Part shown: positions 1 to 37,955 of the stretch, piece after piece | Layout of the letters: each line of letters starts with the position of its first letter | Numbering within the stretch: position 1 is the stretch's first letter | IMG/VR virus record: IMGVR_UViG_3300045988_159560 | Reading direction: 5' to 3' (one strand) | From: a virus | DNA: 37,955 bases | Translations under genes and position numbers: made by a program | The notes under the pieces: generated by a model | Seen by the model: only the letters and a program-made list of their open reading frames with translations | What the model was told of the DNA's origin: nothing | Database searches by the model: none

Positions 1-55
1 CCCCGCCGATGACATTGGATAGGCTTATGTCCGGGATTACCAGTCCAGCATCACC
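1..55. repeat. 55-bp terminal direct repeat, identical to 37901-37955. It is an assembly overlap of a circular or circularly permuted genome (unique length 37,900 bp).
   Basis: Both ends read ccccgccgatgacattggataggcttatgtccgggattaccagtccagcatcacc. An ORF is continuous across the junction. Confidence 0.95.
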
Positions 56-199
56 AATGCGAACGTTAATTGTTTTGGTCTCTTCATCCACTGAATCGAC
101 GTTGCCGTAGAGGATGGACGGCTGGTTCACGCCGTCCAGCAGACGGCGCAGGTCCTTGCCGAAGTCCTCCATACTGCGTATGAATTGTCCTTGATTCAT
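1..199 (-). CDS. Baseplate central spike (P2 gpV / Mu gp45-like), N-terminal part. The full gene is complement(join(37488..37900,1..199)): 612 nt, 203 aa.
   Basis: ATG at 199-197 overlaps the stop of the upstream gene (TGATG). My translation is MNQGQFIRSMEDFGKDLRRLLDGVNQPSILYGNVDSVDEETKTINVRIGDAGLVIPDISLSNVIGG... It stays in frame through the end overlap into ...DASVIFYPAVNSAVILGMPYQQ. Confidence 0.6.
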   Translation of the reverse strand, partial: MNQGQFIRSMEDFGKDLRRLLDGVNQPSILYGNVDSVDEETKTINVRIGDAGLVIPDISLSNVIGG

Positions 200-1365
200 C
201 AGTTCGCCAGATAAAGAAATGTCTTATTTGTAACCGTCAGTATCTGCCGGTAGCCTTTGCCTTTTCCGCACGTCACCTTGCGGCCGATGACATAATAGCC
301 GCCGCTCAGGGACTTGAAGATGGTGTCATTGAAATTTACGTAGTCGTAGAGCCGCACAAGGGGGTACAGCAACGTGGTGATGGTGCCCTTGTTGCGCTGA
401 GCGCGAAGGCCGGCCAGCACCGACAGCGCCGTGGTGTTCATCTGCTGAGCATTGCGGCCCGGCGTGAAGGGAAGGTCGTACACAAGGCCGTTTTCCGCCC
501 CTTTCTCGATGGTTTTCATGGTTCCGTCCTCCAGATACCGGACGATGACGCGGAAATTCTGGAACATCATGTCCGAGGGCACGATGTCGCGGGCTATCAC
601 GTTTACCGACGTGTCCAGCTCCACGGTGGGGGATTCGGATTCCGAGATTCCGAGTCCGCAGTAGACCCGCGCCTTGTCGCTCTCGATGCGGACATTGCCG
701 TAGAGTTTATACATGCCGACGATCACCCGCTCCAGTACATCGTATGGCGACACTCCGGTGGCGGGTTTGAGCACAAAATCGCTCTGCATGGATTTGGGGT
801 CCGGCAACAGAGAGGGATAGGCGTATGTCAGCTTGTTGTCCTTGCGGTACTTCGCAAACGCCGCGTTGGCCGTGTCGCACATCTGTTGCAGAAGCGAGGA
901 TAGGGGAGTGGCTTTGGGCCACGACTGCGTAACCGTGCCGAATCGAAGCATAAATGCCGCATCCTCGCACTTTATTACCGTCGGGAACCCTCCGATAACA
1001 TCCCGGATGAATCCGTCAAATTCAAGGCGCTTTTCGAACTTCTGGCCGATGACGGCATTGTCGTGATACCATGCGTACACCTGAATGCGGGCGCCGGTCT
1101 TGATATTCCAGTCGTCCGGGTTGATGCGAACGTAGGTGGTCGTGTTTTTTCCCACCCGCTGAACGGCGATGGCGCTCCCGCGACCGACCTCCTTCGCGGC
1201 TTTCGCGGCGATGGTGTAGAAGGGCATTTCGATGGATGCGGTTCCAACGATGTTCTCGCGCGTTTCGTCGGATTCGAAGGATTGGAACTGGCCGATGCTC
1301 TTCCCCTCAACAAAAACCTCGTTTCCGCAGATCAGATAGTTTCCAGTTATGTTTCGGACGGCCAT
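199..1365 (-). CDS. Baseplate hub / tail protein (position equivalent to P2 gpD or Mu gp44)
   Basis: 388-aa ORF lying between the post-tape-measure gene and the spike gene. Its stop overlaps the spike start. Synteny only; no motif verified. Confidence 0.45.
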   Translation of the reverse strand: MAVRNITGNYLICGNEVFVEGKSIGQFQSFESDETRENIVGTASIEMPFYTIAAKAAKEVGRGSAIAVQRVGKNTTTYVRINPDDWNIKTGARIQVYAWYHDNAVIGQKFEKRLEFDGFIRDVIGGFPTVIKCEDAAFMLRFGTVTQSWPKATPLSSLLQQMCDTANAAFAKYRKDNKLTYAYPSLLPDPKSMQSDFVLKPATGVSPYDVLERVIVGMYKLYGNVRIESDKARVYCGLGISESESPTVELDTSVNVIARDIVPSDMMFQNFRVIVRYLEDGTMKTIEKGAENGLVYDLPFTPGRNAQQMNTTALSVLAGLRAQRNKGTITTLLYPLVRLYDYVNFNDTIFKSLSGGYYVIGRKVTCGKGKGYRQILTVTNKTFLYLAN

Positions 1366-1366
1366 G

Positions 1367-2206
1367 TTATTTCACGGTTGTGGGCACGGACTGCGAATCC
1401 TGCGTGTTGGCGGAATTGGTGTAGAGAAGCGGATCGGCGATGTTCACCTCTTGCAATACCAAGTTGATGGAACCGAAGGTGTCGCCCTGCATAGGCGAGA
1501 AGCGGTAGGACTTGATGAACGCCCAGCCGATTCCTATTTCATCATTAAGCACCGTGTTCTCGATGGCAAAAACCTCGTCGTTCTCGTAGAGTTCATTCAG
1601 AAACAGCGTCAGCTTGTATACCGGCGTGGGGTCCCCGCCGCGGGCATTGCGGCGCCGGATGGTGGTGGCCGACATATCCTCTCCCTCCTGCGCTTTCAGG
1701 CGCTGGATGTTGAACGACACCGATACCACTTTCGGGCCTTTGGCCACCCGCTGAACGATGTTGATTCCGTCCACCAGCTGGGATTCGTCGGTTATTTTCT
1801 GAGCCGATACCGAGAAGTTGAGCGAAAGCGGCGCATAGTAATCGCCGCACACGAAGATCGCGTCAGCGATGGGATCATCCGTCAGGCCGAAAAGGGCGTC
1901 GCTGATTCGCTGGGCATCATCTTGATGCGTGGACGTGGAATACTCTTGGGTGGAAAGCGGCGCCGGAGACATTTCCGGGGTGTTGTCGCCGGTGCGTATC
2001 TTGCCGCCGGGGCTTTCGATCAGCACGCGGACAATACCTGCCTCCGACAGCACGATCTTTCGGGCGTTCAACACCGCATCTGCGGCGTCGAGCACCTGAT
2101 CCTTCGCCCGCTGGTATATCTGCTCCGGGGAGCTGGCGGCCTGCTGGAGATGGGTGGCGGCTTGAGTGAAGGTGTCCTGCGTATTTTGATGGTCTCTGGT
2201 ATTCAT
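1367..2206 (-). CDS. Tail/baseplate-module protein of unknown function
   Basis: 279-aa ORF. Its ATG at 2206-2204 shares one nucleotide (2206) with the tape-measure stop (TAA, 2208-2206), reading TAATG on the minus strand. The next gene begins 1 nt after its stop. Confidence 0.55.
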   Translation of the reverse strand: MNTRDHQNTQDTFTQAATHLQQAASSPEQIYQRAKDQVLDAADAVLNARKIVLSEAGIVRVLIESPGGKIRTGDNTPEMSPAPLSTQEYSTSTHQDDAQRISDALFGLTDDPIADAIFVCGDYYAPLSLNFSVSAQKITDESQLVDGINIVQRVAKGPKVVSVSFNIQRLKAQEGEDMSATTIRRRNARGGDPTPVYKLTLFLNELYENDEVFAIENTVLNDEIGIGWAFIKSYRFSPMQGDTFGSINLVLQEVNIADPLLYTNSANTQDSQSVPTTVK

Positions 2207-4095
2207 TACATTGCACCGGTTGCGTTGTTGAGTGCGACTTGCAAGCCGCGCATGATGTTGTCGTATAAGGCTCCCTGAAGCTGAGCGCCCAAGTCGGCAC
2301 CGTCGTTCACGTTGTCGATGCTGATAGGCATGCTGACGATCTCTCGATTGAAGTTGATAATCAGGGATCGGGCGCCTTTGGTGATGTCGGAAAGCCCGTC
2401 TGAGGCCGAGAAGTTGGCGCCATTACCATCCAATCCGGACGCGGGATTGAGCCGGGCGAGAGCTTCCGGCGTAAGTTCGTACCCGGTGGGAAACATGCGG
2501 GTTTCGGCCCCTAATTCCTTCCATGCCGTAGGATCGTTGAGGTATTTTTCCCACTCTTCTCTGGGGATTGCCGCCTTTTGAAGAGCATATTCCTTTGCCT
2601 GCCGCGCCGCTGTTGTCGCGGCCTTGCGGCTCTTCTCTTCCCAACGCAGGGAGCGGCCGAATTTGGATGTATAATCCCCCTCTATCACTTTCCCGGTTTC
2701 TGGGTTGAATGTAGGGGTATAATAATGGAATATGGGACTGTTTCCAGCTATCACGTTCCCCAAAGCGGATGACAAACGAACAGTGGTTTGGACTCCCCAG
2801 TTCCTTTTACCCACGGCTTTGTCGAACACCCAGCCCGCGGCTTTGGATGTAGCCGATATGGCTGGTCCCACCGTATCGAAAAATTGGACGATGGATTTAA
2901 GTCCAGATTCCACGGTGTCGGCTAAGGCTGAAAACTGTTTTTCAACCCACGCTGGGTCTACTTTGGAAAAGGCGTACGAAATGGACCTTGTAAGAGCTGC
3001 ATACAGTTTTTCGTTACCGCTGGCGATGGCTTCCCAAAACTCGGTTCCCTGATTCGCCACTTCGATATGGAATTTTTCCCTTGCCAACGCTACCCTACCT
3101 CGTGATTTCATCAAGGGATTTGATTCGATCATACGGTCGAACTCGTTCAGTACGTTGAGAAGCTCGGCCTTGTCTTTCAAATAGGTAAAAACATCCCCGG
3201 AAACCTTTTTGCGGGCCATAGATTGCTGGGCGATCTTTCCGATGATGGGGGCGGCCTGAATAAGCTCCCGAAGGTCTCGTGCGGAGGGTGTAGGCTGTCC
3301 CAATAACTGCTGGAGGTTGATGTTGACGCGCTCGAAGGGAACGCCGCCCACGTGGGCTATTTTTCCGGCTTGCGTGGCAATTCTCACGGCCTCTTCGCGG
3401 GATAGCGTTCGGCTACCCACGTTAAGACCGCTCAGCATGTTGATGGAGTTAAGGATTCCGGTGCGGCTAAAGCCGTATTCTGCGGCCAGCCGGGTGGATT
3501 CCTCCAACGAGCGTTCGTAGGCGTCCCCAAGCCCTTTTTTGGCCATAGAAAATTGCATGAGGCTGGACCCTGCCTCCTGCATTGCCGCACTGTTCATAAT
3601 ACGGGTTCCGAGCATAAGGGCACCCCCTCGCAAGAATCCCTGAACTCCTTTGTAGGCGATAAAAGCCCCTCCTAAGGTAGACAGGGCCGATGCGAATGCC
3701 CCCAATGGCTTAACCACGCCGCCGGCTATTCTGCCGATAGACCCAAGTACTGACCCGAAGTTGGAGAGGTTTCGCAACATGCCCGGCGGGGTAGCCATAT
3801 TACCCAAGAAGGCGCGCTTAAACACCTCAGACCGATGATACAATCGGTTAACGTTGCTCAGAAAACCTTCGTTGGATAGTCCGGGAGTTTGGCCGAAGCG
3901 CCGGGAAAGCGCCCGGTAGTAGGCTTGCTGACGGGCAGGGATGTTTGAGTAGCTTCCGCCGCCTGAGCCGGCCATACTCCCACCGCGCCCGGCGCCGGGT
4001 CCTCTTTCGAGGTCCCGGATGCGCCGCTCGGCTTTCGAGAGCTGAGAATCGTCTACGTTGATGTTGAGCTTTATTTGATAGGTCTGCCCGTCCAT
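2206..4095 (-). CDS. Tail tape measure protein
   Basis: 629 aa. It lies immediately after the frameshifted chaperone pair. Gly/Ala-rich hydrophobic segments (GRIAGGVVKPLGAFASALSTLGGAFIAY) and long helical regions are typical of tape measure proteins. Confidence 0.8.
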   Translation of the reverse strand: MDGQTYQIKLNINVDDSQLSKAERRIRDLERGPGAGRGGSMAGSGGGSYSNIPARQQAYYRALSRRFGQTPGLSNEGFLSNVNRLYHRSEVFKRAFLGNMATPPGMLRNLSNFGSVLGSIGRIAGGVVKPLGAFASALSTLGGAFIAYKGVQGFLRGGALMLGTRIMNSAAMQEAGSSLMQFSMAKKGLGDAYERSLEESTRLAAEYGFSRTGILNSINMLSGLNVGSRTLSREEAVRIATQAGKIAHVGGVPFERVNINLQQLLGQPTPSARDLRELIQAAPIIGKIAQQSMARKKVSGDVFTYLKDKAELLNVLNEFDRMIESNPLMKSRGRVALAREKFHIEVANQGTEFWEAIASGNEKLYAALTRSISYAFSKVDPAWVEKQFSALADTVESGLKSIVQFFDTVGPAISATSKAAGWVFDKAVGKRNWGVQTTVRLSSALGNVIAGNSPIFHYYTPTFNPETGKVIEGDYTSKFGRSLRWEEKSRKAATTAARQAKEYALQKAAIPREEWEKYLNDPTAWKELGAETRMFPTGYELTPEALARLNPASGLDGNGANFSASDGLSDITKGARSLIINFNREIVSMPISIDNVNDGADLGAQLQGALYDNIMRGLQVALNNATGAM

Positions 4096-4096
4096 A

Positions 4097-4677
4097 TCAT
4101 TTCTTGGCTTTGAATGGCGCGTAGATGATGTTGTCGATCACCCACATGGCCATGTCGGAATATTTGTCGATGTCCGCGGCCGACAACCGGGTTTCGAGAG
4201 TGGTTATCGGTTCGTGAAACACATACGAAATAAAGGCTTTTTTCAGCAGGAAGGGGTCGTTCCTGCCGTACTCCTTTATTCGTTCGTGGAGGCTGGGTTC
4301 TCGGCGGTTCCGAGAAGCCCCATCACCACACCCCAGCGCGATAAAAAACGCTCGATGTCCTTTTGAACCGGATCGGAGCCGTAAAGGTCGATGCAGGCCA
4401 TAACGTCGTTCACGATGGCCTTGCGCTGTTTGTCGTCTACGATCATCATTTCGCAGAACTTGGTGGCGATAGGCGCCAGCTGCTCAAGATCGCCGGATGC
4501 GCCGTGCATCAGCAGCTGAGTGGCAAAATTGGTGTGCGCCGCGGAGGTTCGGGAGAGCATACCTACTTCTACATCTTCCTCAACCTCCTGCTCGATCACC
4601 TGAGCCTTAGGGGCTACGCTTCGCTTGAAATACCGCAAGCGGACGGTATAATTCTGAATAATTGTTTGTCCGGACAT
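4097..4677 (-). CDS. Tail assembly chaperone, -1 frameshift extension product (gpGT / P2 E+E' analogue)
   Basis: The -1 frame is open from the slippery site to TGA at 4099-4097. It has no in-frame ATG until near its end. The tail of the extension reads like real protein (KEYGRNDPFLLKKAFISYVFHEPITTLETRLSAADIDKYSDMAMWVIDNIIYAPFKAKK). Confidence 0.6.
4276..4677 (-). CDS. Tail assembly chaperone (zero-frame product)
   Basis: 133-aa ORF between the tube and tape measure genes. This is the canonical position. Confidence 0.7.
   Translation of the reverse strand: MSGQTIIQNYTVRLRYFKRSVAPKAQVIEQEVEEDVEVGMLSRTSAAHTNFATQLLMHGASGDLEQLAPIATKFCEMMIVDDKQRKAIVNDVMACIDLYGSDPVQKDIERFLSRWGVVMGLLGTAENPASTNE
4342..4348 (-). 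promoter_or_regulatory. Candidate -1 programmed frameshift heptamer T_TTT_TTA
   Basis: The minus strand reads gag cgT TTT TTA tcg in the chaperone zero frame (X_XXY_YYZ pattern). It lies 22 codons before the zero-frame stop. Confidence 0.55.
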
Positions 4678-4683
4678 AATTTT

Positions 4684-4720
4684 GAGTAAAAATAGCAGGG
4701 GCGATTCTCACCGCCCCTGC
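4684..4720 (-). terminator. Intrinsic terminator or attenuator hairpin after the tube gene
   Basis: gcaggggcg (4695-4703) pairs with cgcccctgc (4712-4720), leaving an 8-nt loop. On the minus strand the stem is followed by tatttttac. Confidence 0.6.
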
Positions 4721-4724
4721 CGGG

Positions 4725-5189
4725 TTAAAGCGGTAAAACTGAACGGGTAATACCTATTCCCTGAATTGCGAGGGAAGTGTTGATTTCAGGGCTGTTTCGG
4801 TCCACCGAAAAGTCGTCGGACGAAATAGCGCAGGAATCCAGAGAGTAGATGATCGTGCGGGGGACGATCAGGCCGGTCATTTCGAGGGTCCAGCCGATGG
4901 AGAAGTTCCCCAAGTCGGTGAGCGATGAAATGAAGCCGGTAGTTATCGACGCATTGATGGCGTCGAGGATAGTCTCGTACTCACCGGTCTGGAGGGACAT
5001 ATTGCCCGTAAATCGTTTGTTGATTACTTTCTTGGCAATAGGTTCCAACCGGCCGATGGCGAAGATTTCCTGAACGTCCTGCGTCCGGGAGATGGAGAGC
5101 TGGACACCGGTTACGATGTCGAACATCTGGCCGCGATGGGTGATGTTCATTTTAGCTTCCGCGCTGGAGATGATATAGGGTTCGTACAT
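4725..5189 (-). CDS. Tail tube protein
   Basis: 154-aa ORF directly downstream of the putative sheath gene and upstream of the chaperone pair. Synteny-based. Confidence 0.55.
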   Translation of the reverse strand: MYEPYIISSAEAKMNITHRGQMFDIVTGVQLSISRTQDVQEIFAIGRLEPIAKKVINKRFTGNMSLQTGEYETILDAINASITTGFISSLTDLGNFSIGWTLEMTGLIVPRTIIYSLDSCAISSDDFSVDRNSPEINTSLAIQGIGITRSVLPL

Positions 5190-5201
5190 AGTCGTTGATT
5201 T

Positions 5202-6440
5202 TTACGAAAGTGCTGATACGTACAGAACACCTACCTTCACCCAGTCTACGTTGGGCGACGGCAGAATTTCGATGGACACCAGAATCGTTCGCGTGGACAC
5301 GAAATTGTTGTCCTGAGCGGCCACCGTCACGCGAATGCCGGAGCACTGGCGCTGACTGATGCGGGGCTGGCAGTAGAGATTGTAGAAGTTGTTCTCGATC
5401 TGCGTGGCGTAGGTCCTGCTCAGATCGCCTTTGGCGTCAACAGGGGCCTGCGTGTTCAGAATCTGCGAGAAGAACTCCTGCGCATCGTCGCACACGGCGT
5501 TCCCAAGCCGAACGAACTCCAGCCGCGACAACGCCTTCGTCGGGTCGTTGCAGGTGGCGCCGTCGTTGTAGAAGATGCCGGTGGGATAGGGCCGGTGAAA
5601 GAGATACTGACCTTTGCCCAGCGCGTCGATGATTGAGGGGTCTACCTCCGTCACGCTTACGACGCTTTCGGGGTCGTTGAAGAACGCCTTCTGCGCCACG
5701 GCCGCGCGTTCGTGCGAGCCGATGGATTCAGCGACCGAGATAGCCGACAGAATACCGATGGCTTCTCCCACATCCTTGATGGGGGTGTAGGCCGTGATGT
5801 TGCCTTGATCGTCCACCGTAGTGTTGTAGAGCGTGGTGGTAGGCATGTACGCTACCGACGGGGTCGCATAGGTGGAGAGGTCGGTGATGTTGGAGGCCAC
5901 ATTTGCCTGCGCCCCGTCAACGTTGGACGTATAAACGTTCACGAAGCGGATGCCCTCGGCGAACATTGCATTCTGAATGGTCTCGATGGCCTTTACAACG
6001 GTCGGAGTGGTCGTAGGGACCCACCCTGAGGCATCGTCGTTGGCCTGCGAGCACCAGCCAATAATGCGGGGGCGGTTGTCGTAGTTGGCCTCCAGCGTCA
6101 AGCGGATTTGGCGCTTGATGTTCGCCGCATTGGTCGTAACGAAATCACCCTTTTCGCCGCTCGTCAAGATCAGCCACAGATAGGTACCGCTTCCGGCTTT
6201 GGCGTAGAACTGCGTCACCATTCCCAACAGGTGGGGATCGTTGTTGAGCAGTTTGGCGTCAGGAGCGTCGGATGCGGCCCAAGCGGTGTAGGAATCCAGA
6301 CTCGTGATAAGTGTGGGTTTCCCGCTTTCCGGTCTGGACGAGACTTTGATACCGTACACCAGCGCCGCATTGCCCACGGAGGGCTGGCGCCGGCTGAGTG
6401 TGGTATCTTTCAGCTCGATGTTAATTCCAGTTTGAGCCAT
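5202..6440 (-). CDS. Contractile tail sheath protein
   Basis: 412-aa ORF in the order sheath-tube-chaperone-tape measure. Synteny-based; family not verified. Confidence 0.55.
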   Translation of the reverse strand: MAQTGINIELKDTTLSRRQPSVGNAALVYGIKVSSRPESGKPTLITSLDSYTAWAASDAPDAKLLNNDPHLLGMVTQFYAKAGSGTYLWLILTSGEKGDFVTTNAANIKRQIRLTLEANYDNRPRIIGWCSQANDDASGWVPTTTPTVVKAIETIQNAMFAEGIRFVNVYTSNVDGAQANVASNITDLSTYATPSVAYMPTTTLYNTTVDDQGNITAYTPIKDVGEAIGILSAISVAESIGSHERAAVAQKAFFNDPESVVSVTEVDPSIIDALGKGQYLFHRPYPTGIFYNDGATCNDPTKALSRLEFVRLGNAVCDDAQEFFSQILNTQAPVDAKGDLSRTYATQIENNFYNLYCQPRISQRQCSGIRVTVAAQDNNFVSTRTILVSIEILPSPNVDWVKVGVLYVSALS

Positions 6441-6458
6441 GTTAATGGTAATTTATGC

Positions 6459-6926
6459 TTATTGAGCGGATTCTTCTTCCTTCTGCGGAACGTCGTCGGC
6501 AGCGCTTTCCGGTTCCGGTTCCGGTTCCGGTTCCGGATCGGGCGCCGGCGCAGGCTGGGGATCGGGTGCGGAAGATGCCTTCCCTTTCTTTCGTCCCGGC
6601 GCCTTCTTGGCCGCAAGAGCGGCGGCGGCGGCGGCGAGGTCCATAGGCTGGGGCGTTTCCTTCGTCTGAACCGGTTCGGGCACCTTGCTCTCTACCGTAA
6701 CCATCAGGTCGTTCAGCTCGTCTTCATTGGTGGGGCACGTCGCTTTGGTGATGGTTGCGTAGCGCACGATCCGGCGGAGCTTCATGAAGTCCCGGCATCG
6801 GGTTATGGCCGACTGTTCGTCGCGGTAGGTGTTGGCGTCGCTGGTCACGTAGATCGTGCCGTACGCCATAGCCGCGGCCATAAGGTTGATGAAATACTGC
6901 TCGGAATAAACGGGTTTCGTGGACAT
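6459..6926 (-). CDS. Hypothetical structural-module protein with a disordered Ala/Lys/Pro/Glu-rich C-terminal tail
   Basis: 155 aa. The C-terminus reads AAAAAALAAKKAPGRKKGKASSAPDPQPAPAPDPEPEPEPEPESAADDVPQKEEESAQ. It lies between the capsid and sheath genes. Confidence 0.55.
   Translation of the reverse strand: MSTKPVYSEQYFINLMAAAMAYGTIYVTSDANTYRDEQSAITRCRDFMKLRRIVRYATITKATCPTNEDELNDLMVTVESKVPEPVQTKETPQPMDLAAAAAALAAKKAPGRKKGKASSAPDPQPAPAPDPEPEPEPEPESAADDVPQKEEESAQ
6507..6536. repeat. (TTCCGG)5 hexanucleotide tandem repeat encoding (PE)n on the minus strand
   Basis: Five perfect consecutive ttccgg units. A neighbouring (GGC)5 run lies at about 6621-6637. Confidence 0.9.
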
Positions 6927-6955
6927 AATTTTGTGATTTTAAAGTTGTTGGTTAT

Positions 6956-6981
6956 CCCCACTGCCGGGGGGGGCAGTGGGG
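6956..6981 (-). terminator. Perfect 10-bp stem-loop after the capsid gene, without a clear U-tract (attenuator or RNA-stability element)
   Basis: ccccactgcc (6956-6965) pairs with ggcagtgggg (6972-6981), leaving a G6 loop. The G-run at 6966-6973 is 8 nt long. Confidence 0.4.
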
Positions 6982-6995
6982 AGTTGATTTTAGCC

Positions 6996-9227
6996 TTAGG
7001 CCTGATTTCCGGGGGCGATCACGCCGATGCCAAGTCCGCCCTTACGTGCGGCGCCGGCACCCAGACGCATATCCATCGACATGCGCCAGCCGTAGTTCGA
7101 CGGGTCGGTGACCATATGGACGTTGGTACGTCCGATGGCGATGATGGCTTCCGAGGGGATGAACGCCAGAGCCGATCCGTACGCCGTAGCCGGGATGACA
7201 GGCGGCGTGTAGGCGGGAATGGCGCCCGTTTCGTCGGTGATCTTGCCGTCCAGATACAGTTCCGGGTCGATGATCTTGCTGGCGGCGCTGTCATACAGCG
7301 TCGTGATCGAACGAGGACGGAATGCGAAGCCTGCGTACTCTCCGAACATCGGGCGCATGCTTCCGGCGTTCTTGGTCAGCAGGTTCGTGAGCGTGGCGTT
7401 CGACTGGAGCTGTTCGTGCATGACGGCCGGCATCACCATTTCGGCGGCGAAGGTCTCCATGACGTAGTTCTGGTTGACGAACGCCGTCTGCATGGCGAGG
7501 AAGTCCGCCGGGGCGATCTCTTTCAGCGTGCCGGTTGCCGTCTGGTTAGCCGGGAAGGCGTTAGTTGCCGAGTACGTTTTCTCGCCCGTGGTCAGGCGCG
7601 TAACGCTGGCGTCCTCCGACAGCTTCTGGATGATGTAGTTGTGGGCCTTCGACGACAGCCAGCGCAGGGACTCCGAAGTGCCGAGTGCCACATCGTCGTA
7701 CGCCAGCAGATCGGTGTTGGCCTGCTGCCAAACGATGTTTTCGAGGGCGAAGAGGTGCATGATGATGCCCACGGGATCGTCGTCGTAGAGCGACGGCGAC
7801 ACGTTGACCGGGGCACGCTTGCCGAAGTACACCTTCGGCTTGATGGCCGAGTTGATCCAGATGATGCCGGCCACATCCTCGGCGCTGAGACGCGAAATGC
7901 GGTCTGCCCACGAATCGTCCGGGAAGAGTTCGCGGAAGATCATCGTGGACCACTCGATTTTGGCCAAGTCGGGCGTCGTTTCGATGAAGTTCATCGAGTT
8001 GATACCCGATGCGAACTGTTCGAGACGGTTCAGGGCCTCGTCAGCCGTACCGGTGGGACGGCCGTCGATGTCGAAGTTCATGCCCCCGACAGCGGCGCGG
8101 AAGCCGCGGTCTTTGGCGGCGAAATAGGCGAACTCGCGCAGGAGGTTCATGCGCGAATCCTGAGCGGCTTCGTTAGGGTTCATTTTCCCTACTGCCGCCG
8201 AGAATCGCACGGCTTCGGAGAATCGGTCTTTGCCGGCGTTGTCACGAAGATACTCGTGGATGGTTTTTCTTTCCATAGCGGAACTGAATTGAACGTTGGT
8301 TTTACTTGATTTTTCAACCGTATCCTCCACATTCAGGATGCGGGCGGCAGGTTTGGATTGCTCGGTTGTCGATGATGCGAAATTCTCGCCGCGCTCTTCG
8401 CGGCCGTCGTCATCGTCATCATCCTCTTCTTTCTTTTCGGCGTCGCGCACTTCCTCGGCGACCTTGCGGTCCTCTTCGGCCATGTCGCTGTCCGCCTTTG
8501 CGGCTTCGGCTCCCCGAATGCCGATCAGGCGCAGGAGCTCGCTAAACGCTCTGAGGGCGCCTTCGCGCGATCCTTCGAATTTCTCGGTTTCGGAAACCGT
8601 ACCGGCGTCAGCCGCTTCCGCAGGCTGGGCCGCGGCCGCGAACTGCTCCTGAGCCTGCTCCTGCGGGGCTTCCGAACCCTTCGCTTCGGCAGTTTTCTCC
8701 ACCTCGGCGGTCTGGTTCTCTTCTTTCATCTTGTTGAGATATTTGGTTAATGATTCGGTGTAGCCGGAGGTCAGGGATTCCAGCTCTTCGGCCTCCACAG
8801 CGCAGAATCCTACGCGCAGTGCCGGTTCGGCGCCCTCCACCTCGTCCACAGCGTTGGCATTCGAGGGAAGAGATAGGAGGGATATTTCGTACACATCGAA
8901 GCGCGTGGCGTACTTGATGCCGTCGCGCAGTGTGTAGTATATTTTGCCGGAGAGAGAGACGGCCCGGAGCGTACCGGCAAGGTACTGATCGCGCCGCTGC
9001 CGGGATTGCTCCGTCACTCCGTCAAATCGCAATTCTCCATACCAATCCCCGTCCTCTCCCCGGCGTATGTTCACCACGTTGCCGATAGGCTCACGGGGGT
9101 TGTGGTCCCAGAGCAGGATGGGATTTTTCTTGTAGCGGTCCCAGTTGATACCGTCGTTCAGAATGACATAATCCTTGTCGTTGAGCGATTCATCACTGAG
9201 CTTCTGCCGTTTGATCTTCAATTCCAT
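6996..9227 (-). CDS. Single polypeptide fusing an HK97-family prohead protease, an acidic scaffold-like linker and an HK97-fold major capsid protein
   Basis: 743 aa from ATG 9227 (MELKIKRQK...). The N-terminus carries protease-like motifs: NPILLWDHNPREPIGNV, AVSLSG, EISLLSLPSNANA. The middle is an acidic coiled-coil-like stretch (EEDRKVAEEVRDAEKKEEDDDDDDGREERGE). The C-terminal ~410 aa are capsid-like in size and position. The longer ORF-track start at 9452 overlaps the upstream gene and is Arg-rich noise. Confidence 0.75.
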   Translation of the reverse strand: MELKIKRQKLSDESLNDKDYVILNDGINWDRYKKNPILLWDHNPREPIGNVVNIRRGEDGDWYGELRFDGVTEQSRQRRDQYLAGTLRAVSLSGKIYYTLRDGIKYATRFDVYEISLLSLPSNANAVDEVEGAEPALRVGFCAVEAEELESLTSGYTESLTKYLNKMKEENQTAEVEKTAEAKGSEAPQEQAQEQFAAAAQPAEAADAGTVSETEKFEGSREGALRAFSELLRLIGIRGAEAAKADSDMAEEDRKVAEEVRDAEKKEEDDDDDDGREERGENFASSTTEQSKPAARILNVEDTVEKSSKTNVQFSSAMERKTIHEYLRDNAGKDRFSEAVRFSAAVGKMNPNEAAQDSRMNLLREFAYFAAKDRGFRAAVGGMNFDIDGRPTGTADEALNRLEQFASGINSMNFIETTPDLAKIEWSTMIFRELFPDDSWADRISRLSAEDVAGIIWINSAIKPKVYFGKRAPVNVSPSLYDDDPVGIIMHLFALENIVWQQANTDLLAYDDVALGTSESLRWLSSKAHNYIIQKLSEDASVTRLTTGEKTYSATNAFPANQTATGTLKEIAPADFLAMQTAFVNQNYVMETFAAEMVMPAVMHEQLQSNATLTNLLTKNAGSMRPMFGEYAGFAFRPRSITTLYDSAASKIIDPELYLDGKITDETGAIPAYTPPVIPATAYGSALAFIPSEAIIAIGRTNVHMVTDPSNYGWRMSMDMRLGAGAARKGGLGIGVIAPGNQA

Positions 9228-9229
9228 AA

Positions 9230-9811
9230 TCAAGTTGTTACGATGGGCAACTCCGTGGTCAGGTCCTGATCCGTTCCGGTGAACCCTTTGATTTTTACCT
9301 TTTCGACCTCTTCCGTCGGCCGGCTCTCGCGGGCCAGCTCCAGATCGAACACCGTGCTTTCGTACATTACCTCGCACACCATCACTTCGGTGTTGAAGGT
9401 ATCTTTGGTGGAAATGCGCTGGTAGGTCTTGAAGCCCTGATAGAGAGGCCAAAGGTTGTATTTCTGTTGGAGTCCCAGAAAATCACCTGCCGTCTTGGCC
9501 TTTTCCACCGCATTGCGGACGCCGTGCCCCAGCGAAATAAGGCTTGCCTGAAACTGCTTGTCAGCGGACCACGAATAGTTGGTGAGATCGACAAGCACGC
9601 AGAGCTTGATTCTGAGCCGGTCCTTGATGGCTCCGCCTATGAACACGTCGGCGTTGTTGCTGTCCTCCACCCCCACGGCGATGGCCGGTAAGAGGGTATT
9701 GACGGTCTGGGTTTCGTCGGATGATATGACGCAGACGGACATTTTATTCGCAATCACGACCTGAGAATTGCGAAGTACCTGAATGATCCTATCTATGATG
9801 TCACCGAACAT
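9230..9811 (-). CDS. Hypothetical head-module protein
   Basis: 193-aa ORF. Its stop lies 2 nt before the protease-capsid ATG. It has its own promoter-like site upstream. Confidence 0.55.
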   Translation of the reverse strand: MFGDIIDRIIQVLRNSQVVIANKMSVCVISSDETQTVNTLLPAIAVGVEDSNNADVFIGGAIKDRLRIKLCVLVDLTNYSWSADKQFQASLISLGHGVRNAVEKAKTAGDFLGLQQKYNLWPLYQGFKTYQRISTKDTFNTEVMVCEVMYESTVFDLELARESRPTEEVEKVKIKGFTGTDQDLTTELPIVTT

Positions 9812-9819
9812 ATTTCACG

Positions 9820-9851
9820 CAAACGTAAGTTATTTTCAGATAAATTCCAAA
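9820..9851 (-). promoter_or_regulatory. Bacteroidota-type promoter candidate (TTTG-N20-TACGTTTG)
   Basis: The minus strand has tttg at 9851-9848 and tacgtttg at 9827-9820. The ATG at 9811 lies only 8 nt after the -7 box. Confidence 0.5.
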
Positions 9852-9865
9852 TTCCGGCGAAAAAA

Positions 9866-10357
9866 TTATTTTCGCATGGCCGCATTCACCTCTTTTCGGA
9901 TCACCTGCATGAACTTGCGGACCGAGCGCCGGCCGATGCCCATATACTGGCGCTGTTTGGGCCGCCGGGGAAGCCATACGCGCTTGGTGGCGCTGGGCGG
10001 CTGGCGCAGGGTGGAACCCGTAACAGGCATGCCGGGGCGCCATCCCTCGTTATGCATCTGCGCATAGGAGAGAGGCGATCCGAGTGATACGACCGCGGCG
10101 CGGGAAGAGATACGGTGTACCTTCGGCTGGATGGATCGGAACAGGCGCCCCGTGTACCGGAGCTTGGGGTAGGTCAATTTGTCCTCGTAGCGCCGTTCCG
10201 GCCATCGCTTCCTCACATCGTCGTTGCCGTAGGATTCGTTGAGGAAGTTGGTGCGCGTCTCCTCCAGCATGGACGCCCCCAGCTTTGCCGGCAGCACCTC
10301 GATCAGATGTTGCCGTAGCCGGCGGCAGTCGAGTTCGAAGTCGCGCGCGGTTTTCAT
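9866..10357 (-). CDS. Virion morphogenesis protein (Mu gpG / HK97 gp10-like)
   Basis: 163 aa directly after the portal gene (ATGA overlap). Pattern TGRLFRSIQPKV...VVSLGSPLSYAQMHNEG...RQYMGIGRRS resembles the family signature ...YA.iHqfG...R.flG. Confidence 0.45.
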   Translation of the reverse strand: MKTARDFELDCRRLRQHLIEVLPAKLGASMLEETRTNFLNESYGNDDVRKRWPERRYEDKLTYPKLRYTGRLFRSIQPKVHRISSRAAVVSLGSPLSYAQMHNEGWRPGMPVTGSTLRQPPSATKRVWLPRRPKQRQYMGIGRRSVRKFMQVIRKEVNAAMRK

Positions 10358-11664
10358 TCCGTCTCGGTTTTCTCGGTTACCTTTTCGGTCTGATCCTCCT
10401 TCTTCCGGGGGTTGAACACGCGGCCGATCAGGCTCTGTTTCTCTTCCTCCTTCTTTTCGGCTTCGACGTCCGAGGGGTCGATGCCTACGCGCCGGAACGC
10501 TTCGGGCTTGAACTTCGACCCCTGCTTGGCCATCATGTTGCCCACGTCCACGAAGGTGCTGATCGGCAGACGGTCGTCGGGGAGTTCGATGATGGGGGCA
10601 GATTCGATGGAAGCGTCATCGAACAGCACGGCAAGTTTGTGCTTGGTGTCCTCGCGGTTCATAATCATCAGGGCCATTTCGGCGTCGGCGTTCAGGATGT
10701 CCTGATAGATTTCCCAATGTATCTGCGCCAGCTGCTCGGAGTTGGTATTTTTCTCCGTGGAGCCGAGCAGGGTGCCGCCGGTTACCGCCTGCATGATTTC
10801 GGAGCGGTATTCCACGATGTACTCCTTCATTACGCGGAAGGCGTCGGAACCCGTCTGCGTGTTGATGGGGTTTACCTCGATGGAGTAAAGACTCTTGCCG
10901 TTGTTCACCATGTCCTGCACGTAGGGAATCAGGGGAATGGTGAGCATGTCGAGGTTCTGGGCCACGGTCTGGGCCTGCGATTGGGCTTTGGCGTTGTTGG
11001 CGTCGTAACCGATGGTTGTGAGGGGGAAAGAGTACCTTTTGCCCAGCACCTGCCAGTCGTTGAACATCTCCACAATGCCGATCATGGCGCGGGAGATGGA
11101 TTGCAGAAGGCCGAGCTTGAAATCCTGATCGCTTTCCGGCTGGAAGAAGAAGAGGTTGTCGTAGTCCGCGGCGTTGATGACCTGATAGTATTCGAAGGTC
11201 TGGAAACGCAGGGCTTCGTTGAAGATGTCGATGTTGCGCAGGGGGAAGTCCACCACCTTGCGCTTTTCGGGGTTGATGGCCACCATCTTGCATCCGTAGA
11301 ACTGCGACAGGAGGATATATCGGATAAACCGTTTGAACCACCACGAATTCCGGATGTATTTCTCCGTCAGCCGGGAGTTCTCGCGGCCGTTGCGGCCGAA
11401 CACGAAGTTGCGCTTATAGATGGGAATGAGGCGCTTGTTGATCTGCGAGACCAAGAACGGCGACGACTGCATGCACCACGAGTATAGGGTGTCCAGCAGG
11501 GACATGTCCGAGTACTGGATGGCCATGTCCACGGCGCGCCGCCACAGCGCCGGCGTCCACTCCCGGCGGTAGTTGTTGAACAGATACCGGGATTCGATAT
11601 TGCCGGTGCCTACCTGTTGAGGCACAGAGAATGGATTTATGCGAGGGAATTTAAATTTTGCCAT
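10354..11664 (-). CDS. Portal protein
   Basis: 436 aa in the terminase-proximal position, with an acidic C-terminal tail. Size and position fit a portal. The family (possibly Mu gp29/DUF935-like) is not verified. Confidence 0.65.
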   Translation of the reverse strand: MAKFKFPRINPFSVPQQVGTGNIESRYLFNNYRREWTPALWRRAVDMAIQYSDMSLLDTLYSWCMQSSPFLVSQINKRLIPIYKRNFVFGRNGRENSRLTEKYIRNSWWFKRFIRYILLSQFYGCKMVAINPEKRKVVDFPLRNIDIFNEALRFQTFEYYQVINAADYDNLFFFQPESDQDFKLGLLQSISRAMIGIVEMFNDWQVLGKRYSFPLTTIGYDANNAKAQSQAQTVAQNLDMLTIPLIPYVQDMVNNGKSLYSIEVNPINTQTGSDAFRVMKEYIVEYRSEIMQAVTGGTLLGSTEKNTNSEQLAQIHWEIYQDILNADAEMALMIMNREDTKHKLAVLFDDASIESAPIIELPDDRLPISTFVDVGNMMAKQGSKFKPEAFRRVGIDPSDVEAEKKEEEKQSLIGRVFNPRKKEDQTEKVTEKTETE

Positions 11665-12202
11665 ATGCGTATTCGATTAATAATCCATGAACGGTTTTGC
11701 GTCTACCTGAAAGAACTCGGCTTATACTTTGCGGAGTACACCCCAACATGCGAGCGCATTTACCAATTCCTGACAATATAGCCAACTGCTTCCCATTAGG
11801 AAGTGATATCATTAGGGTTTTTCTGGCAGATTCGCCGGATCGTTTATTTCGGGTGCCGTAATTGTGGTTGTACTCAGCCGTACACCACTCCAGATTCTCC
11901 ACGCGATTATCAGTCTTGACCTCGTTCTTGTGGTTTACTTGAGGCAAATTATCGGGATTGGGGATAAATGCTTGCGCCACCAGCCTATGTACTTTGGTAC
12001 TCCATCCCTTCCCGTGTCGGGACAACTGCACGATTGGGTACCCCTTCTTATCAAGAAATGTTCGTACCATTTTATCCCCCATTCGGGTGTTCTTTCGAAC
12101 GCGAGATAAATTTCTGTCCGGGGCGTAAATACGCTTTATGCGACCGAGGTTAGAAACCATATACACCCCTTCATATCCCGGTATGTCTCTCCAAACTTCC
12201 AT
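11651..12202 (-). CDS. Free-standing HNH homing endonuclease (NUMOD4 N-terminus, HNH_3 core, C-terminal HTH)
   Basis: 183 aa from ATG 12202. Motifs: MEVWRDIPGYEGVYMVSNLGRIK, VNHKNEVKTDNRVENLEWCTAEYNHNYG and ARMLGCTPQSISRVLSGRRKTVHG. The gene is visibly more AT-rich than its neighbours. Confidence 0.9.
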   Translation of the reverse strand: MEVWRDIPGYEGVYMVSNLGRIKRIYAPDRNLSRVRKNTRMGDKMVRTFLDKKGYPIVQLSRHGKGWSTKVHRLVAQAFIPNPDNLPQVNHKNEVKTDNRVENLEWCTAEYNHNYGTRNKRSGESARKTLMISLPNGKQLAILSGIGKCARMLGCTPQSISRVLSGRRKTVHGLLIEYAYGKI

Positions 12203-12984
12203 TATCCGAGGTATTTGTAACGGGAGGTGATGACTTCCGCGTTGGCGTTCTGGGAATCGGTGCGGTAGGGCGCCGGCTCTTCGAGCGACACCACTCCGCC
12301 CTTGAGTTTGATGATGGTTTGGGCGACCTTCTCGTAGGCCGCGGCAAGGGGTTCCGAGTAGTTCAGGCTCGGCGATGCGATGTTGTATGCGGTCAGGACC
12401 TGCAAAATCCAGCGTATCGTGTCGTCCTTGCGGCTCTCGTCCTCTTCGCCGAGCATGGCGGCCATGTCGAAGATGTTGCCGATGTTGGCGGTAAGCTCCC
12501 CCACGGCGGCGCGGTAGGCGTCGGAGACGCAGTCCGGGTACATGTTTTTGAACTGCCGAAGCTGTTGGGGCGTGATGTAGATGCCAAGCGCCGATTCGGG
12601 GAAGTAATTCGGCGACATGTCGAGCTGAATGACCGCCGCGGCCCACGCGGCATGGTCCGTGACATCTTCGGTGCATGCGATGTCGATAAAGACGGTTTCG
12701 ACGTCGGCGAGCCACTCGGCGCCGAGCGTTACCGACAAGGGCGATCCGGTGGCCATGACGGGTTCCGTCATCTCCCCCGCGGCGGTGCGGCCGAAGACAA
12801 ACGCCTGATCGGCCTGCGCCTCGAACAGATCGGTGGGCGCCGCGGCGAAGCGCAGATACCCGTCGGGGAATGCCGACGCGGGAAATGATGCGCAGACTTG
12901 CGATGCTACGCCGGGGTCATGCGTTCCGGTCGATGGGTCGTATACGCCCTGAATCCAATTTTGGTTTTTGACTGCTACTGGCAT
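12202..12984 (-). CDS. Hypothetical protein between the large terminase and HNH/portal genes
   Basis: 260 aa from ATG 12984 (ATGA overlap with the terminase stop). The ORF-track extension to 13596 is an Arg-rich out-of-frame overlap with terL. Confidence 0.55.
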   Translation of the reverse strand: MPVAVKNQNWIQGVYDPSTGTHDPGVASQVCASFPASAFPDGYLRFAAAPTDLFEAQADQAFVFGRTAAGEMTEPVMATGSPLSVTLGAEWLADVETVFIDIACTEDVTDHAAWAAAVIQLDMSPNYFPESALGIYITPQQLRQFKNMYPDCVSDAYRAAVGELTANIGNIFDMAAMLGEEDESRKDDTIRWILQVLTAYNIASPSLNYSEPLAAAYEKVAQTIIKLKGGVVSLEEPAPYRTDSQNANAEVITSRYKYLG

Positions 12985-14387
12985 CAGCTTGGAATTTGGG
13001 TCAGCGTGCCGCGGCGGTAGAAGAGTACCTGCGCGCCGTCGGTGCGCGACTGTTGGACAATATTGTGGTTGAGGAACGTGACGCCCTTCGCGCAGGCGTC
13101 GGGTATGTCGTCCTTGCGGTCCGAGGTCTTGGTGTCGGAGAATCGCACGAACTGGTCGATGATATGCTCGTATACGCCGCATTTCTGCAATTCGTTGCAA
13201 AATACGAATTTCCCGGTATTCACCAGCGGCTCCAGCGTCGATTCGATGCACGAGAACTTGTCGCCGTGGTTGAGCGTGTCCCAGCATATCGGCGCCGTCC
13301 ATCGGTTGTCGATCTGGAAGCGTTGCAAGGTCTTCTCGAAGTCGAGGGGAAGCTGTTTCTTCTCGATGATGATTCGCGGGGTCAGGGGCGCTTTCATGGC
13401 CAGCTCGTAGATGTTTTCGAGCATCTGATGGCTCGTGCCCTGCACGGCGCGGCAGTCCCAGAGCCAGATGCGGGTGTCTACGGTCCGCACCAGCGTTACC
13501 GTGGCTTTGAAGTCGTTGGTTTCCTTCGACTTGGCCGAGGGGTCGGTGTAGATCACGCATTCGACGATCTGGTCGATATGCGGCCGGTAGAGCCACGTGA
13601 ACTGCCGGAAATACTTTCCGGTGCCGATCTTCGAATACTCGCCGTCGCGGAAGCGGGCGCGGGAGAGGGTGGAGAGTCGGTCCAGCCCCTGAAAGTACTG
13701 CTTGGACACAAACTGCACGTTGTCGTCTTTGGAGAAGTGCATGGCGTACATCAGCTCCGTGATGGACTCCGAGAGGGGCGATCCGTCCATGTTCTCCTGC
13801 TTGAAGAAGCGTTTGTAGGTCCAGTGCAACTCGGTTGTGGGATTCAGGGCGTAGAGCATGATGTTGGGCACGGGCAACAGCTGCGCAAGACGCGAGTAGA
13901 GGGTTTCGATGGCGGCGAAGTCGATCTCCGACACCTCGTCGGCGAAGATATGACCCCAGTCCGTGGAGAGGATTTTGTCGTAGGTGTCGCCGGCGCCGTC
14001 CGCCCCGGCGCGTATCGACGCGAACTGGATGTAGGCGCCGTTGAACAGCGTCAGCACGTTGTCCTTGCCGTTGTACTTGGCGAAGGGCTTTCCTCCGACC
14101 ATGAGTTTCTGGTATGTTTTCTTGCCGTTAAGTCGGGCTATGGCGTCCAGCACGCGGGGCAGCGTCTGGCGGATCATACCCATGTTGAGCGAGGTGAAGG
14201 TCTCGCGCACCACCAGCGAGTTGGCATTGTAGACAATGGCCTGAACGATCATCCAGAAAAGTATCAGGAAAGTCTTGCCGGAGCGGGATGCGCCGTAAAA
14301 CAGAATTTCCGTGAACTTTCCGGAGTTGAGCAGGTTATACATCTCTACCTGCTTGGGGTTCAGGGGTATGTCCAGCCGTACTTTCAT
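12984..14387 (-). CDS. terL: Terminase large subunit
   Basis: 467 aa. Walker A is GASRSGKT and Walker B-like is HIFADEVSE. The C-terminal region fits a nuclease domain. Confidence 0.85.
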   Translation of the reverse strand: MKVRLDIPLNPKQVEMYNLLNSGKFTEILFYGASRSGKTFLILFWMIVQAIVYNANSLVVRETFTSLNMGMIRQTLPRVLDAIARLNGKKTYQKLMVGGKPFAKYNGKDNVLTLFNGAYIQFASIRAGADGAGDTYDKILSTDWGHIFADEVSEIDFAAIETLYSRLAQLLPVPNIMLYALNPTTELHWTYKRFFKQENMDGSPLSESITELMYAMHFSKDDNVQFVSKQYFQGLDRLSTLSRARFRDGEYSKIGTGKYFRQFTWLYRPHIDQIVECVIYTDPSAKSKETNDFKATVTLVRTVDTRIWLWDCRAVQGTSHQMLENIYELAMKAPLTPRIIIEKKQLPLDFEKTLQRFQIDNRWTAPICWDTLNHGDKFSCIESTLEPLVNTGKFVFCNELQKCGVYEHIIDQFVRFSDTKTSDRKDDIPDACAKGVTFLNHNIVQQSRTDGAQVLFYRRGTLTQIPS

Positions 14388-14776
14388 CAGGTTCTTTCCA
14401 GTGAAACGATCACCTCGTCCTTATCGTCGCCGGCTCCGGCCGCCGAGTCTATTTTCTGCTGTTTTTCCTGCATGACGATGGTCTCCTTAGCCAGCGCGAT
14501 GTAGGTTTTCAGCAGATCCAGTTTCTTTCCGCACTGATATATCAGCTTGTTGTCGGAGGTGCGCATGGTGACGCGGCGCATGACCTCCATGTCCTCCAGC
14601 ACCCCGACTTTCAGCAGGAACTCCGTCACGGGGTTCTTGTCGTCGCCGAAGCGCTTGCGCACGTCCTCGCGGACCTCGGCGCGGACCTCTTCCATCAGGG
14701 CCGCGCGCTCTTCGGCGTCGGCGCCCGCGGCCGGCGCGGCGCCCGCCGCTCTGTTCGCCCACGGATTCGTTCCCAT
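14387..14776 (-). CDS. Candidate terminase small subunit
   Basis: 129-aa ORF whose stop overlaps the terL start (ATGA). Position only. Confidence 0.4.
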   Translation of the reverse strand: MGTNPWANRAAGAAPAAGADAEERAALMEEVRAEVREDVRKRFGDDKNPVTEFLLKVGVLEDMEVMRRVTMRTSDNKLIYQCGKKLDLLKTYIALAKETIVMQEKQQKIDSAAGAGDDKDEVIVSLERT

Positions 14777-14778
14777 CG

Positions 14779-15003
14779 CTACTTGAATTTACGGATGTCG
14801 CACAAAGGCTTGTCTTGGGCCACGGCGCGGACCAGCGCCATGTAGAGACCCGGCCCGGACGCCGGCAGGTCGGGAATGATCTCCAGCTCTTCGTTGTCCA
14901 CCGAAGAGTGGATAGTAACGGTCCCTGTGAACTCGTCGAGGTCGATGCCGATGACGTTCTGGGAGTTTATGCGCACTGCGGATGTGGATTTGGCGATAAT
15001 CAT
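14779..15003 (-). CDS. Hypothetical protein, first gene of the long late operon
   Basis: 74-aa ORF ending in TAG. It lies about 22 nt downstream of a consensus promoter. Confidence 0.5.
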   Translation of the reverse strand: MIIAKSTSAVRINSQNVIGIDLDEFTGTVTIHSSVDNEELEIIPDLPASGPGLYMALVRAVAQDKPLCDIRKFK

Positions 15004-15025
15004 TGCTTCGGGGTTAATGTCCGGA

Positions 15026-15056
15026 CAAACTTAGCGAAATTTCCGATAAAATCAAA
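15026..15056 (-). promoter_or_regulatory. Bacteroidota-type promoter for the morphogenesis operon (TTTG-N19-TAAGTTTG)
   Basis: The minus strand has tttg at 15056-15053, a 19-nt spacer, and taagtttg at 15033-15026. The ATG is at 15003. Confidence 0.65.
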
Positions 15057-15059
15057 AAA

Positions 15060-15091
15060 GAGACGAAAAAGCGCCGGAAAAATTCCGGCGC
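15060..15091 (-). terminator. Intrinsic terminator ending the short leftward unit
   Basis: The minus strand reads gcgccggaa-ttt-ttccggcgc (9-bp stem, 15091-15071) followed by tttttcgtctctttttt. Confidence 0.65.
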
Positions 15092-15282
15092 CGCTGCAAA
15101 ATCCAAAACATTATGCGAACAGGCCGACTGTCAGGCCCAGAGGTTTCGAAAGGCGGCCGGGTACACACCTTAATCTTGGGAAAGGGGGAATGAATCTGAG
15201 AAAAAACAAAACCGCCCCGGCCGATCCGGTTGCGCGCCGGACATCACAAAGATAGGGAGAAATTCCGGATTTCCAAATTTCC

Positions 15283-15651
15283 TCACGCCAGATTTTTCGA
15301 GCTGGCATCCAGCCACCAGTCCGTTCCGGGAATCCGGGCCGCCACCCCGCCGGGATTGAAGTTATTCAGACCCACCACCACGTAGATGCCGAACGCATAT
15401 ATCGGCGCGAAGATTATGCTGACGCCGTCTTCCGAAACCACCGCCGTATACCCGGAGCAGATCATCATGGTACCATCGGCGGCCGACAGTATCAGCCCCG
15501 GACATACGCCCTGATCCAGCGTCCGGAAGATAGCGGGAAGATCGACATTCTCCGCAAGGTTGCGGCTCAGGCTCGCATCATCGTTGCCCACATATTCGGC
15601 CGACCCGGTGAACGAGGCGAAGGCAGTGGGGGGGGGGATGATCTTACGCAT
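15283..15651 (-). CDS. Hypothetical protein with a C10 tract at codons 5-8
   Basis: 122-aa ORF, MRKIIPPPTAFAS..., in the short leftward unit. Confidence 0.5.
   Translation of the reverse strand: MRKIIPPPTAFASFTGSAEYVGNDDASLSRNLAENVDLPAIFRTLDQGVCPGLILSAADGTMMICSGYTAVVSEDGVSIIFAPIYAFGIYVVVGLNNFNPGGVAARIPGTDWWLDASSKNLA
15628..15637. repeat. G10 homopolymer (C10 on the coding strand)
   Basis: The plus strand reads gtggggggggggatg. The tract encodes I-PPP near the 5' end of the 15283..15651 gene. Confidence 0.9.
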
Positions 15652-15654
15652 GGC

Positions 15655-15819
15655 TTACTCTGCTGGCGCCCATCGCTGGGAGATTTCAGTGACAAATACG
15701 TACCACTTCCCGCCGGCCATAGGCTCGTAACCTTCTGCGGGCGTGTCCTTGAGAGAAATGCGCAGGAAGTCGTAGCTCTCATGCTGAGGCGCCCCAGGCG
15801 ACTTACAAAGTATCTTCAT
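15655..15819 (-). CDS. Small hypothetical protein (54 aa), below the ORF-track size cutoff
   Basis: My translation is MKILCKSPGAPQHESYDFLRISLKDTPAEGYEPMAGGKWYVFVTEISQRWAPAE. The stop lies 3 nt before the next ATG, and a -7 box lies upstream. Confidence 0.4.
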   Translation of the reverse strand: MKILCKSPGAPQHESYDFLRISLKDTPAEGYEPMAGGKWYVFVTEISQRWAPAE

Positions 15820-15835
15820 AGCATTACGTTTTGCG

Positions 15836-15843
15836 CAAATATA
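15836..15843 (-). promoter_or_regulatory. TAnnTTTG -7 box (tatatttg) for the short leftward unit, with a weak -33
   Basis: The minus strand reads gcttatatttgcgcaaaacg, 16 nt upstream of ATG 15819. It is embedded in the inverted repeat ttttgc...gcaaaa. Confidence 0.45.
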
Positions 15844-15989
15844 AGCAAAATCCCGAAATGTCGAAACATCAGAGATAATAAAGTTTTTTAGGAACAGGCC
15901 CCGAAAACCAATCCCCCGCGGATTTCAAAGTCGAGTAAGGGAAAGTTCTCAGCCCCATAGTCCCAAAAAAACCACGGGAGAAAATATGG

Positions 15990-16500
15990 AGAGTGTTAGC
16001 ACGGGACCCACCCCCGCCCTGTTTACCCTGCGTTCGTTGCCTTCCCTCGCGCTCGCCTTCGGCTCGCGCTCAGGCCCTAACTGTCCTCCCACCTTCGGCG
16101 CATCGGCTCCACCCAGCCAGCCAGCCAGCCCGATCCCACGATCACACCCCGATCCTCCAGCCGCACCCCTCAGAGATCACCCGCCAGCACACACCCGCCC
16201 ACCCGCTCCCGCCCTCACGCATGCGCACACGCACACGAGCACACCCCCACGCACGCACCCGCATCACACGCATACACTTTCGCGTCACGCACCCGGACGC
16301 CCGCACGTGCCCGCGCTCCTGCGTTGCACACACATAGTAGTATTTCATAGGATAGCGGTATATGTCGAAGGGTAGACCTCCGACCTATGAGCTACGGAAG
16401 CAGGGAGGTACTACCGGTGTGGGCGGGGGTGGGAGTGATGAGGTCGGGGAGGTCGGGTGAGATCGGGGCGGGGGACGCGCGGGGGCAGGTCGGGGGTTCC
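15990..16500. other. Non-coding, strand-asymmetric tract: a C-rich arm (about 16000-16330), an AT-richer centre (about 16335-16400) and a G-rich arm (about 16418-16496)
   Basis: Hand counts: 16021-16320 has C 151, G 57, A 50, T 42; 16421-16500 has G 50, C 12, A 8, T 10. The only ORFs here are low-complexity Pro/His/Thr or Arg/Gly strings. Confidence 0.8.
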
Positions 16501-16565
16501 GCTGCTGGCACTCTCGGATCAGCGAAAAAAAGTTGCGAAAAACCGTGCATTTTTCTTTAGAAAAT

Positions 16566-16596
16566 TTTGCAAAGTAAATATTTTTGCGTATATTTG
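16566..16596 (+). promoter_or_regulatory. Bacteroidota-type early promoter (TTTG-N19-TATATTTG)
   Basis: tttg at 16566-16569 and tatatttg at 16589-16596. The first ATG is at 16627. Confidence 0.7.
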
Positions 16597-16626
16597 TATA
16601 GAGAAAAACACAAAACCTATTCTATC

Positions 16627-16926
16627 ATGAAAGCACTTGATTTCCTTGCCATTGTCGCGAAGTACAATGTACCAAATTCGTATTACACCGTGTTCGAGGA
16701 GGGGGAACCCGTCTGCGAGAGGTTGTCCGGGTCGGACGAATACCTTGCCAAGGTGGTTGCGGGGAAAATTCCCGCCGACACTGCCGCAGTAGCCGTATAC
16801 AGCGAGGGATCGGCAAAAGAACTAATAGGATACCTTACCGAAAGGGGACACACAGCTGATGCGGTCGTTTGTGCCTATACCCTTTTCGAACAACCCGGAT
16901 TCGTATTCATCTATTCACTCAAATAA
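16627..16926 (+). CDS. Hypothetical early protein
   Basis: 99 aa from the first ATG after the promoter. The ORF-track TTG start at 16567 lies inside the promoter. Confidence 0.55.
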   Translation: MKALDFLAIVAKYNVPNSYYTVFEEGEPVCERLSGSDEYLAKVVAGKIPADTAAVAVYSEGSAKELIGYLTERGHTADAVVCAYTLFEQPGFVFIYSLK

Positions 16927-16936
16927 CTATAACGCC

Positions 16937-17386
16937 ATGACACAAAATATTTTAAATTCACCTAAATATCTTTCCGACATGCGCACCTATATTTCCGATA
17001 CCGAACGGAAACGCGGGCAATGGAATAAAGCAACGGCCTATTATGCTGATTTTTTGCTAGACAGTTATATAGAGATCTGCAAGTGGTGCGCCGATCAAAA
17101 CGCAGCAATACCGGCTTTATCCTTGGATTTGGTCCTAAATGGGGCGTCCGGCTGGCATCAATACAGTTACGGCGGTTGTGCGCTGGTGTATAACGGCGAT
17201 ATAGCGAAAGTAGTGTTTACCCCTGCGCAATTCGCCAAGTGGGAGCCGGGGCGAAAGGTAACGGCGGAACCATTGTTGGATATTCAGGCGCGCGCCCTCG
17301 CTGCGGGGTGGAGAGTGTTGAAGTCTGCCCAGAGATACGCAGATATGTGTGCAAACCTTCAAAACCGACAACCCGATGAAAAATAA
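16937..17386 (+). CDS. Hypothetical early protein
   Basis: 149 aa from ATG 16937 (MTQNILNSPKY...). No motif recognised. Confidence 0.55.
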   Translation: MTQNILNSPKYLSDMRTYISDTERKRGQWNKATAYYADFLLDSYIEICKWCADQNAAIPALSLDLVLNGASGWHQYSYGGCALVYNGDIAKVVFTPAQFAKWEPGRKVTAEPLLDIQARALAAGWRVLKSAQRYADMCANLQNRQPDEK

Positions 17387-17618
17387 TCTTGATAATATCG
17401 ACTATATCGAACGGAAGGCGATCCGAAAGAGCCGAAACGGCGAGCCTTTCGTGCTCCGGGGGCGCAAATATCGCCTTGTTCCAGATCCGGAGGGGGTCAG
17501 CCAGACCCAAATTTGCGACGATATTTGTGCCTTCGGAGCGCACAATGAATCCGCATGGGGAGCCTGCTCAGCCTGCCCCTGCATGAATAACAAACATATC
17601 GAAGAGATTAAAGATTAG
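17376..17618 (+). CDS. Hypothetical Cys-rich small protein
   Basis: 80 aa from ATG 17376, overlapping the previous stop. The C-terminus reads CDDICAFGAHNESAWGACSACPC. Confidence 0.5.
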   Translation: MKNNLDNIDYIERKAIRKSRNGEPFVLRGRKYRLVPDPEGVSQTQICDDICAFGAHNESAWGACSACPCMNNKHIEEIKD

Positions 17619-17622
17619 AGCC

Positions 17623-17796
17623 ATGAAAAAATGCGCTTTTATGCGGTATTTGGTCACCGCGATTGCGACCGCCGCGATATGCTGGATGATGTTCCGGTAT
17701 TCGTTCCGAGTGGAGCGGGTTTATGACGCCGGCGACGTGGTTCTGGTGGAGGTTTCGATACTCGGCCAGTGCGAAATCCACGAGGTAACGAAATAG
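17623..17796 (+). CDS. Small membrane protein (57 aa), below the ORF-track size cutoff
   Basis: My translation is MKKCAFMRYLVTAIATAAICWMMFRYSFRVERVYDAGDVVLVEVSILGQCEIHEVTK. It has one hydrophobic helix. Confidence 0.4.
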   Translation: MKKCAFMRYLVTAIATAAICWMMFRYSFRVERVYDAGDVVLVEVSILGQCEIHEVTK

Positions 17797-17978
17797 CCCC
17801 CTTCGGGGGAGGGGTCCGCCACTGGCCGAAACCCCAGCCGCCCGCGACGGCATAAAGTGGCAAATTGTATTGGTGAAGCATTCGCATCGCGTGGAGAAGG
17901 CGCGGCAGACCGACGGGCAGCAACCCGCGGGGATCACCTCCCCGGCCTTCGCAAGTTAAACCGCAAAACAACACTATT

Positions 17979-18212
17979 ATGGAAAAATTTGAGCTGTTGA
18001 AGTACATGACCGGGGATTATATCCTACAAACCCGGCACGGCTGGAAAGTAGTCGATCTACAACTACGGCCAAGAGCAGAGAAATACAAACTTTTAGGCAA
18101 AGTACAGGGGCCAAGCGGCGAAGTATTCCCGGCTTCGTGGACCGTTGACGGGAAGGACATAGTAGACCAAGACGAAGGTAGATTTGATTTAATGATGATT
18201 CCCGTAAAATGA
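17979..18212 (+). CDS. Hypothetical protein
   Basis: 77-aa ORF. Its stop overlaps the next start (ATGA). Confidence 0.5.
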   Translation: MEKFELLKYMTGDYILQTRHGWKVVDLQLRPRAEKYKLLGKVQGPSGEVFPASWTVDGKDIVDQDEGRFDLMMIPVK

Positions 18213-18469
18213 AAATCGCGCACTATACCCTATTTTCGGCCGAAGGAACGCAGATCGCGGAGTCTTTGGACCTGCAATACATCAAAGACGTTGCGAAGCG
18301 TCAGAAGCCCGGAAATTATTACGTCTACGAATGGTGGGCAGATCCCGGCGATCCGTTTTGGGAACATTGCCCGGACACCCACTACGAATTTATCATCAAA
18401 CGGAGGTTGATCTCAACTACGATTCAGATTATCAACAAGGATAGTTTATTTAAAAATTCACAATTATGA
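18209..18469 (+). CDS. Hypothetical protein
   Basis: 86-aa ORF with start and stop overlaps to both neighbours. Confidence 0.5.
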   Translation: MKIAHYTLFSAEGTQIAESLDLQYIKDVAKRQKPGNYYVYEWWADPGDPFWEHCPDTHYEFIIKRRLISTTIQIINKDSLFKNSQL

Positions 18470-18771
18470 TTTACGATTTGTCAACTGCGGCGTACAACGC
18501 CATTGCCGAAGCATTCAAAGACCATTTAGACGGGGATTTCTTTTCCGGGTCGGAAGTGGTCAACATCGACACCCCGAACGGGCGCGAGGACGTAACGGTC
18601 ATCATCTCCGCCGATCTGTATTGGAAATCCGTACAGATTCCAGAGGGAAGTTATCCGGTCTTGAATGCGGTCCAATTCCGGAATATCGAAATATACCCGG
18701 ATCACGAAAGCGCAACAATTCATGTAGAACCCCGGAAAATGGCGATAGCCTTCCTTAAAACCAACCAATAA
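18466..18771 (+). CDS. Hypothetical protein
   Basis: 101-aa ORF, tightly packed upstream of the exonuclease gene. Confidence 0.5.
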   Translation: MIYDLSTAAYNAIAEAFKDHLDGDFFSGSEVVNIDTPNGREDVTVIISADLYWKSVQIPEGSYPVLNAVQFRNIEIYPDHESATIHVEPRKMAIAFLKTNQ

Positions 18772-18772
18772 C

Positions 18773-19717
18773 ATGGCAATCCGCAAAACAGTTTTCAAGA
18801 CCCGCGCCGAGTGGCTGGCATACCGAAATCAAAACTTCGTGATTGGGGGATCGAACATAGGCATAATCCTCGGCCTGAGCAATCACAAAACCCCGCTGCA
18901 ATTGTGGTTGGAATGGAAAAACCGCGACGCGCAGCCGATCAAGGAATCCATGTATCGCGGGCGGTTCATGGAGGACGGAATAGCGCACTGGTTCCAACAG
19001 CAGACAGGCCTCAAGGTGGTGGGCCGATCCAAAGAGATCGCCGTATTCCACAACGACGAGTACCCCGATTACATTCAGGTTGCGCCGGATCGGGAGATTT
19101 TCAAGGAGGGAACGAACCTCGCCGGGCGTCCGTTCTTGGAGATCAAAGACACCGCGATGCATGTGGACTTCGACGTACCGGAGACCATTCCGTCCGAATG
19201 GTTTTTGCAGTGCCAGTTTGAGGCGGAAATAGGCGGACGCCCCGGAACCTATCTGGCCGTAAATGATGGCTCCAAAACGCTCAAATCGCGCTTGATCCTG
19301 CCGGAGCGGGAGTACGTCCGCAAGTGCATCGAAATGGCGTGCGCATGGTACGAACGGCATATTATCGGGGGCGAACAGCCGGAGCCTATAAATGGCGATG
19401 ACGTGCAACTGTTGCACCCCGAATCCACCGCCGGGATCATCAAGGTAGGGCACGAAGTATCGCAACTCCACGAGCAGGCGATTATCTACAAGCGCAACGC
19501 GAATGAAGCGGCCAAGAAATACGAGGAAATCAAGGCGAAAATGTCGGCGCTGTTCGACGAACGCGATACCCTTGCCTACGAAGGCCGGGCGCTGGCCACC
19601 TACCGCACCATTCATCAGAGGCGTTTCGATCTGGCCAAATTTAGCGAGGATCACCCCGATCTGGCCAAAGAGTATACCACCATTTCAGCGTATCGGAAAT
19701 TCGACATAAAAAAGTGA
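18773..19717 (+). CDS. YqaJ-type (lambda Exo-like) recombination exonuclease
   Basis: 314 aa. Motifs: RAEWLAYRNQNFVIGGSNIGIILGLSNHKTPLQLWLEWK, PFLEIKDTA and WFLQCQFEAEI, matching the YqaJ viral recombinase pattern. It sits next to recT. Confidence 0.75.
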   Translation: MAIRKTVFKTRAEWLAYRNQNFVIGGSNIGIILGLSNHKTPLQLWLEWKNRDAQPIKESMYRGRFMEDGIAHWFQQQTGLKVVGRSKEIAVFHNDEYPDYIQVAPDREIFKEGTNLAGRPFLEIKDTAMHVDFDVPETIPSEWFLQCQFEAEIGGRPGTYLAVNDGSKTLKSRLILPEREYVRKCIEMACAWYERHIIGGEQPEPINGDDVQLLHPESTAGIIKVGHEVSQLHEQAIIYKRNANEAAKKYEEIKAKMSALFDERDTLAYEGRALATYRTIHQRRFDLAKFSEDHPDLAKEYTTISAYRKFDIKK

Positions 19718-20130
19718 TGGAAACCAAGGAAGAGCTGGTGGCGCGGCGAACGCGGCAGATCACCGAGTTGATAACCGACTATTCGAGGGTCAAAGGATAT
19801 GACACGAGAATCGAGAATTTGTCCCCCTACCAAATGCGTGTTTGCAGGTGCATACGCTCGATGGGAAGGCGCATAAATGTGGACGAGAGAACCACGGAAG
19901 AGGGTTTTATACTCACCGGAAGCGCAATCGGTATTTTCGACGTGTACCCCACCAACATGCGGTGGCACAACCTCTCAGACAACACCCGCGGCGGCTTTAC
20001 CTCCGGCGGATGGAAAGACGGAATCAAAAAACTACTTGACAAAAATTTCAGCTATGGACGCAAAACAGATGACCGAACAGGCGAAGGCCGTAACCATTCA
20101 GGCCCCGCAAAAGAGCGTAACACAAAGTAA
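19717..20130 (+). CDS. Hypothetical protein inserted between the exonuclease and RecT genes
   Basis: ORF from ATG 19717 (TGATG overlap with the exonuclease stop). Its last ~77 nt overlap the likely recT start, so its 3' end or the recT start is uncertain. Confidence 0.4.
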   Translation: METKEELVARRTRQITELITDYSRVKGYDTRIENLSPYQMRVCRCIRSMGRRINVDERTTEEGFILTGSAIGIFDVYPTNMRWHNLSDNTRGGFTSGGWKDGIKKLLDKNFSYGRKTDDRTGEGRNHSGPAKERNTK

Positions 20131-20908
20131 CTTTCAACAAATCAAATCATGGCTTACGAAAGGAAGCACCCGCGACCAATTTATGGACGTTCTGGGGGAG
20201 AAATTCGCCCCGCGGTTCATGCAAACAATCCTGCTGTTGATGCGCGATCCGGCCGCCGCGGCCCTCAACAAATGCGACCCGCGCACGGTGGTGAGATCGG
20301 CGATGGTATCGGCCTGCACGGGGTTGTCCATCGACCCGAACCTGAGCCAGTCGGCCCTGATCCCCTACGGCGACCGGTGTACGTTTCAGGTGATGAACCG
20401 CGGCCTTCAACAGCTGGCCTTCCGCACCGGCACGATGGCGACATTCAACACGGCAAAAGTGTACGAAGGGGACATATTATCCCACAATCCCTTTACGGGG
20501 GAATACAAGTACAACGATTCGCCGCACGAGCGGGAAATCCTGCAAGGATATATAGCCTACATTCGCCAACTCACGGGCTTCGAAAAGTATTGCTACATGA
20601 CCATTGAGGAATTGATGGCATGGGGCCAGAGGTATTCGAAATCCTTCAATAAGCCCACCGGAATGTGGCGAACCAACCCGGAAGTAATGTATCATAAAAC
20701 CGTATCGAAACGGGTGCTGCGCGAGGGTGCGATCATTGATCCCTATTCTACCACGGCCATGAACCAGCTGGCCACCGCCATTAAGTTCGACAACGGCACG
20801 CCTATGTCCGACAACATTGAGTATGAAACCGCGGTAGAATACCCCGACAGACAGACCGAAGATGAGGCGATGATCGCCCGTGTAGAAAATGCCGAACAAT
20901 CCAAATAG
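20054..20908 (+). CDS. recT: RecT-family single-strand annealing protein
   Basis: 284 aa from ATG 20054 (MDAKQMTEQAK...). Sequence NKCDPRTVVRSAMVSACTGLSIDPNLSQSALIPYGDRCTFQVMNRGLQQLAFRTG is RecT-like. It pairs with the YqaJ exonuclease. Confidence 0.75.
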   Translation: MDAKQMTEQAKAVTIQAPQKSVTQSNFQQIKSWLTKGSTRDQFMDVLGEKFAPRFMQTILLLMRDPAAAALNKCDPRTVVRSAMVSACTGLSIDPNLSQSALIPYGDRCTFQVMNRGLQQLAFRTGTMATFNTAKVYEGDILSHNPFTGEYKYNDSPHEREILQGYIAYIRQLTGFEKYCYMTIEELMAWGQRYSKSFNKPTGMWRTNPEVMYHKTVSKRVLREGAIIDPYSTTAMNQLATAIKFDNGTPMSDNIEYETAVEYPDRQTEDEAMIARVENAEQSK

Positions 20909-20916
20909 GGGGGGGG
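20908..20916. repeat. G9 homopolymer between the recT stop and the next ATG (tagggggggggTATG)
   Basis: Read directly. The run starts in the TAG stop and ends 1 nt before ATG 20918. Confidence 0.9.
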
Positions 20917-20917
20917 T

Positions 20918-21133
20918 ATGATAACTGACACACGAAACCTTCATACCCTGCGATGGCTGGCCGACGCGAGCGGCATTCCGCTGAGTTCTCTCTACCATTA
21001 CGCCAAAACCGGCGCGCTGAAAATAGTGAAGATCGACAATGTCGCTTTGGTGGCCGAATCGAATCTTCCCGACTGGATAAAAGTTGAAATAAACAAGAAA
21101 CACAATGAAAAAGTTCAAGATTCCGGAAAGTAG
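20918..21133 (+). CDS. Small helix-turn-helix DNA-binding protein (Xis/AlpA/MerR-like)
   Basis: 71 aa. LRWLADASGIPLSSLYHYAKTGALKIVKIDNVALV fits an HTH followed by a wing. Confidence 0.55.
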   Translation: MITDTRNLHTLRWLADASGIPLSSLYHYAKTGALKIVKIDNVALVAESNLPDWIKVEINKKHNEKVQDSGK

Positions 21134-21213
21134 TTGGCTGTTGTATTTGTACCTGCCTATTTTGATCGTCCAAATGCTGTTGATGGCGATGGTAGAACCA
21201 ACAATCCCGGAAA

Positions 21214-21483
21214 ATGGTAAAGCAAAATAGTACGCGCCGATCCGTATTGGACAGCCCGCAGGTAAACTGCACCGCGTGCGTTCACTGGCCCGGACAGCAT
21301 GTTTTTCACTGCCTCAAGGCGCGAACGCTGACGATCTGTATGGACAAATGGTGCATTTACTTCGAGCCGAAAGAAGGGATCGAGATGCCGATTATAACCG
21401 AAAATAAACCTGATGTCAAACCAGCGGAGCTGGCGAAGGGAGTTCGAAACTTCGCGGCCCGCAAAAAACCGAAAAGAAAATGA
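21214..21483 (+). CDS. Hypothetical Cys/His-rich protein with a basic tail
   Basis: 89 aa. CTACVHWPGQHVFHC...C...WC, with C-terminal ARKKPKRK. Confidence 0.45.
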   Translation: MVKQNSTRRSVLDSPQVNCTACVHWPGQHVFHCLKARTLTICMDKWCIYFEPKEGIEMPIITENKPDVKPAELAKGVRNFAARKKPKRK

Positions 21484-21486
21484 GGA

Positions 21487-21495
21487 GGGGGGGGG
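21487..21495. repeat. G9 homopolymer immediately upstream of a start codon (tgaggagggggggggTATG)
   Basis: Read directly. Same G9-T-ATG arrangement as at 20908-20920. Confidence 0.9.
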
Positions 21496-21496
21496 T

Positions 21497-21814
21497 ATGC
21501 AACAAATTAAGCTTTCAGAATGCAAGGAAGGAGATAAAATATGCCTTCCGTCGTGGCAAAACGGCCAAAAATACCGGCTGGTATACTGGGTAGGGGAGCC
21601 AACATCCATCGTCAAATACCACACGAAGGTGGACGAGAAGGGAGTGAAGAAACGCCACAAAATTTCCATCCCGGCCGTATGGGTCTCGCATCTGGAAAAG
21701 GGAGCGGCCAAACTGATCCGGGAGAACGTGGTGGATTGCGAAATGGTGGAGGTACGCCAGAAATGGCCGACACTCGACACACAAGGAAACGAAGTTTATG
21801 TATTTCTAATTTGA
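21497..21814 (+). CDS. Hypothetical protein
   Basis: 105 aa from ATG 21497 (MQQIKLSECKEG...). Confidence 0.5.
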   Translation: MQQIKLSECKEGDKICLPSWQNGQKYRLVYWVGEPTSIVKYHTKVDEKGVKKRHKISIPAVWVSHLEKGAAKLIRENVVDCEMVEVRQKWPTLDTQGNEVYVFLI

Positions 21815-21829
21815 GAATCATGGAACAGA

Positions 21830-22113
21830 AAACATGCATACGATGCAAACAAACTAAGCCGATCACCGAGTTCGGCCGACTCAAGAACACCAAGGACGGG
21901 ATGAATCCCCGCTGTAAATCATGCCTTCGAGAATATGCCCGATTGTCATATTCCAAACGAAAATCAACCCTGCCTGCCCGGAGGGGGGGGGCGATTCACA
22001 ATCCCGATCTGGCAGGCTACACCGACCGGAAACTGCTGGAAGAACTCAAGGCTCGCGGCTTCGTATGGTCGGACATGAAGCGCATTCAACCCGTTAAATA
22101 CGATTCGATATGA
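21830..22113 (+). CDS. Zinc-ribbon-like small protein
   Basis: 94 aa from ATG 21830. CIRCKQTKPITEFGRLKNTKDGMNPRCKSC gives a CxxC...CxxC pattern. It contains an in-frame G9 tract. Confidence 0.5.
21983..21991. repeat. G9 homopolymer inside a coding sequence (cgg agg ggg ggg gcg = RRGGA)
   Basis: Read directly. Confidence 0.9.
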
Positions 22114-22277
22114 CCCAGATAGAGTACAAAATAGTCATGACCAGCAAAACCCGCCCGCCGCCAGAAGAAGAAATGAACGCTTTGGGGGTTCATGGCTGGG
22201 ATTTGGTTCGGGTGCTGGTCATAGGTGAGAGAATGGAGTATATTTTCAAACGTCCCAAAATACAACGTCATCATTAA
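22110..22277 (+). CDS. DUF4177-like small protein (55 aa), below the ORF-track size cutoff
   Basis: My translation is MTQIEYKIVMTSKTRPPPEEEMNALGVHGWDLVRVLVIGERMEYIFKRPKIQRHH. ATGA overlap with the previous gene. The GW(D/E)LV...Y.FKR pattern is present. Confidence 0.45.
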   Translation: MTQIEYKIVMTSKTRPPPEEEMNALGVHGWDLVRVLVIGERMEYIFKRPKIQRHH

Positions 22278-22302
22278 ACAACAAATTAAAAAACAAAAAG
22301 TT

Positions 22303-22674
22303 ATGAAATCTATTATCAATGTTCTGATTGTAGTGGTAGTGGCGATCGTCTTTTCCTTGGTTCTGATGATGGGGCTTCCCGCTTATAGCGTCTGGCAGCA
22401 GGAGATGGCCGGAAAGGCCGAATTTGCCAAGGCGGAGCAGAACCGCCGCATCAAGATCGAAGAGGCAAAGGCGAATCTTGAGGCGGAGAAACTGAACGCG
22501 CAGGCCGAAATCGAACGGGCGAAAGGAGCGGCCGAAGCTATCCGCATCGAAAACGGCTCCATAACTCCGACATACATTCAGTATTTGTGGGTACGACAGC
22601 AGGGAAATATCCCGGAAAAAGTGATTTACATCCCTACCGAAGCCAACCTTCCGATTCTGGAAGCCAAAAAATAG
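22303..22674 (+). CDS. Membrane-anchored coiled-coil protein (resembles the C-terminal part of SPFH/HflK-like proteins)
   Basis: 123 aa from ATG 22303. N-terminal transmembrane helix IINVLIVVVVAIVFSLVLMMGL, then AEFAKAEQNRRIKIEEAKANLEAEKLNAQAEIERAKGAAEA. Confidence 0.4.
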   Translation: MKSIINVLIVVVVAIVFSLVLMMGLPAYSVWQQEMAGKAEFAKAEQNRRIKIEEAKANLEAEKLNAQAEIERAKGAAEAIRIENGSITPTYIQYLWVRQQGNIPEKVIYIPTEANLPILEAKK

Positions 22675-22683
22675 ACTGAAAAG

Positions 22684-22714
22684 TTGGGAATTTCCGGAAA
22701 GTTTCGTATATTTG
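22684..22714 (+). promoter_or_regulatory. Bacteroidota-type promoter (TTG-N20-TATATTTG)
   Basis: tatatttg at 22707-22714. The extended box cgtatatttgYatag is shared with the early promoter at 16587-16601. Confidence 0.6.
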
Positions 22715-22720
22715 CATAGC

Positions 22721-22813
22721 GACTTGCCCTCGCATGTATGATATAATGGCCGCAAGGTCATTCCAAGCGAACCGACAGGAAGGGCAAGTTCTTGTTGGTT
22801 CGCTTTATTTTTC
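22721..22813 (+). promoter_or_regulatory. Structured 5' leader or short RNA ending in an intrinsic terminator, upstream of the replication gene
   Basis: GNRA hairpin: aatggcc-gcaa-ggtcatt (22745-22762). Extended terminator stem: aagcgaacc/ggttcgctt (22765-22773 with 22797-22805) plus caggaa/ttcttg (22776-22781 with 22789-22794), followed by tatttttc. An alternative pairing joins acttgccct (22722-22730) to agggcaagt (22781-22789). Confidence 0.5.
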
Positions 22814-22821
22814 AACCTATT

Positions 22822-23766
22822 ATGAAGCTAAAGGACATACAAAATGGATGGATGAAAATTCCTACCGAATGGTACCGGGAGACCAGCGTTAAGTCATGTC
22901 GGGAACACGCCATGATCCAATGGTTGGTTATGAACGCGAACATTACGGAATCGGAGTGGAACGGGATCACGGTTAAACGCGGGCAAGTGGTGACGAGTCT
23001 GTCTAAGTTGAGCGAAGGGGTACAACAAAGTCTCCAACAAACACGCAACACACTTGACAACATAGTCAACAACAAAGAAGTAACAAAGACGGCAACAAAG
23101 ACGTATACCATAATAACTATCTGTAATTTCGATAATTACGTCGGTTTAAATTTTTGCGATAACAAAGAGGAGAACAAAGAAGCAACACAGCGAGCAACAC
23201 AGCGAGCAACAAAGAAGCAACACAGCGAGCAACAACAGATAAGAGATATTATAGAGAAGAAAGACATAGAGAGTACTTCTCGTACTGACGTACTCGAAGA
23301 TGCCGAGATAATAGATATTTCAGAAGATGCTGGTAAAAACTCAAAGCGCGTGCGCGCGAGAGAGAAGCCGGAAACCCCGAAGGAGGTGACGTGGCGAGAC
23401 AGCTTCGAGGTCTACCTGCAAGATTGCCGGGACGCATGGAAGAGATGGGTTGGCAACAGGGAGTGGATGGCAGAACGACAACGGTTCAATCCCGGCGTGA
23501 ATATCAAACTGACGCTTGAAAAGGCATGCAAGGAGTTTTGGGCCACGGAGGCCGGATGGTTGCACAAGAAAAAGAGCCGATGCAAGACGATAGACTGGAA
23601 ACGGATATTCGAATACGCGATTTCACAAAAAACAAACCGAGTGTATGAACGATCAAAAGACAATTCCCGCGGTAAGGATGGACTTACCGACGAGGAACGA
23701 GAACAGCTCGAAAGAGCTTTGCGAGGCGCTGCTAACGCCAGAGGAGTCCATGAGACTATTCCGTAA
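22822..23766 (+). CDS. Replication initiator / replisome-organiser-like protein (winged-helix N-terminus)
   Basis: 314 aa from ATG 22822 (MKLKDIQNGWMKIPTEWY...). RGQVVTSLSKLSEGVQQSLQQTRNTLDNIV fits a wHTH. A low-complexity linker coincides with the DNA repeats. Confidence 0.5.
   Translation: MKLKDIQNGWMKIPTEWYRETSVKSCREHAMIQWLVMNANITESEWNGITVKRGQVVTSLSKLSEGVQQSLQQTRNTLDNIVNNKEVTKTATKTYTIITICNFDNYVGLNFCDNKEENKEATQRATQRATKKQHSEQQQIRDIIEKKDIESTSRTDVLEDAEIIDISEDAGKNSKRVRAREKPETPKEVTWRDSFEVYLQDCRDAWKRWVGNREWMAERQRFNPGVNIKLTLEKACKEFWATEAGWLHKKKSRCKTIDWKRIFEYAISQKTNRVYERSKDNSRGKDGLTDEEREQLERALRGAANARGVHETIP
23071..23238. repeat. Iteron-like phased repeats flanking a 60-bp AT-rich island, inside the replication gene
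   Basis: AACAAAG starts at 23071, 23082, 23094, 23161, 23173 and 23208. GCAACAMAG-type 9-mers start at 23182, 23194, 23206, 23217 and 23229, spaced 11-12 bp. Region 23101-23160 has 17 G+C out of 60. Confidence 0.5.
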
Positions 23767-24259
23767 GCACCTCACGCCGCTGGCCTGCGCCAACTCCGGA
23801 GCCTATTCGTTGTCGGCCCTGCGAAGGATTCACAACGAAGATTCGGTAATTATGATGCTCGTCGCATGGATTTCCAACCTTCAAAGGTTTCTGAACGTGT
23901 CAGCCAAAATGGACGCCGCGCAGATGTACGAGACTTGCCGGATGATACTCGACGACTTCTGGGCATTGAACTGCGCCGATGTGCACCTTGTGATGCTGCG
24001 TGCAAAACAAGGATTCTTCGGACAGTTGTTCGGACGTATCGACGGGCAGATCATCTACCAGTGGTTCGCTCAGTACTTCGACGAGAGATGCGAGGCATGT
24101 GCCGGCCGAGAGATTCACATAGCCGGTCTGCATGATGCCGTAATCAATCGCATCGACGATGAAACGAAGGCAAAGATTCTTGAAATGTGGGAGAGGGGAA
24201 AGAAGGAGAAGATCAAGAATGCCTCTGTTTGCGATTCCTTGGCGGGTAGAATCGAATGA
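23645..24259 (+). CDS. Hypothetical replication-module protein, start uncertain
   Basis: 204-aa maximal ORF that overlaps the previous gene by 122 nt. Alternative starts are 23678 (MDLPTR) and 23750 (MRLFRK). Confidence 0.45.
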   Translation: MNDQKTIPAVRMDLPTRNENSSKELCEALLTPEESMRLFRKHLTPLACANSGAYSLSALRRIHNEDSVIMMLVAWISNLQRFLNVSAKMDAAQMYETCRMILDDFWALNCADVHLVMLRAKQGFFGQLFGRIDGQIIYQWFAQYFDERCEACAGREIHIAGLHDAVINRIDDETKAKILEMWERGKKEKIKNASVCDSLAGRIE

Positions 24260-24317
24260 AACCACCAAAGTGGTACATGGTATCACCTGAATATTTTTAA
24301 ACGAAATTTGAGGGATT

Positions 24318-24596
24318 ATGGCGACAAAACGAGATATTATTAGACAGAAAATATGGAGTCTTATTGGGGAGCTGACCATGGAGGTGTATGCCTATCAACC
24401 TAACCCAGCCGAGTATCGTTGGGTGTCAGAATTTTTCGGCCCAGACAAAATACCTGCCCACGCAATCACCAGCGGCAACCAATACGCCAACATATACGAT
24501 GTTGTGCGCTATGTCGAATGGCAGCACGCCACTGGCAGTTTGTTCGACGACGACACGGCGACCAGCTGCATGAGTTATTACGGATTATGCGAATAG
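24318..24596 (+). CDS. Hypothetical protein translationally coupled to the radical-SAM gene
   Basis: 92 aa. Its stop (24594-24596) lies 10 nt inside the radical-SAM ORF that starts at 24587. Confidence 0.5.
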   Translation: MATKRDIIRQKIWSLIGELTMEVYAYQPNPAEYRWVSEFFGPDKIPAHAITSGNQYANIYDVVRYVEWQHATGSLFDDDTATSCMSYYGLCE

Positions 24597-25464
24597 GTTT
24601 GGTTGACATAGACGGTCACAACTTTCCGAACCTCGCGCTGATGAAACTGTCAGCTTGGCATAAATCGCAGGGTGATTCGGTGGAGTTCGCCGACCCGATG
24701 TTCGGTCGCTACGACCGGGTTTACATGTCGAAGGTTTTCACTTTCACGCCCGATTGTCCGGACATCTACCATTGCGAGGTGATCCGGGGCGGGACGGGAT
24801 TCCGGGACTATACGACGGTACTGCCCGGTGAGATCGAGCATATTTGCCCGGATTATTCGCTGTACGGAGTAAATGAAGCCTACGGATTCCTTACCCGTGG
24901 CTGTCCGAATCGCTGCCCGTGGTGCATTGTTCCGCACAAAGAAGGAGCCATCCGGCCTGCGTCCCCGCTACGGGAATTCTCGGTGATAAACACCGGGCTG
25001 TATTGCTCGACAACAATGTGCTGGCATCGGACTTTGGGCTTGAACAGATCGAAGAAATAATCCGCATGGGCATCGCGGTAGACTTCAATCAAGGGCTGGA
25101 CGCCCGGCTGGCCGGCAACGACGCTTACATTCTCGATTTGTTGTCGCGGGTGAAGTGGATTCAGCATATTCGGTTTGCCTGCGACCGGATATCGCAACTG
25201 GAGGCGGTTACAAAGTGTGTCCAAGAGTTGGGGCGCCGAGGCATCAAGTCATATCGCATTTTCGTCTACTGCCTGATACAAGATGTAGATGAATCATTGG
25301 AACGGATCAACGCCCTGCGCAAACTGGGAGTCTGCCCGTTTGCCCAGCCTTACCGGGATTTCGATAATAACATTGAGCCGACGAAGGAGCAAAAACGGCT
25401 GGCGCGTTGGTGTAACCACAAGGCAATTTTCAAGAGTGTTGAATTCAAAAACTACAAATTATGA
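24587..25464 (+). pseudogene. Radical SAM enzyme interrupted by a single frame change (1-nt indel, sequencing error or recoding)
   Basis: The N-terminal part in frame 2 starts MRIGLVDIDGHNFPNLALMKLSAWHKSQGD (Rossmann/B12-binding-like) and contains FLTRGCPNRCPWC (CxxxCxxC). The protein-like sequence continues in frame 1 from about 24953-24985 (...LGDKHRAVLLDNNVLASDFGLEQ...) to 25464. The first frame terminates at 25060. Confidence 0.65.
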
Positions 25465-25838
25465 AAGACCAAGTAACGAGCATCGAGCAGTCGAAGCGGC
25501 TGATCGAACTGGGAGTGCCCGCGGAGAAGGCGAGCATGGTGTACCGAAAAACCAATATTTTAGGCATCGTCCGTCTGGAGGTAAAAAAGGGCAAAGGTGG
25601 TGTCGTAGCCCCCGCCTTCACGGTCGCCGACCTGCTGGAGCTTCTCCCGTCGATGATTTTTATAGGAATTAGATTTAATCCTATCTTGGAAAAGACCGGG
25701 GAGGATGGATGGGATTTTGAGTTCGGCCAAATTTTACAGGACAAGGAATATGGTTTCGCCCACAATAAAAGCCTTATCGACCTTCTCGTCGGCCGTATTG
25801 AGTGGGTGGTGTCTAACGGATATGGTTTGAACCTATGA
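25461..25838 (+). CDS. Hypothetical protein
   Basis: 125 aa with ATGA overlaps on both sides. Confidence 0.5.
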   Translation: MKDQVTSIEQSKRLIELGVPAEKASMVYRKTNILGIVRLEVKKGKGGVVAPAFTVADLLELLPSMIFIGIRFNPILEKTGEDGWDFEFGQILQDKEYGFAHNKSLIDLLVGRIEWVVSNGYGLNL

Positions 25839-26284
25839 AACTACCTATCGAAGTTCACAACAAATTGATCCCGTTCAAGGGATTCAGCTGGGTAACATGG
25901 CTGGTGTTCGCGTTCACCCGTAAGCCGATGGCGTGGAGCATGGACGAGACAACACGCCGACACGAAGGAATCCACTGCGCCCAGCAGATCGAACTGGCTG
26001 GGCTGTTCGCGGCAATCCTCCTGCCCGTCGCCATAAGCTACTCGTTCGCGTGGTGGGGCTGGGTCCTGACGGTGTTAGGCATTCTCTTCGCCGGCTGGAT
26101 TTGCTACGGCATTTCGTGGCTGATCGAAGTGATTATCCCGCCTTATCCGGGCGCTTACTACTACACCTGCTTCGAGACCGAGGCATACAACCACGAGGAT
26201 GATCCGGACTACTTGAGGCGGCGAATACCGTTCTGGGGCTGGATTTCCTGTATACCTAATCGGAAAGTTAAACACAAAAGATAA
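25835..26284 (+). CDS. Polytopic membrane protein with an HExxH motif (putative membrane metalloprotease-like)
   Basis: 149 aa. RRHEGIHCAQQIE is followed by hydrophobic helices (LAGLFAAILLPVAISYSFAWWGWVLTVLGILFAGWICYGISWLIEVII). Confidence 0.4.
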   Translation: MKLPIEVHNKLIPFKGFSWVTWLVFAFTRKPMAWSMDETTRRHEGIHCAQQIELAGLFAAILLPVAISYSFAWWGWVLTVLGILFAGWICYGISWLIEVIIPPYPGAYYYTCFETEAYNHEDDPDYLRRRIPFWGWISCIPNRKVKHKR

Positions 26285-26290
26285 CCAACC

Positions 26291-26572
26291 ATGAAAAGCG
26301 GAAAAGCGAAAAAAATCATCCGTGAAACTGACCTCTATATAAGTGTCCAAGGAGTAATGTTTCAAGATAGCCGCGAGATGATGAAGAAAGATGCAATAAA
26401 GGCGGTCGAAATCGCCGAGCAGGAGGCCGAGGAGCGAATGCGGAAGAAGGCGGTGAAGGCATATTGTCACGACTGTTGTTGCACGGTAGTAGGTGAATGC
26501 GGAATAGGATCGGAAAATTGTATAGCATTACGGGATTTCATCCAAAAACTGAACGAGGATGAAAACGATTGA
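26291..26572 (+). CDS. Hypothetical protein
   Basis: 93-aa ORF with a Cys cluster, YCHDCCCTVVGECG. Confidence 0.45.
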   Translation: MKSGKAKKIIRETDLYISVQGVMFQDSREMMKKDAIKAVEIAEQEAEERMRKKAVKAYCHDCCCTVVGECGIGSENCIALRDFIQKLNEDEND

Positions 26573-26852
26573 GGAAAGGGCGATAGAGTGGGTGGATTCA
26601 CAGGGAGCTGGGAGCGTGCACCCGTACAACAGGCAGGCGATGGTGGACGCTTATATTGCCGCTTATGAGGAACTGACCCGGTGGAACGATCCGAAAGAAA
26701 GCGTTCCGGATCATGAATGGGCTGTGCTCGTAAGGATCACTACAAGGATTTACGACATTGGCTCTTACAGCAACAAAATGGGACGATGGCTTATTGGAAC
26801 CAATTCCTTTGGTCGGGACGAAGTTCTCGGCTGGCGGGAGATTCACGAATGA
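26559..26852 (+). CDS. DUF551-like phage protein
   Basis: 97 aa. WNDPKESVPDHEWAVLVRI...GRWLIG...VLGWREI resembles the DUF551 pattern. Confidence 0.45.
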   Translation: MKTIEERAIEWVDSQGAGSVHPYNRQAMVDAYIAAYEELTRWNDPKESVPDHEWAVLVRITTRIYDIGSYSNKMGRWLIGTNSFGRDEVLGWREIHE

Positions 26853-26859
26853 CAGAACT

Positions 26860-27057
26860 ATGAAAGGATACAGAATCAAAGTAGTGGCACAAATAACCCT
26901 TAACGTCACCAAAGACGAGTTCGACGAGGACAATTCCATAGGATTGGAGTTCAACAAATTTAATGCGGTAATGTATGCGAAAGGTTGCCTTGTCGAACGG
27001 CTACGAAATAACCCCAATGCGGGTATCGTGAAGATTGAAGAATTTGAGTACGAATAA
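26860..27057 (+). CDS. Hypothetical small protein
   Basis: 65 aa from ATG 26860 (MKGYRIKVVAQ...). Confidence 0.4.
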   Translation: MKGYRIKVVAQITLNVTKDEFDEDNSIGLEFNKFNAVMYAKGCLVERLRNNPNAGIVKIEEFEYE

Positions 27058-27140
27058 ATTATGACACCGAAGGAACTTTACGACTGGGCGGTAGGGATGG
27101 GCGCCGAGATAGACAGATTGAACAACTTTAAAAAATAGTT

Positions 27141-27542
27141 ATGGGAGAGATTAAATTCCGAGGCAAGTGCCTCAAAAGCGATACATGGATTTACGGCAGT
27201 CTATTCAATAGTATTTGGAGGAAATCAGCTGACGGTAGCCGGGTTTGTTACATATTCCCTGACAACATGCTTGATGATGATAACGGCGGCGGGGACTGTT
27301 GGGAAGACTTTGCCAAAGTTGCCGAGCAATACGAGGTCGATCCAGCCACCGTCGGCCAGTACACGGGGCTGAAAGACAAGAACGGTCGAGAGATTTACGA
27401 GGGGGACATTATCGGAAGAAGCGATGGGAGCATCAACGGCTGGGAGTGGCCTTTCAAATCAGAGATCAATATGGATGTTACCCATTACTACAACGTATTG
27501 GGTAACATCCACGACAACCCGGATTTACCGAAAACAGAATAG
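27141..27542 (+). CDS. YopX-family protein
   Basis: 133 aa. IKFRGK..., GQYTGLKDKNGREIYEGDII and VLGNIHDNPDL are hallmark YopX motifs. Confidence 0.75.
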   Translation: MGEIKFRGKCLKSDTWIYGSLFNSIWRKSADGSRVCYIFPDNMLDDDNGGGDCWEDFAKVAEQYEVDPATVGQYTGLKDKNGREIYEGDIIGRSDGSINGWEWPFKSEINMDVTHYYNVLGNIHDNPDLPKTE

Positions 27543-27544
27543 CT

Positions 27545-28249
27545 ATGAAGAAGATAATGTTTAACGATCGCTACGGACTGACGGATGCGGTTATCGAGGG
27601 CCGAAAGACTATGACGAGGCGGTTGATTGACCCAATGCCGAAAGATTGCGCCAGCGTACACAAAAATTGCTGGGGTGCCGATTGGTCGGATGAGCCTATG
27701 TCTTTGGTAGTAGATCGAGACACAGTCGGTATATATTGCAAGTATTGTGGCAACGGCGTAAGATTGCATGATGGGGGATATCACTATAAGACCAAATACA
27801 AGGTCGGCGAGGTTGTGGCCGTGGCGCAAAACTATTTTTCAACTTATGATGAGAGTAAGTGGGAAAACGGAATTTGGTATAATGAGTTTGCAGACGGGAG
27901 CGATATAACAAATCACGCAGGGTGGCTTAACAAAATGTTAGTCCAAGCCGAGTATATGCCCCACCAAATCCGCATCACGGGAATCCGGTGTGAGCGGTTG
28001 CAGGATATTTCGGACGAGGACTGCATGAAAGAGGGAGTAGTAGGCGGGATAATTGGGTATTATGTTCCCGGCATACAATGCAAGGATTGGAGCAAAGAAT
28101 CGTATGTAGATACCGAGGATGGCAGAACTTGGAAATTATTCCCTACTCCCCGCCAAGCCTTCGCCGCCCTGATCGACAAGGTTTCCGGTCGGGGTACGTG
28201 GAAATCGAATCCGTGGGTCGTGGTTTACGAATTTGAGTTGGTGAAATGA
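27545..28249 (+). CDS. ASCH/PUA-like domain protein
   Basis: 234 aa. N-terminal AVIEGRKTMTRRLI and later IRCERLQDISDEDCMKEGV resemble ASCH-type phage proteins. Not verified. Confidence 0.35.
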   Translation: MKKIMFNDRYGLTDAVIEGRKTMTRRLIDPMPKDCASVHKNCWGADWSDEPMSLVVDRDTVGIYCKYCGNGVRLHDGGYHYKTKYKVGEVVAVAQNYFSTYDESKWENGIWYNEFADGSDITNHAGWLNKMLVQAEYMPHQIRITGIRCERLQDISDEDCMKEGVVGGIIGYYVPGIQCKDWSKESYVDTEDGRTWKLFPTPRQAFAALIDKVSGRGTWKSNPWVVVYEFELVK

Positions 28250-28485
28250 GCGACTTGATCTGTCAAATAGTTACCCGTAAAATATATGCTTACGTGGCCG
28301 AGATATTCGGGGGACCCGCATTTTGGAATGGAAAGTGGCATCTTATGGTCGATGTAATCTGGCGGGACAATGGATGTCCAATACGCGAAAAAATGGTGCT
28401 AAAGTTCGACACCAAAGAAGAGGCGGAACGGGTGAAAATCGGGACGATAGCAAAGGATAAAACACTTTATGAATTACTGAAATAG
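28246..28485 (+). CDS. Hypothetical protein
   Basis: 79-aa ORF with an ATGA overlap to the previous gene. Confidence 0.45.
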   Translation: MSDLICQIVTRKIYAYVAEIFGGPAFWNGKWHLMVDVIWRDNGCPIREKMVLKFDTKEEAERVKIGTIAKDKTLYELLK

Positions 28486-28517
28486 CGAGATTTCTGGCAA
28501 AATCTCGAAAAACTGAA

Positions 28518-29015
28518 ATGATTATGAGAACTTTTGATCTTGAAGCTGCCAAAGCAGGGGCGCCGGTGTGCACAAGAAGTGGGCTGGAGGCAAGAATTAT
28601 ATGCTATGACCGCCGGGGAGATAGTGATTGCAGGATGGTAGCCTTAGTGAATGCGGGTTATGAGGAACGGGTGCAGTATTATAGCCAAGCAGGAAAAATA
28701 ATACATAATAAGACTTGCGCAGATGATCTTATGATGCGCGACGACGACTACGCCGAGAAGCTGGCGCGGGGAGAATACGGACCAACTGTCAAAGAAAACT
28801 TGACAGTTGATGCCCCAACTTGTAAGTATTCCTTACCAGTTGACCGGGAGTACTGGCGGCGGGTGTACGCCGGGCAGGCAATGATGGGTATATTTGCCGG
28901 AAGGAACTGGCGCAAAGATGGGGCGCCGGATTGCATAGAACATGCCCGGAACGCTGTTGAACTCGCTGACGCCCTGATTGCAGAACTGGATAAAACGAAC
29001 AACAATGAAAAATGA
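28518..29015 (+). CDS. Hypothetical protein
   Basis: 165-aa ORF. It is preceded by an 8-bp hairpin, cgagattt/aaatctcg (28486-28507). Confidence 0.5.
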   Translation: MIMRTFDLEAAKAGAPVCTRSGLEARIICYDRRGDSDCRMVALVNAGYEERVQYYSQAGKIIHNKTCADDLMMRDDDYAEKLARGEYGPTVKENLTVDAPTCKYSLPVDREYWRRVYAGQAMMGIFAGRNWRKDGAPDCIEHARNAVELADALIAELDKTNNNEK

Positions 29016-29331
29016 TCGAGAAGTGCGCCCTACGTGGGTGCTGTGGTGGCTGCTTGCCATCGTGATTTCAGTGGTGTGCATCGCTTTTACCGGGGTAAAG
29101 CGGGCATACGGACAGGATGTCCGGGCGATAAAGGACTCGAAAGGGCGCGTGACTCACACCGTCCGCACCCGTAACGACGGCTCCCGCGAGATTCGGGATG
29201 CCTCCGGACGGCTCGAAGGGATCGTCCGCACCGACAACGCCGGTCGGGACCGGGTGTATAGTACGCACGGGACCGTGGAGTACACGGCGGACGCCGACAC
29301 GACGCGATCAGAACAATTTCAAGCATTTTGA
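29005..29331 (+). CDS. Membrane-anchored protein with short YD-like repeats (DxxGR)
   Basis: 108 aa from ATG 29005. Transmembrane helix WVLWWLLAIVISVVCIAF, then KDSKGRVTHTVRTRNDGSREIRDASGRLEGIVRTDNAGRDRV. Confidence 0.4.
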   Translation: MKNDREVRPTWVLWWLLAIVISVVCIAFTGVKRAYGQDVRAIKDSKGRVTHTVRTRNDGSREIRDASGRLEGIVRTDNAGRDRVYSTHGTVEYTADADTTRSEQFQAF

Positions 29332-29332
29332 T

Positions 29333-29340
29333 TATATTTG
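29333..29340 (+). promoter_or_regulatory. TAnnTTTG box (tatatttg) without a good -33
   Basis: Read directly. It lies only 3 nt before ATG 29344, so it either serves a later start (29380), gives a leaderless transcript, or is non-functional. Confidence 0.3.
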
Positions 29341-29343
29341 CGT

Positions 29344-29652
29344 ATGGCAGATGAAGTTATTATCGCCGAGGTGCGACTGGACATGATCCCTGACGAAGCC
29401 ATCAAAGAGTTTAGATGTCGGGGTGGCATAGGCAGCTCCATCAACATCAAGATTCAGAAACTGAAAGAACCCGACAAATGGGGAAACGAGTACTTCATTG
29501 CAATAGACTGGGGGAAAGGAAATCACCGAGAGGCGGCTTTCATCGGCAAGGGGCGTAGGGCGCCGTGGCTGAAAGACAATCAGGCGGCTCAGCAACAAAC
29601 ATCCAAGAATCGTTGGGCGCGCCATGACGATGTAGACGAAGAACCATTTTAA
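29344..29652 (+). CDS. Short SSB-like protein with an acidic C-terminal tip ending in PF
   Basis: 102 aa. EYFIAIDWGKGNHREAAFIGKG resembles the SSB core (F..v.aWgk.AE). The C-terminus DDVDEEPF resembles the bacterial SSB tip DDDIPF. Confidence 0.4.
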   Translation: MADEVIIAEVRLDMIPDEAIKEFRCRGGIGSSINIKIQKLKEPDKWGNEYFIAIDWGKGNHREAAFIGKGRRAPWLKDNQAAQQQTSKNRWARHDDVDEEPF

Positions 29653-29663
29653 AAACATAGATT

Positions 29664-30089
29664 ATGGAATTTGAGATTTTGGACCGATTGCTGGCGACGA
29701 TTGCCGTCACTACCCAGAATGTCCGCGGCCGTCATTGGACGCTGTACGGAGAGCATTATAAGAGCTGGCATCCTTTTTTCGACGAGGTGTATAAAAAGCT
29801 CAACGAAGCGGCCGACAATGTCGCCGAGTTGATCGTTCAGCTGGGCGGAGTTCCAGTGCACAGCATGTCGGGATTCATTGAAACCTCCGTGGTGGCCGAC
29901 ATGGTAACGTTGGGTGACTGGCGGCGTTATGTACGCGAGACCCGCGACGAGCTGGCCGAGATCATCGAGATCATCAACAAGAACGACAAGGAGGGGGTTT
30001 GGGATGGCGCCGCATCGAACGACCTGACCCAGATTGCCAGCACCCTGCGGCATTACTACATGTTTGCCGCCCAAACCTTGAAGGAGTAA
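29664..30089 (+). CDS. dps: Dps-family ferritin-like protein (DNA protection during starvation)
   Basis: 141 aa. RGRHWTLYGEHYKSWHPFFDEVYKKLNEAADNVAELIVQLGGVP. His24, His36, Asp51 and Glu55 reproduce the 12/15/19-residue spacing of the E. coli Dps ferroxidase ligands H51, H63, D78 and E82. Confidence 0.8.
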   Translation: MEFEILDRLLATIAVTTQNVRGRHWTLYGEHYKSWHPFFDEVYKKLNEAADNVAELIVQLGGVPVHSMSGFIETSVVADMVTLGDWRRYVRETRDELAEIIEIINKNDKEGVWDGAASNDLTQIASTLRHYYMFAAQTLKE

Positions 30090-30422
30090 ATGGACGCATA
30101 TCTGCAAATACTGCGTCAAACGACCGGGTTGGAGTGGATTTCGGAATATCGGTTCCACCCGCCCCGTCGCTGGCGGTTCGACTATGCCTGTCTGGAGTTG
30201 AAGATCGCAATTGAGGTCAATGGAGGCAACTTCGTAGGGGGTAGACACTCGAACCCGGTGGCTCTCGGAAAGGAGTACGAAAAGATGTCGCAGGCCGCGG
30301 CCGACGGATGGGCTGTTCTGACATGCACCCCCATGTCAAGGGGACTTGAGGTCATGCGATTCGGCGGCGACGCATTCACGAGAATACTGGCAGAAGCCAT
30401 AACAAATCGAAAACAACTATAA
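30090..30422 (+). CDS. PD-(D/E)xK-superfamily nuclease (DUF559/Vsr-like fold), possible resolvase
   Basis: 110 aa. RRWRFDYACLELKIAIEVNGGNFVGGRHSNPVALGKEYEKMSQAAADGWAVL fits the pattern FD...IE(V)xG...H...(E/D)..K...GW.VL. Confidence 0.5.
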   Translation: MDAYLQILRQTTGLEWISEYRFHPPRRWRFDYACLELKIAIEVNGGNFVGGRHSNPVALGKEYEKMSQAAADGWAVLTCTPMSRGLEVMRFGGDAFTRILAEAITNRKQL

Positions 30423-30423
30423 C

Positions 30424-30624
30424 ATGGGGAATGAATTGGAATTTGCAGTGGCCATCTTGGCCATCATGTTGACGCTGGAGACATTTGCGCTGCTCTGCGT
30501 ATTGGTAGGAAGAATACGCCTGCCCGTGGACCTCGATAAAGAGGTTCAGAAAGCCGTGGAGAAGGCATTAATGGAGGTCGTAAAAGATTCGACCGCCGAG
30601 AATTTTCCAGCCAAAAAGCTATGA
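30424..30624 (+). CDS. Small single-pass membrane protein
   Basis: 66 aa with transmembrane helix FAVAILAIMLTLETFALLCVLVG. Confidence 0.45.
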   Translation: MGNELEFAVAILAIMLTLETFALLCVLVGRIRLPVDLDKEVQKAVEKALMEVVKDSTAENFPAKKL

Positions 30625-31130
30625 ATGCTCTTAAAATTACCGTGTCTCTTCTGATCGGGCTGGCAGTAGGTGTAGTGGGGGGTCGATGGTTATGGCCGGC
30701 GGACCCTATCATCGACCGGCAGGTGGCGACAGTGTACTACGAAAAGCCTCAAGCCGGGCCGAGCACCTACCACTCGGTAACGGTGCGGGTACCCAATCTG
30801 GTGTTTGCTCCGGTCGATACAGTGACAGTGACGGAAACCAAGATCGTAAAAGTGGGTCCGGATAGCACTGAATTACAGGTAGCTGTAGAGACGCGACCGT
30901 ACTCAGGCCCGGATTGGTCGGCGCAGGTGAGCGGCCCGGCCATCGGAGACCTCCACCCGCAGTTGGATTGGATGAAGGTAAATCAACAGACGCAGGTCGT
31001 GCAAGGCCCGATTCGAAAAACCCGGTGGGGGATAGGAGTGCAGGCAGGGTACGGCGCGGTACTCAAGCAGGATGTGAGGCTGTACCCCTATATTGGAGTA
31101 GGCGTATCTTACAATATAATCAGGTGGTAA
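30621..31130 (+). CDS. N-terminally anchored envelope protein with an outer-membrane-protein-like beta-strand C-terminus
   Basis: 169 aa. N-terminal helix ITVSLLIGLAVGVVGG. The C-terminus WGIGVQAGYGAVLKQDVRLYPYIGVGVSYNIIRW ends in an aromatic residue, like an outer-membrane-protein beta-signal. Confidence 0.4.
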   Translation: MNALKITVSLLIGLAVGVVGGRWLWPADPIIDRQVATVYYEKPQAGPSTYHSVTVRVPNLVFAPVDTVTVTETKIVKVGPDSTELQVAVETRPYSGPDWSAQVSGPAIGDLHPQLDWMKVNQQTQVVQGPIRKTRWGIGVQAGYGAVLKQDVRLYPYIGVGVSYNIIRW

Positions 31131-31309
31131 TGAAACAGCAGGAGGAAGAATACAACTATGGCTGGAAAGTCATAGAAGCGGAGTTTCACCGTAGAGCCGA
31201 CGAGCTGTTTGATTTTCAGTTCAGGCGAAGATTGGAATTTGGAACCGACGTGGCGGATGAATACAAATATACCTCCACCAATAAGAACTATAAAAAAAAG
31301 AAACGATGA
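31130..31309 (+). CDS. Small hypothetical protein with a basic tail
   Basis: 59 aa from ATG 31130 (MKQQEEEYNYGWKVIEAEF...KNYKKKKR). Start and stop overlap the neighbouring genes. Confidence 0.4.
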   Translation: MKQQEEEYNYGWKVIEAEFHRRADELFDFQFRRRLEFGTDVADEYKYTSTNKNYKKKKR

Positions 31310-31476
31310 AAAAGTGGACTTTGATTGCCCTGATCGGGGCTGCGATAGTGCTGATCGCATTGTCGCTTATCAGTAAGACGATGGGTTACGTTATCGTAGC
31401 CGCAATGGCCGCAGTATTTGTGGCGTATGGTCTCTTGTGGGCCTACACCAAGTACTGGCCGAGATCGTCGAAATAA
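31306..31476 (+). CDS. Small two-helix membrane protein (holin/antiholin-like), below the ORF-track size cutoff
   Basis: My translation is MKKWTLIALIGAAIVLIALSLISKTMGYVIVAAMAAVFVAYGLLWAYTKYWPRSSK. It is the last gene before the bidirectional terminator. Confidence 0.4.
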   Translation: MKKWTLIALIGAAIVLIALSLISKTMGYVIVAAMAAVFVAYGLLWAYTKYWPRSSK

Positions 31477-31482
31477 CAAAGG

Positions 31483-31508
31483 AAAATAGGGCCATTTGGC
31501 CCTATTTT
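31483..31508. terminator. Bidirectional intrinsic terminator between the convergent operons
   Basis: aaaatagggcc-attt-ggccctatttt forms an 11-bp perfect stem with an A-run on one side and a T-run on the other. It lies between the stops at 31476 (+) and 31532 (-). Confidence 0.8.
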
Positions 31509-31531
31509 TACATATATGCTCGAATAACCGA

Positions 31532-32536
31532 TCAAGGGTACGTGTTTTTACCGTCGTACGTCACGAAAGAATACGAGCTTACCATCCACACTCCGTCTAC
31601 GATCAGGATGGTTTGAGATGGAATATTTATAAGATAAGTTGTGGTGTTGTTGGGCTGAGTAAGGGTCAGCGAAAGACCAAAATTGGTCTTGTTGCTCACC
31701 ACAATTTTGATAGGCACCCCCTCGGAGGACGGGGGTGTTTCCGTGGTAATGGTTATGTTGCGGGCCCGACCCGATGCTTCGATCACCAGCCATGCCCACG
31801 GAGTAGCGTGAATGGTGGTGTCTGCAATCGTAGGCCGGTAATAGGGCATATAGGGCATGCCGACAGCAAATGCCATCTTACTGCTGGTCACGGAGCCGGG
31901 CGCCAAAATGGAGTTGGTCACGGAGCCGGGCGCCAAAATGGAGTTGGTCACGGAGCCGGGCGCCATCTTGGGGGTAGTGATGGCGGAATCGGCTACTGCC
32001 TGCGTCTGCACGATGTTTGCAGGCAGGTTGTTGTCGATGTAGTCCCAGCGCCACAAGGTGCTGATGGATTTTACGTAGGCGATCCATGCCGTGGGTTTCA
32101 TCATTCCCGCAACCGCGCCGTCCACGATCTCCCACAGGCCAGTTTCGGCTTCGTAGTCGGTCGATGTTCCCGTTTGCTTGGCCGTAGTGACCATGAGGGA
32201 ATAGACGATGTTCTGGTAGTACGATTGTCCCGTGGACGAGGTTCGGGGCTCTGCCGTGTCGTTCTGGGCTTTGGCATACAGATAGCTGCCCTTCGGGATA
32301 GAAAGGGTATCACCGTTCGGAGTCGGGAAAAACTTGCCGTACATCAGCACGCCGCCGCCCTTGTTGATTCGCAGGGAGGTGTTTTGAGGGCCTATCACTC
32401 CCTTCAAAATGCAGTAGGGAATCGGGCACGGCCACGCGCCCATCATGCCGAAGATGGTGTCGGCCATCGCGGCAAGGTCCGAGACGAACACCCGGTTGCC
32501 GTTCGAAGTGGCTATGAATTTCTTGATTGTTGCCAT
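31532..32536 (-). CDS. Tail fibre / receptor-binding protein with 10-aa tandem repeats
   Basis: 334 aa, the last gene of the late operon. It contains APGSVTNSIL-APGSVTNSIL-APGSVTSSKM. Confidence 0.55.
   Translation of the reverse strand: MATIKKFIATSNGNRVFVSDLAAMADTIFGMMGAWPCPIPYCILKGVIGPQNTSLRINKGGGVLMYGKFFPTPNGDTLSIPKGSYLYAKAQNDTAEPRTSSTGQSYYQNIVYSLMVTTAKQTGTSTDYEAETGLWEIVDGAVAGMMKPTAWIAYVKSISTLWRWDYIDNNLPANIVQTQAVADSAITTPKMAPGSVTNSILAPGSVTNSILAPGSVTSSKMAFAVGMPYMPYYRPTIADTTIHATPWAWLVIEASGRARNITITTETPPSSEGVPIKIVVSNKTNFGLSLTLTQPNNTTTYLINIPSQTILIVDGVWMVSSYSFVTYDGKNTYP
31886..31968. repeat. 30-bp tandem repeat, about 2.8 copies (ggtcacggagccgggcgccaaaatggagtt)
   Basis: Two perfect units at 31886-31915 and 31916-31945, plus a partial third unit. 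Confidence 0.95.
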
Positions 32537-32541
32537 GTTGG

Positions 32542-33000
32542 TTAACCGTTAAATTCGGTGATTTTTTTCTTGTCGTCTACGCGGTAGAGATCGACATGCA
32601 CCCAAGAGGTGTCTTTCTCCAGCCGGATAGGATAGGGAAGTTTGGATGCGTTTTTTTTGAGGATTTCCCGCACGTTGTGAGAGGGGATGGTAGTGGAGAA
32701 GTCGAACCCCTGCGCGAGCATATGAGCCGAGACATACAGCAAGCCGGAGCGGGTTTTCGACGCCACCAGATCGCAGATGTTGCATCGCAGGCCCCGCTGG
32801 CTGTACTGACCTCCGCCCACCCAGTTGTTGATGGTCATGGGAAGGCCGAGGATGTTGCGGATGGCCACGAGCGTTTCGAGAAATTCATTGGAGAAATACC
32901 GCCATGCCTTCTCGCCGTCGCGCTGGTAGACATGAGGACATACCAGCTCTGTTATCTTGAAGTTTTTCTGAACTTCGGCAAGCAATTCTGATCTTTTCAT
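32542..33000 (-). CDS. Endolysin, peptidase M15 family (zinc D-Ala-D-Ala carboxypeptidase/L-alanyl-D-glutamate peptidase type)
   Basis: 152 aa. SAHMLAQGFD gives H-x6-D, and WVHVD supplies the zinc-ligand pattern. It is adjacent to the holin. Confidence 0.7.
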   Translation of the reverse strand: MKRSELLAEVQKNFKITELVCPHVYQRDGEKAWRYFSNEFLETLVAIRNILGLPMTINNWVGGGQYSQRGLRCNICDLVASKTRSGLLYVSAHMLAQGFDFSTTIPSHNVREILKKNASKLPYPIRLEKDTSWVHVDLYRVDDKKKITEFNG

Positions 33001-33004
33001 ATCG

Positions 33005-33499
33005 TTATTTTTTGATTAAGTCCTCCATGTCTTTGGCCACGTCCTCGTCCCAGCGCTTCGCCTTGTTGATGGTGAACTGCCGGAGCCACAAGAACAGTTT
33101 CGAACCAGAGAGATAGGCCGCGTTTTCGCAAAAGGACCACAGCTCCGTAAAACATACCATCGCGCAGAGAATATTGGGAAGCCGGTCGGCGCCGAAGTCC
33201 CCGCCCAGCACGTCATTCCCGATGACATACAATCCGGCGACCGCCATTGTGCAGAAGCCAAATTTGTAGATCGTGCGCCACGCCGCGTCGGAGTAGAAGC
33301 ACCAGCGCTTCCCGGCGGCGGTCACCCGTTTGTAGGATGCCAGACAGCCGATGACGAAGTCCGTCATGATGAAACATACCATCACAAGGACCAGCGGCCC
33401 GATGGGGGCGAAGTAGCCGACGAATCCCAACCACCAGTTGTTACCGAGGGTTTTCACGTAAGGCAGAATCGTGTCTTTGAGGATAGAGGCGAGAGACAT
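33005..33499 (-). CDS. Holin-like multi-pass membrane protein
   Basis: 164 aa with three or more hydrophobic helices and a charged C-terminus (RWDEDVAKDMEDLIKK). It lies immediately upstream of the endolysin. Confidence 0.55.
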   Translation of the reverse strand: MSLASILKDTILPYVKTLGNNWWLGFVGYFAPIGPLVLVMVCFIMTDFVIGCLASYKRVTAAGKRWCFYSDAAWRTIYKFGFCTMAVAGLYVIGNDVLGGDFGADRLPNILCAMVCFTELWSFCENAAYLSGSKLFLWLRQFTINKAKRWDEDVAKDMEDLIKK

Positions 33500-33505
33500 G
33501 GGAGT

Positions 33506-34012
33506 TTAATTTACAACTATTGAATATTGGATTCCATAGGCCACAAGGGCGTTCAGGTCTGCGATAAAGTCCGGGTAGACGTCCGCGTTTTTAAGCCCGG
33601 CGGGGATGGTCACGACCGGAGCATTCGCCGTACTACCGTATTGATAGAACTCCACGCCCTTCGACATGTCGGCCGAATAGGGGAACATTAGGGTGCCCAG
33701 CGACATATCGGAGCTGTATGGGAACATGAACGTGTCGAAAACGGGGGCCGTGGTGACGGTTATCTCCCCGAAGTCCCCGTAGTAGGCATTCAGGTAGGCT
33801 TGGATGGAAATACAGCTGCCGTCGTTGGCCGCCAGTGCATAGTATTTCTTGCACCACGCCTCGTATGATTCGATCTTCGGGAACAGCGGCGCCAGACAGC
33901 AAAACAGGAACTTGTAGAACACGTTCAGCGTCGGACTGGAGTCGTGGTTGAGCGCATACTGCGGACGCAGGATGTTGAACAAAAGCCACGGTATGGATAG
34001 ATGTCGAAGCAT
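33506..34012 (-). CDS. Hypothetical baseplate/tail-module protein
   Basis: 168 aa. Its ATG overlaps the stop of the upstream gene. Confidence 0.45.
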   Translation of the reverse strand: MLRHLSIPWLLFNILRPQYALNHDSSPTLNVFYKFLFCCLAPLFPKIESYEAWCKKYYALAANDGSCISIQAYLNAYYGDFGEITVTTAPVFDTFMFPYSSDMSLGTLMFPYSADMSKGVEFYQYGSTANAPVVTIPAGLKNADVYPDFIADLNALVAYGIQYSIVVN

Positions 34013-34806
34013 TACCGGATAGGATTAAATACTACGATGTCAGTCAGGTTTTGCAGTGCCGCGCTGAAATTGAAGTAGCCGGATGCCGGCGTCAGAATGC
34101 CGTTGGTAGGCTCGGCGCCGTCGCAGGTGATGCCCACGAAGTAGGCGTCGCGCACGCCCGGCACGCCGGCGAGGGCGGTTTCGATGTCGTTCACGAACAC
34201 CGGGGAGTCGCCGAGCAGGGTTCCTTGCGTGGTGATAAGGATTTCCTTCACGCTGTTCTTGATCTGGGACAGCGAGTAGGTGTCCAGATAGCGGATGAAG
34301 AGCTGGGTGGTGGTTATGATGCTGGGAGTCGGCGACGAGATCATCATGCTGATGCCGAATGCCGATTTGGCCGTCATGTAGTTTGAAAACTCCGCCAGCT
34401 GCTCGGCCGTGAGGGCCACGTTGTTGCCGTTCGCATCCTGCGTGCAGACGTGCATGTTGATGACGTTTTTCTGCGCATCCACGCGAATGGCCACCTGCTT
34501 GATGATCTGCTTGGCCGGATCGACCGTTTCGTAGCCGTAGGCGTACTTGGACGGATCGACAACCACCAAGTTGTCGCCGGTTTGGAACGCCAGCGCCGTG
34601 TCGATGTAGTACTGCTTCCCCATGACCCGCAACGTTCGGGCGGCCGTCTCGATCACAACCTCCGAATTGGACTGATTCAGGAGAACAGTATTGATGGTCT
34701 CGGCGAATACCGCGGCCAGCCGGCGCCAGATGGCTGAATTGCTGGTGCTCGTGAGCGACGAGATGGTTTTGACGATGTTGGCTACTATTTGTTCATAAGT
34801 GGTCAT
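34012..34806 (-). CDS. Baseplate wedge protein (gpJ/gp6-like)
   Basis: 264 aa in the baseplate module. The C-terminal IETALAGVPGVRDAYF resembles J-family motifs. Not verified. Confidence 0.4.
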   Translation of the reverse strand: MTTYEQIVANIVKTISSLTSTSNSAIWRRLAAVFAETINTVLLNQSNSEVVIETAARTLRVMGKQYYIDTALAFQTGDNLVVVDPSKYAYGYETVDPAKQIIKQVAIRVDAQKNVINMHVCTQDANGNNVALTAEQLAEFSNYMTAKSAFGISMMISSPTPSIITTTQLFIRYLDTYSLSQIKNSVKEILITTQGTLLGDSPVFVNDIETALAGVPGVRDAYFVGITCDGAEPTNGILTPASGYFNFSAALQNLTDIVVFNPIR

Positions 34807-34821
34807 AAAGATTTCATTAAA

Positions 34822-36780
34822 TTAAGGTACGTACGTGAAATCCAGAATAGGCATGATGGAGCCGCGCATGGTGTTGAACTCGATCGCCGGCGCCGTCATG
34901 ACGTAGTTTTCGATTGCTACGGACAGCGTGAGGGTGCATCCATCATCGGCGAGCGCCGATAGAGGTATGCCATGCTGGGTCTCCAGCTTTTGTTGCATGT
35001 CAATCCACAGATCACTTCCGGAGAATATGTAATACGACCAACCCAGCTCGGTGATTTGGAGGGTTATTTCAACCGTATCCGAAACGTCCTCGGAGCCTAC
35101 GACCTCAAAGTCCCCCAGCGACGGGATATGGACGTTGTAGGTGGGCTGGAAATAGGAGTTGATAATGCCCGGCGTAAGGTCGTTATTCGGCGCGAATACG
35201 GGGTAGATCGACGGCAGGTTGTCGCCGTAGCCGGCATTGTAGTAGGTTTCGTAGACGGCCCCTTCCGTCGGCGCCGCAACGTTATCTGCCAACGCCAGCG
35301 AACCGCCGATTATCGCATCGTTCTCGGAATAGAACACCACGTACAGTCCGGCCACGCTGGTGATGGCGGTAGGCAGCGGCAGGTCTATGACGAGCCGAGC
35401 CGACGTGTCTTTTTCCACGATGTTGTAACTGAGAATTTCGCCGTTAAGGTACACTACACCCACCATCGTAGTGGGATCGGCCACTATCTGGGTCATCATC
35501 GGCCAGCAGCGAAGCTTCACGTTGTTTTTCGTTTTCGGAGGCCCTCCCCACGCTTCCGGAATGTTGGCGTAATCCGCAAAGTTGGGGGAATTGGTAAAAC
35601 AGAAGTCGTATTGGATAGGCAACGCAAATCCTAATTCGGGGGTTCTTTCCCACAAATGAACCTTCTGGCCGTTGACCACAGTATAGGGAGGTTCATTGGT
35701 AGCGGCGGGGGGGGTATTATAACATTCCTTAAAACTGTAAGCCTTTTTGCAATCGTCAAAAACGTTAACAGGCGGGTTAAGAACAGCGCAGTTTTGAAAA
35801 ACACGTTGCGCACGCTGAATATTCGCACACCCTTTAAAAACATCGGTGACGTCTGTTAATGACTTGCAGTCTGTAAATAGGTCGACCACCAAATTTAAGG
35901 TGGGACAGTTCTGGAAGGCCCCCACTGCTGACCGTATGCGTACGCCACAAAACGCAAAATGTGCATCCCTAAGCTTCGGGCAATCGGCAAACAAATAGTC
36001 CACGTTTCGGATTTGATAATCAAAACAAAAACACGATCCGGCGTCATCCAACCGGGGGCATCCTCTGAACATCTGGGGCGGTATGGAAGCAAGACGCCAG
36101 CAATTCATAAACATGGAATTGCAGTTTTTGATATTCGGTTTTCCCGCGAACGACCCTACCACTTCCGTCAGATATACGCACTTGTAAAAGCCATTATTCC
36201 ACATTCCGGATGGGCATGCCGCGTCGGCATTGGTAAGGTCTACCTTAATGAGCGCCTCTTTGAATACCTCAAGGCCAGAATCTTGCAAGACATTACCGAA
36301 ATGTTGGCTTGTGCCCAGAAACGTCACCACGACTTCTCCGGTGGTTCCGGCGGCGTAGTTGTGACCAAACAGACCGTCGGTTTTGATGTACTCTACGGGT
36401 GTTCCGTCGCCCCAGTTCACATGGCCTTCGTTGGTGTTATCCGCATTCAGGGAAAGGTATTTGCCCGCGATCTTCGACCCGTCAAAGGTATAGATGATGG
36501 AGCCGACATCGCCAAGCATAAATTCCAGCTGTTCCATCTGCTTGTTCAGGTTGTCGAAAGGCAGGGATGCACTGTTGAACGGCCGGGCGTCGGCCACCGA
36601 TACGGCTTCGCTGTTGTATACCACGTCCGGCACCTCGATGATGCGACCTGCCTCCAGCTGCGGGGTGTAGGTGTCGAAGCCGTTGGCGTTCATTATGTCG
36701 TTGATGGCACGCAGTGATCCGGTCGTGTTGTAGCACACGTCCATCAGCGTATCACCGGATTTTACTTTGTAAGTTGCCAT
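34822..36780 (-). CDS. Baseplate-associated protein with an N-terminal LysM domain and FxxCxxL cysteine-containing tandem repeats (BspA/LRR_5-like)
   Basis: 652 aa. LysM: YKVKSGDTLMDVCYNTTGSLRAINDIMNANGF...GRIIEVP. Repeats: MFMNCWRL, MFRGCPRL, LFADCPKL, FQNCPTL, FTDCKSL, FKGCANI, FQNCAVL, FDDCKKA. Confidence 0.6.
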   Translation of the reverse strand: MATYKVKSGDTLMDVCYNTTGSLRAINDIMNANGFDTYTPQLEAGRIIEVPDVVYNSEAVSVADARPFNSASLPFDNLNKQMEQLEFMLGDVGSIIYTFDGSKIAGKYLSLNADNTNEGHVNWGDGTPVEYIKTDGLFGHNYAAGTTGEVVVTFLGTSQHFGNVLQDSGLEVFKEALIKVDLTNADAACPSGMWNNGFYKCVYLTEVVGSFAGKPNIKNCNSMFMNCWRLASIPPQMFRGCPRLDDAGSCFCFDYQIRNVDYLFADCPKLRDAHFAFCGVRIRSAVGAFQNCPTLNLVVDLFTDCKSLTDVTDVFKGCANIQRAQRVFQNCAVLNPPVNVFDDCKKAYSFKECYNTPPAATNEPPYTVVNGQKVHLWERTPELGFALPIQYDFCFTNSPNFADYANIPEAWGGPPKTKNNVKLRCWPMMTQIVADPTTMVGVVYLNGEILSYNIVEKDTSARLVIDLPLPTAITSVAGLYVVFYSENDAIIGGSLALADNVAAPTEGAVYETYYNAGYGDNLPSIYPVFAPNNDLTPGIINSYFQPTYNVHIPSLGDFEVVGSEDVSDTVEITLQITELGWSYYIFSGSDLWIDMQQKLETQHGIPLSALADDGCTLTLSVAIENYVMTAPAIEFNTMRGSIMPILDFTYVP

Positions 36781-36783
36781 ACT

Positions 36784-37488
36784 CTAATCAGCTTGCATTA
36801 CGATGGATGTTGCGAAGTATACGTCGTCGCTCCCGGCTTGGATATTCCAAAACGGCGAGTAGGTGAGATGATACCCGGTTTTGGCGGCCTGAACGTTGAT
36901 GGTCACCTGCTTGAGCGACGCATTATCGCCGTTCCAGATGTATATATCATGATGGCCTGCCGCGGAATCATCCGGAATTTCCCCCACCGAGGTGGGTGAC
37001 AACCAATCCGACTGCGTGCCGTCGGGCAACGTGTAGTTGATCTTGATGTCAACATCCGACAAATACCCGAAATTGCCACCGCCTACTTGTATGGCTATGC
37101 GCACCTCGATATTGCGTTGTGTTTTGTCCGGCGGCGGGGGCGTGGGAAGGATAAGATCAGGATCGGGTTCGGCGACGGGGTATTGGGCGTCTACCGAGAC
37201 GCTGTATTCGCCGAAGTTCTCGCCCTCGGTGATGCGGATGTCGCAGTAGTCGGCGCCGTCCTTTATAACCTGCCGCTTGGCCGTGGCGGCCAGCATGGAG
37301 ACGTAATCGGGCCGCGCGTTCAGGGCGAAGGTCTCGAACCCCACGCCGAACTGAGGTTGCAGGATGTTGACGGGGTTTTTCAGCAACATGAGCGTGGCGT
37401 TCTGAATCGACGGATCGACCACAACGGCAAAATCGCCGTTGGAGGTGCCGATGTCGTTGTTTTTCAGATCGAAAATAATGTCGCTCAT
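36784..37488 (-). CDS. Baseplate wedge protein, gp25/GPW-like N-terminus plus an extra C-terminal domain
   Basis: 234 aa from ATG 37488 (MSDIIFDLKNNDIGTSNGDFAVVVDPSIQNATLMLLKNPVNILQPQFGVGFE). A PTPPPPD linker is followed by a ~130-aa domain. The ORF-track extension to 37767 is Arg-rich noise overlapping the spike gene. Confidence 0.5.
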   Translation of the reverse strand: MSDIIFDLKNNDIGTSNGDFAVVVDPSIQNATLMLLKNPVNILQPQFGVGFETFALNARPDYVSMLAATAKRQVIKDGADYCDIRITEGENFGEYSVSVDAQYPVAEPDPDLILPTPPPPDKTQRNIEVRIAIQVGGGNFGYLSDVDIKINYTLPDGTQSDWLSPTSVGEIPDDSAAGHHDIYIWNGDNASLKQVTINVQAAKTGYHLTYSPFWNIQAGSDDVYFATSIVMQAD

Positions 37489-37955
37489 TACTGTTGTACT
37501 TTGTCGTTCGTATAATCCTCCGCCTTGAAAGGCGATACGCTTTCCAAAGGGGGCGCCGTAGATCCTGCGCCGTCCGCCGCAGACCATGTATAGGCGTGTG
37601 TATGGCTGTTGAACGCCGACACGAAGGTATTCATGGCATTGGTTATGGCGTCCGGGATCACCATGCCGCCGATTGCGCCGCCGTTCATGGTGACCGTATC
37701 GCCGGAAATGGTGAGGGAGCCGCCCCCGTCTTTCGACAAATATATGGATTCTTTGTCGATTTTGCAAAAATATCCGCCTACCGACGCTTCGATCTTGTCT
37801 ACGCGCGTGAAGCTTACCACGAAAGCGTTCTCTGGCTGTTGGTAGGGCATGCCGAGGATCACCGCGGAGTTTACGGCGGGATAAAAAATAACGCTCGCAT
37901 CCCCGCCGATGACATTGGATAGGCTTATGTCCGGGATTACCAGTCCAGCATCACC
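37488..37955 (-). CDS. Baseplate central spike, C-terminal part (continues from 1..199 across the circular junction)
   Basis: ...ILGMPYQQPENAFVVSFTRVDKIEASVGGYF...TISGDTVTMNGGAIGG...FNSHTHAY. An OB-fold-like N-terminus, then beta-helix-like Gly-rich repeats and an HxH motif near the tip, as in P2 gpV-type spikes. Confidence 0.6.
   Translation of the reverse strand, partial: GDAGLVIPDISLSNVIGGDASVIFYPAVNSAVILGMPYQQPENAFVVSFTRVDKIEASVGGYFCKIDKESIYLSKDGGGSLTISGDTVTMNGGAIGGMVIPDAITNAMNTFVSAFNSHTHAYTWSAADGAGSTAPPLESVSPFKAEDYTNDKVQQ
37901..37955. repeat. Second copy of the 55-bp terminal overlap (equals 1-55)
   Basis: Exact identity read directly. Confidence 0.95.

Follow-up and report, generated by a model that had tools for sequence, protein, structure and literature searches.

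A non-coding tract of mirrored strand composition between the divergent early and late operons of a phage family

The window, i.e., the whole stretch of 37,955 bp of viral DNA analysed here, harbors a spacer at positions 15844-16565 that, as comparison of its sequence across lineages indicates, is the cis-acting control region of a phage family, placed between the early and late operons. Judging from alignments and base composition, what is conserved in this region is its architecture, the polarity of its strand composition, a short motif referred to here as Box A and a block of alternating pyrimidines and purines, and not the sequences of its arms or their G-quadruplex (G4) and i-motif patterns. 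We tentatively read the tract as an element that acts as double-stranded DNA to insulate the two operons or to switch between them, and put this forward as possible rather than probable. No description of such an element could be found in the literature and no tract-like DNA in GenBank phages, of which MT835567 matches the window at 23276-26279 only.

The genes of the window form two transcription blocks. The late genes lie on the minus strand, from 15819 down to 199 and then, on the circular map, from 37767 to 31532, and include those for the large terminase, an HNH nuclease, the portal, head and tail proteins and the lysin. The early genes lie on the plus strand, from 16627 to about 31300, and include those for a RecE-like exonuclease, RecT, an endonuclease and a DnaD-like initiator as well as radical-SAM genes. 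With one block on each strand, the spacer is the sole divergence point of the genome. An integrase was not found in the window, and 185,579 GTDB genomes contained neither relatives, as sought with the terminase, nor an exact 31-mer match in a search for host or prophage context; the window is that of a phage of human-gut Bacteroidetes, the lifestyle of which is probably virulent.

An earlier note on this DNA had proposed that both promoters flanking the spacer fire away from it, and this is confirmed. The late -7 box, which is conserved in relatives, fires leftward into small late genes, the large terminase (12984-14387) and the portal, and the early promoter, with the full TTTG-N19-TAnnTTTG form, fires rightward into the operon with RecE, RecT and the initiator. 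At the left promoter, a TTTG at the usual distance (-33 spacing) was looked for and is absent, the -7 box standing by itself. The window has six copies of the pattern TTTG-N17-23-TAnnTTTG, which is typical of Bacteroidetes, where 0.49 would be expected, and they lie at the heads of operons. Across eight lineages, all 22 TAnnTTTG boxes in the spacers point outward (22/22), and no inward-facing consensus promoter could be found among these spacers. The parts of the spacer and of its bounding promoters are listed below.

15836-15843, minus strand: late-side -7 box TATATTTG, read from the sequence and invariant in 9 relatives
15844-15991: left flank, A/T- and A/C-rich, with CCCCCGCGGATTTCAAAG, from alignments
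15992-16027: Box A, in which the near-palindrome AGTGTTAGCAC is followed, after about 10 nt, by a C-run and CTGTTTACC, from the 9-lineage alignment
16028-16104: start of the C arm, C/T-rich, from a tandem-repeat scan
16105-16190: C-arm block of (CCAG)n and CCCGATCC repeats, hypervariable, with 87-100% of columns variable
16191-16336: conserved CA/CG-rich core, with the longest alternating run; 7% of columns variable
16216-16237 (22 nt), 16248-16258, 16265-16277 and 16325-16336: alternating pyrimidine-purine runs of the core
16274-16290: near-palindrome ACACTTTCGCGTCACGC of the core
16337-16410: AT-richer centre, from the sequence
16346-16351 and 16384-16389: CATAGG/CCTATG in the centre
16376-16386, minus strand: two AGGTC units in the centre
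16411-16505: G arm, in which GAGGTCGGG-type units recur every 9-10 nt (16437-16494) and G4 motifs lie at 16446-16496
16506-16565: right flank, with A-tracts and GGATCAGCGAAAAAAAGTTGCGAAAAACCGTGCATTTTTC, abutting the early promoter; nearly invariant in close relatives
16566-16596, plus strand: early promoter TTTG-N19-TATATTTG, full Bacteroidetes consensus; 7% of columns variable

Several of these parts have counterparts elsewhere in the family. In a group with 52% terminase identity (group 2), the left-flank CCCCCGCGGATTTCAAAG corresponds to CCCCCGGATTTACAAA, and the right-flank GTGCATTTTT is shared. At the start of the C arm, CTCGCG-type direct repeats flank TTCGG at 16046-16071, and CTCGC..TTCG..CTCGC-like strings are also seen downstream of Box A in L127, L131, L133 and L134. 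The centre of the window's spacer also carries GGGAGGTACTAC.

The tract is not an artefact of assembly, a concern raised at the outset, as over 20 assemblies, independent of one another and drawn from different samples, carry it at 84-95% identity; the contigs bearing it were drawn from IMG/VR and human-gut metagenomes, and 20 distinct versions were aligned. Many assemblies terminate inside the tract, with ends scattered over 16002-16506, and a second cluster of contig breaks occurs at 14714-14760, where the DNA is likewise very rich in G and C. Because both clusters coincide with very GC-rich DNA, we read them as drop-out of short-read coverage and not as ends of the genome; genome termini or a cos site at the breaks were considered and rejected, given that the ends scatter within GC-rich tracts. 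The tract and the stretch at 14714-14760 are, in practical terms, recurrent break points in short-read metagenome assemblies of these phages. One contig (179145) has an apparent chimeric junction at 16037.

A Pro-rich open reading frame at 15986-16375 had been taken for a low-complexity string, and comparison with relatives agrees that it is not a gene, the reading frame not being conserved. Four of nine relatives do not have its ATG at 15986, the relatives carry indels of 1, 26, 37 and 63 nt within the tract, and no open reading frame of the tract has a match in Pfam. Since the ATG is lost and the frame is broken by indels in relatives, the open reading frames of the tract are not genes; by these comparisons the tract is non-coding.

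The base counts on which the tract had first been singled out were reproduced on recounting. The C arm at 16021-16320 holds 151 C, 57 G, 50 A and 42 T (skew -0.45), with C making up 95 of the 180 positions at 16141-16320, and the G arm at 16421-16500 holds 50 G, 12 C, 8 A and 10 T (skew +0.61). The motif cccgcccacccgctcccgccc at 16194-16214, (CCAG)4 at 16113-16128 and the G3+N1-7 quadruplex motifs at 16446-16496 are likewise all present, and the top G4Hunter score of the window (2.28) belongs to the G arm (16411-16505). The description of the centre as AT-richer is correct relative to the arms but not in absolute terms, its G+C content being about 45%. Over 300 nt, the GC skew of the 37,955-bp window has its minimum of -0.48 at 16007, within the spacer, the second-lowest value being -0.17, the mean +0.07 and the standard deviation 0.10. 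The contention that nothing else in the genome resembles the spacer is supported. At 80 nt, the +0.68 of the G arm is not the only such skew, +0.69 being reached at 31606 and -0.65 at 16900. The earlier note does not mention that the spacer also has the window's longest stretch of alternating pyrimidines and purines, 22 nt at 16216-16237, together with a further three such stretches of 11 nt or longer in the core, all within 120 bp.

Relatives retain the tract along with the flip in its skew, and the absence from close relatives that the earlier note had named as a refutation is not seen. The close relatives have terminases of 96-99% DNA identity, and their variation along the tract was set against a baseline of 15.6% variable columns at third codon positions of the terminase. 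The CA/CG core at 16220-16299, with 7% variable columns, is the least variable of the interior parts; the other blocks mostly have 15-35% variable columns, and two blocks, 16100-16180 and 16420-16500, are hypervariable. In the hypervariable block of the C arm, relatives have a second allele instead or a deletion of 63 nt, and the G arm is partly dispensable, with 37 nt missing in L013 and L121 and 26 nt in L094. The second C-arm allele pairs with several different types of G arm, and L094 has its G-arm deletion without a partner deletion in the C arm; a reading of the paired deletions of L013 and L121 as co-variation of the arms was rejected in view of L094 and of this mixing of C-arm and G-arm alleles. 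The overall divergence of the tract is at or above a synonymous-like rate, and because most of the tract varies like third codon positions or faster, purifying selection is demonstrable for the core and the promoters only.

More distant lineages were chosen by their terminase homologues, at 87, 80, 69, 60, 54, 52, 50 and 45% identity, and in every lineage retrieved the early and late operons diverge from a spacer of 0.7-1.5 kb that is free of ORFs. The parts follow one another in the same order, namely, late promoter, A/C-rich flank, Box A, C-rich arm of lineage-specific simple repeats, alternating block, AT-richer centre, C-poor arm and early promoter. For the window, L127, L128, L129, L132, L133, L134 and L053, in this order, the C/G ratio of the left arm is 2.6, 2.5, 1.9, 2.9, 2.6, 3.9, 1.5 and 1.5, and the G/C ratio of the right arm is 2.6, 3.0, 2.3, 2.8, 2.1, 1.9, 1.6 and 0.9. 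A polarity of C over G followed by G over C, with the G-rich strand running 5'->3' outward from the centre, is therefore present in 7 of the 8 lineages, and the arms that carry it are unrelated in sequence, no alignable arm sequence having been found between lineages. Six of the 8 lineages have alternating runs that are 22 nt or longer; those of L127, L128, L129, L132 and L053 lie at the same place and span 22-50 nt, the 50-nt run being that of L129. In L133 and L134, the alternating block is short or absent, with TA-type or right-arm runs of 13-17 nt only. In group 2, a profile of the window's group could, using nhmmer, find the CA/CG core with an E-value of about 1e-4 and the promoter only. 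As for the asymmetry of the strands, it could also be a mutational by-product of an oriented process.

These comparisons bear on one alternative, that the tract is neutral DNA produced by slippage and tolerated as mere separation of the two promoters. Short tandem repeats (CCAG, CTCGCG, CACGCA and GAGGTCGGG), hypervariable blocks that tolerate large deletions, and divergence at or above the synonymous-like rate are all features that such DNA would have. However, an ORF-free gap of 0.7-1.5 kb has been kept in compact genomes of 35-40 kb over terminase identities of 45-100%, the parts have stayed in one order, Box A is conserved along with the polarity and the alternating block, and the core is less variable than the third codon positions of the terminase. 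We therefore regard neutrality as distinctly unlikely.

Box A is kept in nine lineages with terminase identities of 45-100%, in the form AGTGCTAG.A, 8-12 nt, a C-run and CTGTTTACC, with a G-run in place of the C-run in group 2. It is a single-copy motif, with no second occurrence in the window or in any of the loci. Box-A-like YTAGYAM strings are about 10-fold enriched in the spacers and occur again in the centre of L127, L132, L133 and L134. Repeats and palindromes of 9-10 nt in the centre differ by lineage, for example, GTTACTATATAGTAAC in L129, where the centre also has GTTACT in three direct and two inverted copies. That Box A might be a promoter, either of the ECF-sigma type or for late genes in general, was rejected on account of the spacing of its halves, which varies over 21-24 nt, its presence in one copy per genome and the failure to find a sigma factor in a scan of early proteins.

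A reading that builds on these motifs takes the tract to be an array of operators or enhancers, in which Box A, the near-palindrome GCGTCACGC and the repeats of the centre and right arm would bind one or more phage regulators that loop the spacer and time early and late expression, and the arms would be filler generated by replication slippage, with no role for their composition. Palindromic and near-palindromic boxes are indeed kept across lineages, lineage-specific 9-10-nt repeats occupy one place (GTTACT in L129, GAGGTCGGG in the window), YTAGYAM recurs in the centres of the four lineages named above, and the arms consist of hypervariable simple tandem repeats. Against this, no DNA-binding regulator was found among the proteins searched, with neither a sigma factor nor a helix-turn-helix protein turning up in the scan of early proteins; deletion of the GAGGTCGGG array is tolerated; and filler would leave the polarity of 7 out of 8 lineages with unrelated arms unexplained. 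We consider such an array unlikely.

Conservation also separates the structure-forming motifs of the tract from one another. Series of four or more runs of at least three bases, with loops of 1-7 nt, are found at 16446-16496 for G and at 16007-16028 and 16194-16214 for C. A G4 or i-motif as the essential feature is not supported: a canonical G4 in the right arm is seen in one of eight lineages, the window's own, and its 37-nt core is deleted in the close relatives L013 and L121. The right arm of the other lineages is C-poor yet not G4-forming. A long CG/CA-rich alternating run, as expected of Z-DNA-forming sequence, is present at 16216-16237. The broader proposal that the tract is a non-B-DNA element insulating or regulating the two promoters is compatible with the data; of its parts, the predicted Z-DNA-prone block and the polarity are supported by comparison, but the quadruplex motifs are not. 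Formation of Z-DNA, G4 or i-motif in vivo is a prediction throughout.

A long conserved region that does not code for protein might instead be a gene for a non-coding RNA or a long structured leader. The plus-strand fold of the window, with z = -2.0, and several one-sided changes that preserve G-U pairs in a predicted outer helix would agree with this, although single-sequence folds are weak overall, the other fold having z = -0.7. Rfam gave no match at the gathering score for the window and group 2, with chance-level matches only at E up to 10, and ARAGORN found nothing in either. For 21 sequences of close relatives, a set of limited power, RNAalifold gave +1.18 for the covariation term, and a compensatory change was seen in 1 of 118 predicted pairs. 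In five lineages the arms are no more complementary to each other than composition-matched shuffles (z from -0.6 to +1.35), the 13/13 inverted repeat at 16007/16421 is specific to the window, and neither a promoter nor a terminator could be found inside the tract. An RNA gene is, in our estimate, very unlikely. A long hairpin or cruciform between the arms is rejected on the same observations, viz., pairing that does not surpass shuffles, no covariation and an inverted repeat confined to the window.

The earlier note had also raised the possibility of a bidirectional origin of replication, given the leftward C-rich and rightward G-rich arms. This is not supported, as the GC skew of the top strand is positive on both flanks of the tract, so that there is no genome-wide flip at this point; the cumulative skew climbs through the whole window with a local dip only at the tract. 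An array of iterons is present at 23024-23243, inside the gene of the DnaD-like initiator, and initiator alleles with a different N-terminal half contain other iterons, either AAACCCAGAG with (TGATAC)n or TAACACACGAGG. Since the iterons lie in the initiator gene and change with its N-terminal half, the origin is probably located elsewhere than in the tract, at about 23.1 kb. The repeats of the tract are unrelated to the iterons at 23024-23243 and do not vary with the allele of the initiator. An arrangement with iterons in the gene of the initiator is known from phage lambda (O and ori-lambda), and the likeness to a lambda-type origin lies with the array at 23024-23243 and not with the tract. 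With 195 occurrences where 201 would be expected, GATC shows no enrichment, and a Dam/GATC cluster was rejected on this count.

A related alternative is that unrecognised promoters in the centre fire outward and that the resulting RNA-DNA hybrids serve as primers at a second origin or control the promoters on either side. Outward firing from the centre would make both nascent RNAs G-rich and their hybrids with DNA stable, the non-template strand being G-rich in the outward direction on both sides. Deeper outward -7 boxes are present in the spacers of L132 (at 856 and 910) and L053 (at 200 and 227), and a weak sigma-70-like site lies at 16368-16339 on the minus strand of the window. GC-skewed bidirectional human promoters are reported to have a polarity that favors R-loops (PMC3787257). 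These CpG-island promoters resemble the tract in that a negative skew to the left of a central point gives way to a positive one to its right, with the G-rich strands pointing outward; they differ in that their transcription starts at the centre, whereas every recognisable phage promoter lies at the outer edges and the skewed phage DNA is upstream of its promoters. The centre is, however, devoid of a Bacteroidetes-type promoter in 8 of 8 lineages, a sigma-70-type site is foreign to the promoter type of the host group, and a classical iteron origin is present elsewhere, with no genome-wide skew flip at the tract. R-loop formation or priming from the centre consequently appears quite improbable.

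The location of the tract at the head of the late operon, upstream of the large terminase, raises the possibility of a pac recognition region, with the periodic repeats as binding sites of the small terminase. The repeats have a period of 9-10 nt, in L134 and in group 2 the spacer abuts a small gene that precedes the terminase, and the layout of C-rich, AT-richer and G-rich DNA recalls, by analogy, that of herpesvirus pac1. The pac1 element consists of a C-run, an A/T core and a G-run over about 30 bp. It shares with the tract the order of its parts and a position near terminase genes, but the phage tract is about 700 bp long compared with about 30 bp. In the window, moreover, more than 1 kb and three genes separate the tract from the small gene next to the terminase, and the repeat array is dispensable. 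The contig ends are scattered with no fixed cut, a weak argument since these are ends of assemblies and not of virion reads, and a small terminase subunit could not be matched using PHROGs, Pfam or BLASTP. A role in packaging is, in our view, very unlikely.

We return to the insulator or switch, the reading that we tentatively prefer. According to the twin-domain model, divergent outward transcription leaves the intervening DNA negatively supercoiled, and alternating CG/CA tracts are the classical substrates of the B-to-Z transition under negative supercoiling. The two outward promoters of the phage would load the spacer with negative supercoils during transcription, and the alternating block may flip to Z-DNA under this stress; in the lineage of the window, the arms with their runs of G and C may also change structure. 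We propose that such flips absorb the stress and thereby decouple the two promoters or set their timing. Z-DNA inserts are known to act as sinks for supercoils, and Z-DNA has been seen in vivo upstream of a transcribed gene in plasmids. The tract resembles the supercoiling domains with such inserts in being a spacer bounded by outward promoters and in having alternating CG/CA tracts of 22-50 nt. Unlike the plasmid inserts, it is natural, spans 0.7-1.5 kb, is conserved in the family and adds skewed arms and a unique sequence box, and its transition to Z-DNA is a predicted one.

The arms would contribute to such an insulator or switch through RNA. Rho loads on RNA that is C-rich, G-poor and unstructured. 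Any transcript that ran into the spacer, whether from the left or from the right, would be rich in C, poor in G and weakly folded, i.e., it would have the composition for the loading of Rho, and we propose that stray transcription would, for this reason, be stopped before it reaches the opposite operon. Inward transcripts of both arms would contain stretches of at least 80 nt that are C-rich, G-poor and weakly structured, as is typical of rut composition, and their predicted minimum free energy per nucleotide is -0.14 to -0.20, compared with -0.28 to -0.30 for windows of the genome. Examples of rut regions include lambda tR1 and the rho leader, and the inward transcripts would be similar to these in their C/G ratio of 1.5-3.9 over 140-380 nt and in being predicted to fold weakly; the phage element differs in that it would have to act on both strands in mirror orientation. 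Against the Rho-loading idea, no inward promoter that could supply a transcript for it was found in the spacers of the 8 lineages. Box A and the short repeats of the centre are likely protein-binding sites that would set the switch.

A more specific version of this proposal is that the tract is a timing device operated by supercoiling, whose Z-DNA-prone core and mirrored arms would sense torsion, end inward transcription and set the early-to-late transition. We deem this version unlikely as it stands, and hold it to be no likelier that such a device represents a kind previously undescribed in phages and present family-wide in phages of gut Bacteroidetes.

Gene-free stretches of 0.7-1.5 kb are rare in compact phage genomes, and here one is present throughout a family of abundant, uncultured gut phages. 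We regard the tract as being of moderate to high interest because its composition and architecture are conserved rather than its sequence. Should the polarity and the alternating block prove to have a function, the tract would provide a natural and conserved case in which divergent viral operons are controlled through DNA topology or non-B DNA.

The small genes that directly border the spacer are mosaic (14779-15819 and 16627-16926, and their equivalents in L002-L025, loci of related phages). Across the window and these loci, at least three different genes occupy the first early position, the small late-side genes vary in their presence or absence, and the conserved neighbours around the spacer lie 1.1-2.2 kb apart, with the terminase remaining 99-100% identical. 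In one contig, IMGVR_UViG_3300045988_179145 (L009:1-1904), the equivalent of window position 16037 is followed by coding-like but unrelated DNA for about 1.9 kb, and a 63-nt piece of this DNA also begins contig 179145 (L034:1-63); the junction is probably a mis-join within CA/CG-rich low-complexity sequence. In L129, whose large terminase is 69% identical to that of the window, the early promoter is followed downstream by a tRNA T-arm-like string, GGTTCGATTCC, on the minus strand of the locus (L129:50-110), where ARAGORN finds no tRNA.

Outside the spacer, the following features are noted in the late operon and in a tail-fibre-like gene:

11651-12715: HNH endonuclease gene (354 aa), with the large terminase on one side and the portal on the other
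14714-14760: very GC-rich stretch, coding for the Ala/Gly-rich N-terminus of a 129-aa ORF
31885-31965: perfect 30-nt tandem repeat TGGTCACGGAGCCGGGCGCCAAAATGGAGT, 2.7 copies, within a tail-fibre-like gene (31532-32536)

The 129-aa ORF adjoins the terminase on its upstream side, and at least eight independent contigs terminate at 14714-14760, with a spread of about 45 nt. Since one of them opens with a garbled G-run, this stretch is suggested to be a hotspot of sequencing drop-out. The slot of the HNH gene is occupied in more distant relatives by an unrelated gene, which has 227-257 aa, or 132-134 aa or 407 aa in the most distant ones.

The early operon contributes three further features:

23024-23243: iteron-like array within the DnaD-like initiator gene (22792-23766), with units AGCAACACAGCG (4.6 copies) and CAACAAAGACGG (2.9 copies)
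24419-25060 and 24919-25464: two overlapping ORFs, matching halves 1 and 2, respectively, of one radical-SAM family (phrog_9298)
29664-30089: gene product that matches Pfam PF00210, a ferritin/Dps-like domain, at E 8.5e-10 and is labelled a DNA-binding protein in PHROGs

The paired phrog_9298 ORFs could be a split gene, or could result from a frameshift or an error in sequencing. A gene packed with Gly-Cys-(Lys/Glu)-Leu repeat units is present in GenBank phage MT835567 (L001:3880-4010) and in the distant lineage L053 (L053:2290-3012), and is absent from the matching position of the window.

Among the relatives compared, a different N-terminal half of the initiator is accompanied by a different array at the equivalent position, either about 12 copies of AAACCCAGAG followed by (TGATAC)5-14, or TAACACACGAGG. 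One relative carries a 15-nt unit, GCGGAGCCGACCTGC, in 13.9 copies directly upstream of its initiator gene (L142:1151-1358), and this repeat is not found in the window. The array and the initiator gene together resemble a replication module of the lambda O/ori type, and the array at 23024-23243 is the likely replication origin of the window phage.
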